From Phoronis australis (taxonomy: Eukaryota > Animalia > Phoronida): DNA of 64,000 nucleotides. Numbering within the stretch: position 1 is the stretch's first letter; each line of letters opens with the position of its first letter. The DNA lies in contig NMRA01000144.1 of assembly GCA_002633005.1 (NCBI GenBank), positions 380,924-444,923 on the forward strand, written 5' to 3'. The notes below the pieces were generated by a model. That model had not been told where the DNA came from, did no database searches, and was given only the letters and a program-made list of their open reading frames with translations. Below are positions 1 to 64,000 of this stretch, one piece after another. A program made the translations under genes and the position numbers.

Positions 1-103
1 CGTTTTTGTTTTGCTTGAGACGCTTTTGTTTTTTTTTAATTTTTGGGTCCTGGCCCGAGGGGGGGGTTTAAACCCCCTGAACCCCCCCGTAGATCCGCCT
101 CTG
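1..103. mobile_element. 3' part of a MITE ending in GATCCGCCTCTG (cut by window edge)
   Basis: Same terminal motif and G/C runs as the MITE family above. Confidence 0.5.
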
Positions 104-878
104 TTTTATAGACATCGGTTTCTTAGGTACTAATCTCTTTTTTGTGCTTGATAGTCACGAGCCCTTGTGTAGCGCATATATCTCATTTTAAGCCTTCCCC
201 AGGTGTAGAATGTGGTACTGTTGACTAATTCGTGTGGAATGGTTCACCAAGAACAAACCGAGGTGCTTACGAACTACGTGTTCTACTTTCAGGCATTCCG
301 TCCGCTGTGGTAACCGATTGTGTGTTTTTAATGGGAAAGTAAGTGTTTATTGGTCAATGTGCTTATTTCCAGTGTTAGTTGATTGATCAGACAAAACTGT
401 GCTCCCTAAGCGGACAAAACACCAGCATAACAAGTTTCCTCACACACCCCGTCAACTACATGAAAATTCAGACAGGCTTGCATTCCATATTCAATCAGTC
501 TCTTCATGTGGACTGCCATCCCTAAAAATTAATGAAGCGAAAACGTTCTCAGTAGTCAGTCTGATTTCTACATATTAAAAATCGGAGACTCAAGTTTGGT
601 AATTTTTAACCTGAAAAACATCATGAATGTTATTTCCTCAAAATTCACGGTTTAAAGCTCTTGTAAATTAAGCCGGAGTTGTTTACCACTGTTTATGTTC
701 GAACAACAAGATCACACCATAGACTATATAGACTTAACGAGTATCTATGATCACACGTAGTCAAGCCTTGCTAACTCCAGTACATAGATCGATATGGGCG
801 GAGCATGGGCTTAAAAGCTTCTGGAGCTCTGAGGTAAAATTCATCGATTCTTTAGAAATATGAGGAAAGGTGTCGTGT

Positions 879-2273
879 GAATTTCTCGCTTACACTGGTC
901 ACCGCTCTGATACCCTAAGCCCCAAACAACTTTTATGATGCCTATTCAGCACGCCCTTTTGTATTGATGTAGATCTGAGCTAATGAAGTGGAAAGGTAAT
1001 AGCTAGTACTACTTTCTTAACAATGGTGGTCGTTATTACACCCAAATTGTTTTTCTCTGGCATTTCCATCGAGTTAAAGCCTGCAATAAGGAGAGCAGTT
1101 TTAACTTGGTATATTTTAAATATTACAAAAAGACTAAAAAGTTAATTTGCGTTGATCTTGGTAAAGGGCCACTTCCCAAAGGAACGTTGGTTTTGAATAT
1201 TTTTCATACCTGTTTTCATTACTTTATTTTAATACTCGTGTCTACTTGTTTTTTACCGGTTAGGGTTGTTATCTTTTTATTTTGTGTTTAAACGAAATAT
1301 CAAAACATCTCAGGCAGTTATTTGTGAACTCATCCCTGAATTTTCCAGATTACAGCCACACCAAACATGTCACAGCAAACAAAACTACACGTGTCATTAG
1401 TCCAAGTTCAACTAGAACTAAAATCATAAAATATGGACAAAAGTGCAAATATGGTGATAGCCAAACTGAAGAATTGGAACCTCTAGACAATTTTGGTTGC
1501 AGCAACTACATAATTATTTTAGCTTTTCCTCAGTCGTAAAAAATAAAATCACAGCTCTTACCCATCGACCAACCTCATCCACTGCTTACACTCTGTCGTT
1601 GACTACATCTTAATTGTCTTCACAGGTGTTCCATTACAACTATAAGCTAACTATCAAAATTGGCGCATTTCCGCGAATAGCAGTTTTCCGGTTAGTGTAC
1701 TACTCCTCGAGTAAAGTAGTTCGGCATGTACAGGGCCAAAAGCGATGTTTTAAAAAGTTGTTGACATCTAATTTGGTCACAGTGTGTTGTTTTTAGATGT
1801 TTTAACGTAGCTTAGTTGTAAATTGAAATAATAACTCTGATCAGCGGTTGTAAATAACCAAGTATATCAATACGCACAGTCGTTTATCTTCAATCGTACC
1901 CAATGTTTGTAGTTTTTAGCTTAATAGTTCATCGATTTTTAAAAATCGAAAACCAAACTTGATTGTTTTTTTCCATCTAAATACAGCTGTGGTATTTGTT
2001 TTTAACGAAATTTGTAGGTTAATGCATTTTGAAGTGAAGATTCGCCAGTATGTACAGGCAGAGATTTTATTTATACAGTTTATGGTCGGGTAATCACACT
2101 TACTTTGGTCTTGTTCGCACCGGACAATGCGGTCATCGCAACTGAGTCCTACTCTGGCCCCGCGCTCTCTTTGATCCCGGTAAAAGCTGCTCAGATCGAA
2201 GGACGAGCGGTGAAAAGTCACGCATATTTTTAGAAATGCGTGACTTTCGTGTAAGCGTATTATTCACGGCATG
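879..2273 (+). repeat. Left arm of a long diverged inverted repeat
   Basis: Aligns to the reverse complement of 11918-13137, e.g. GTATTGATGTAGATCTGAGCTAATGAAGTGGAAAGGTAATAGCTA. Confidence 0.88.
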
Positions 2274-4851
2274 GCTAAAGAACTTCACTTTATACGAGTA
2301 TTAACTTTCGGAAAAAACGTTTTCATGGAAATCCAGAAAGTAAGCACTGGGTGTATACGAAGACACCTTTCGTGACATGTGTGTATCGGTCCAAAATCTC
2401 TCAAGTCGCGTACAATTATTCCTTTCTCCCGCAACAGTTTTCAGTGCACGTTTTACGACTTGTAAGAGAAGTATCTGTAGTACGAGGCGGGGCACCTGAT
2501 TTGGGCCTCAGACGTACGTTACGTAGCTGAATGGATAATCCGGCACTGTAATCCATGAACTTGATGGTGCAACTTTCCGCGGTTCGTATCAGAAAATTGT
2601 ACAATCCATTAAAATTCTGACTCCCAAGTTAAAAGCCTATACACTGAGGATCTGTACTGGAGAAAACTCTGTGTCCATGTGTCCATGAACTAAAGGTTAG
2701 GCTGGCTGAGTTATTTACAATTCCGTGTTACAGTTATCTGCCACAAAACAATGAAAACATCAGTGTGCCAACTAAAAACATGAACTATTTTTAATTGTTA
2801 AAGTCCAAATTGACTAAGGGTGACCAGCCCTAACTCACTTATTCTACTCATGAGTTACACGCCATTTTAGTGGGCCGACAACCAGACACTTGGGTCACAC
2901 CCGGAATTGGGTATCGTAAGATAGCGCTGTGTGTGAGCTACGAACCAGTATTGGTTCCCAGTTGTGAGCAAATCATAGTGACTACAGGGGCAACTTACCA
3001 GGTTTAGATCCCGTAATGATGAGCGATGACAACCTCCCGTGTCGGCGTTCATAAGTAATGTGTGTAAACAGTAACGTTTCTCAAACTGCACCGCTGTGCA
3101 TGGTCTAATGCCCTCCAGTCAACACTTAGGTGACGATGAACAATCCCATGTTCATGCAACCGTAGCTGAAGCAATCTGGCATAATATCAATAACATCTGA
3201 TTAGTCCAACGTGACAAAAGGTGAACTTCTATTTTAATCTTGGGCGACCACTAAAGGGTGTTTGGTAAATTCGGCAATCACCGTGGCCCGCGTTTTTGCC
3301 GATTCAAGTTCTCCACATCGGACAACCTCATGCGTAGACCATCCAATGAACTGTACATGCACACAATTGGTTTCGTGTATTAGCTCGATTAATGACGGCA
3401 ACTTTTGTTAAACTTCATGGGAGTGGTTAAATGTCTCACGGCCATCGCCATGTGTATCGAACTTGTGTTTACGATAAACGCTTCACTGACCTGCTTATAA
3501 ATGATGCTTGACGGACAATATTATAATGAAGACCTACCTGAGCGACGGCAAGCCTTTCCCTTTGTATTTAGATTAAAATTTCGTGAGTTGACGCCCCGGT
3601 GTTTTTGTGATTCATTGAAGAGAGACTCGCCGGTCAATGTTTCGAACTCAGTCATGAAACTAAACTAAAAGAAACATATAAGCCCATTTGTCACTGCCTT
3701 TAACAAATTCACAGTTTTTGGGAAAATATACTTAAATTCCCACCTTGTAATAAGTTGAACATTTTTGTTCAATGCACGCGAGACCTTTTTAATCTCTGAC
3801 AACTATGTGATACATACCGTGATTCAGTAAACATTTAAACTGTTCATTTCGATTACTTTCCAAAAAGAAAATCTGATCTGTGCTGACCAAATAGCACGAG
3901 TGATAATGCCAGACCAATGCAATTGAAACATATCCTTGCATAAATAAAAATGCGTTAGGGCCCAGTACCATAAGGGTTAAGCGTACCTGGAACCACTTTA
4001 GTTTCGTTTGGACTCAGATAGAGGTTTGGAACAAAAATCAACAGAGCATCTATGTACCACACTCCATCCGTCATCGGATAGTAGAGTATTTGGAATCACC
4101 TACCTTTTTTTTCAATTTCTGCGGCTTTAACACAAACGGTTTACCAAAAAAATGTAAATATATTCAGACTTGTCACTGAAAATATATGTACGAAAATAGT
4201 TGAAGAAATCTAGCAGGAACACCCGAAAATGTGTCAACTTTGACTCCGCTAGACGTCGCTCTTTTGAAACCCACTACCACTTTGGTGTTGAAAGTTCCAT
4301 AGTTCATTAGTCTACAAAAAACATTTCTGTCACGCCATCTCCCATAGAAAAACTACTACTTTTTAAAATTATACCTAAGTGGTTCCCTATGGAATATTTT
4401 CTATGTAGAACAGCTTAGAATCACTTCAAAAATAGGGATAACCTACTTAATAAATTGAGACAATTTCACACTAGGGTGACTTCATTCAGGTCGAGAGAAA
4501 CCGTACAACACGGAGCTGGTTTACCGTTATGCTAATAGATACTTAAAGAGTCGATTTGCTTTCTGCCGTTTGAAAAATCAATTCATTTGAACGCGATATT
4601 TTATATCTTAAAAGACCTAGCTGCACGTGATTTCAACTCAGATATTAGGGTGCTGAAATTCAGCTATTTAAAAAGGCGTCTTTTCGACGTTTTGGACCCA
4701 ATTCAGTGCTCTAGTGGTAAAATTAGAGGTAAGGTCCAACGTATCGCCTTGAGCTCTGAATTTTAAAAGTCCATTGAACACCGGCGAAAAACCTGACTCA
4801 GAAACATGTAGACCTATTTTTACTCACGAGTGGGTATTTACTTCCAGTCTG

Positions 4852-5042
4852 CAGTGGCGGATCTAGGATGTCGCGGAAAGGGGGTCCAACCATACATATT
4901 CAAAGGCAGGGATCTGCGTGCATTCCAATCGGTCTCTGGCGAGGCGGCCCAAATACAATTATAAAGGAAAATAGGTCCGTAACGCCCAGAAATGATATGC
5001 TGGTGGCGTTTTTGGTCCTCCAGGCCTCTTTATCCGCCTATG
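4852..5042. mobile_element. MITE with related CAGTGGCGGAT termini
   Basis: CAGTGGCGGAT...ATCCGCCTATG; no TSD seen. Confidence 0.55.
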
Positions 5043-5734
5043 GTATAGCACCATAATTGTTACTTTATCTTGAAATGTTAATTTAAAATTTCATAACTCG
5101 GCGAACATATGTTACTCGGTACGCTCAAAGACTAACTAGGCAAACACGGTGTTACACAAGCACTGACGTTTTATTAATGAGCTGAACGCCACAATGCGCA
5201 CACGTGCCTACGCTTATATATAATGCATAAACTCCAAGTAGGGCTTTCTTGCAAGCAGCTGTTCTTATTTTTCATTTATTTTTTAAAGTTTGTCAAATAC
5301 CGATTCATTTCGCTGACTACTGCAAGGAAGTGTCTAATACAGAGGTCTAGTTGTCTCAGAGCACTTGGTAGGTTGTCTACTCTAACCGTCACTTCCACTG
5401 ATTGCCGTTGTGGCAACCAACCCAAACCTCTCGCAAATACCCTTGCCTTTGCGCTCGCCATGTATCATCCTAGATCCCATCGGCCACGTTTTGGGGTCCA
5501 AGATAGAGCAAAATGACTGCTCATCATTGTCAAGTGAACGCCGCTCCAAGTTCACAACCCTTTGAATAACCTGTCCAAGACGTATTGTCACGGTTGTACC
5601 TTTAAGGGTTTCTTTAAGTTCCAGTAACCCAAACCTCTTCTTTTGAGCGCATGTCGGTGCAGTGGCGAATGCCTGACCGGTGTTATCAACCATAGACTAA
5701 GGACATGAGCCATCCCACGAATAAGCTTTTCTGC

Positions 5735-7150
5735 TTGTTACTCTGCGCATGTAAGCGCAGAGTACTGTTGTTCCTGGGTTTTCTTCAATTTTATTCTTAT
5801 TACTCTGCGCGTGTAAGCGCAGAGTACTGTTGTTACTGGGTTTTCTTCAATTTTATTCTTATTACTCTGCGCGTGTAAGCGCAGAGTACTGTTGTTGGTG
5901 GGTTTTCTTCAATTTTATTCTTATTCTTATTCTTCTTATTCTTATTCTTATTCTTATTCTTCTTATTCTTATTCTTATTCTTATTCCGACCAACTTTGAG
6001 GCTTAATAACTCCAAATTGGGTGCAGGTACGGTCTTTAAATTCAGCATATGACTTTTGACAGTATATAAATTTTGATTCGTTATATAATGATATTCCATA
6101 ATGCACCGGAAGGGGTCGTTTGGTGCAAAGGTCATATAATTTTCAAAATGCTACTCCTCTTTCAGTTTTAAAGCTATCTTTTTCAAATTCGGTGCACAGG
6201 TATAAGTCAACATGACAATTTAAAAAATTACTTTTATAAGTAATCGGGTCATCCAATCAGGTGAAATAGGTCAAAGGTCATTAGGTGCAAACTAAAATTT
6301 TGAGCTAGACACTTCAAATTGACAGGTCGGATTGCCACAGGTAAATCAAATCGGAATCCAAAGTTTCTAGTCATTTAGTGCAAACATGGGGTCATTAGGT
6401 GCATTTTTCTTCTGAAAATTTGACCTTTTCAATCAGCAAGTATTCTGACGTGTGAACCGTTAGACAACTGTGATTCTCAGCGTAAAACACATTTTCCATG
6501 GGCTTTGCAATAATTTTCCTAAAGATGTTTAAAATGCACCGGATAAGGTCAATTAGTGCAAAGGTCATGTAACGTTCAAAATGTTATATGTCTTACGTTT
6601 TTCAAGGAATTCTTTTCAATTTTAGCACACTGGTGTAAGTCAACATGCCAATTGAATACCCTATTTTACTTTGCAATAGGCCTAACCAATCAGAAAAAAT
6701 AGGTCAAAGGTCATTGAGTGCAAACTAAAATTTTGAGCTAGATACTTCAGAATTACGTATCTGTTTACTAAGTGCGATTGAGTTTGAATTCTAAATTTTC
6801 AGGTCATTTGGTGCACCCATGGGGTCATTAGGTGCATTTTTCTTCTGAAAGTTTGACCACTTCATTCATTTTGTATTCTGAAGTGCTTAAAGTAAAACAT
6901 CTGTGATTATTAGCATTAACCATACTTTTAATCGAGTTAACAATTACTCCCTCATCGGGGCTCATAATGCACGGGAAGAGGTCAATTAGTGGAAAGGTCA
7001 TAAAAATTGATATGTAATTTCTCCTACAATTTTAAAGAATTCCTTTTCATATTGGTAAACGGGTTGCTGTCAGTAACTTCCCATAATAATTCCAGTAATA
7101 CGTACGCCCAGAGTCCGTAATTGTCACGCCGTGACAATAATCTTTCTAGT
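5735..7150 (+). mobile_element. Non-autonomous Helentron-type element (HINE/DINE-1-like), apparently complete
   Basis: 5' hairpin TACTCTGCGC-N6-GCGCAGAGTA (triplicated in 62-bp units), TTA/TTC microsatellite, about 430-bp internal tandem units (6101, 6533, 6966), 3' subterminal IR CGCCCAGAGT, palindrome ATTGTCACG-C-CGTGACAAT (7120-7138), CTAGT end. Confidence 0.78.
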
Positions 7151-7635
7151 TACTCTGCGCGTGTAAGCGCAGAGTACTGTTGTTCCTGGATTTTCTTCAA
7201 TTTTATTCTTATTCTTCTTATTCTTCTTCTTATTCTTCTTCCGACCAACTTTGAGGCTTAATAACTCCAAATTGGGTTCAGGTACGGTCTTTAAATTCAG
7301 CACATGACTTTTGACAGTATATAAATTTTGCACCGGAAGAGGTCGTTTGGTGCAAAGGTCATATAATTTTCAAAATGCTACTCCTCCTTCAGTTTTAAAG
7401 CTATCTTTATCAAATTCGGTGCACATGTATAAGTTCACATGACAATTTTAAAAATTACTTTTCTAAGAAATCGGGTCATCCAATCAGGTTAAAAAGGTCA
7501 AAGGTCATTAGGTGCAAACTAAAATTTTGAGCTAGACACTTCAAATTGACAAATTTTGATTGGTTATATAATCATATTCCATATTGCACCGAAAGAGGTC
7601 GTTTGGTGCAAAAGTCATATAATTTTAAAAATGCA
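7151..7635 (+). mobile_element. Second, truncated head-to-tail copy of the same Helentron-type element
   Basis: Begins immediately after the first copy with the same 5' hairpin, microsatellite and body. Confidence 0.78.
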
Positions 7636-8073
7636 TTCGTGGGGGTCGCGGGCGCCAAAATGTTCGGCAACAATGCTGTCGTCAGCGTAGCAGCGCATCG
7701 ATACTGTAAGATATCTTTTCAAGAAGACTACTGTTTTGGGACAGAACTGGGGAATTTTGAATTTCAAGAAAAAGATTAATGATTTTTGGTTTCCCGTCAC
7801 GTGATGTCACCAGTGGAAGACGTTGATCAGTTGGCAGTATATATGCAATGGCGGATAGTAGTGATTTTGTAAGTTACGAAGACTTAGAGAGCAAGCTTGA
7901 CGAGTATTATGAAGATGGTTATGGAGATGAGGGAGAAGACACACTCAGGTCATAGGTGAAGCACGTAATGAGTTACTGAGACCTCGCCATATCGGCAGAC
8001 TTTGCGTGTTTGAGGCCGTACGAATTCCACCCTCCCGCACCAGCGTCTTCGGCGAGTGAAGCCGAGTCGGAGC

Positions 8074-8188
8074 CACTGGCGGATTTAAGGGGGGGGGGGC
8101 AAGGCCATGCGAATGTCTGACGGTTAAAATCCTGGCTATTTCTCTGCCATGCCCCTCCCTCCAACTCAAAATCCTAGATCCGCCCCTG
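8074..8188 (+). mobile_element. MITE, CAGTGGCGGAT...ATCCGCCCCTG family
   Basis: TIRs; flanks GGAGC/GGAGG; internal similarity to 15625-15782 and 16081-16242. Confidence 0.75.
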
Positions 8189-8586
8189 GGAGGCTACTCA
8201 GTCTGTAGACAGTCCTCAGTTCAGAGCCTTTTATTGAATCGCCTTTTAATTTTCTAATCACTTTAATGTTAAGCAATATGCGTCTCGAACTGTAAATTTA
8301 ACCAAACTTTTTACCCTGACTATCAAACCGAGTTGCGAATATCCGGCACTGATTTCATTTCGCTGAATGTTGAGTGCGATTGTCAGGAAACGATCATACT
8401 TGAAATCAACCCATACATAAACAAAGACATTGCAATAGTCAATGTTTCGGTATTCTCAAGACAAACGTTCTTCGCAATACTCTAGTCAGGTAATACAGAA
8501 CAGTATGCACAGGTACGCATCAAAATGTGAAGTGAGGATAGAGACCAAAAATCAAAAGCTTCGAAGATTGTAAACATTGAGGCTCT

Positions 8587-10490
8587 AAAGGAACATGCCA
8601 CCCAAAAAAACAACCTATTTTGTATCAATTTAGATCGAGTAGCTCTACTCGATAACGGCACGTTCGGTTGCGGCAGACGGAAGTGTTGAAATTATCCAAT
8701 GACGTCATTGGTTTCACACGCAGTCTGTTCAGCAGTTCACAACACGGGTAACTGGTGTCAGTTTCGCTTGAATTCATCGTTTAACACCAATTAATCATTA
8801 AACTTCGATGTAAAACCATTAAAAAATGATACACCGAGTTCTTGCAAAAACGTGTTGTTTATTTCGCTGTTACGGATTTATTGGTATTTGGAAACACCGT
8901 AGCCTACAAAGTTCGGCAGGCAAATTTACCAAGGTCCGTAGCAGGAGTTTGGGGTCTGTTCGGAGATAAATTCGAAGTATTCTTCCGTGAAATACAGACA
9001 ATAGAAGCTAGATCTGTGTTGTTTAGACTTGCGATTTCTTGAGCTCTAAACACACAAAACGCTTGTTATCCCGGTCAGTGGCTCGGAACCCGATCAGGCC
9101 CGTCGCGCCGGACTGACTCGTTATCCTGACCAGTTGCTCGGAATCCGATAAGAGGCCCCTCGCGGCAGCCGGGATTGGCACGAACATAAACCAGCTTGAG
9201 TTGGAAACTAAACCTCCATTCACGAAAACACTAACAGTGAGCCAAAGAAATAATGTGCACGTAATTATTTACGTGAATTAGTCACGAAACTGAAAATCTA
9301 CGCGAAGTCGGGTTCCCCTTCCACAGACCGTCAGGGCAAAGGTTGTACATTAACAATGATTTGAATAATATATTTGAATAAAGATTGCATTAACATGTGA
9401 CCATAGCATATAAAATCGAGTAATTGTTTCACAACAGCTTTCTGTCAGCAAATACTGAATTAGCATGCGCTCACACGGCCTCGGTACCCGATACCTTTAT
9501 TGACAGCATCAAAAGCCGGTAACGCTGTGGTTAATTCATGGCTGGCTTCTCGACATTTGCACTCACAAATACTGCAAAGGCATTACAAATTGTATCTAAT
9601 GAAACAGACTTATTTTCACTATTATATAAGCATTATTTAGGACTGATGAGAATGATTCATTTTGAAACAGAACGCACAATACGTGGCACCTCGCCCGGCG
9701 CCAATACCGACTTAGTCAAGAGCTCATCCGAAGAAGACTTCACTGGTCGGATCGTTAGGTTTCACAGGCTATCAGTTCGAACCGGAATACACTGATCAAG
9801 AAATACTACAGGGGCGCCGTGAGCATGCACAGACAACGGAACGCATGGATAGTTCTTTGGTAAGCCGGAATTCGTCAGAGAAATCACTGGCGACGAAATG
9901 CCAGCCACAGACACGGAAATGATTCACAGCCTCATACTTGCTATTAACAGCGTACCTTTCATTCTTTACTACCGCGAGCCACTTCCTAAGCATTTCGGGT
10001 TCTCGAGGAAGTCGAAAAAACGATATACCCGCTTTCTTCGCAGCTTCATAGTTCGGACAAGCGGGAACCGGCGATGCACCGTCTCGAGTTATTAGAGATT
10101 TTATGACTAGTCCCCCAATGCACATTTAGGTTACAGCACGTTGGGGGTTGTGGTGTTGATGTTCTTGGTTTCGTCGTTGATCTTCGATTTCGCCAAATGT
10201 CGTTCCTCATAGCGCTTTCATTTTGCTCGTCTGTTGATGGACAGACTGTAGGTCCGTGCTGTTTGATAGAGTATAAGTCGAATTCATTTGGCAACGGTTA
10301 ACATGGTCCGAGATTTTCATCCTAATAGCCGCCGCCGCTTTTCCAATGACATATATTATTTTTCCACACATCCCGCATACTCAATCGAAAAGCAGTTTCT
10401 CACACTGTGATTCCAATTCGTGCGCGTGTCGGCTTGCGACACATACTTGCTTCGATCGTAATAACACCGTGTAAATAGGATCGTTTTATA
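8587..10490 (-). mobile_element. Decayed TIR DNA transposon carrying a THAP-domain remnant (Kolobok-like, tentative)
   Basis: Left end ctaa-AGGAACATGCCACCC; degenerate inverted matches 8606-8620 with 10473-10487 and 8662-8711 with 10343-10392; THAP remnant inside. Confidence 0.45.
9860..10090 (-). pseudogene. Frameshifted THAP zinc-finger coding remnant
   Basis: RCI/VPACPN...ISFFRLPREPEMLRKWLAVV...FRVCGWHFVASDF fits the THAP C2CH signature with the conserved P, W and F; the first Cys is in another frame. Confidence 0.75.
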
Positions 10491-11766
10491 TAAATCTAAA
10501 CGATTAATCGCTGAATTATTTCACTTATTAATAGATTACTTTCACTGGAGTTGCAGATGGTGAGTATTTTGCGAGTATGGTTTTAAAAAGGCATTAATCA
10601 CTAAAACATGAAATAAACATAGAGAACAAACAACTTTAATGTCATGTTTCTCTCATTAATGAATGTCATGTTTATAAAAATGCTTCGATTGTTACCTTAC
10701 AGCCTTTCCCTTTGCCCCTCCCCTTGTCCACCGCCCATGAGATGTAAACAAGAACGTCGAAACTACCACCAACTAAAGAAAACGCTTCAGACTCTATCGG
10801 TTACTCTTAAAGTTGCGGATTCTACAATGCTGGCGCATGTCATTGCCTGTGACTTGTAATGCCGGCTCATTCGATAATAATTCAAAATTGGATAATTGTG
10901 GTAATTTTTAGTCCTAAGAGTTTGTGTAAAGAATTCAACATTGGCATTTGAATAGGGGCGAAATGCAGTTTTAAATTAGTGGCGATGAACTTCATGTTCT
11001 CAAAACGAACATTGAAATTTTTCACAAAAATCATCTGAAGGTAATGTGATAATAAAAGACAATTCAGAGTTTTCAATCATCAAGAATCGATGAAATGGGT
11101 TTTGAATTTTTTTGTTTTGTTTTTTTTTTTTGATAAAACGTAAAGGTATTTCACGACAGTTGACTTCAATCACGATAGTGACTGCAGTGTAACCAGATTT
11201 TCGCGTATGTTGAGTGATATTACGATTTTATTTGCGAACTTCTTCAGAAAGTATACATAGCACCGATAACATTAACGCCTATCTTGAACGGTATCACCTG
11301 TAAATTTGGATTCTACATAGTCAAGAGCATCAGTCTGAGTCCACTGGTGTCATTAATTGCCAAATGTAACGAGCTGTTAGGCGTCTTGGTTTATTTTTGT
11401 ATACGTCACTGCGAAAAAACAACTGCTAATAACACCCTCACGCAATGGTGTTCTATTCACACCCCTATTCAATACAACAGTGATCGACCTTTTGCTGTTT
11501 GTGCAGGGATCTCGCGGTGGCGAAATTTACACAGGAAAAGGCGGCTTTAGCTATCATTTGACGGGCCAACATTTGCTTGATTAAACTCGTGTTTTCAATA
11601 TTTACTTGATTAAACCCACGTTTTCGAATTTTGTCAAGGCTTTGCTAGGACTTCCTGGTTAGCCCAACATATAGAATAACAAAATTCCGTTGAAGTTAGG
11701 CTTTGAATTGCTAGCATTCAGCCATTATACATGCATGTATACATACATACAGACAGACACACAGGC

Positions 11767-11770
<4 letters not shown>

Positions 11771-11864
<94 letters not shown>
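11771..11864. repeat. Compound microsatellite (AC)n(AT)n
   Basis: Read directly from the sequence. Confidence 0.98.
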
Positions 11865-11917
11865 GCTTTCATTGAGCAAATTACAATTGCCCGTATAGAA
11901 TGCCAATTAATAAACTG

Positions 11918-13137
11918 CATACCGTGAATGGTACGCTTACAAGGAAGTCACCCATTTCTAAAGATATGCGTGAATCTTCACCACTTGTCCTACCATGATC
12001 AAAGAAAGCGCAGAGCTGGAGTCCGACACAGTTGTGATGACCCCATCGTCATGTGCGAGCAAGACCCAATTAAGTGTAATTACCGAACCAGAAAGTGTAG
12101 TAAACATCTCTGCCTGTACAAAATGGTGAATTTTCATAATGCATTAACCAATAATTTTCGTTAAAATCGAACACCACGGCGGTATTCAGCTGGAAAAAAA
12201 CGACCATGTATGGTTTTCGATTTTTAAAAATCGATGAACTAGTAAGTTAAAAACTACAAACATTGGGTACGATTGAAGATAAACGACTGTACGTCTTGAT
12301 ATAATCGGTGGATTTACAAACGGTGATCAGAGTTAACAATATCACATGGATTATTTTTTCAATATTTTTTCAATCTCGTTTAACCAGATTTTTTACTAGG
12401 AAACAGTTGTCCTCAACTTATGCCCACTCTTCATTTTTATGAGTGTCAAAAAGCTAGAATAGTTATGTAGTCCGTGCAACCGAAATTGTCCAGTAATTCC
12501 AAATGTTCAGTTTGGCTATCACCATATTAGGACTTTCGTATATTTTTATGATTTGAGTTCTAATAAAGATTGAACTTGAACAAATGACACGTGTAGTTTT
12601 GTTTGCTGTGAAATGTTTAGTGTAGCTGTACTCTGGAACATTGAGGGATGGGTTCACAGTTAAATAATAAAACTAAACTAAGTTTCTCTGGCCATCAAAA
12701 TTTACCACTGTTTTAATACTTTAAGTTTAAAAATAAAATACAAAGATATCAACCCATTCCGGGTAAAAAACACAAGTTGACAGGAGTATTAAAATGAAAT
12801 AACGAAAACCGGTTTGAAACATTTTTAAAACCATCTTTCCTTTGAGAAGTGTATTTTTGTGATGATAAAAACAAATTAGCTTTTTGTCATTCTGTAACAT
12901 TAAAAATGTACCAAGTTAAAACTGCTCTCCACAGATGCAGGTTGTAACTCTATGCAAATGCCAGAGAACAACAATTTGAGTGTAATAACAACCACGATTG
13001 TTGAGACAGCAGTGTTAGCTATTACCTTTCCACTTCATTAGCTCAGATCTACATCAATACAAAGGGTGAGCTGAATAGGCGTCATAAAAGTTGTCTGTCG
13101 GCTAAGGGAATCTGTGACCAGTGTAAGCGAGAAATTC
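11918..13137 (-). repeat. Right arm of the long diverged inverted repeat
   Basis: Reverse complement of 879-2273 with a differing middle segment. Confidence 0.88.
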
Positions 13138-15624
13138 TCCACATGTGGGTCAGTTTGACAAAGGCTTTCAATTACCTATGGGTCAAATGTAGTTTATACT
13201 GGTATCATTTGTGTTTTGCAGTCAACTAATGACTGGAATGAGGCATTAGACTGACAGAATTTGAGCTAGGGAAAAATTAACTAAAGTCCTCGCTGTCTGT
13301 CTCAAAGACTTCAAATCTCAAGGCAAAATTCCGTTGCCGGGTTATTCGACAATAATTCATGATTGGGCGAGTGGCAAAAGTCGTTGAAATGAATGTGTAA
13401 AAATGTGATTTTGAGCGACCATTAATCACCCACCCTCTCAAGTCGCGAACAAGGCCGACAATAACCCTTTTTGACATCAGTCCAAGTGCTAGGGCGTACC
13501 TCAACTATACAAAGCAAGGCTTACCGTCTCTCATTTGAAGCTTATGGTACAAACTGCCAGTAACAGGAGTCACCACTCAGACTTTTGTACTACAATCTGA
13601 CATTTTACCAGCTTACCGTATGCTCAAATCAATATGGCACTCACAGGAAAACTTGAGGGACCTTAGAACTGTACTCGAAGACAGGTTCACTTGAGTTCCG
13701 ACGTGGTGGTCACTGACAGCAGCAACGTTGGAAAGTCATTAATTGAGTGGGATACCGATGGTTACTGTTCAAAACGTGTTAAAATAAGCGTTGTCTTGTT
13801 TCTCTTTCTTCCACAGTCGCTAACCAGGGCTGTANCCCCCCCCCCCCCCTAAACATTTTCAGGCGTCAGGGGGCAACCGACATAGGCGTTGGGCCGGGAA
13901 CAGTCGAGAAAAGAAAGACTGCGAAATACGTGCATCAATGCATGGTTTAATTACCTTTTTGAGGACCATGGCCAGGACTTCGTCGGCGTGCGTGTGTGTG
14001 TGTGTGTGTGCACGAGCGCGCATATATTTCAGGCACAAAAAACTGCTTGCGCGTCAAAACGTGCTACGTGAAGAATAAGGTCTCCGCTTTTCAAATGCAG
14101 CACAAGTCGAGAAAATTCGAAGCTTTTGCGGAGTACAGTAATTTACTGGATTTTTAAATTCAATAAGTCAATTTTGCAGATGCAAAACTATATTTTCCCA
14201 TATGCCCCTCTCTGGCAAGAAATAATGGAGACAACTTTCGCTTTATTTTTTTCTCGAAACTGTACTTGAGAAAAATTTATGACCTGTCAGATTACATCAA
14301 TTGCTGTGCATTTCCTGATACTTGAAAATATAAATAGTTTTCATATTTAGGGGCCCGCCCTTGAAGGAGGCCATTGATGACATTCAAGTGGCCACCCTTA
14401 TTGTGTTTTTATTGACAAATTCCGAAAGGGCCGCTCATGGAGAGAGAGGGTTCAAAGTTGGAATCGATTACCTCTATTTTCCCGTTTTTTGTGAAATCGT
14501 GCAACCGGCTTTCATGTTGAAGGAGGTCACTCCCTGCACCGTTTTGGGACCACACGACAGTGGAATGCACTGTCACTCTTTCTTCCATGAAGTTTAATGA
14601 TGTTTACTGGCCTTTCATCAAAGGTGTCCCATTTCAGACAGTACCCTTTCTCAGTGGAGCAGTTCGGGGTAAATGTCCCTTTGTCCCTCTATACATGTAA
14701 ATTCGACACTGCCAAGTATTCACAATGGAAGTTGAGATTCCATGGTTACTCGTCGCGGAAATTGCTTATAACATTCCGTTTTGACAAATCCGTTGATTTC
14801 TGATTTACTTGCTCATGTATCTACGAAAATCGATAGATTCATAGATGATTTTTCACAAGTAGAAGCTAATCTTGTAAGAATTGATGATGTTTCAGTGAAT
14901 TGCAGCCTGAAGTTGAAAAAACTCTATAATCCGGTCCCTAAATAGTAAAGTATATTAAATAGACGATTTTGCATCTAAAATAACTCTCAAAGACATTGAT
15001 AAAATTCGGACTTAAAAATCGTAGATAGAAAAAACGTTGCAAAAATCCTTAAATAAATTAAATTAAACTCATTGCTTGGAAAGCTTGTCTTTGCACTTCC
15101 TTGGTGTTTTTAGTTTCCAGTAGTATTGAGCAATGAATATTTGTTCAACTGAATTGATTGTTTGTCCTTATTCGCGTGCACGTCATGACTGACGTAGCTG
15201 CGTTAAAAACAAGATGTAACCATGACCATAATAAAACAAAGTTTTCCCGAAACTGGATCACAATAAAACGCATCTTGACCTTAAGAGCGAGCGCAGACGG
15301 CTGTTACGAGCTGCCTGTCTCAAGTGAAAAGCTAAGCTGACCAGGAACTAGCTTAGTCTCCTACACAGACCCACGAAATTGGTTGGGGGACTTCACAAGT
15401 TATCCGTGACGTCATCTTGTGAGGCCCGGGAACCAGGTTAGAACTAGCTTTACAAAGCTCATCGGGAATTTCGTGTTTTCACACTGTGAGATCTCAGCTA
15501 TAGCTACTAGTGAGGCAGCTCCTCGCTACCGGTCAGTGTACTGGTCCTAGGCCCATTCTTACTCTCTGTGTTGTTTCACGGTTACTCATCTCTCGATGGC
15601 TTCATCCCCGGCCCGGGATTGTCC

Positions 15625-15782
15625 CAGGGGTGGACCCAGGATTTTGAGTTGGGGGAGGGGAGGGCAGAGTATTAGCCAGAGTTTTACCCTTCAGAAATTC
15701 GCACTCCCGAACTGCCAAATGGAATCTGCGGGGAAAATTTTAGGGGGAACATGGCCCTTGGCCACCACTAAATTCGCCACTG
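15625..15782 (-). mobile_element. MITE, same family, inverted copy
   Basis: CAGGGGTGGA...TTCGCCACTG; shares CCCGAACTGCCAAATGGAATCT with the reverse complement of 16081-16242; flanks TGTCC/TGCCC. Confidence 0.75.
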
Positions 15783-16080
15783 TGCCCCCCGGCAGCTAGC
15801 AAGGGCGGGCGTGGGAGATAAGGTACAAATATGGTGGCAGTCGGGANGCGGAGGTGGTGGCAAAGGGGGGAGGGAGTTGTTTGGCGAAGTCGAAATGGTT
15901 TGTGCTCCCACCTCCCCCCCCCTCCAATATTTTTGCCTCATCCTACGGGCCGGCCTGATAACTCCTGAGTCCTTAATAGTTGCTTAGGCTCAGAGGGTAG
16001 TTTTGTGATTAATAGTCCATAGACACATGTGGTTATATTTGGAAAAATCCGGATATATTCCTGCATTTCATATGGGGAGC

Positions 16081-16242
16081 CAGTGGCGGATTTAGAGGGA
16101 GGCCAAGGGGNCCCCCCCCCGTTCTCCTAGATTCCATTTGGCAGTTCGGGGATGCGAATGTCTTTCAGGCAAAATCCTGGCTCACTAAAAATCTCTTGTG
16201 CCCTGGCCCGGCCCCTAACTCAGAATCCTGGATCCGCCCCTG
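16081..16242 (+). mobile_element. MITE, same family, 5-bp TSD GGAGC
   Basis: CAGTGGCGGAT...ATCCGCCCCTG with GGAGC on both flanks. Confidence 0.8.
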
Positions 16243-16737
16243 GGAGCTGCCTGTGTATGGCTTGTCTGAAACTGACTTTGAGTGAATTTGCTGAGACAAT
16301 CGACAACTCGGCAGAAATAAGTGAATTTGTCGACCGCCGCCGGGCGCCACTGCCGGTTTGTCCTGTACACCGCATTCAGCATTTTACTATACGCCGAGGG
16401 CAGTTCAGTGCAACTTGGATTGAGGAAAAACGCTCGGGAGGCGAACATAATTTGTCGCGTATCTTCTCAAATGTTGTAGATTTCACGAAAAGGTGAGAGT
16501 GGAGTGGCGCGCGTGATCCATGAGAGTGGGCACTACGACACTTCATTTTATTTTTTACTGAGTATTCCTGACACTGAATTTGAAATGGGACCAATTTATC
16601 CGACTATTACCTGATGGTGTAACACGATTGTTGTCTTATAAACAGTGGATTACTTATATTATATGAGAAACAAGTACATTGTATGTATGAATTATACACA
16701 ATGTGTAGCAGAACTCTTTGTTTTTCGCGGGACCTTT

Positions 16738-16819
16738 CACATCCTGAGGACAAAACATTCGTTCTTGTTTTTTACACCACATCCTGAGGACAAAACATTC
16801 GTTCTTGTTTTTTACACCA
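16738..16819 (+). repeat. Perfect 40-bp tandem duplication
   Basis: CACATCCTGAGGACAAAACATTCGTTCTTGTTTTTTACAC x2. Confidence 0.95.
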
Positions 16820-17215
16820 GGTGTCAGGTAATCTAACGCATGCCCAATGCTCACTTCCGTATTGGCGGCTTCATGCTTTCGTTTGAGTTACGGGTGTAAA
16901 GGCGTTATTTACTTACAGTAGCTGCCTTTTATCATAAGTAAGTCACACTATGGTCGAAGCATTAACTGCACAAAACATTTTATATCTTAGGACCGTTTCA
17001 CAGCTATTGTAGCTTCACCAAAAGCGAGATTGAGACCCATTGAACTGGCCCAACTTGAACCAGTAACGTAGCTTGATAAGCCGACTCGTAACCCGTCTGT
17101 AAATAAGTATTTACAGACACGCTCCGCAAGGTTGTGAAACTGTGGAATACAATTTTACCCAAATGCTGCAAATTGAAATCGTACCTGTGGTAGTTGGAAG
17201 GCCTGAATGAAACAA

Positions 17216-17373
17216 AATACAGTCCCAGTTCCTAACCAAAACGGAAAAACTCATTCAAACTTAAACTTACTTAAAGAAAGAAGCCTACACTCTACAGACT
17301 ACAGTCTCAGTGCAATGTCAACATTTTCCACACACATGCCTTGCTCTCAACGCCATCTTGTCGCTGAGTATGT
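17216..17373 (+). promoter_or_regulatory. Putative NUP93 promoter and non-coding first exon
   Basis: ACTACAnTCyCAG-like motifs (17216, 17298), YY1-like CGCCATCTTG (17351-17360), donor GA|gtatgt at 17368. Coding exon 1 starts with an acceptor, so an upstream UTR exon is implied. Confidence 0.45.
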
Positions 17374-19259
17374 ACGGCCCTAAGTTGACATCGTGATTTG
17401 TGAATAGATGTCAACAATTAACCTATATGACCTAGTTTGTAGTTGAATGCCATTGGTTGATTTACAGACAAGACTGACCCTCGAAGTCTTAATCTGGCAG
17501 AAGCGGAAACAGATGTCCAAGCCGTTATTTTGGAGGTGGTCTTTTTTATCATCAAATTTCTTTAATTTTGGGTTGAACATGACAGAGGATGATCATTTTA
17601 TAATTCGGGTATGTTTTTGAACTAAATTGTGAAGGTCACAAATTTCACATTTCATCAAAAAGTACAAGCACAGCCAGCAGTGGTTTGTGACTGGGTGTAA
17701 CCAGCCAGCATAATAACAGAATTCCAATTTTTTCTATCGCTAGTAAATAATCAAGTTTTTACTCAAAGTGAAGTGTAATTTTTAATTTGTGTCAGGTTTT
17801 ATTTGTCCAGTGTTTTACCCACATCGACACAGAGCTGTAGTATACAGATTTGCATCAAGGCTAACCCTTGGAATACCCTCAATGAATCATGCTATTGGAA
17901 TTAAGATGCCTTTCTAGAAGAATTCCATTCCAACTCCACTTTTTGGTTGCCATGAACTGTTTTACCACACGCGATAAGCACTGATAAGCTTAGGTGACCG
18001 TGATGTCACAAGTTAGAGACCTCAAAATGGCAGCTGGCAAAGGAAGTGCTACATTCAGTGTGCCAGTTCCAGGCTACTAATCAAACCTACGGTGCTAATC
18101 TGCTAATAAGTGACTGCTTGTATTTGACAAAGTATACTACACTATAGGTCCCGATAGCTCAGTGGACTAGAATGTCTGTATCGTTAGGAGAAATTTCAGT
18201 TTGTTGGGACACACATCTTTTCAGACTTACATGATGTGAGCAACATACATATTATGGTGTGTAAGATGACTGACAAATCATGGTTACATTGTATCAGTGC
18301 TGTGATTTACAACAACACAATCGTGGAAAATTGTTGCTTTCACTACTCCGGAAAGGTTATCTTCAGTTTGGCTACTAAGTCCTGTACAAAGTCATTATTC
18401 CCATCTTATGGCCTAGCTCCAGGGGCGCTTTCAAGAGTGGATTGTGTTTTTCGTCTTATTATGTGCAAGCAATTCTTAACAATATAGTCAAGCCTACAGG
18501 AGGGCATCTGCCATGTGACAAACCATTCTTTGAAATTTTCATCAAACTTAAATCTTCCCCCAATTCATCAGTCTTTCTTAATCCGTACTTATTGTTGGAG
18601 AGACTGCCTTATGACTCATCCCACAGGGCATACCCAGATCCTTGAACAATCAAGTTTCAAGCCAATCACCAGAGTCTTACTTGTGTATCTTCTTCTTTCG
18701 GAAATATATGGAATACTAAGTGCAAATATTGCTTTCATTTTCCCCTCACAAAGGCGATCCAAATGCACATTTACTCCCGGTTGTATATTAATTTGGATGT
18801 GGTGTACAAAATGGCTCATGCACAAAGTTGGCGATGTTTCTGACTGGTGACATGTTACAATAACAAAGTTTAACTTCAACATTGAGACATGTGTACCCTG
18901 CATCTATCACATTCATTCTAGAATTTGGCATGTGGTTCATTTTGCCATCTGTCTGGCAATTCTTGAATTAGAGACCTGTCAATATTGCCTATGTCTAAAA
19001 TTTGATACCAGCTCTGGCCTTGAGCAAAGTTTTTTAATTTTTCCCTGTCACAAACTGAAGATTTTTTTATTTGATATATATACCTTTGTGTAAATGTGCT
19101 GCGTATGGATGGTGCTTATAACTAGGTATCATTTGGTACTGATTTGTTACAAGATGTTTTAAAATATTCACTAGGTTAGAACCTATTATAAACTAGTTGG
19201 AGAATTTAATGCTCATGATTGCAAACTCGACATAATCACATTTCTGTCTATAGGTGGCC

Positions 19260-19441
19260 ATGGAGATGGATGCGGACGGGTTTGGTGATCTTCTCCACCA
19301 AGCGGAGCAGCTGACAGCCAACATGGACAGTGGTGCAGAGCTCCCTCGAGTGGAGAGAAACTTGCAGCAGATCCTTGAGGCTGGCCAAAGGCTGTGGACA
19401 CGAACATCAACCACTGACCAAGAGAGTACTGGAGTCAAAGC
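19260..19441 (+). CDS. NUP93: NUP93 coding exon 1
   Basis: Acceptor ctatag ending at 19253, GCCATGG start, [46 protein letters not shown]...VKA, donor gtatga. Confidence 0.93.
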
Positions 19442-22400
19442 GTATGATATTTATGTTCACTTGGACACACTTGATAATAACGAAAAACAGAAAGTTCCTG
19501 AGACACGCTTCAACTGAAATTCTAGGGCCCTCAATCCCGATTTTGGGGCCGAATATTGGCCCTATTCTCCTCTGAAAAATATTGAAAAATCACGCGAAAT
19601 TTCCTTCATGGGGCCCAAAAATTCCTGTCAACTATTGAAAAATTCCCCCGATTTTCAAATCACTTGTAACCCACACAGGTGACAACTTGAAAGAGCACAA
19701 AATGTTGATTTTGGCTATTTGAGACAGAGACTATGGGAGTTTGCAACAGGTTGGGTTTGCTATTTATGGTGATCGAGAGGTAGAATCTCCCCCTCACCCG
19801 AAAAAATTTTCATCTCAGAAAGCACAGACACCTTTCCCCTCGGAGGAACGAGGGCCCTGAATTCTCCAGCTTGTACTGCTCTCTCTCAGACTAAATCTTC
19901 GAAAATACACAACCTGCCATTCACCATTTTGGACATAGGTTCAAACGGAAAAATAAAATGTTCATACTTTTATAGCATCATGTGTGACAAACTCATAGCC
20001 TGCACTGTTGTGGCTAGAAGTCTTTGAGGAGTTAGCTTGCGTGTAAAATACACTGAACTTTTAGATGCGAAAAATTGTAAATCGCGACTTCTGGAACTTA
20101 CTATAAAATAAATTTCCCGACGTTGCGGAGCCGCCTGATTCCTATTGCATGTTCCAGAAATTGTGATTTTCAATTTTTTGCATCATTTTGCCTATACGAA
20201 TAATAATAATAATATCCATCATCTACACCGAACTTTTATTTGTGCACTTACTCATTAACTATTTTTGTCATTTTCCAAATAAGTCTTGGTTTGGTTTATT
20301 TTGACTACGCAGTTCTGTCAGCAGCTGTAGACAAACAAGCTGATGAGAAAAACCCCCTCATAAATAAATGTGATCCCCTTGGTCATCAGATACAATTTGC
20401 CTTCCACGTTTATCTGTCACGTACTTAGGATGTCGTGTCCTCAATTGCCCATTAAGTTACACACCCCTTATGCATGCGTGGATTGTTTTATAATCTGGTA
20501 AAGTATTAACAAAACCTGTTTTCCATCAGAAAGACTTCCTTTTGGTCTAGGCCACTTTACCCTACAGGAATGAGACTGGTGACTGGTCTCAACGTGTTCC
20601 TTCTATGCTTAGCTGAGAATTGATTTATGAACTTTGTAAGAACGGTTAGTTTGTCATTACTTGAGGTCATGCTCAGCATGTAAAATTGCCAGCCATGGTG
20701 AAGCTTACTCGACTGAGTCTGGTATTCAAAACTCTTCTCATGTCCAGTACTCACTTTCAACTTAGTAAGAGATTGCATGTTGTCTAAATCAATACAGAAA
20801 TTTAGCAAGAAAGTGGTTTCAAAGCAACTTCAAATATGAGTTAAAATTCTTCCATCTGAGATGAAAATGTTCAATTTCTTTCCAGTCTTCTCATTCTTTC
20901 CTGAAATAAAAACTTTTATCCTGAAATATTCAGTTGATGGTTGACGCTGATCTGCGGTTGTTTATTCTTGTTGTTTAGGGCAATTTTACTCGGATCTAAG
21001 GGCTACGACGTGCCTAAAATTTCTGAGAAACTCGAGGGACTGAGTGCTATAAAGACCTTTGAACCACTGGAACCAATCCGTGACACAGATATAGTGGTAA
21101 ATATAATGGGTTGGATTGTATGGGAGCACTTCTGTTGAAGCAAGAGTATACCTACCCACGTTTGCTCGAGCATTCTTGAAGACTGGTAGTCAACAAATTT
21201 GTAATGATGTTGTAATATGTTTTGATTTCTGCAGAATGATGATGGATAACTGGATGCCATGTTGTTTATCGAGTCTTGTTACAGTGTTGGAACATCTACG
21301 TTTAGACATTGACAACGAAATTACTGCGATTACTTTAAAGCTTTTGTTTCATGACAACATGATTGAAAATTCTTCAGTGCTTGTTTATGACATATAAACT
21401 AAATAAAATTTTGGTTTTGTATATGATTTGGAAACTGATGAGAATATTGATGGTAATTAAGAAATTATTTGTGTTTTAATTCAATCATTAACTCTTGGAA
21501 TTAATTCCATCCAGAAGTTTTAACAATAATGTTTTGTGTACTTTATATAAACTTGTTAGTTTTGGAGGAACGTCTCTGGCATGGTTAGAAGCACTGTTAG
21601 GGTGCACATTCAATGTTAATTCAGATGTTGTAGAAATTTCAATTTTTTCTGATGAAGAGTCATTACCTTTCCTTAAGAGACTCTTGAATTGTAATCTTCT
21701 TACTATAAACAAAATTGTCAACAAATGTCCTCAGGTATGTCTCATGGTACAAGTAGGAACCAATGATTTCACAGATTAAACCAATTGTATTCTGGAATTT
21801 AAAAAGAACAGGATCAGTTTGGTTGTAGTAAAAAGTGTCAAAGTTGTTGGACATTACTTGGACAAGAAATGCGTTCTTGCTGCAAGGTGACTAAAAACAA
21901 ACCCACAAAATTATGCATATTAAAATATTTAATTTTACTTTCTTTGGAATGAGTGAACAATTTCACTGCAAATTAACTCGCATGCTTAAAATTAAGGTCA
22001 ATCATAGACTAAAGTTAAAAGTCTATCGAATTAAAAATAAATAAATGGACTTATGAAGTATTAATAAAAAGTCTAGGGGTTTGGTTTTTGCGTTGCTCTG
22101 TAGATGAAAATCCATGCTATAAAGTTCATGTGATGCATATTTAATTTTTTTAATTTTCAGGGGTTTTTGAAGAATGAACGGGAGAATGCTTTGTTAACAG
22201 CCATAGAAGACACGAGACGAAGTGTGGGTATACAAAGTTGTCAATTAACAAAATTGAAAGTTCAAATGTACTTTTAGGGTTCCAGTGATTCGAGTCCACA
22301 GTTAGTGTACTTCTGTTGTTGTTAAGTGTTGATTGTTTGAACATTACATGTTCAGTGAGTAGTTTGTTCATGTTCATTTTGTTCATGTATTTCACATTTA

Positions 22401-25400
22401 TTTATTTTATGTTTATTATATGTTTTCTGGTTTGGACAAGCTTGATGCTACCAATGGTTACCATGGCCACAAGGTGTCACTTTGTTGCCCTCGGTACAAG
22501 ACTTTGCAAAGTTATGTCACAACAAATGTTTATCGGCCATTTTCTGGCCATGAATTTTGGCACTTGAGCAGTTGGGAACATTGATTTCTCTTTAGCCCAT
22601 TGATCGATTCACGCAAAATTTATGGTGTATGGCCATGGAAATGTGTCTCAGGTTTTTGATTTTCCTCTTCTACTCAGACGTTAAAAATCAATTCTTGGAA
22701 TGTTGTTTTAAAAAAGGATTTTGATGGCTTGTGTCTCTGCTGTTTGAGGATAAATCAAAAATCTGTGACAGTTTCCTGAGCGTTGACTGTAAAAATATAC
22801 AACTCTAACTCGAGGTCTCCTGTAGTTTAGATTTTTTCATGTTAATAATTGTGTGACGTTTCAGGGTGTGAATTTGATATTTTTCAGCCTTCAGGGATTC
22901 TAAAATATATACTTTCATGGGTTGAAAGTGGACTGTTGAAAAGTTACTTGATGAAACACGTTTGGAGTTGACAATTACCATAAGCTATAACTGCAAGTGG
23001 TGGAAATCAAAATTTTTGAGAGGAGGTTGGTGTATAGAAATGTAAAAAACAGAGCAATACCTGACTTGAAATTAGAATTACGTGCAATGAATTGATGTAT
23101 TTGTGGGAGTTCATGGTAAGTGGTTGGACGGGAATTACGAGCCATGCAATGTTTCATATAAGTATTCACTTGTATTCATGTGCGTATTCTTTGTAGACAT
23201 TTGAAGAGGTGGAACGCCGTCACTGGGACAACTTGTTTGATGAGTGGGAACGTGAAAAGCAAAAGATCCTGCAGGCACTGGTGGGGTCTAGCCAGGAGTC
23301 TCTGGATCTCCCTGCTGACATGGAGGTGGGTAGGAGGTGGCAAATAAAAACCATATTAAAGAAGAGTCGTCTTCATGTGCCTAGTAAGCAGTTTTATATG
23401 ATAATCATAAGATGACTTATTATGAAGGGTTCTATGCCAAATCTGCAGTAAAGCTACTGGTCCAGATCACATGCAGTTGAGTACTCTGATTAAACACGTA
23501 TGCATAAAACTGTTAATGATCACAGAATCTTGTTATTTGCGCAAAAGCAATATCCAGATATTCATAATGTGTGGCACTCAGAGCTTGTAAGTTTCATCAG
23601 ACTTACAGCGATCACATGATTACATACATCTGGGGACTATTTTTTATTTTGTGCACATGAGATTTTGCTACGATCAATGTTGACGAGGCTGTATTTTTCC
23701 TATATTTAGACCTCGAATGGATGAATCAAGACATTCCAATTCCCTTGACGAGTCTCGATACGGGAAATAACTGACGAGGACGTGTAATAATATCTTCATC
23801 CCCCATTTTGTGCAATAGAGTCTACAAAACTCGCGAAACAAAATTAATGAAAATATTCGACTTTGATTGAACTTGATGTCGATCATTGCTGTGTAATGCT
23901 ATGGATCAAATCAAACACGTGAGCGTCTTGTATAAAACATCATATCATGGCTATCACTCTTTTCCCACCAAATCGTTATCTCCCGTATGGGATGACTCTA
24001 TAGGTTATTACTCTAGTTATTGGTGGTTCAGGATTGTATTGTGGTACAAATGGTTTTACTGGCCTACTGTTAAACCAATTAAAGTTATTTAAGAGATTCT
24101 GTTATTGGCAACCAAGGTAGCCTATTACCTGAATGGGATGTTATCGGCAAGAAGAGTAATTTTCTGAGATCAGCTTCAATGTGGAATACAGAACACGACT
24201 ATCTCCTGAAACCCCTTGCAGGACATTTGTGAAATTTGGCAAGAAAGTGTATTCCTGTGATCTTGTAATTACCATAATTGTGCCATTTAGTGGCAATTTT
24301 ATTTTCTTACGTTTTGCCTCTGTATCTCCGCAGTTGCTTGGCGGATTTTTAAGAAATTGGGCATACGGGCTTCTATTAGACGAGGATGCACCCTAATTTT
24401 TGGATGGGTTTGACATATTGCGCGCTACCTACGGGGCCATTTTCACCCCTAGAAGCATACCATTTTTGATGCAGTCGTGGCCGCATTTCTACGCTTTGTG
24501 ATGCTCTTTTTATTAAATATGCCTTGTTCAAAATTGACAGTACAGTGTTTAATTGTATTACAGGGTGTGTTGGGAGACTCCATTAGCATGCATAGGAGGA
24601 GTGCTCTGGATAATGTGGAAATGGCCTATGCACGTCAGGTAGGATACATCAGTGCTCTCCATCCTTTCGTTGGTGTACTACTATGTCTGTAGTAAAATCT
24701 CCAACACAATGTGGTGGACAAGTGAAATTTTATTTTCTCATTTTTGTCATCGAGGTTATATAGCCATGTTCAAGTTCTGTACCGATATCTACAATCAAAA
24801 AATGTTTTGAAAATTGTGGACATGAAGAAAGGTTAGTTTAGGCAATTATTTTTGTCCAAAATTGGTGAGATATTTATCGTACCCATTGACTCAAGATGAA
24901 AATCTACTGCGTGATGAACAAGGTCCCCTTACTTTAAGGCAGGAAATATTGAAATTCTGCAGTTTGTTTGGTGGTGACAATTCACCATTTGTCACTTGCC
25001 AAGGGTGTCAAAATGGCTGTAGTACATCCTCTACCTTTGCGCAGCATTTTCACATTCACTAAGCAACATGTACTCCGTGAGGTACTTGCAGTGAGAAAGC
25101 TTGTCAATGGAGACGATGTGTATATTCGGCATTTACCCTATCATTTTCTCCCAGAATTCAATGTTCATATGAAGCTGTTCAATAACTTTCAGCGTCGTTG
25201 GAAGGCGTTGAACTCACATGGGAAATGCTACTGAGATAGGTTATACAATCCTGATCTTGCAAGACACTAGCCTCATGTAATTCACCTCATTTTCAATTTT
25301 TGTCGTTGAATAGAAATTCAGTTTTTTCTTCATGTCAAGTGTATGGTATCATGTGTCTGATGTTGCAGGTGTATATCTACAATGACCAGGTAATACAGGG

Positions 25401-28400
25401 AGGTATACAGCCGAATCTCGTCGATATGTTTGCTGAAGTGGCCAGGAAACTTGATGATGATGTGAGACATTTGATATGTATCTGTATGGTGATATCTGGA
25501 ATTACATTTTGTTCAAACTATTTGTATCACTTATACGTGCAGATATCTGATGTGTATGTCTTAAGCTGGTTGTTATTCGAGAGAGTTTTTTTCCATTCTT
25601 TATACTTGTCATTTACCAGGTAGTGCTTAGCTCAGAATATTTGTGCAGCTTCACACATATTAGGCGACTGTACCTAAGTACGCACATGTACGGTACCTCA
25701 TGCTAATGAAGAGCAACATGCCGTGGGAGGCTTTCAAAGCAAAGGTGACCCCAGATTGAGACGGGTCATTGTGATACCACCCACAGTTTGTTCATCTTTA
25801 GTTACTGCGCTTAAAAACCTGCTTGACCTAAAGTAGAAAATTATAACGTGTACCAGTAAAGTGGGTTAAAAATTTATTTCCTAAACTACATTTATTTTGT
25901 GGGCCTTGTGATTTTTTGCAGTTATGATACCAGACTTTCTTGTATTTCATTGCAAATGAGATTAAAAAGTGATTACAATTTCTAATGGAACATTATGCAA
26001 TTAAAATACTTTGTGTGTTAAAGTGAGATGGAAATTCCTAGGCATCAGTAGTTTGGCATTTCTCCCACCATATATACACCAGGTGTCTTCAAATTTTCAG
26101 AATGTCATGGAGCTGTGGAAAATGGTTCAGTACATGACAGACATTCCAGTTGCTAGTGTGTCATCAGCTCGAGAGACACGCACCAGTAATGCAGTGCAGA
26201 GGAGTATGATACAGCAGGCTAAGAAGTATCTAGAACAGAGGTGAGTGTCTTATGAGTATGATCCAGCAGGCTAAGAGGTATCTAGAGCAGAGGTGACTTT
26301 GTTGTGAGTATGGTCCAGTAAACTAAGAGGTGACTAGAACTGAGGTGAGTGTGTTATGACTATGGTCCAGCAGGCTAAGACGTATCTAGAACGGAGGTGA
26401 GTTTGTTATGAGTATGGTCCAGCAGGCTAAGAGGTATCTAGAACAGAGGTGACTTTGTTGTGAGTATGGTCCAGTAGGCTAAGAGGTGTCTAGAACTGAG
26501 GTGAGTGTGTTATGAGTTGATATGATCCAGCAGGCTAAGAAGTATCTAGAACAGAGGTGAGTGTATTGTGAGTATGGTCCAGCAGACTAAGAGGTATACA
26601 GAACAGAGGTGAGTTTCCTTTGAATTTAATAGTAAAGAATAAGTTGGTGTAAATCAAAAGTTATTTTGTAACAGGTTTACATTCACTTTAATGCAATTAT
26701 TGAATAATTATAATTTTGAAATATGTAACGTTCCTTTGTTAAGACACCTTTGGTGAAGTTATTAATGCTTGCCATGATGTAGTCAAATTATTCTCAGTAC
26801 ATTTTACAACAGTTGACAGGATAAACACTTCCATAACTGTGCCATGGTGATGGTACAGTGGCTTTAGAAATAACATTCATCGTTGATAGGCATATTCAAA
26901 CATTCATCTGTTCTATGTCAAGGATGTAATGACACACAAATAACACTCGGATGTACATGGGATATATTTTGTATGCTACCATGACTTAATTATCAGAAAT
27001 TTGAAATCAGTATGAAGAATTATATTTTTGTTAATTTAATATGTTGTTTTTCAGTTATGCGAAGTTTATCATGTCAACCATCTATGGCAACTTACGCCAA
27101 GCACAGCTAGGGGGCGTACCTGGTACTTACCATCTGGTGCGCAGTTTTCTCAACGTCAGACTTTCACCATCCACCCCCGGCTTGGAGGTAATGAGATTAA
27201 AACATTCTATTTTGAACACTGTGCTGTCAAAGCCTCTTTGTTCATTACATGTGTTGGATATATGACTTGGTAGTGGGAGATTTCCTCCAAGCAATGTTGA
27301 CTGATTGTTTTGGACTGAAAAATGTAGTCAGTATTTTGTAACTGCTGAAATGTGGATTAAGTGTATGTGATGGGAATGGATGGATGTCTATCGTTGCACC
27401 TTACTCGCATTGTCCGTTTTTTATTTTGGACACTTTAATGGTTATTTTGATGTCGGTATGTGTTAATTAATTGTAAAAGTGACAAAGTTTTTAATAACTG
27501 CTGTTTGCGACACACCAGTGTTGTCACATGTCAATACTTTGCGTTGCTTTTGTTTATTTTGACTGGTATCTCTCTAGTATGTGTATTTCTGAAGGTTAAT
27601 AATCAACTTTGATTGCACCTTATCAGTTTTCATGTTGTTTTGCTAACCTGCACTAAAGATAAATGTGAGAACGAGGATTTTTTTTTTGTAGAATAATTTC
27701 AAGCTTGTTCTAATAGGTGTTTTGGGAAATAAATGTGAATGAATTTACGCTTAAGCTAATGAGGAAATTGTAGTAGGCAAGCACCCTGCGTTGTTGGAAT
27801 ATATTTATTACAAATCGCTTGGTCCGTTTTGATCACAGCCAAGTACATTCTGTAGGATAGGCTTTAAAATCCATATGTTCTATGACAAAATGATAGTTGA
27901 CAGTGTGCCATTTTTCAAATCATGTTCTCAAAACGGTGAACTGCGTTTTAATTGGACAACAAACTCAACTGCAAGTGCTGTCATTGTTGCCAACTAAATG
28001 CATACTTCTAGGAGTAGTGTCATCTACTACGAAACTTGCGTGTATGTTTTTGTTACGGTCAACCAAGTACTAGACAAGTTCTGAGAACAACACATTGGTC
28101 TGCTAACTGAATGGCCTGTCTAGTAATGCCAGTGTACAACACCTTGTTATTTCACAGAATGGCCTTGTGGATGGTCACCCTGTGTGGGCCATGATCTATT
28201 ACTGCATTCGTTGTGGAGATCTAGATGCTGCCTGGCAGGTTATTCGCAGTGCTGAGTAAGTATTGAGACGTGTCTCATTGTCATTTGTGGTCTGCTATGT
28301 CAATGCTTTGGAAAAAAGCTTTGAACTCTGTATTCCTCTATATATTATATATATTTCCGTTTAGTATTGATTGAATATATAATTTTTTTCTTAAAAGATA

Positions 28401-31400
28401 AAAGGGTGTTGTATCAAGGAATCCAAATATTTGGTTTATGGACAATGTAAATACTTTCATAAGCTTGGATGCTTTACTCTCTATTTCTGATGGTTTCCTA
28501 ATACCATAAAAATGTGGTTGTTATTTTAATTAGTATTTGTGTTGAGAATCTGTGTATGTTGTGAAAATGAAGGATTGATTACTCTTAGTCAGTGACAGTC
28601 AAATTTTCTATCAGATTCACGAAACTGTTTCAACTATAATAAATAACCTGCTACTGCTGGTGTGTGGAAATCTGGTCAACCTTATAATATTCACAAACCT
28701 TGTTACGCATTGAACACATGGAAATCAGGACTCCACAAATTTCCTCATCAGCTAGATACTACTATTGTATAAACTGACGCCTGGTGTAAGTATGACTGGC
28801 GCTAATTGGAAAGACTATTCATTTAGGCTATTAAGTATTAATGAGACGTTGCCTTCAGCATGACGGGTATTAAAAGAAATTTGCTGCCCAAATAATCCAA
28901 ATTTTGCCAGAGGAATGTGTACCTGCCTCTCCACACTCTCTTACTGTGGTGTTATAAGATGTGCCATTAATGTTTTCATTTCAGAAAATTGCTGGACGAA
29001 TTTCCGTCCTATTTCAAAGAGTACATGTCCTCAGAGGATCACAGACTTGGTATGGGAAGTGAACAGAGAATCAAGCTACATTATAGAAGGGCTATTAAGA
29101 CTTGTACAGATCCCTTCAAAAGGTTGGTGTTGTCAATGTCANTTTTTTGAGTAGAATAATTTCAAGCTTGTTCTAATAGGTGATTTGGGAAATAAATGTG
29201 AATGAATTTACGCTTAAGCTAATGAGGAAATTGTAGTAGGCAAGCACCCTGCATTGTTGGAATATATTTATTACAAATCTCTTGGTCCGTTTTGATCACA
29301 GCCAAGTACATTCTGTTGGATAGGCTTTAGAATCCATATGTTCTATGACAAAATGATAGTTGACAGTGTGCCATTTTTCAAATCATGCTCTCAAAACGGT
29401 GAACTGTGTTTTAATTGGACAACAAACTCAACTGCAAGTGCTGTCATTGTTGCCAACTAAATGCATACTTCTAGGAGTAGTGTCATCTACTACGAAATTT
29501 GCGTGTATGTTTTTGTTACGGTCAACCAAGTACTAGTTCTGAGAACAACACATTGGTCTGCTAACTGAATGGCCTGTCTAGTAATGCCAGTGTACAACAC
29601 CTTGTTATTTCACAGAATGGCCTTGTAGATGGTCACCCTGTGTGGGCCATGATCTATTACTGCATTCGTTGTGGAGATCTAGATGCTGCGTGGCAGGTTA
29701 TTCGCAGTGCTGAGTAAGTATTGAGACGTGTCTCATTGTCATTTGTAGTCTGCTATGTCAAACTACTTTCGCTGCATTCATGCTTTGGAAAAAAGCTTTG
29801 AACTCTGTATTCCTCTATATATTATATATATTTCCGTTTAGTATTGATTGAATATATAATTTTTTTCTTAAAAGATAAAAGGGTGTCGTATCAAGGAATC
29901 CAAATATTTGGTTTATGGAAAATGTAAATACTTTCATAAGCTTGGATGCTTTACTCTCTATTTCCTAATATCATAAAAATGTGGTTGTTATTTTAATTAG
30001 TATTTGTGTTGAGAATCTGTGTATGTTGTGAAAATGAAGGAATGATTACTCCTAGTCAGTGACAGTCAAATTTTCTATCAGATTCACGAAACTGTTTCAA
30101 CTATAATAAATAACCTGCTACTGCTGGTGTGGGGAAATCTGGTAAACCTTATAATATTCACAAACCTTGTTACGCATTGAACACATTGAAATCAGGACTC
30201 CACAAATTTCCTCATTAGCTAGATACTACTATTGTATAAACTGACGCCTGGTGTAAGTATGACTGGCGCTAATTGGAAAGACTATTCATTTAGGCTATTA
30301 AGTATTAATGAGACGTTGTCTTCAGCACAACGGGTATTAAAAGAAATTTGCTGCCCAAATAATCCAAATTTTGCCAGAGGAATGTGTACCTGCCTCTCCC
30401 CACTCTCTTACTGTGGTGTTATAAGATGTGCCATTAATGTTTTCATTTCAGAAAATTGCTGGACGAATTTCCGTCCTATTTCAAAGAATACATGTCCTCA
30501 GAGGATCACAGACTTGGTATGGGAAGTGAACAGAGAATCAAGCTACATTATAGAAGGGCTATTAAGACTTGTACAGATCCCTTCAAAAGGTTGGTGTTGT
30601 CAATGTCACTTTGAAACTACAGTTTTGCAAATAGCTTTCACAGAATATATATATCATGATAACTACTTCAACTAGATAAGCAAATTCCTTAAAATTAATG
30701 GTGCTGTCCTGTTAGACTGCATGCTTTATCATTGGTAGTAGAGATCCATGCAATGTCTAATTATCACAAATCTATATGAACTTGTGTCTCTCTTTAACTG
30801 GATATAAACCCGCCTTCTGGTACAAAAAACAACTTGTGAAATTGGTCTTAATTTGTGTGTTAGTCAAATTAGAGGTGACTTATGACCTGGAAAAGATTGA
30901 CAATTGGCTATTGCTTGAGTTCAGGCTCTACACATTGTCTTGTCACAGTGGGTCATTTTTTGCACTGAACGTAGTCTCTAGCAGTAATTGCTAAAGCCAC
31001 TTCACAGGGGTCCCGCATTTTGAGATCCATTGGATCTCGAAATACGGGACCCCCAGTAGATGACTGTTACCACAGTAATAAAGGGTTAGTTCTTAGTAAC
31101 GAAAGCTACAAATCACTTTTCATTTGAGAAAGGAACAAGTTGAGACCAAAATGTCTAAATTAAAATAAACTTTGTTTTCTTTTACGGAATGGTTTATGGG
31201 TGCTTTAAGTGTCAAGTCATCCCTGCACCACTTTCTTGTTCAGTAGTTTACAAAAACTGACGTGTCTTCTCGTTATAAAGAGTGTACAACACAATACTGC
31301 AATTATCTCTGATTTGCACATGATCTTGTGATTTCCGTCACAATTTTTCATTTAACTTAAACAAACACTAACAAATTTCAACCGCATTTGTCAACCTTTT

Positions 31401-34400
31401 TAAAAGTATATTCCCGGCGAGCAAAGTAATAATTGATTGTACAATAAATTGGCAGCAGCACAGGATTGAATGTTCCTCTGATGATTCCCCACATGTTAAA
31501 CAATGGAGTATTTTAAGCATATTTGAATGAACACAGACCTTGATAATTGCAATTAATGGCAGACCATGGCCAGAATTGGCTTTGTGTAATGAAATCACAA
31601 AAACAATGGATTTTGTTGTTTTATATCAATAATAATCCCAAAACTTTGATTTTCTGCCTCAAAAACTATAACAGAGAACGTAACAGTTTTTATGGTTTTG
31701 TTTACTTTTACTTGTTGTTCAAAAGTGAGAGTAACAGTGCTCTATCAAAAGTGTGTTAGATTTTCACGCTTGTACCTCAGAAGCGACCTTGACATTTGAT
31801 TTACTTTAAAAACAGATGAGCAAGATGAGTGCTTTAATTGTATGGCAGGTGAGCATAGTTATCCACACTGCTTAGTAGTATGCAGTTTTCTTGCCACAAA
31901 ATGGTAATAGAAATATTTATGGTCGCATTTCTGTACCAGACGCATGTAAAGTGCATATGATTGAGCCAAACCCATGGGCATGCCAACTCGCCAACTGGAG
32001 TAGAGGTCAATTCTGACCGAGAGTCAGAAACAGATGAAATGGCTGCGTAAATTCGTAATCATTGTCGAAAGTCGAATCTCTGATTAATTACAGATTAAAT
32101 TTTATTTCAAACTCGATTTTCAAGGTGCTTAAATGAAAAAATGTCACTTAATTAATTAATACAAGACAGTATAAATTTTCAACTTACATTTGTAGGCTAT
32201 GTTATGGGTAGAAAACTATTTGTTGTTACATGGCAATGTCGTAAAAATGATTATATGTGGTATTATAATTTAAAGTAAAAGTAATATGTTATAGTTTTTC
32301 ATAGAATCTAATTGTCCCTTTAAAGTCAGTAATTTTTTGTCATGGCTGTTGTGACCTCAAATCCGTACGGTGTGTTGCTTGTCCACTATGTTACAGACCA
32401 ATTGAACTGATGTGTTCATTCTATTTTCTTGTCTCCCAACTTTGCAGGGCGGTCTACTGTATTGTGGGTTGCTGTGACCCCAGCGAAGTCCATGCAGAGG
32501 TGGCTGATAAGACAGATGACTACTTATGGATCAAGCTCTGTCAAATACGTTTGGATGATCGCGAGGACGAGGGGTCATCTCAGGACAGGTTGACCTTGGC
32601 AGAGTTCCAGACACAATTACTGGAAGGATATGGTATAGTTGTGTGACTGTATACCTATGTTTATTTGTTTTTGTCTAATGTATGACATTTAGCTTTCAAT
32701 GTCTGGTATGTGAATTTGCAGTTGGTATTTGTTGATTAGGAGCACAGTTTGTATGCCATTTTTGTTTGTTACATCACTCTGTGTCATGTTTGTCAGTTTT
32801 TTATTAAATTTAATAATTTCCAACTACACCTTATATGCTTTGTATTTGTTTTGTAAGCTGTGCCAATATCCTGGCAACAAGATTTGGGTTTTTTTAAGCG
32901 AAGATGCAAGTATTTTGAAATGCCTAATTCCTTCTCCTTATCCCAGTGCACATTTGACTTAAGTCAAAAATCTTCATTTGGAATACAGTACAACAAAAAG
33001 TTAACTGCTCATTGGGTTTGTAAAAACTTGTACATGCAGTACGCAAAGCAGTAGTTTCCAATCCTTCATGACCGACACTGGTGTTGATTTTGTTCCTATT
33101 GTATTAGCCTATTGTTTTTAGTAAGTTAATGTATTCAGAGTATGGTTGAGTTTAGCAGACTCTACTTTTATTGCAGGTGAGTCTCACTTCAATGCTTACC
33201 ACCAGCCTCATCTCTATTTCCAAGTACTCTGGCTGACTGGTCAGTTTGAGGCGGCTATAGAGTTCCTGTCTCGTGTTGACCGCCTGCGCTGTCATGCAGT
33301 ACATGTTGCTCTTGTATTGTATCAGCTCAATCTTCTCCTTCTGCCTCATCCTCAGGCGCAGCTTTGTGAGTATCAACTTGTGTCTCATGCAGAAACGCAA
33401 AATTGCTCATTTGCACTGTTTAGAAATTCAAAAAACGTCAAAGCGTGGCCATTGACCTCTAGAAAGTCCGTCTTGAAATTTCCCTTACCGTTGTAGTTCT
33501 TTACGTTTGTTGCCATACAGGACAACCTAAATTGCTTAAGAAAGTCGTNCAAAAACACAATGGATTTTGTTGTTGTTTTATATCAACAATAATCCTAAAA
33601 CTGTGATTTTCTGCCTCAAAAACTATAACAGAGAACTTAACCGTTTTTAAGACTTTGTTTACTTTTACTTGTTGTTCAAAAGTGAGAGTAACAGTGCTCT
33701 ATCAAAAGTGTGTTAGATTTTCACGCTCGTACCTCAAAAGCGACTTTGACAATTGATGTACTTTAAAAACAGATGAGCAAGATGAGTGCTTTAATTGTAT
33801 GGCAGGTGAGTATAGTTATCCACACTGTTTAGTAGTATGCAGTTTTCTTGCCACAAAAATGGCAATAGAAATATTTATGATCGCATTGCTGTACCAGACG
33901 CATGTAAAGTGCATATGATTGGGCCAAACCCATGGGCATGCCAACTCACCAACTGGAGTAGAGGTCAATTCTGACCGAGAGTCAGAAACAGATGAACTAG
34001 CTGCGTACATTCGTAATCGTTGTCGAAAGTTGAATCTCTGATTAATTACAGATTAAATTTTATTTCAAAACTCGATTGTCAAGGTGCTTAAATGAAAAAA
34101 ATGTCAATTAATTAATACAAGACAGTGTAAATTTTCAACTTACCTTTGTAGGCCATCTTATGGGTAGAAAACTTTATTTGTTGTTGCATTTACTGCCTCA
34201 TGGCAATGTCGTAAAATGATTATGTGGTATTATAATTTAAAGTAAAAGTAATATGTTATAGTTTTTCATAGAGTCTAATTGTCCCTTTAAAGTCAGTAAT
34301 TCTTTGTCATGGCTGTTGTGACCTCAAATCCGTACGGTCTGTTGCTTGTCCATTATGTTGCAGACCAATTGAACTGATGTGTTCATTCTATTTTCTTGTC

Positions 34401-37400
34401 TCCCCACTTCACAGGGCGGTCTACTGTATTGTGGGTTGCTGTGACCCCAGCGAAGTCCATGCAGAGGTGGCTGATAAGACAGATGACTACTTATGGATCA
34501 AGCTGTGTCAAATACGTTTGGATGATCGTGAGGACGAGGGGTCAGCTCAGGACAGGCTGACCTTGGCAGAGTTCCAGACACAATTACTGGAAGGATATGG
34601 TATAGTTGTGTGACTGGATACCTCTGTTTATTCGTTTTTGTCTAATGTATAACATTTAGCTTTCAATGTCTAGTATGTGAATTTGCAGTTGATATTTGTT
34701 GATTAGGAGCACAGTTTGCATGCCATTTTTGTTTGTTACATCACTCTGTGTCATGTTTGTCAGTTTTATTAAATTTACAATGCTAATTTTTAACTACACC
34801 TGACATGCTTTGATTTTGTTTTGTAAGCTGTACCAATATCCTTGCAACAAGATTTAGGTTTTTTCAAGCAAAGATGCAAGTATTTTGAAATGCCTAATTC
34901 CTTCTCCTTATCCCAGTGCACATTTGACTTGAGTCAAAAGTCTTCATTTGGAAAAACTTGTACATGCCGTACGCAAAGCTGCAGTTTCCAATCCTTCATG
35001 ACCGACACTGGTGTTGATTTTGTTCCTATTGTATAAGCCTATTGTTTTTTAGTAAGTTAATGTATTCAGATTATGGTTGAGTTTAGCAGACTCTACATTT
35101 ATTGCAGGTGAGTCTCACTTCAATGCTTACCACCAGCCTCATCTCTATTTCCAAGTACTCTGGCTGACTGGTCAGTTTGAGGCGGCTATAGAGTTCCTGT
35201 CTCGTGTTGACCGCCTGCGCTGTCATGCAGTACATGTTGCTCTTGTATTGTATCAGCTCAATCTTCTCCTTCTGCCTCATCCTCAGGCGCAGCTTTGTGA
35301 GTATCAACTTGTGTCTCATGCAGAAACGCAAAATTGCTCATTTGCACTGTTTAGAAATTCAAAAAACATCAAAGCGTAGCCATTGACCTCTAGAAAGTCC
35401 GTCTTGAAATTTCCCTTACCGTTGTAGTTCTTTACGTTTGTTGCCATACAGGACAACCTAAATTGCTTAAGAAAGTCGTCGGGCTGACCAGCTTTTCCAA
35501 CATTTTCCATTTATAACAAGTCCATCCACAAGTCATATCTCATTTCCAACTGAAATATCAAACCATTACAATCATAGCAAGGGTATTTGTTTAAAAAATT
35601 CCAGTTTGATAGGATCAACCAGTTCGATAACACTTTTGAGGAGTTATTGGACAAGATGTACATCTATAACAAAAAAGAAACTGGACGGGTATGCGTGTCA
35701 AAAGTTGATTGGCAAACTTGTTATGACTTGTCTTTAATTGGTTTGGTTATGAGTACTGACTGTTAGTGGTAGTCATTTGCTGTACGCTGTATCATTTTTA
35801 TTTTCAGTATCCAAAGAATCCGCCGATCCTTCACCTTTGCGTCGTCTCAACTTTTCCCGCCTTGTTATGATGTACACACGCAAGTTTGAGAACACAGACC
35901 CAAGGGAAGCACTTCAATATTTTTACTTTTTGAGGTGAGGTGCTATGGCAGCTAGGTCTCTTCTATTGGGGTCTCGATTTCCTCCATGTTTGGTCTAAGA
36001 CTCATCTGCTAGGTACTAGATCTCTTGTGTATGGTCAGACTGTGCCACTATACTGAGCAGACAAAATGGTGTGGAATTTACTGTTATTTTGACTTTGCGT
36101 GTACAGTCGCCGTATTGGGAACTACAGGAAAACCAGACAGAAAGTTAGCCAGGTGGAAATACTATTGTATCTGCATTTATGGCATGGTGGAATTTGTTGT
36201 CTGTGCTGAGTAATAGTATTTTGAATTCTTTGATTGCTTTATCATGTTCTGATATTGTGAGAGAATGTAGACAAAAGCGATGGGTTAGGTTTTCGTGCAT
36301 GAATGTTATGGTGAAAAGCTAATGTTGGCGGTTGATAGAGAATGAGAATTGTATTCAAGATTGATGAGAGGTTTTTGGCTCTAACATGTATAATGTTAAA
36401 GTTTGAAATAATAGGTTGGGGTCGGGAATGGCAGACTGTAGAGTGCAACATGTTACATATTGTGACAGGATGATGGCCAGAATGTGAAGTTAGAACTTGG
36501 GAATAAGTGGGATTTGTACAGTCTTACAGGAGGTGCTATAGGCATCTGCTTTTGTTTTGTTGGGCTCTGAGGTTGAATGTTGTGAGAGCGGAGGGATTGT
36601 GGGTAAGATTTATGACAGTAGTCCCCATGCCAGGTTGCATACTAGAATAAGGAAGATTGATGGAAGGGTTAGAATCTAAATTTTTCTGTTTTATTTGAAA
36701 ATTCTTTACTCTTCAAACATTGTCAGACATTCAAGAGAATTAGTTGTTCTTGTGTAGTAATCAATGTATTGTAATTATTGTAAAATGTCAATTTTCAGAG
36801 ATTTGAAAACTAGTGAAGGTGAAAGCCTGTTCCTACTCTGCATCAGTGAACTAGTCTTGGAAACAAGAGAGGTTTGTTGGATTTTAACTTGTCATTAAGG
36901 TTGCATTTCTAATACTAAGTCACTGATAACATTATATTCTTCAAAGTTTGCTACTGAAAATTCTTTTTCTTGTTGCTATTGTTACATGTGGTTCAAATTT
37001 TTATTATTTTAAATTTTATTATTTTCAGTTTGAAATGTTGCTAGGAAAGTTGGACAAAGATGGAAGTCGGAAAGTAAGTTGGTTTAATTGTTATTAACGA
37101 CTGCTGGCAGGTGTTGCAGTTGAAACCCTGTGGCACATTTTGTCTGCGGTGGAATCGTAAGTAAAAAGACTTACTTTGACAATGTGTAAATTCACTTGAT
37201 GTGATTAAAAAGAGACAGTGCTTGACATCAAAGTTTGGCCATTTAAGATTACTGTGTCAAGGAGCTCTTGTGATTTCCTTTATAATATTTAGACCTTCAA
37301 GTCAGTTTTTCTTGTGTAAGATTACTTTGTAAACGTTTTGATGGCATTTCATGAATTTCCACTCTGTATTATTTCAATCCCAAAGTATCAGTACCATGTT

Positions 37401-40400
37401 GAATTTTTATTTTATTGAAAGAAATGTTTTGTCTAATTCAGTTTGTGCTGCAGTTTGGTTCTATGTAGTTTGTTTCAAAGAAAAATGTATCCGAAGTAGG
37501 CAAATGTTCTAATTTTGTATCTGATTCAATTCCACTTCTGTATTTTAGCCAGGGGCTATCGATAAGTTCCACGGCGACACACAGAAGGTGATCGAGCTGG
37601 TTGCCAGAGATACGGAGAACAAGGGGCTGTTTGAGGATGCAGTAATGCTCTACGACTTAGCTAAGGTATGAGTCACTACTCATGTTCTCTTTTAATTAAA
37701 CTGATCTACTTGCAGAAAAAGACTATACGTGGTCTTACATATGGATAGACTGTTTTATGGCTTGAAACCTGATGGTAGATATAATTGAAATTCAACTGCT
37801 GGACAGTAATGTTTTCTATAATTGTATTTACTTATAATATGCTCATGAAATAAATATAAAATGGACGACATGAATATTCTATTCAAAATTGAAATACCAT
37901 ATTCTTTAGTCTTCAAGAACTCACAAATTTGCAGTTATGTGGTACTGTTATAATTTCTTTCAATGTTTGCTAAATGGAATGCCGTCAGCTGCTGGTATAT
38001 TTTTCTTCTATGACATCTTTGGAAGAATGGAATGCAATATCTGCTTTATAGATATTGACTTAAGAAAAGAATGATGTCAATAACATATTGATTATAATTT
38101 CTTTACCTGCATTCTGTTGACATGTCTTCATTGGTGCATGTGGTGACCCTTGCTCTCCCATGTATCAACATGCAGTATGATTGGCCCATCTCCATCCATG
38201 CTGTCACATTATAATTTATTTGTCTGCACTCATATTGCTAGTTTCAATATCAAGACAAGATGCCAAGTTTAGTATGACTGCCTGTCTTGTTATTTTTACT
38301 GTCATGGCATGGTTCCACATTAGCGTAATTTGCCTGACTCCACCCATGTTGCCATTTTTAGCATCATGACGTGATTGACATATTAGGCTGTTGTTATGAC
38401 TACACAAGTCTTGTTATTTTCAGCATCATGACAAAGTGCTTGGACTGATGAATAAATTACTGGTACAAGTGCTTTCTCAGGCACCTGCGCCCAAGTCTAC
38501 TAAGGACAGGCTAAAAACTGTTGCCTTGAACATAGCAGAAAGGTAATGTGAGACCATAAACTGTCGCAATTGCACATTGTCAAATTATAACACTTTTCAA
38601 ATTATGACAGTTTGTGCTTCGAAGCACAAACTATTGTTAGTTTTTGTATCGACAGTTTGTGGTTCGTGGGATTGCACAAATGGTCACAACCCTAAAATAG
38701 TAACAATTTGTGCAGATCTTTGAAGTGCAAATTGTCACAATATAGTCAAGACGCAATGTCATCTGATGCATAGTTTCTTTTGAATTCGAAATTGAGTTCT
38801 CATCCTGTTTATGGCAAATTGCGTGCAGTGAGAAACTATGGTAATTTAGATCATCAAATGTTGTCATGGTGAATTCTCAACAAAATCTGCAATTACACTG
38901 TTTTATTGCAATAATGCACAGTTTTCTCTTTTTTGGCGACAAAAACTATAATGCTGTCACATTGCTGTACAGCAATCTCTTCAGGAACATTTGCTGTGAA
39001 GTTATTGCTGGTAGAACATAGCAATTCATAGGACAGTGGTTTAATAAATGTGTCAGATCAAGTTATCAGCCTCCTTTTGAGCACTGCATACATTTTGAAA
39101 TCGTGTTAAACTTCATTCAATAAATCCCAAGACCCTGTTTATCGGAGTGTGCTTCTTTCTTTTAGATATAAAGCATTAGGTTACGAGGGAGGCCGTGCCA
39201 ACACCAGTACATTCTACCTTCTGCTTGACCTCATGACCTTCTTTGACCTCTATCACAGTGGGAGTCATGACCAGGCACTCAATGTTGTACAACAGCTGAA
39301 GTTGTTACCATTCACAGTGGAGTCAGTGGATCAGAAAATCAACTCCTTTAAACACTACAGTGATGAGGTGTGATTCTGCGAAGTTGTTTTGTCCTTACTA
39401 CAACATTAGCATTGCTTGCCATGTTGGAATTTGTTCTTGACTTTGAAGAAAAAGAATGTTAGGAATTTGCTGGTCACACATTGCAGTTAGTTTTTGTGAA
39501 TAAGGGAATAGCACAGTTTTATTTTTGTAATCAACCTACGTAAACGTCTTGGCTTATCTGTTATCTGTAGCTTGTCTTGTCTATTTCAGGTGCGACGCAG
39601 TCTGCCTGACACACTACTTGCAACAATGAATATTTTATATACAAAGTACAAAAATATAAGGTAATATATCAATTTCATGGATTTGATGTTGCTAAGGGCT
39701 CAGTCACCTCTGTCTTTACCAATGAACTTAATACTTCCAAAAATGTATCTTTCTTCTAGTCTACCTCGCTCAACATGTCGCTTTCAGGATTTTCTATAAG
39801 TGTATTATGCAGGAGGCGTGTATGCACTGCAATAACAACATGTGTTCTCATGTTTAAATGTGTTGCTTAAAAAGATGTATTTTCATTTGAAGAAAATTTT
39901 TTTGGCGTACTTTTTGAAATACACCACAACAGGTAAAATTGTAAAGTCTACAACCAAATGTTACTGTGGCATTCAACCATTTGCTGAAGGTGGATAACGC
40001 TGTGAGAATACAGTTAGAGGGGATTTGTGCACGACAGTGCACTCCTTTACCAAGTGTGCAAGGTCGGCAATTCATTAAATTGGTACAGTAGTGGTGGCGC
40101 ATTTCTTAGCAATTTCAATTGGGAATCTGCATCCGTAAAGTTATGATAATGGAGTCCCTCTTCCAGTATTCGTATTCAATCTCTACACAATCCATTTTAA
40201 CTAAACACAACTTGGATTTCCACTTCATAAATGGAAACATCTCTCTTATTTTGTTGCTCAACCGATTTAAATTCCTTACGCACCATGCATCATGCATTGA
40301 GTACTCATGGAAATGACCTTGACATTGGCATGTAATCAATATCAAAAGAAAAGTTTTAACTTGTGCGGTATTGAGTTAGGATGTACTGATTGCCCTGGGG

Positions 40401-43302
40401 GGTCAGACAATCCGTGTAAAGCAGATAGTGTGGGCGTAATGCTGTTGAGATTGGATGCATTTTTCATTTTTATGCGCCCACATATTTATATGTGGACGCA
40501 TTATGCCGTCATCTGCGGCCGTCCGTCCGGCGTCCGCTGTTCTATCTCCAAAACCGATTGACGTGTGTTCAAGAAATTTTGCACATAATTATGTTCCTTT
40601 CATAGATTGGATGGCATGACCAAACTTTTGGACGGATCCGACTACCGGTGTGCCCCCTAGTGGCAATTTTAGTTTTTTACGTTTACCTCTGTAACTTCAA
40701 AGGCCCTCAATGTATTTTCATAAATTTTGGTATATAGGCATCTATTAGTGAGACGACAATATCCTCCCATTTTCTGTTGGATTCGACGTAGTTTGCGCCA
40801 CCTAGTGGCCATTTTTACTGTTTTCGAGTTTCTGTTTTTTGTCGTCCACACCTCTATCATGATTGTGAAAATTGGCATGTATGTTTTTACTATGAAGAGG
40901 ACGGTTGACAATGATTTTCTGACGACTTCGACTACTGTGGCGCCTCCTGGTGGCAGTTTTTTTTTGTGCCTATGGCTATATCGCCTAAACCGTTTGAGCA
41001 TCTTTACTAAATTTGGTAAGTGCATTTATGTGATGTTGACAATGGACGACAACTTTGAGACAGATCTGAGAAGTGGTGTGCCACCTAGTTAATTGGTGAT
41101 GTCACAGTTCAAATAAATGGCTGTAAGAATATGAGAGATCAATTTTTTGTTTAAAGTTTAGTGTGATTATAGTCTGCAGGATATTAATAGTGGCGTGATT
41201 TTAAAAATTGAGCAACCCCGCCTTTCAACAAAAAAACAAACTTCGTCTTCCACAAGAGTCGCTGGGAACAATCCCAATAATGGATTGCTCTGGACATATG
41301 GTACACTTGGGTAGACTTTTTCCAGATGAGATGTTAATATGGGTAAAGTTTTTTATACGTATAGGGATGGACTACAATTTTAGCTCTTGAGAGAAATATG
41401 GGTCTTGTTTTTCCATTTTTGGCCAGGTATGATTATCGTCTCCGATTTGGAAGGTCAAATACACTCCCTTCCCTGAAAAGATAATTACTCCAGAACATAT
41501 TGTTACCTACAAAAGAATGAAGCACTCTGTATTTCTTACCCTTCCTTACAAAGATGGATGTTTGTGTTGACTTTTAAGTTTTATAGTTCCAGCTCTGATT
41601 GTTGACCAAATCATAAATCTAGTTCATTTTTACCTTCTATATATTTTCTTCACCTTTTGTTAGAGGACGTCAACAAATTAAAATCAATTGATGAGAGACT
41701 TTTGTTTTCATCATAAGTACATGAGCCTACTTTACCTTGAACATGATTGTTTCCATGATAAGTAAAACGTGTATATATTTGCAAGTTGAACATTTCTGTA
41801 TAGGAACAGTGGTAGTCAGAGTCCAGTAGCCAGCAGAAGTCTCGGTGGTCAAGATGATGGTGGCCGAGAGTCGGTGAGTATCTTTATTGAACTGATGCTC
41901 ACCTGAAGTTGTTCTTATGTTTCTTAAACCCAGTTTAGTATAAACTCTTCTTAGTTGTACTACATTGTAATCGACTCGTAGACGACCGATTGGAGTATGT
42001 AGACAAGTGAGGTGTTCCGACAGCTGTTCAAGCCAAATAGTTGTACACACGTAGCACATCTGGACCCAGGGTCTAATTTTTTACTCGAAATTGAACTCAA
42101 AATTATCTTTGAGATTTTTCATTCTCTAATAATATGCGAAGATAAGTGTGTGTACTTAAGTACGGTCATGGTTTTCCTGGGAGACTAACTAATCCTAGTT
42201 TGCACTTGATGACCCAGCATTAAAGCCACAAGTTGGAGTCTGAAATTTTGAGTTTCTGCTAAAAATCTCGAGTTTTTACACCAAATCTCAAGTTTTTAGC
42301 CTGAATCCAGGGATCTTCCAATGCTAACTTGGACTAAAAACTCATCTGCGGAAACCATATTGTAATCGCACACAAGGAAATACATGCCCATCTTGGGTTT
42401 GTATGAGTTATTGAAAAATGTCAAAATAGTTTCGATTTTGAGTTTGTAGATTAAACCCTGCGCCCTGCTACATCAACAATACTATCTCCGAGTTGAGCCT
42501 TGAATGCTCCCATTTATCAACACCATATTGCTCCCAAAATAGCATCAGTGCTGCAGGAAGTGTTATGTGACTGATCGGAGCATGAACAAAGTGTTCTTAT
42601 AGTCATACTAACATTGCATACAGAAAAGTGGAGTGTATAGACGGGACATTATTCTAAGCAGTCGGGCCATATTGAATATTGCACGATTGTCACCAAACAT
42701 CAATATCTTGTCTGGTTGGTCAGATTTCTGCACGACTGTATTTCGATCTGGCCAGCAGGTGGCAGCCTGATACAGGAGTTAGATCAGCCCACTGCGGCTC
42801 CCCTCACAATGTGGCCTTTCGTGTAACTTAGAATCTATCTGCCTTCATACCTATTCATAGCAAGTGATATGATGGTCAGGTTGTAGTCAAATCACACCAC
42901 TATTAACTCTGGCTGTATCAATAAAATTTTCGTTTTCTCATCAATTATAATGTACCCAAAATGGTTGAACAGTGTATCAACGTAGCCTTCGTAACAATGA
43001 GTTTATTTCTTGTATTTGTTATTTACGTGCATGTTTTTTAATTTTGCCACATTCTGTACGAACCAAAAATGTTTATCTTCTGTGGAGACTGTCTAGACTT
43101 GGAAATAACAGACAACTTTGCTATGATTAGTTTTCATTTAATTATTGGTTGACTAACTGTAGTAAAATATTTTCAATTTCAGTTTACTAACTACTTGAGA
43201 AGTCAAGCCAAAGCACTCATCACATTTGCTGGCATGTTGCCGTACAGAATGCCTGGCGACACAAACGCTAGACTGGTACAGATGGAGGTGCTCATGCATT
43301 AA
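19260..43302 (+). CDS. NUP93: Nuclear pore complex protein Nup93 (Nic96 family), 21 coding exons, about 828 aa (whole-gene span)
   Basis: All exons have GT-AG boundaries with compatible phases. Joined CDS (one copy of the duplicated exons) is 2487 nt, from [18 protein letters not shown]...[12 protein letters not shown] to ...[28 protein letters not shown]. Recognisably homologous to vertebrate NUP93 from N- to C-terminus. Confidence 0.97.
19523..19859. mobile_element. MITE with YAGGGCCCTC TIRs and 5-bp TSD
   Basis: TAGGGCCCTC...GAGGGCCCTG flanked by AATTC on both sides. Confidence 0.8.
20979..21096 (+). CDS. NUP93: NUP93 coding exon 2
   Basis: tttag| [39 protein letters not shown] |gtaaat. 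Confidence 0.95.
22161..22223 (+). CDS. NUP93: NUP93 coding exon 3
   Basis: ttttcag| [21 protein letters not shown] |gtgggt. Confidence 0.93.
23197..23325 (+). CDS. NUP93: NUP93 coding exon 4
   Basis: ttgtag| [43 protein letters not shown] |gtgggt. Confidence 0.93.
24185..24512 (+). mobile_element. Decayed 3' fragment of the second Helentron-type family
   Basis: CCCTAGAAGCATAC...GTGGCCGCATTTC...GCTCTTTTT aligns with the 3' end of 54907-55790. Confidence 0.55.
24564..24638 (+). CDS. NUP93: NUP93 coding exon 5
   Basis: ttacag| [25 protein letters not shown] |gtagga. Confidence 0.93.
25369..25461 (+). CDS. NUP93: NUP93 coding exon 6
   Basis: ttgcag| [31 protein letters not shown] |gtgaga. 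Confidence 0.92.
26101..26240 (+). CDS. NUP93: NUP93 coding exon 7
   Basis: ttttcag| [17 protein letters not shown]...[11 protein letters not shown](S) |gtgagt. Confidence 0.93.
26202..26616 (+). repeat. 52-bp minisatellite (8 copies) spanning the NUP93 exon 7 donor site
   Basis: Unit GAGTATGrTmCAGCAGGCTAAGArGTATCTAGAACAGAG|GTGAGT..., units start at 26202, 26254, 26306, 26358, 26410, 26462, 26514, 26570. Confidence 0.95.
27055..27187 (+). CDS. NUP93: NUP93 coding exon 8
   Basis: ttttcag| [44 protein letters not shown] |gtaatg. Confidence 0.95.
28158..28255 (+). CDS. NUP93: NUP93 coding exon 9, copy A
   Basis: tcacag| [32 protein letters not shown] |gtaagt. Confidence 0.85.
28985..29122 (+). 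CDS. NUP93: NUP93 coding exon 10, copy A
   Basis: tttcag| [45 protein letters not shown] |gttggt. Confidence 0.85.
29616..29713 (+). CDS. NUP93: NUP93 coding exon 9, copy B (probable second haplotype)
   Basis: Same peptide as 28158-28255 with 2 synonymous differences. Confidence 0.75.
30452..30589 (+). CDS. NUP93: NUP93 coding exon 10, copy B (probable second haplotype)
   Basis: Same peptide as 28985-29122 with 1 synonymous difference. Confidence 0.75.
31007..31053. repeat. Imperfect 23-bp-stem hairpin (probable MITE core)
   Basis: GGGGTCCCGCATTTTGAGATCCA-T-TGGATCTCGAAATACGGGACCCC. Confidence 0.7.
32448..32632 (+). CDS. NUP93: NUP93 coding exon 11, copy A
   Basis: ttgcag| [30 protein letters not shown]...[17 protein letters not shown] |gtatag. 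Confidence 0.85.
33177..33365 (+). CDS. NUP93: NUP93 coding exon 12, copy A
   Basis: ttgcag| [30 protein letters not shown]...HAVHVALVL...QAQL |gtgagt. Confidence 0.85.
34415..34599 (+). CDS. NUP93: NUP93 coding exon 11, copy B (probable second haplotype)
   Basis: As 32448-32632, with 3 synonymous changes and one S>A change. Confidence 0.75.
35108..35296 (+). CDS. NUP93: NUP93 coding exon 12, copy B (probable second haplotype)
   Basis: Same peptide as 33177-33365. Confidence 0.75.
35808..35934 (+). CDS. NUP93: NUP93 coding exon 13
   Basis: ttttcag| [41 protein letters not shown] |gtgagg. Confidence 0.95.
36799..36871 (+). CDS. NUP93: NUP93 coding exon 14
   Basis: ttttcag| [24 protein letters not shown] |gtttgt. 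Confidence 0.93.
37029..37073 (+). CDS. NUP93: NUP93 coding exon 15
   Basis: ttttcag| [15 protein letters not shown] |gtaagt. Confidence 0.93.
37549..37665 (+). CDS. NUP93: NUP93 coding exon 16
   Basis: ttttag| [39 protein letters not shown] |gtatga. Confidence 0.95.
38424..38542 (+). CDS. NUP93: NUP93 coding exon 17
   Basis: ttttcag| [39 protein letters not shown] |gtaatg. Confidence 0.94.
39166..39367 (+). CDS. NUP93: NUP93 coding exon 18
   Basis: ttttag| [32 protein letters not shown]...FKHYSDE |gtgtga. Confidence 0.95.
39590..39660 (+). CDS. NUP93: NUP93 coding exon 19
   Basis: tttcag| [23 protein letters not shown] |gtaata. Confidence 0.93.
40467..41090 (+). mobile_element. Second Helentron-type family, 5' portion
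   Basis: TTTTT-ATGCGCCCACATA-ttta-TATGTGGACGCAT hairpin, GTCC microsatellite, internal repeats sharing CCACCTAGTGGC-like motifs with 54907-55790. Confidence 0.65.
41804..41873 (+). CDS. NUP93: NUP93 coding exon 20 (low-complexity loop)
   Basis: gtatag| [23 protein letters not shown] |gtgagt; its phases (2 to 0) bridge exons 19 and 21. Confidence 0.85.
42067..42460. mobile_element. MITE with CAGGGTYTAAT TIRs
   Basis: CAGGGTCTAAT...ATTAAACCCTG plus subterminal ACTCAAAAT/ATTTTGAGT; TSD unclear. Confidence 0.6.
43183..43302 (+). CDS. NUP93: NUP93 last coding exon
   Basis: tttcag| [42 protein letters not shown]. Confidence 0.96.
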
Positions 43303-46151
43303 CTGTGACGTGATGAAGCATAAGCAGAGATTGTTATGAACCACCCTTTGAATGGCTGTCTGCAATACACAGTAGAGAAGTTGTGACGTGCTTTGACTTT
43401 GAAATCAGCTGTGTTACTGTGATTGAGCAGCTCAAAAAGTTACTATTGACTTTTACCGTATTTTTCTATTTCTGCCTCGAGTACATGAGCTAGAGAGGTT
43501 GAAGAGCATGTCCATCTAATTCTGTAATGTTTGCATAAAAACTGTCGTCACATCATTACACTTACCAGTACTTGTTGGTGTACACCCTGAGGCATCACAC
43601 TTTACATAAAGAGAAAGTTCGAGATACATGAACAAACTAAGGCAATATGCGCTTACTTTCAACTATAAATTGGTCTCGACGTTCTCTGGACTCGGATAAG
43701 TGATTGTGGAGTTTTCAAAGAACTGACATTTTGTAATTCCTGGAGACGCATAAAATGAGAGCCTGTGACTAACTTTAATATAGAGCATGATTCTTTGAGA
43801 CCAAGCTCACGATGTGACCTGAAATTTTGTGAACTTGGGACTGAAGAAATATGTGGACTGTCTTTCCCAATCCCAGAGATCACTTCTAAACTAAGTAAGG
43901 AACAAGACCAATTTTATGCCGAGTGATCGTTATAACTTGTTTTTGACAGAAAGTACAGCTTTAATGGTTCTTTAATACGACATGTGCCACGACACTGTAA
44001 TAAAACATCTTGTCCTGACGACTGTGCTATTTTTCTGGACTTGCAGATTCCTTTTTGTTGCGGTTTTAGTAAAAAGTAAGCAGCTTTAATTTGAGAAGAT
44101 GTGTGAGAGAAAAAGCTGTTTTGTGGCATAAATATACAAGTACGTACATTTTATCAAAAGTGTCTATAGTACTACCATGACACCATATGATTACAAAAGA
44201 GTAATAGCAAAATTTATGTTTTAGCAAGTTATAACTTTTGCTTATCTTAAAGTTTGCAAATGTTATTAAGTTAAAATACTCAAAGCACAAGATGTAAATA
44301 TAAAAGATATTTAATCAAAATTTTCATTTATAGTACGTTGCTAGGAGACCATCTTTAATACTAAGAACGAAATTCCTACTTTGCTGTACTTCAAAGGTAA
44401 AATTGCCATTTTTGCATGCAATATTTCCTATTTTCTGGAAGTAAGTTTAATTTGATGCCATTGATGCCACGTCTGTAAAATTCACTACAATGCCTCGACT
44501 TAAGACACAAGTTTCGCTCCTTTGGAGCCAATTTCACTGTTAAAATTTATGACGCTAGATGTACTCTTTGTAACAATAGAATGAAAATGTGCACCTATTG
44601 TGAATCTTAACGTAACAACCGAGAGTAAAAATATCCCAAACCGGAATAAATTCAATTAAGTAACGTCAAAAGTCGAACAGTTTATGTACAAGAGCAAATT
44701 CCAATAGTATGTCTTCGGCATTGTGTTGAAAAGGTCAGAACTTTTTTTTTATTCTGAGGACTTCAAGTCCGCTGCTTCCCCTGCAAAGATTCATTTAATT
44801 TGGTTACGGGATGTAAAAAATCTGATCCCAAGCACTGCTGAAAAATACAGAGAATTCTTCCCTATTCTCCAACAGAAGACAACAATAACAAACAGTACAT
44901 TGGTAACTTGTACACATTTTTCAACAGGCAATCAAAATACTCTTAATAACTGTAAAGATGGTTCAGACTAGAAAAGTAAGTAGTACAGCTTTAATTAATG
45001 CGGGGTGCAGTTGATGCGATAATTAAAAATTACAAACTAGGACTCGAGTCGGGAATCATTGATTTACAATAAAGGCTAAACCTATTATCAAAAGTTTACA
45101 TAAAATTCATTACCATGCCTTGCCTGAATGCACAAGTTTCACTTGATGCGAGTTGACACTTTGAAAACAATAAATAATGTCAGGACGGAATACAGTAATG
45201 TGAATTGTTCAAGTGATCTACCAAACTACTGGACTACAAGTCTGAAAAACACTGCATTCCTACACACAAGCACTCAAGCATAACCTTACAAATATTGTTC
45301 ATACTTAATTTCAAAAATACTCAAAGTTGGACTACAGTAAAATCTCGCAAATTTCAAACAAAATAATTGCCGTAATTACCATCTAGTCTGGTAATTCACA
45401 TTACAAACGTTTGAAAACAAACAGTTTTAAAATGTCTGATACTTGCTTCAACGCAGGAATATGGTAAAGCATCATTTTTGTGCAAGTTGGTTTTTACTAT
45501 AATTGAGAAAATAAAAGAAAATTATGCCTTACTGTTTCTTAAATAGGTGAGATTTTACCATAGGGACTTAACAACAAACTGTCACTTCTAAATAGTTAAC
45601 AAATCTTCAACTATCAGAATACTTTAACCTGTTAAGCTGCCACTGTGATTCTCACAATCATTTTATACTAATATCCTAAAATGCATTCAAAACAAAGGCT
45701 TTGCTTTGAAATAAGTACTAAAAACGGACTTGTTAATAATGAAGATGATGGATGAAGATGACACTTTCTGCACCTAACATTATCTCACTTAAAGCACAAC
45801 AACTTGCATTAAAAGACAAACTAAACACTGTCCAAGTGATTTGACTTCACATTGACACTGCTTGGTTACGACCGAGACGGAACTATTTCCAGCACACGAG
45901 ATACTGGGAAATCTCGGCATAAGCTTCAGGTCCTTACTTTCAAAAATGACACTTCCATGGGCTTCCAGTAATCTCAAAACACAGGCTCAAGTACCAGTAA
46001 TGTGCTGTTATATGTTTTCCAATTTTGGTAATCTGGCTCAAAAGGTAAAATCAGGAGCAGATCTGTGGAAACTAACAAACAGGTGAAAATAAACATTTAC
46101 CAGTCAGGTGTGGTAATCATACAACACAAATTTTACTTCAGGCTCAAAAAT

Positions 46152-46364
46152 AACAAAAATAATTGCAGGCGGTCCGGTACACGTTGTATCAGATGTGCGC
46201 AGGACACGCATGTGGGCCCATTGCACAGATCACCTGGAACCATTTCATGCTGAGGAGCTAGAGACCTGACTCAAGGGTCTAGAAGTGTGGCCCAGTGGAA
46301 GTCGAACCCACGACCTCGAGTAAAGAAAGCGGGCACCTATCACACTAGGCCACACTGCCTCCTG
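46152..46364 (-). mobile_element. tRNA-derived SINE
   Basis: Minus-strand A box TGGCCTAGTG and B box GGTTCGACTTCC, short body, T-rich tail, 12-bp TSD AGGCTCAAAAAT (46140-46151 and 46365-46376). Confidence 0.8.
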
Positions 46365-46882
46365 AGGCTCAAAAATGGTTGACACTGAGACTCCTTTCTA
46401 ACTGAAAACCCATGGGCTTTAATAAATGGACGTGAGCCTGTTTTCAGAAAACTCGGGTACACGCAGGATAAGGCAGATTACAACACTGTGTATAATGCTG
46501 CCTTTGGTACATTTAACAATGATTCTCGGGTCATTCAACAATCAAACCTGCAATAGCCAGCATAGGATAACTTTCAAACTTAACTTAAGTTTCTGGTCAT
46601 AACAGATTCAAATACATAAGCAAATTGAAAGACACCAAAATATTCTTAGCACGGACTATACATAGAATGCATGAGTGACAAAACTGCTATAACACTTGAG
46701 TATATACATATGAGAAGAGCGATAAAACTATTTTGGTGTCTATAAAACAAACTGTTGATTAAAATGTCTTATTAATTTCTCACAATGTCTCTGAAACAGG
46801 ACATTCTTTCTTGACCTGAGAACCTCAGCTGTAATTTAAGAGTACTACATGGATGAGTTGTGAAGAATTGCAGACATGGCAT

Positions 46883-46966
46883 TCACGACAGCTTGGTGGA
46901 TGATAAGTTTCCTAGAGGTGTCACTGTTATTCCACTTGTTAAGTCCACTGTCTTTCCTTCCTTATC
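46883..46966 (-). CDS. ARL2BP: ARL2BP last coding exon
   Basis: ttttctag| DKEGKTVDLTSGITVTPLGNLSSTKLS TGA. Confidence 0.92.
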   Translation of the reverse strand, partial: DKEGKTVDLTSGITVTPLGNLSSTKLS

Positions 46967-49900
46967 CTAGAAAAAATCCATATATGCAGCAGATTTTTTG
47001 AAATAGTAATCAGTTAAGTCCACAGGACACCAAACCATCTGTTAATTCCTGTTTAGTGTAATGCCATAGATTAAAAACCCCTACATGTGTCGCACCATAA
47101 CAAAACATGTCCCACACACTTTGTAGGATACTGGTTTTAAATGGGTTCAGTCCTCAGAATGACAACTGTTGTTATTCAAGCGACATTCAATATCCATGGA
47201 ATTCTGTATGAAAATCCGGACATGTACTTTGCAGATGGTATTTTTTGAACTAAAAGTCCAACACAAAAACTACTATTTGTCCTTGTGTCCATTTGGCATC
47301 ACCGAATATCATTGAACATATCAATACCAAAGCCATCGAGCTCTCTAATGCATAATTCGCAGGGCACTCTCCTCAAAAACACACTGTAAGAAGAACTTTT
47401 TCTTAAACAAAAGAGTGCATGGAAGAGATTTGCTAATGACTTGTTTGAGTACAGGCTTTTGGTGTCCATTTTTTTCCTGGTGGCTGGTTTGGGGTTAAGG
47501 AACAGACAATTTTCAAATACGCCATGTGGATTTGTATCACGATGGACATCCCGTCTAAATATTATGTGACTGGCACTAGTTAAGAGCACAAAAGCTAATC
47601 ACGTCAAATAATATGGACTGGTTTCTGCTGCTAAACAACATACTCTATCAAAATGAATATCTCGGCCGGACATGCTTTCCACAAGCTACTGATTACACTA
47701 AATTACATGTAAACCAAACCTCTACGCACATGCCATTCGGTGGAGAGTAGTAAGCAAACTAAAACGACTAGAAATACTGGTAAAAGCTATATTGTTTTAG
47801 GAGTAGACACTGTTTGCATTAGTGACAAGCCCCCAGGATAATGCTTCGTGAAACAGGTGAGATCGTCACGCATTATTTATTGACCAAAACCTGGGAGAAT
47901 GCTGATCACTAGAAGTGTCCACTTTTTACTGAGGGTATATTGTACCAATGCTACCTAACCTTGACAATGAAAACACTCTCCTTCTGAGGAACTTTTCCTA
48001 GTCAGATTCGTTATTTCCAGGATAAGAAAAATAGGAAAAATTGCCCGGGACATTCACCTGCGATTAGTGGCAAATTTTGGACACACATCACCGCAAATGA
48101 CCTTGTTAGGTCATTTTATTGGCTTCAGCCACTGCTTTTGCCTACAGAACATCTCAAATAACCCAATTTAAAAACCAGACAGTGCTTTGTGCCACACAAG
48201 ACCAACGCACCGTCTGCAGTATTCAACCTGATGTATTTAGGAGTTGTTAATCTACAGCGACACACAGTCTACCAGTAAACATACAATTCAAGCAGACCTT
48301 GCAAGTTAAGGTCCACAGTGTTATGCTATTCCGCTCAGGTTTAGATGATAAAGAAAAATTGAAGAGATCTCATGGATGGTGAAGTAGCAGTGAAACTTTA
48401 GATGTTAGGAGCAGGTTATCTTGTGAGCTTTGGACAATGTATAGTGACTTAAGAAACTACAATACCCAATTGTCTGCTTTCAGATAATAATTATGGCTAA
48501 AATTACATATTTTCTACTGTACGACTCACTGCAATGCAAAAAATATTTAAAAAGTCAACCACATGGTGACCAATGATAACTTAGCTGTATAGCACAAGAT
48601 ATAAAAAAGAAGAAAAACGTGTACTGGATTTTCAATTTTGCTGGTAATGTAAAATTCCACTTTTCTTCCAGACAATGGACTAAATCAGCGTACAGCAGTT
48701 GCATGATACTAGTTTTACTTCAGTCAAAAATGACTGGAGAAGACTGACCATAGCTAAAGAAAAGTAAGTTGAAACCCCATGCTGCGCCATCTTTAAAACC
48801 CTTGTTTTGGGTCAGGTTTTGGGGTGGAATCTTTCTTTTGGTTCTTCAATACAACAAAATTGGGACAGAACCAAATGGAGGTCACCGATTGTTTCACGAG
48901 AAAGATTTACTGCCCGTGACTGAATCTATTCAAGTTTGAAGTTTACAACATCAGCTTGACCCAGTCAGCACTGAGAAGAACCGTTGAAGACCACGCCCAT
49001 TGCGCTTTCCGTCTCACTGATGTTTTCTCCATCTCACAACATGTGATCAGCTGTTTGGTTGAGCATAGTCTGCCATATAATAAATTAACAAGAAACAAAA
49101 GGAGAAAAATCTTCAACAACCTTACCTTTCGGTAGTCTATGAACATTTCTTTGAATTGTATAAAATCACTGAATGTGAGCAACATTTCGAACACTTCGCC
49201 ATCCAGTTCATCTTTTCTTGACCTAAATGTCAAAAAAGAGGATCGTGTTAACTGTAAAAATTATCATGAAGTGAATGACACTTGCAGCTCACAGGCATGT
49301 ACAGTCAGGCGTCTAGAGGAATCAGAAAATCTATGTAAAACAATGGTAACATAGAGTCCCATCTCCTATCAAAATAAGGGTAATAGTCACTAATAGGGAT
49401 CCCGCATTGTAACGAGCACCAGTTTTCTCCACTGAATGGACATTAAATTCTCAAACCTGGCAACCCTGTAAGTGACTATTGCCAAAATCAGTGCACAGAC
49501 AGCTTAACTACTTTTTAATTTCATGGTATTAGGAAATTTCCTTTTTAAACCTAGCAAGATCACTGGTTTCGGTTTATGTCATTGAATTTAGCAAAACCCT
49601 AATGAAGATTAAGGACTAAGGTTCATTTAGTTCATCATTTATGAATGACATCAACACACAGCAAAGTTGCAAAGATTTTTGCAGTTCACAGATTGACAAA
49701 ATAAGGTTAACAAGTTTATATTACAGGTATGTACAATATCTTCCGAATTTATTTGTAAAAAACACTCAGTTCTGAACCCAAAACACACATATTTTAAACA
49801 ACAAGAACAACACAAAACATTGAAATGCACCCACAACTGCAACACATATCATAAAACTGGCTGCTAGCTGACGCAGAACCCGTTTTTGAGCTTGGCAGAC

Positions 49901-52900
49901 ACAGAGGCATATGCCAAAAAGACTCAAAAATAATACAAATGATAACTAGGGGTGCACAATATGCCACAACCATTCAAAAATGTGTCATCGCCTCCTTTAA
50001 TAACAAAAATCTATTTGCCAAATTTTGAGAAAATCCGCAACTGGGATTTTGTGCTTCAGTTTGATTTTATAAATTTTTATATCTTTTACTCTGTCGTGTC
50101 ATTTTTTGAAACCAATAAACCAACTTTGAGGTTAAATTTGTTAGTTGATTTCTCATGTGCCTTCCAGAAGCTTTGCAGAACATGTCACATGTGACCTCAC
50201 TAGACTCAGTTACCTCATGCTATGTTAGGGACCTTAAACTGGGTTGTATTTTAGTACATCAAGTATATTGTAAATTTGTACCAAAGCATATAATTAATGC
50301 AGGGATTTAGGAGCTCCGAGATGGGTCATTCTCAGATATTCAGCAACTTTGGTCCTGACTTTTTTAAATGGTATTTTTATGAAATAAAAAAATTGAAATT
50401 GGTTTGGTGTTGTTTTATTTTATTGATAACGTGCTAAAGAGACAAAATAAATAGTTTGTGCACATTCGGTGAAAAATTACATGAATATAAGTTGCGTTTT
50501 ATTTACAACGAGCGATTTTGGGGGCGGCCATTTTGTGACATGTTGACAGAGTATTTGTTTCATTATGTTTTTACGCATTCGGGTAGTTTTTTCTCACATT
50601 AAAGTACACCAAACAAAAGAGTAGACATCATATTTGTGGTAGATTCTGCACAGGTGAAAAATAAACATGTTCCAAACAAAAAAAACAAACTTCAAAACGA
50701 GCATTCGCCCATTACGGTGTCGGTCAAAAAAATCGCTCACATCATGTTTATTTTTCTCGGTTAAGAGAACAGTGGGTCAGACTGGATTAAGAACGAAATA
50801 ATTTTTAAAACAGTCATAATTCCACGTCTCATTGTGATCACGTATTTCTATAATCAATAAAAGAAATTTTTAATGCAAATGTCCGTCAAACAATAACGGG
50901 CGCAACTAGAGTCCAAAAACTCACGATTTCGAACAAGTTGAAAGCCTCTGCCATAACACGAGACAAGTGACCTCACTTGTGAAGAACGTCATAACTCTTT
51001 GTGTAAATAGTCGCCGTGGAACGAAGAAGCATGGAAGTGAGTGCTGTCAGTCAAGTCAAATTGACAAGATAACGTCTGCCACACAGCGTAAATGGGTGAA
51101 GATTTGAACAAAAATTGCTAAGAATCGTGCCTTCTTTCACTGTATTCAACGTATTTAGTTGCCATGGAGGATTTTTCATTAAAAATGCTTTTGCATGCTG
51201 CTGCACTGTGCGACTCGGCTGTAACGTTCAGTCCGACGTTAGTTATTGACATCGCCCGGATTTGCCGCTGTGTTCGGACGTTATCCGTTGACATGGTCAA
51301 CAAGGTGTTGTGTCACGGCCGAACATTAACGTATTGTTATAGTAATAGTGCACTGTGATTGATTTTAAAATTTTCTTCCGAACTAGTCTAGGCTTTTTGT
51401 CCTAACAAAACACGGATGTTATGAGAAAAACGAAACCGTAGATATGCTTTTCTTGCAAAATCACGTTGTGGCCGTTATTGTTTGACACTGTATACTTGGA
51501 TTTTCATAACGTCCAACCCGATCTGTTTAAGTTGCTTTGAAAAAATTGCTGTACGCTGAGCTGCAGTACTGATGTTAATGCCTTAGATAGTCCATGCAAC
51601 TAAACCACTGCACAGTACCCTTGCTGACTACAAATTGTATCATGGTGATAATCCTCGATGCTTTGGACGTTACTTTTGACATTCTTTCCATTGGATATAG
51701 TAAGTATTCAATGAAATATTTTAGACGTGTAGGTAGAGGGGGGCATATGCCCCCAATTGTTTGCAGCATTGTGTGCAAAATCCTGATAGCGACTTGGGAA
51801 ATTGTGACTTTAAGGATACAACTGTCTAGTGGGTAAATATTTAATAGTAAATGATGACAATAAAAATCTAACATTTTTTGAAATTCTTCAACACCAATCA
51901 AAATTCTTGTTCATGCAGGCTTGTGTCTTGGTTTTTTTGTGCTATGACCTAAGAAAAATTATTTCATTGTAATTATTCTTTTAGAAATCGAAGTACACAA
52001 TGAGGATTCGTTGTTCTAAAAAAGTGGATGAAAGCTTGTTCTTGTACCAGGCCATTCCCAAAAGGAGAAAGAATTATGATAATATGCTAGATATTGCTTC
52101 ATATTTTATAATAGTTTAGTTCTTGCTATTTTATTGTATCTAAGAAGTCCACGTTTGTTATGTTACTGTAGCTAAATTAGTGTTAATGAATAGATAGTAA
52201 CATGTTACTATGTGTTTTGTTTTTGTTACATAATTGTGAGAGATTCTGGCTAGTGAATGGATGCCCTCCCCTTTTGCAAAGACTTGGGACTTTCTATCAT
52301 GTTCTAGCATACATGGTTTTGACTCCAAAAATATCTCAGAATCAATGAAAAGCAGGAGATAGGCAGAAAGTGTAAAAGAGCTTAGAAAATGATAGGTAGG
52401 GTTACATCCTTTTTCAAATGCCCAAAGTCATTTGGCAATTGAAAAGGAAATTGTAAAGAAAACAGTCAAAGCAACATCTAAAGTTATGAATAAGTAAATA
52501 AAATAAATGAATGCCATTATTTCTAATGAAATGATGAGTTGTTATGCTTTTGAACATGAAAATATTTCAAATTTTCAAACTTGGATGTGAGTTGTGGACG
52601 TTACTATGTCAACATTTGTCAACTGTCAACATGTAACGTCCAAACGTCAACAGAGTATAAAACAAAAAGGTCAGCAATTCTCTGCACAAGCTCTACTGGT
52701 AAGTATTGGCCTAGGACTAATACAAAACCTAATCATGATTTTTTAGTTGCTAATAAAGTTATAATACCATGCCAAAACTATAACATGTCAAAATATGAGT
52801 AACGTCCACAACGCGACATAAGTAATTGAGATAATATTTTTTATTGGAGGAATTCAATTATTATATATATGCTTGTTAGATGGGAACATATGCAATGGAA

Positions 52901-55900
52901 AACATTTGTTATTAAGATTATTTGACAAAACAATCGTATGAAAATTGATGTCAACCATTAAAAAGTAACGTCCGCAACTTTTTATTATAGAATGATAATG
53001 CCAAAATTATATGTAAATTAAAAACCAACTTATCTTCTCAAGTTCAAAGTTGTGAAGAGTAGGCACCAGACTTAGTCATAACGAATAAAAATGGTAATAA
53101 TTATGAAATTTAATTTTTCATGCCCTGTCCCACAATAATTGCTGAATAGCTGAGAATGACCCAGATTTGTTTTGAATAAAATCAAAGTCAGTTTTTCAGT
53201 GGAGTGGAAAAGTAAAAGTAAGGGACATTAGTAAATTGATTGTTGATCAGGCACATTGTTCTTATCATTGAGCGCTATTAATCAGTTTCTTGTGCCATGT
53301 GGGTGCATAGTCTCTTATTTAGTGTGTCAGTTGAACAATACCAAGTACCACTGGCGCACCGGCGCGCCCTAAAATGAACACTGTACCCCGTTGGAAAATT
53401 CGGAAACATTAAAACTGCCAATGTGTACTTACACTAGCTGTTTTGAAAATTCCTCCATTGAAAAGCCTGGCATTCTGGTAATTAACTCTGTTTCTAAATG
53501 TTTTTCTATAAGTTGAGTCTACAATAAAATGTCACAAACAACATTACAACAAGACTGATCGAGAACCGGCTGGCACTCGTCAAAGATGAGCTACATGGAA
53601 CAACACAAGCATAAATTTTAATGTAGATTTGAGATCAAATCAAAATCATAATGTGTAGATTTAATTAATAGTAAGCCAGAACGTCACATCTATACACCAG
53701 CCTTTGTGCTTCTAAGGACATGGCAAAACAACTGCCTTTGATGTTACCTTTAGTAAAATTCAAGACCTTAGAAAGGTACTTTTGTGTTTAATAATAATTA
53801 CTGTTGCCTTGTGGTGTATTTACTATCCAAGGAACAATGGAATGTAGTGTGAACAGACCAGTGAAAGGCCGACATCTTGGCTGTGAGTTGAAAGCCAACA
53901 AATAGGAAATAATGACTACAAAAGTAACTCACATATTCTTTGTGGATGTCTGTGTACACAAACTTGTTTTCTTCGGTGTCTAAATCAAACTCTAAGTAGT
54001 ATTTTTCTAAAAAGTCTTGCTGCATATCTTGAAACATATCATCTGCAAATAGACAACAGAATCAAATATTAAATTAAATTGATAAAAAAGACGTTAAATC
54101 TGTCAATATATTTTATACAGCAGGGTTCGATTTGGCCACCTGCAGGTCATTGATCAGACTTCAGTTTTTGTTTGGTGACCTAGTAAAAATCCAAAGTTGC
54201 CAAAAAAGTCACTAAGCCCATCCGAACACACAGCCAAAATAGTGCAGAAAGTACACAGTTAAGTGTCTAACTCTATACATAATTAAACAATGAAGCGAGT
54301 GAGCAGGACCACTTGCCAATTAACTTGTATGACTAACAATTCATAACTGGTGCGTATTGCTCAAAATGAAATTCTATATATATACTAAACTCTTATACGG
54401 AATGTGAACAAAAATCCTATTTCACCATTTGTAACTCTTGGTTACAAGGATTAATGTTTTGCAGCTTAACTGCTGGTTGCTCTTGTTAACAACTTACCCA
54501 TGATGATATCTTCTATATGACCTACTGTCACATCAAATTTGGTATCTGCTATACTAGAACTGGAAAGCAACATTGAAATAAACTGTAGATAATACAAAAT
54601 TAACACTTGTACTCGGAGTGAATTTTACTATATGAAAGGAAGCAAATGTGAACTCTGGTAGGCAGAGACGAAGCTACGCTAATGATTTTTTTCATTTTAA
54701 AAGTATACTTTCTAAACAATAAAGAACGAAACTGGACTTCATCAATTACTCAAAAACTAGTGGGCAAAACAGAGAATGTGCATTAAAATTTTTGCAACAA
54801 ACTTCCGCAATTCAAGTCCTTTACAGCGTTATATAATCCTCGCCTAGGAAAGACAAAAATAAGGTACTGTGCAGCTATCGTTAGCAATTAACAGCGTAAG
54901 AATTAGAAACAAGAGCAACCCAGAGCACTGAAATACGCCCACCAATGCACCGCAAACTGTATGCTTCTAGGGTTGTTTATTTGGAACATAAAAATGAAAA
55001 ATAGAGGGCGCAAAATACGTCGAATCCATCTGAAGACTGGTATGTGCTTTTGACCAAATTTTATAAAAATCCATTTAAGGAACTTTTGAGAAACCAAGGA
55101 AAACGAAAAAAAAGAAATTGCCACTAGGAGGCCATAGGCGCAAAAAACATAACTGCCACTAAGAGGCGCCACACTAAATGAAGTCGTCGCAAAATCATCG
55201 TCAGACTTCCTCTACACATTAGGAAAATACATGCCAATTTCCACAACCATCCTTAGAGTGGTTTGGTTGACAAAAGGGCACACAGCAAATAACAAGACTC
55301 CAAGACAGTAAAAGTGCCCACAAGGTGGCGCAAAATATGAATCAAACCGAAAACTGGATGATAGCGTCAACTCGCTAATAGTTGCCTATCTGCCAAATTT
55401 TATGAAAATCCATTGAAGACCATTGAAGATACAGAGGTAAAATTAAAAAAACTAAAATTGCCACTAGGGAGCACACCGGTAGTCCGATCCATCCGAAAGT
55501 CGTCCTCGTTTGTTGTCAAGTTCACATAAATACACTTGCTAAATTTAATAAACATCCTGCAGAGGGTTTAGGAGATACAACCATGGGTGTCGGAAAATCA
55601 TCCTTAGCCCTCCTCTTTACATTAGGAGCATACATGCCAATTTCCATAATCATCCTGAGAGTTGTTTGGTTGACAGAGGGGCAGATGCCAAAAACTCGAA
55701 AACAGTAAAAATGGCCACTACTTGACACAAAATGCCTCGAATTCAACCGAAAACCAGAGGATAGTGTCACCTCACTCAAAGATGTCAACCCCAATGATGT
55801 ATGAAGCCTTGTTCAAGACTCGCTGAAGGTTTCGATGTTTTTCTTGCAAACAGAAATGAAATCCTAATACGGTAAGGAATATTACAAGACCAATTCTCCG

Positions 55901-58900
55901 AGAGTAAAAGATGAATTTGATTTCCGTTCTTTAGCCATCTAAACAAGGCAAAAGATAACTTTAACTAATAAACAAACATGTCTTTTCTATGGCAAAACTT
56001 GATTAAGGTCGCAGACATTTTGTTAACTCTGATAATTATCGAAAAAACAAAACTTGAATATTTTGCTGAAAATCCAAAGAAAGATAATACCATTTTGTAA
56101 AATCAAAGACTTTACATAATGTCCTATCATATAATATTGCTTTTCAATTTCAAAAAAAATCTGTCTTAAATATAAGGTAAAAGGCAAAAACACACAGTTG
56201 GCTCTGGTGTGTATGATTCATTTTGAGACTTGCATTAACTGACTTTAAAAGAAAAAGTGAAAAAAGGCATCCAAACACCACGAAACTTATCACAATTCTT
56301 ACCTCTCCCAGGTTGCATTTCGGCTTGTTTTTCGCATTATTGACAAATATCCCACTTAGCTCCGATTCTCATTCTTTGTGCTTACCACCTGCTGTTTTTA
56401 TCCCCCTCAACCTCAGTGCAACAACCCTGTCATCGTGCCGTCTTAGACGGCCCTCTCCCGCTACGCTCCTGCATCCACACAGCATGTTTTGCTTTTCACT
56501 TTATATTCAAAACAGTGGAGGCATGTTCTCAAAAGTGAACAAACATAAGTTATTTTTAATTTGCGTTAGCCATTGTGTCCAAACTGGAGACATATCGCCA
56601 CTTACAACAGTTGGAAATGTCACATACAAAGACTGTTCAGTTGCAGGCTTTCATTTTATGCCAAAGCAAGTTCCTAAAAAGAATCTGTCTTTCACTGCAG
56701 TTCTGAGAAACAATTTCGTTCCAACATACCAGACAGGCATGATGACGGGGTCTTTTTTGCAAACTGAGCAACTAGAAAATACGGCATCACTGACTCGATT
56801 AAAAAAACACAAATCAGAATACTTCTGTTTTGGCCAAATATAATGAAGATAAAATAATGTACTAAAGTTTGACGAGAGATTATAACCCAAACACTTTAAC
56901 TGAAGAGTGGTCTACAATGAGTACACCCACCTGGAGGTGGCCAATTCTTCTTCTTGGAAATCCATTGGCTCATGTTCCTCCTCATGTTCATCACAATCAC
57001 CAGAGCCTAGGCAGGAATAGATTGATGTTAAAAACACAAACGTCTGGCAATTTTTAAAACAAGGGTAATGAAGTTTAAATTCAGCATTCTCCACAGCCCA
57101 AAATGAAATGTAGGCTTCGATTTGGCAAGTACCAGTTCCCATTTTGCGAGCTGAAATTGCTGTTGGCAACCTGAGCTCGAGGCTTACTCGCCAAATGCGA
57201 TTTCAGTTTTTCATTGCTCAACTCGCTAAACACAACCTTATTTTACGACAGTGCCATTCCCACTTGCAAAACGGGTCAACTAACACTTGAAGTAAGAGAA
57301 CAGCAACAAAAAACAACCCGCACACATGGCTCAGCGCCAGTCAACTTTTGTCGCCATCTGTCAATCTTGTTTCAAAATCCACAGGTCCTGGAATAATAAC
57401 ACTTGAACAGCGACTCCTACACAGGCAAGTGAGTGATTCTCTAGAAGTCGTGAATTTCGACAAAGTGAGATTTGAGCGTCTGTGGTTTCCTCATCTTCTT
57501 TTCATGACAACAGCGAAAGAATCTGCTGTGCACAAAAGACTGTTTGCTATTTAACTGCAACTAGTGATGGTTTACGTTTTCAAAAGGATTCACCAAAAAT
57601 ATTACAGTACTTCAGTGACGCAGCTGCTATCTTCTCCCCCTATCGCCAGAAATTTTGAGCGCCACATCTCCCCCCCTCCCCCCCCCCCCAGCAATGTCAC
57701 AAAGCCTCAAGCCACCTTTCACCCGTCACTACGGTTTGCATCGTCCCTCGGTGTGGTCTGCCCTCACACACTGGAGTGTAGCTCCTCACTTTCGGGACAC
57801 GGTCTGGAGAGAACCCCCCTCCCCCCAACTATGCTGCGGCAGTATCCAGTTGTGTCATAAAGATTGTAAATCATGGACTGATAGTTCACGATAAAATGTG
57901 CATTGACGAAACTTCATAATTCAGTCCAACCTTCAAGCGAAATTGGACAATGAAAAATATAATAAATCTAATTTTACCTTTAGGAAAAGTCTGTATCAAT
58001 TGACAACGACTTAAAAATGCAACTTACAATTCTGAATATTTTAAAGGGGAAGAACTTGACTGTTTCAAATTTGAAAAAGACATCGTGAATGGCTATATGC
58101 CAATCACATTTTGTTATTTGTACTTAATTTAATAAAGATCTATTTATAAAAAACAGCTTTCGAGTTGCAGAATTGTTTGAGAAACCTCCTTCAAAACAAG
58201 CTTGAAACATAAGATTTACTTTAAGTTTTGAGGCATGTTGACAAGATTTCTCAGAAATATAACCGAGCAACGCACGCCTTTTCGAGCGACGTACGCCTTT
58301 TCCGCATCACTTACTATGCAAGGGGTGGCAACTGTCTGTTTTGCGCCTTTATTATGCTGTTGATTTGTCTTTCAAACAAGAATTGCATTTATAAAAGACG
58401 TATGTAAATGGAGAATGAAAATGTTTTAATCCAAGGTGTTTAGTAAGTTACCGCGGACAACAGGACCGTTTCAGGGAGACAAGACAGTGTGTAAATCTCA
58501 GGAAAGATTGTTAGCACCTATACATCTCAGTGCAGTTCTGTGAGTGCAGACAGTGTAAGTACTTCGGGAAACGCGTACATACATAGCACGATGATAGATG
58601 TTTAGTAGCAAGAATCATGTTTGTAAGTATCGTACAGTGGACGTGCTATGGCAACAGCATGCCAATAGCAGATAAGGTATGATAGCTTGTCGCACCGAGA
58701 TCATGACTGGCGTAGTCATGAGCAGACAAATAAAATGGGTCCGCGTTGTATAGACAAAACCATCAATTGTAGCCCTGACTCTAAGAAAACTGTGGCAATT
58801 CTGAAAAAAGCGCTCTATTCCAACACGACTGATCACAAAGTTGTTGAATACAACGGATTGATAGGTATGCTTACTTTATAAATAACGTAAGAAGTTAATG

Positions 58901-61900
58901 AATCAGTAACACTACATTAAAAATCCCCAGTTTATCACTGAAACAGTCGAGTTTCTTTGCTGTTTTTGGTCGTGACCTGCTAGACCTGCCTCCCGTTCAG
59001 TAACGCTAGGACCTCGCTAAAAAGCAAGACTTCGCGAGATTACGTGAGATATTGCCGTGTATTTTAAATGAGAACACGTGACTTTGACTAGGTTTTAGCT
59101 AGGTCCTAGCGTAGGTCCTAGCGTCTACTGAACGCACGCCTGGTCCGCCGCCGGGCGGCAGGGTAAGCATCACAATGGGCCGCATCTCAAGCAACACCTA
59201 TGCGACACCATGGAACTAAAATTTGGCTACCTCAAATCCAAAATGGCAAGCTGAGATTTTACCCAACTCGCAAATTGCGAGTTGGGCGTTTCCTTAACGT
59301 CAGACGCTGAAATGTCTGGGGTAACGTTACGGGTTTGGCTAATCAGTGTTGAGTTTGAAAAACAATATCACAGATTTCAACTCAGACATTCTCTAATCAG
59401 AGACCGCTATATCCGACCAGTGCCATCGGGGTGGCAGATTTCATGTTGAGTATCAGGACATCAGGTGGTAAGACAGTGCCACCATCTGGACTGGTCCCAG
59501 TAGAGATAGTGATGCTCCTTATAGTTGCTTCATACACCGGAAGCATTTCAACAAATTATGCCTCACACTGATTAAAACATCAAAGTCACATTCAGGGACA
59601 CCTTAGGGAGGCCAACAAGGTCTTTAACTCCTTCCAATTCGAGCACATACTCCCATAATCAAACTTTTTGTCGAGAGCAGTCCTTCATTCAGTTGCCCAA
59701 ATTAATGTTGTAAATGTCGATGACAGTCTCGGCTGTGGTGTCTCTATGTTGTGATGTCCTTTTCTTTTACAACATTGGTCTTGGCCTGGTGCGACACCTG
59801 ACGCCAGAAGAGCCCAGCAGAGGTCACACTACTACCACACGACCTGTCACCTGTGAAGACCATGTGACGAGATCGTCTGGGCCTTCTGGAGTTCGCTGCC
59901 GCAGTGTGGACGTAATGTGAGTACCCTCTAGAATTACTCCAACACTACATGAATAGGTTGAACCTGTTTGGCTGTGCCCAGCCAATTAATACAACATTAA
60001 CAACTGGCCATAGCAGTGCGGGGAAATCGAAACCAAAAAAGAGGAAAATTCCAAGCCCTGTAACGTGACTTTGATGGTTTAATCAGTGCGAAGCATAATT
60101 CGAGTGCTGAAAAGTTTCCGGCGTAAGAAGACCCTATGCCAAGATGGGAGTATCAGTGTCTCTACTGCTAAAAGAGACAGGGGCACTGTCTATCACTATA
60201 GAGCTATCACTGGCATCAGGCGGTATTGTATGACCCTACAGCCCTAGTTTAACTAAGTAATCACTGAATCAGTGAATGGGGAAGAATGTTGGTGCACTTG
60301 CACTTGCAGTTGAGTAAAATAATATAAAGGCCCAGCTTAATAGCCTACAGCAATTGCTCTTTGGTATGTTGTAGATATGCTTCCGGTGAATTATATGAGC
60401 CTCTGTTAGCTACTCGCTAACAGGCAATTGCCTATTAGCTGAATGGTTAGCACGCTTGCCGGTTTTATGGGGGTCACTGGTTCGATTCCCGAGTCAGGTG
60501 ATCTCGGCTATTACTACAAATGGCGTAGTCGCCAAACGGATGATCTACCGATGAAGCACTGCCAACTAGTACCCACGGACCTTGGGAAGGCGCGTGTGGA
60601 AGGTTCCAGGAGTCAAGGACCTGTATGAGAGACTACCTTGTGTTCACCTGTGTTGTGGTGGTAAGTTTAGTAAAGGTACAAAGGGACGTTGATGACCTGT
60701 ATGCGAGACATCCTGATGTTCACCTTACTGGTCGCGTGCCCGTTCCGTAGGGAAGGGGGAAATGTTGTAGATGTGCTTCCGGTGAATTATATGAGCCTCT
60801 GTTAGCTACTCGCTAACGGGCAATTGCCTATAGTATTAGCTGAATGGTTAGCACGCTTGCCAGTTTTATGGGGGTCGCTGGTTCGATTCCCGAGTCGGGT
60901 GATCTCGGCTATTACTACAGGTAGACTGATTAGGATGCCGAGCTTTGCAACGAGATGGTAGGCCTACTGGTTCGAAACTTACGTGATTTCAACATGTTCA
61001 AGTCAAGACAAGTACTGAAGTGAAGACGAAGTCTGAACTTGAAGTAGGCCTAGTCACCAGGGCCGGGGTAGCTAGCATTTTTTTAACCAGGCCGAAGGTC
61101 AGAAGTTGCGGACCTACCGGCGAACTTTGAAAGCTGAAGTTCCCGCCCTTCGTGTACGTGCTGCCGGGAACCAGCCGTGCATTTGCCGTGTTGTTAAACA
61201 TTAAAATGTCAAATATGTGCACAAAGACTATTAAATGTCATATCAACAGCATTTATTTTTATCAAATACAAACAATAATTCATTGAAATACAATCAGTTT
61301 CAAGTAACGCCAATTAAAGACAAGTATAAGTGGTGGCATTTTGGAAACGAACATTTGACTGACAAGACCGCAATGGCTCACCTTTGGCCTATTTAAAGAT
61401 TGAGGTCATGAAGTCACATCACCTAGCGAGCGCGGTAAAAATTGGAGCGTGCGCAGTATAAAAATGGTGAGTTCACGATTTTGGGAACTGAAATAGGGAC
61501 TGCTCGAAGAAAAAGTTTCATAACGGGAATATTTGTTCGAGTTGGAAGGACTTAAACACATCAACAACCTCCTAAGATGTTCCTCTATGCGCAAAAGGTA
61601 TTTATAACAACGTGATTTTGATGGTTTAGTCGGTGCGAGGCATAATTCGCCGAAAAGCTTCCGGCGTACAGAGCGCCTATAGCCTCTGCATCGCCTCTGA
61701 CCGGTTCGGGCCAACAGAGGCGATGGTCATTGCCTACTAGCTGGCCAGTTAGACACTTGCTACACAACCGCAGGTACACCACAGCAGACGTTAGCGATAT
61801 CACATTACACTTTTTCAACCAGAACGTGAAATGAATCATGAGAAGTTTAGAAATCAATTTCTGAGTTTCAAAATAGAACTTCGTTACCTTTCATGCTTGA

Positions 61901-61906
61901 CGCCAT
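46883..61906 (-). CDS. ARL2BP: ADP-ribosylation factor-like protein 2-binding protein (BART), 7 coding exons, about 177 aa (whole-gene span)
   Basis: Joined exons (534 nt): MASSMKGSGDCDEHEEEHEPMDFQEEELATSSSSIADTKFDVTVGHIEDIIMDDMFQDMQQDFLEKYYLEFDLDTEENKFVYTDIHKEYTQLIEKHLETELITRMPGFSMEEFSKQLVSRKDELDGEVFEMLLTFSDFIQFKEMFIDYRKDKEGKTVDLTSGITVTPLGNLSSTKLS*. Matches BART motifs (EDIIMD, KYYLEF..TEENK, F.MLLTF.DF..FKEMF.DYR). Confidence 0.95.
49126..49222 (-). CDS. ARL2BP: ARL2BP coding exon 6
   Basis: tttag| SRKDELDGEVFEMLLTFSDFIQFKEMFIDYRK |gtaagg. Confidence 0.95.
50323..53162. mobile_element. Non-autonomous TIR DNA transposon, Sola2-like, 2840 bp, in ARL2BP intron 5
   Basis: 26-bp TIRs GGGTCATTCTCAG(A/C)TATTCAGCAA(C/T)T with 2 mismatches; 4-bp TSD AGAT on both sides; GGG...CCC termini. 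Confidence 0.82.
53433..53518 (-). CDS. ARL2BP: ARL2BP coding exon 5
   Basis: ttgtag| TQLIEKHLETELITRMPGFSMEEFSKQL |gtaagt. Confidence 0.94.
53933..54042 (-). CDS. ARL2BP: ARL2BP coding exon 4
   Basis: ttgcag| DMFQDMQQDFLEKYYLEFDLDTEENKFVYTDIHKEY |gtgagt. Confidence 0.95.
54498..54559 (-). CDS. ARL2BP: ARL2BP coding exon 3
   Basis: ttccag| SSIADTKFDVTVGHIEDIIM |gtaagt. Confidence 0.94.
54907..55790 (-). mobile_element. Second Helentron-type family, 3' portion, reverse orientation
   Basis: Reverse complement ends GGTGGGCGTAT (IR of the 5' ATGCGCCCAC)...GCTCTTGTTT; internal tandem units homologous to 40620-41050. Confidence 0.65.
56931..57006 (-). CDS. ARL2BP: ARL2BP coding exon 2
   Basis: cctag| SGDCDEHEEEHEPMDFQEEELATS |gtgggt. 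Confidence 0.85.
58994..59134. mobile_element. Small foldback MITE
   Basis: CGTTCAGTA.CGCTAGGACCT.GCTAAAA ... TTTTAGCTAGGTCCTAGCGT(x2)CTACTGAACG. Confidence 0.6.
60367..60518 (+). repeat. 5' LTR with tRNA-like A box (60436-60446) and B box (60479-60489)
   Basis: TGTTGTAG...TACTACA; TAGCTGAATGG ... GGTTCGATTCC. Confidence 0.9.
60763..60919 (+). repeat. 3' LTR with tRNA-like A and B boxes
   Basis: Differs from the 5' LTR by 5 transitions and a 5-bp indel. Confidence 0.9.
61888..61906 (-). CDS. ARL2BP: ARL2BP coding exon 1 (MASSMK-G)
   Basis: aagATGGCG start context, donor AAG|gtaacg, phase 1 matches the next exon, CRE/ETS motifs just upstream; no homology support for so short an exon. Confidence 0.7.
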
Positions 61907-61929
61907 CTTTAGTTTTGCCAACGAATTAT

Positions 61930-61950
61930 GTGACGTCACGAACACTTCCG
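61930..61950. promoter_or_regulatory. ARL2BP proximal promoter motifs (CRE palindrome and ETS site)
   Basis: GTGACGTCAC at 61930-61939 and CACTTCCG at 61943-61950, 24-44 bp upstream of the ATG. Confidence 0.6.
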
Positions 61951-62134
61951 CTTTGTTGCCACTTCTTCTTTTTGCTGCTAATAAAACGTAATTACAGAAA
62001 AAAACGAAGCCTTTGTAATGGAACTCTAGTACAAAATAATTTTGTAGAAAATGACCAATTAATTATTAACTCCGCTGGGTGTTAGATGTATTGCATGTTT
62101 TTAATGGATTTTATTCACCAGCTTTCTTCATCCA

Positions 62135-62206
62135 GCGTCGGTGGTGTAATGGTAAGCATAGTTGCCTTCCAAGCAGTTGATCCGGGTTCGATTCCCGGCC
62201 GACGCA
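62135..62206 (+). tRNA. tRNA-Gly(TCC)
   Basis: 72-nt cloverleaf: acceptor GCGTCGG/CCGACGC+A, A box TGGTGTAATGG, anticodon loop CT-TCC-AA (TCC at 62168-62170), B box GGTTCGATTCC. Confidence 0.97.
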
Positions 62207-62212
62207 CGGATA

Positions 62213-62217
62213 TTTTT
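62213..62217 (+). terminator. Pol III oligo-T terminator of tRNA-Gly
   Basis: TTTTT begins 7 nt after the discriminator base. Confidence 0.75.
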
Positions 62218-62859
62218 ATCTGTGCCATTAAAAATATTAAAAGAGGTACCCTGTTTCATCTGTTAGCGTGGCTTGTCCGTAACATTTGGGACCAAGCAAT
62301 GGTCTGGCAAAGATACTGCTGGGTTGTTTATATATTTAGTTAAAGAGCATTGGAACTCCACCGCGAGCCTGCGATTTGATATCACCGAGGTCATTATATC
62401 GGCCATCGACAAAATGACTCTGCGAAACTAAAACGTTGTAAACACTATACCCTACACTGAATTTCGACAGCATGTAAAAATTTCTTCAAAAACTTATCAC
62501 TTGGCGAGATAACTGCCTTACATCTTGACACCCGTCTGCTTTTCGCTAGTTGTGATCATGAGAGTAAACACAGGCTTTAGTCCAGTAAACTTTAGTGAAC
62601 GAAAGTTTTCTATAATTAGTTTTTGTTTCCTGCGGTCCCGCTTTCTCAATTAACTTATTAAATACACCACTTTTGTCACCAATTGAGAATAATGTGTACT
62701 TCGATTTCCGTGGTGCAATTTTTAACATCTTGTTGTCCAGTTGTTTGGGTTCATTTCCCGGCACCCGAGTACTTGAACTAGCAGGGGGAAGCTGCATGGA
62801 CAATCATATGATTGTAGCTCCATTTTTAAGGCTTTCTGGGTTTCTGGCCGCCTATTTCC

Positions 62860-63620
62860 AGAGTAAAATTTGTCTTTAAGTCACGGGTCACTGGGTGTTC
62901 AGTGCAGCATGATTGTTGGTTTTAAAATCAGTTTAAGCCGATACCTTGAAAATCTATCTCAAAAATGGCATACCGTGGTTGACATCATTTGAGGGTTTCT
63001 TCCAGGCAAGGCAATCCCGCAGAGTGTATTTTGTCTGCCGGTCATAGGGCATTTAGTGACCTTTGACATGTATTGAATTTCATGTGATTGATTTTTTGTG
63101 GTGTTTCTTTGTTCTCCGACTTCGGTCGTTAAATGCGTCACATGTGGTACCTCGAATGTATGTGCTAGCTCATTCTTGGGGGGGGGTCCTTTTTTGGTTC
63201 TGCCGGACCCATTCCAGGGTGCAATTTGTCTGTCATGGGTCATTTGGTGTTCAGTGCGGTACTATATATTGTTCGTTTAAAATCAGTTTTGGCCGGTACC
63301 GTCGAAAATCTAGTCTAGCTCAAATTTTTGATGGCATACCGTGGTTGAGATTTTTGGGGGTTTCTGCCGGGCACAACCCAGAGTGTATTTTGTCTGTCAA
63401 TGGAGTTTTAGTGATTTGAATCACATGGAGTTGTTTTTTGTGGTACCTCGAATGTATGAGCTACTTGTAGCTCATTTTTGGGGGACCTTTTTTGGTTTCT
63501 GCCGGACCCATTCCATAGTGCAATTTGTCTGCCATGGGTCATTCGGTGTTCAGTGCGGTATTATTGTTCGTTTTAAATCAGTTTTGGCCGGTACCTCGAA
63601 TATCTAGTCTAGCTCATTTC
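62860..63620 (+). repeat. Degenerate tandem array, about 300-350 bp period
   Basis: GGGTCA..GGTGTTCAGTGC...AAATCAGTTT..GCCG.TACC recurs near 62885, 63237 and 63536. Confidence 0.8.
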
Positions 63621-64000
63621 CTGGGCCCTTTGTAAGGCCCCCAGGGGTCACACCCAGAGTGCCGACAACGACAGACGTCCATCTCTGTACATACTGAGGT
63701 GGACTCTAAATGCTCCCGTGGTCAGATGTTGGTACCTCGTTCATCTATGCTAAGTGCTCTGGAAGGGCTGCCGGTCTATCAGTGGTTCGGCGCAGATCTC
63801 CGTTTGTGAATAATCTCCCTGGAGTGTACCAAACCAGACAGGCACGTCTACTGACGAAATTTTGTTACATTTTATTGGATATTGCGTAGAGGCCATTAAA
63901 TTGGCATATTTTGGAGCATTCTTGACTTAAATATGGGCCACTTATTGACATGCACAAATGTCGCATTCTGATGTGTCTCATTTCTATCCGTAAAAAATTC

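Follow-up and report, generated by a model that had tools for sequence, protein, structure and literature searches.

A new Helenus family with a tRNA-type promoter layout in its LTRs and a palindrome at the predicted transcription start

The window analysed here, a stretch of DNA of 64 kb, carries on its forward strand a 553-bp non-coding element (60367-60919) that has the outline of an LTR retrotransposon and that contains, within each LTR, the paired A and B boxes of a tRNA-type promoter. The locus thus raises the question of what kind of element this is, and whether the boxes are used by Pol III in its propagation or are an idle remnant. The reading that we favour, with a probability of about 0.78, is that the element is an aged copy of a multi-copy family of the Helenus kind, which is likely transcribed by Pol III from the boxes in its LTRs and likely mobilised by proteins that a tRNA-Ser-primed Gypsy element supplies. 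The evidence comes from the anatomy of the window copy, from RNA reads that derive from its relatives, from a comparison of the LTR with a genuine tRNA gene nearby, and from a palindrome situated at the predicted start of transcription.

The element, its copies and its surroundings

The initial annotation had described LTRs of 152 and 157 bp with TG...CA ends, a GGTA target-site duplication, a primer-binding site, a purine tract and a non-coding middle of 244 bp. It also placed A and B boxes with starts 43 nt apart in each LTR, separated by a TTTT. All of these features are present as described, at the following positions.

60363-60366, + strand: left target-site duplication, GGTA, from sequence comparison, an exact match with the right copy
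60367-60518, + strand: 5' LTR, 152 bp, TG...CA; reads stop sharply at 60367
60405-60421, + strand: hairpin with a 6-bp stem and a 5-nt loop, in the centroid structure of 60400-60446
60416-60439, + strand: 24-nt imperfect palindrome centred on 60427/60428, 11 of 12 pairs
60436-60446, + strand: A box of the 5' LTR
60463-60466, + strand: T4 run between the boxes of the 5' LTR, a candidate leaky Pol III stop
60479-60489, + strand: B box of the 5' LTR
60519-60762, + strand: internal region, non-coding, 244 bp
60521-60531, + strand: primer-binding site, complementary to the 3' end of tRNA-Ser, 11 nt in this copy
60749-60762, + strand: polypurine tract, 14 nt, adjoining the 3' LTR
60763-60919, + strand: 3' LTR, 157 bp, TG...CA
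60837-60847, + strand: A box of the 3' LTR
60864-60867, + strand: T4 run of the 3' LTR
60880-60890, + strand: B box of the 3' LTR
60920-60923, + strand: right target-site duplication, GGTA

The two LTRs are the same at 147 of 152 aligned bases and are further distinguished by a single 5-nt indel. CpG changes account for four of the five substitutions between them, a pattern that the ageing of a methylated copy would produce. The primer-binding site begins 2 nt past the 5' LTR, and its sequence occurs once in the window against an expectation of 0.01. The internal region contains a 32-nt repeat (60618-60649 versus 60694-60725, 84%). The element holds no ATG-started frame longer than 61 codons, and the internal frame that was scanned gave no Pfam match. 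No second copy was found elsewhere in the 64-kb window.

Evidence for further copies comes from RNA. Three RNA-seq runs (X7, X8 and X9, under one species label) and a contig set were aligned on 60100-61200, affording 744, 683 and 656 reads and 6 contigs; some of these fall on a neighbouring repeat, and about one-fifth of each read run was examined. Read depth is 0 over 60100-60358 and then climbs within the element, where both LTRs and the middle are covered, and the majority of reads are less than 99% alike to the window copy. The loose ends of reads at 60763 and 60919 agree with one another at a level of 0.41-0.52 in five of six rows, and such low agreement at the exact LTR borders indicates many different flanks. 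In addition, 4-mers to the left and right of the LTR loose ends match each other, GAAG in X7 and X8 and GCCC in X9, from which we infer two further independent 4-bp duplications by pairing left and right sides that no single read spans. The element thus belongs to an interspersed multi-copy family with sharp ends.

The reads also place the window copy within its family. At 60532, 132 of 133 reads differ from the window copy, and the match to tRNA-Ser there is 14 nt long instead of 11; together with the CpG changes between the LTRs, this longer primer match identifies the window copy as an ageing family member. The 5-nt insertion of its 3' LTR is absent from most reads (72/108, 70/100 and 157/186). 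Among the variants listed (41 of 208), a common one inside the B box hits a free position (60487/60888) and none falls on the T4 run. Run X9 contains one diverged LTR copy that makes up about half of its LTR reads and that carries a 3-nt insertion seen in 79/205 reads, against 0/144 and 0/152 in X7 and X8; it represents either an insertion confined to one individual or a host transcript confined to one tissue.

The surrounding sequence holds several other features. A second abundant repeat starts at ~61076 (61062-61200 onward), with loose ends that match the reverse complement near 61480, as they would for a MITE with terminal inverted repeats, and pieces related to it lie at 59471-59702, 60056-60191 and 61478-61681. 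A Nup93 gene of ~20 exons occupies 19260-43299 (+), within which two blocks, both of two exons, occur as tandem duplicates (~27680-30590 and ~31613-35345, 92-99% identical), reflecting a recent duplication, alternative exons or haplotype mis-assembly. The Nup93 exons group with Lingula, at 62-68% identity, in three quick trees that included no phoronid and no second brachiopod (SH-aLRT 88, 94 and 85, none of them starred), and their grouping with two nemerteans is rejected (p-AU 0.00135). Given this identity the host is not L. anatina; it is likely to be a brachiopod or a phoronid. Two exons on the - strand (53801-54061 and 48946-49260), which we take to be CFAP36-like, encode an ARL2-binding BART domain, and the element is located upstream of the higher one at a distance of ~6 kb; a scan of 57 frames of at least 62 aa in 43300-64000 gave no further exon with Pfam support. 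A THAP domain fragment (9799-10125, -) situated between long inverted arms (955-2033 and 12133-13066) is possibly, with those arms, a decayed DNA transposon.

The tRNA-type boxes and the proposed Pol III cycle

In order to be informative about transcription, the boxes must first be distinguished from chance motifs. Pairs of A and B boxes of comparable quality occur three times in the window, namely in both LTRs and in a tRNA-Gly gene at 62135-62207, and not once in 60 simulated 64-kb sequences; the box pair is therefore not a product of chance. The tRNA-Gly(TCC) gene lies on the + strand 1.2 kb from the element, is followed by T5, and served as a control. Aligned to this gene without gaps, the LTR matches at 33 of 56 bases, a score reached by 2 of 20,000 shuffles, 28 being the highest score at any other site of the window. 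The bulk of the match lies in the boxes, and the stretch between them is weakly tRNA-like (13/32; 764 of 20,000 shuffles).

A tRNA search of the LTR came back blank, with no tRNA called by either ARAGORN or Rfam. The tRNA-like part does not form a cloverleaf, so that the cloverleaf and acceptor stem of a functional tRNA gene are missing. Given these blank results and the 33/56 match to the window's tRNA-Gly, the resemblance to tRNA-Tyr that the initial annotation had noted is unsupported as an indication of origin. Boxes derived from 5S rRNA were also considered, and Rfam gave no 5S match up to E 5 and E 10. The boxes sit 69 nt inside paired LTRs that are accompanied by a primer site and a purine tract. 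A tRNA-derived SINE (SINE2) was rejected because it needs a 5' tRNA head, a LINE-like tail and no LTRs, whereas the boxes here lie within paired LTRs. As read from its sequence, the LTR has the layout of a tRNA-type promoter without being a tRNA gene, and no isotype can be assigned to it.

The favoured reading can be set out as a cycle. Pol III would start near 60428, driven by the tRNA-type boxes of the 5' LTR, would pass the first T4 in some of the rounds and would stop at the T4 of the 3' LTR. The resulting RNA would be ~440 nt long, with a repeat of ~38 nt at each end. tRNA-Ser would then prime the first strand and the purine tract the second, and the integrase of a Gypsy helper would create the 4-bp duplication.

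A difficulty for this cycle, raised at the outset, is that the TTTT between the boxes could terminate Pol III early. The run is indeed present; the concern is weaker than feared, since two oyster families share it and since an LTR element needs a stop that is inside the LTR and downstream of the start. In these families, Helenus-1_CVi and Helenus-6_SaGl, a T4 lies at the same place between the boxes; molluscan LTRs were aligned by Kojima to tRNA-Lys-TTT, and the fish families have no T4 past the B box (PMC10886601). The arrangement is thus not unique to the element. Where Pol III would stop is uncertain, given that the host tRNA-Gly ends in T5 and that fission-yeast Pol III shows negligible termination at T4 in the accessible part of PMC4982682. 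The T4 of the 5' LTR is the only one on the + strand of the element besides its twin in the 3' LTR. This depletion was rejected as a mark of Pol III selection because A4 is likewise absent, so that the effect is not strand-specific, and because the GC content of the element is 49% against 39% for the window.

The alternative that survives best, although we judge it unlikely, is that the element is an ordinary TRIM in which the boxes are relics, for example of an old SINE insertion, and are now idle, with Pol II transcribing the element either from the LTR itself or as read-through of host genes. The RNA data lend it some weight. Reads fall on both strands, and 62-67% of the aligned reads continue into unlike sequence, which indicates that most of the RNA signal stems from copies embedded in other transcripts; the loss of the tRNA fold is also in keeping with relic boxes. 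No pile-up of read starts was seen near the A box in the three runs, which as fragmented RNA-seq of unspecified selection are a weak test for uncapped Pol III RNA. Relics would not be expected to retain both boxes at an unchanged spacing of 43 nt when the stretch separating them has diverged, as is the case here, and the + strand of the element offers neither a TATA nor an AATAAA or ATTAAA for a Pol II transcript. Moreover, selective conservation of the boxes across families has been reported by Kojima (PMC10886601).

Less probable again is a promoter that is real but does not mobilise the element, in which Pol III starts at the boxes, stops at the first T4 and yields an RNA of 35-40 nt, with the full-length template supplied by Pol II or by occasional read-through. 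A run of four Ts is able to terminate vertebrate Pol III, and that of the 5' LTR comes 27 nt past the start of the A box. The recurrence of a T4 at the same place in two published oyster families argues against such an early stop, as does the lack of any further T4 in the element, owing to which read-through of one weak site gives exactly the RNA that is needed. That the boxes are chance motifs inside a normal TRIM LTR is highly improbable, since the missing ARAGORN and Rfam calls that speak for it are outweighed by the empty simulations and by the standing of the LTR as the window's best ungapped match to a real tRNA gene.

Pol III transcription followed by tRNA-Ser-primed mobilisation, the reading that we prefer, also makes demands on the primer and on a helper. 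Matched against a human tRNA-Ser template (from the accessible part of PMC3299991), the primer-binding site is complementary over 11 nt in the window copy and over 14 nt in reads of other copies, which supports the primer named in the initial annotation. Metagenome contigs were scanned for the LTR end followed by the primer site, and two loci, L001 and L002, were recovered. Both are autonomous Gypsy elements with a PNMA-like gag that contains a zinc knuckle, a protease, RT, RNase H and an integrase, and in both the last LTR bases are ACTACA, after which a longer stretch matches the same 3' end of tRNA-Ser. Autonomous Gypsy elements that combine this LTR end with the Ser primer site, as sought by the initial annotation, therefore exist, but those recovered are from another host. 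They have in common with the element the tRNA-Ser primer site and the last six LTR bases; they differ from it in being coding and in their ~1.5 kb LTR, which has no A and B box pair, and no other similarity was detected at E up to 0.5. Being otherwise unlike the element and from another host, they show only that such helpers exist, and by analogy a Gypsy helper for the element is plausible. Seven matches to the primer motif in viral contigs, which come without LTR similarity or tRNAs, look like chance and were set aside.

A palindrome at the predicted start

The 24-nt palindrome has its centre 8 nt ahead of the A box, and with its right arm it extends over the first four nucleotides of that box. 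Its score is reached by 0 of 20,000 shuffles of the upstream part of the LTR, and among 63,976 centres in the window just two others outside microsatellite reach 11/12; the tRNA-Gly gene scores 5. If 10 of 11 pairs are demanded, with G-T pairs allowed and the centre confined to a band of four positions, the chance of such a match in the window is ~0.003. Folding gives z = -4.4 for 60412-60443 and z = -3.4 for nearly the whole LTR. The upstream hairpin competes with the palindrome for the left arm, and in the 3' LTR the 5-nt insertion displaces the outer arm. By way of comparison, the presumed LTR of L002 contains no comparable palindrome by Watson-Crick pairs (best 8/12 among the six top centres of 2934).

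The position of the palindrome, centred on the predicted start, suggests that it may act as an RNA signal. The right arm would form the 5' end of the RNA, and the left arm would be present only in the copy from the 3' LTR. By base pairing, the palindrome could thereby join the ends of a single RNA, or link one RNA to another, and so aid strand transfer across the short repeat.

Published consensus LTRs of bivalve, vertebrate, nemertean, Lingula and ctenophore families and of Ajax (PMC10886601 Data S1) were scored by eye, related species not being independent in the resulting counts. A module of this kind, 7-8 nt before the A box, was seen in 33 of 51 bivalve families, in all 18 vertebrate families (15 clean, two with a one-base bulge and one partial) and in all three nemertean families, as well as in both Ajax LTRs, where the A-box-like motif comes next. 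It was seen in 0/3 Lingula and 0/1 ctenophore families, and the 18 bivalve families that do not have it keep the tRNA-like 5' end. Judged in the same way, the sequence of the palindrome varies while its pairing is kept, with centres that include AATT, TTAA, GTAC, GATC, ATAT, CATG, TGCA and ACGT. Frequent G-T pairs in the published palindromes point to pairing in the + strand RNA. Several of these palindromes have odd-length centres, so that a self-complementary loop would not suit all families. Symmetry of this kind could also be restored in the absence of selection, by fold-back in the course of reverse transcription. The wasp LTRs Helenus-3_NVit and Helenus-1_ToGe (PMC10886601), by eye, contain a different, longer-looped hairpin that likewise ends at the tRNA-like 5' end.

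The main text of PMC10886601 nowhere mentions palindrome, hairpin, inverted or dimer, and our literature search, whose scope ended short of subscription papers and Repbase notes, found no palindrome described for Helenus. According to the accessible part of PMC5371799, Ty3 dimerises via 12-nt palindromes, which are located in its primer tRNA. The palindrome described here goes beyond the published description of Helenus and seems unreported; it is solid in the window element, and in the relatives it rests on the by-eye count.

A broader interpretation, which we put forward tentatively and at somewhat less than even odds, is that the palindrome is a conserved but sequence-variable RNA signal of a single old lineage of Pol III TRIMs in animals, spanning fish, coelacanth, bivalves, nemerteans, the likely lophophorate host of the window and Ajax, and that it pairs RNA ends or two RNAs for the jump during reverse transcription. 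If true, this would speak against the idea that such elements arose independently in each host group, and Ajax would then be a derivative of Helenus. Kojima's discussion asks how a short-repeat Pol III RNA is packaged and undergoes strand transfer through a helper with which it shares no LTR, and a palindrome that seems to be kept across phyla despite sequence change provides something specific to measure for that question. It is also a marker by which animal Helenus can be sorted into two types and a single origin tested against repeated ones.

Relation to Helenus, Ajax and Cassandra

Helenus (TRIMp3) is the name given by Kojima (2024, Biology 13:119; PMC10886601) to TRIMs with tRNA-derived sequence in their LTRs. 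The class is known from six animal phyla, Gypsy elements have been proposed as its helpers, and its animal members have 4-bp duplications and lengths of 314-1263 bp (PMC10886601). This was the only relevant paper that we found for TRIMp3; a 2026 meeting report, in its accessible part, merely cites it (PMC12859917).

The initial annotation had brought up the name Helenus, and rightly so, as the element fits the definition of Kojima (PMC10886601). It is a TRIM of less than 1000 bp with two LTRs and no coding capacity, has tRNA-derived A and B boxes inside the LTRs, and possesses both priming sites, one complementary to the 3' end of a tRNA and the other a polypurine tract. Its 4-bp target-site duplication, the animal form, is exact in the window copy, and the diverse flanks in the RNA reads mark it as interspersed and multi-copy. 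Published Helenus families are also the same as the element in having no working tRNA fold and a primer site that is not complementary to their own tRNA-like part.

No published family in the supplement of PMC10886601 matched the element, whether by eye, as vertebrate, bivalve, brachiopod and nemertean families were compared, or by motif, as were the fungal and wasp families. The primer-site motif of the element has 0 occurrences in the supplement, where FASTA line breaks could mask a motif within a record but not at the start of a record, which is where primer sites lie. Published Ser primers are of the Ser-TGA and Ser-GCT types only (PMC10886601), whereas the tRNA-Ser site of the element is of a third type. 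Lingula anatina is the only lophophorate in Kojima 2024, and its three LTRs are without the palindrome. The element represents, on these sequence comparisons, a new Helenus family, by which a two-year-old class with predicted Pol III promoters gains one further host lineage and one further primer type. Helenus would be known from a seventh animal phylum should the host prove to be a phoronid.

Among published families, the mytilid Helenus-2_MyGa, Helenus-2_MoPh and Helenus-2_LimFor are like the element in their tRNA-Ser primer, in an internal part of 226-268 bp (versus 244), in LTRs of 141-156 bp and in a palindrome at the A box, and the first nine bases of Helenus-2_MyGa are identical to those of the element. 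They are unlike it in using another Ser isoacceptor and in an internal part that, by eye and with no computed alignment, has no clear likeness.

Ajax, the nemertean TRIMp3 of 5S type, resembles the element in that, by eye, a palindrome is followed by an A-box-like motif in both of its LTRs. It is distinguished by 5S-derived boxes, a 5-bp duplication and a tRNA-Leu primer.

Cassandra, the 5S TRIM of plants, is more distant, with 5S boxes, a Met primer and a plant host, and its transcription has been demonstrated, whereas that of the element is a prediction. What Cassandra has in common with the element, as far as PMC10886601 and the accessible part of PMC10853983 describe it, is a Pol III promoter inside the LTR. 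The Cassandra transcript, in the same sources, runs from a start in the 5' LTR to an end in the 3' LTR and carries a short repeat, and may be likened to the ~440-nt RNA predicted for the element.
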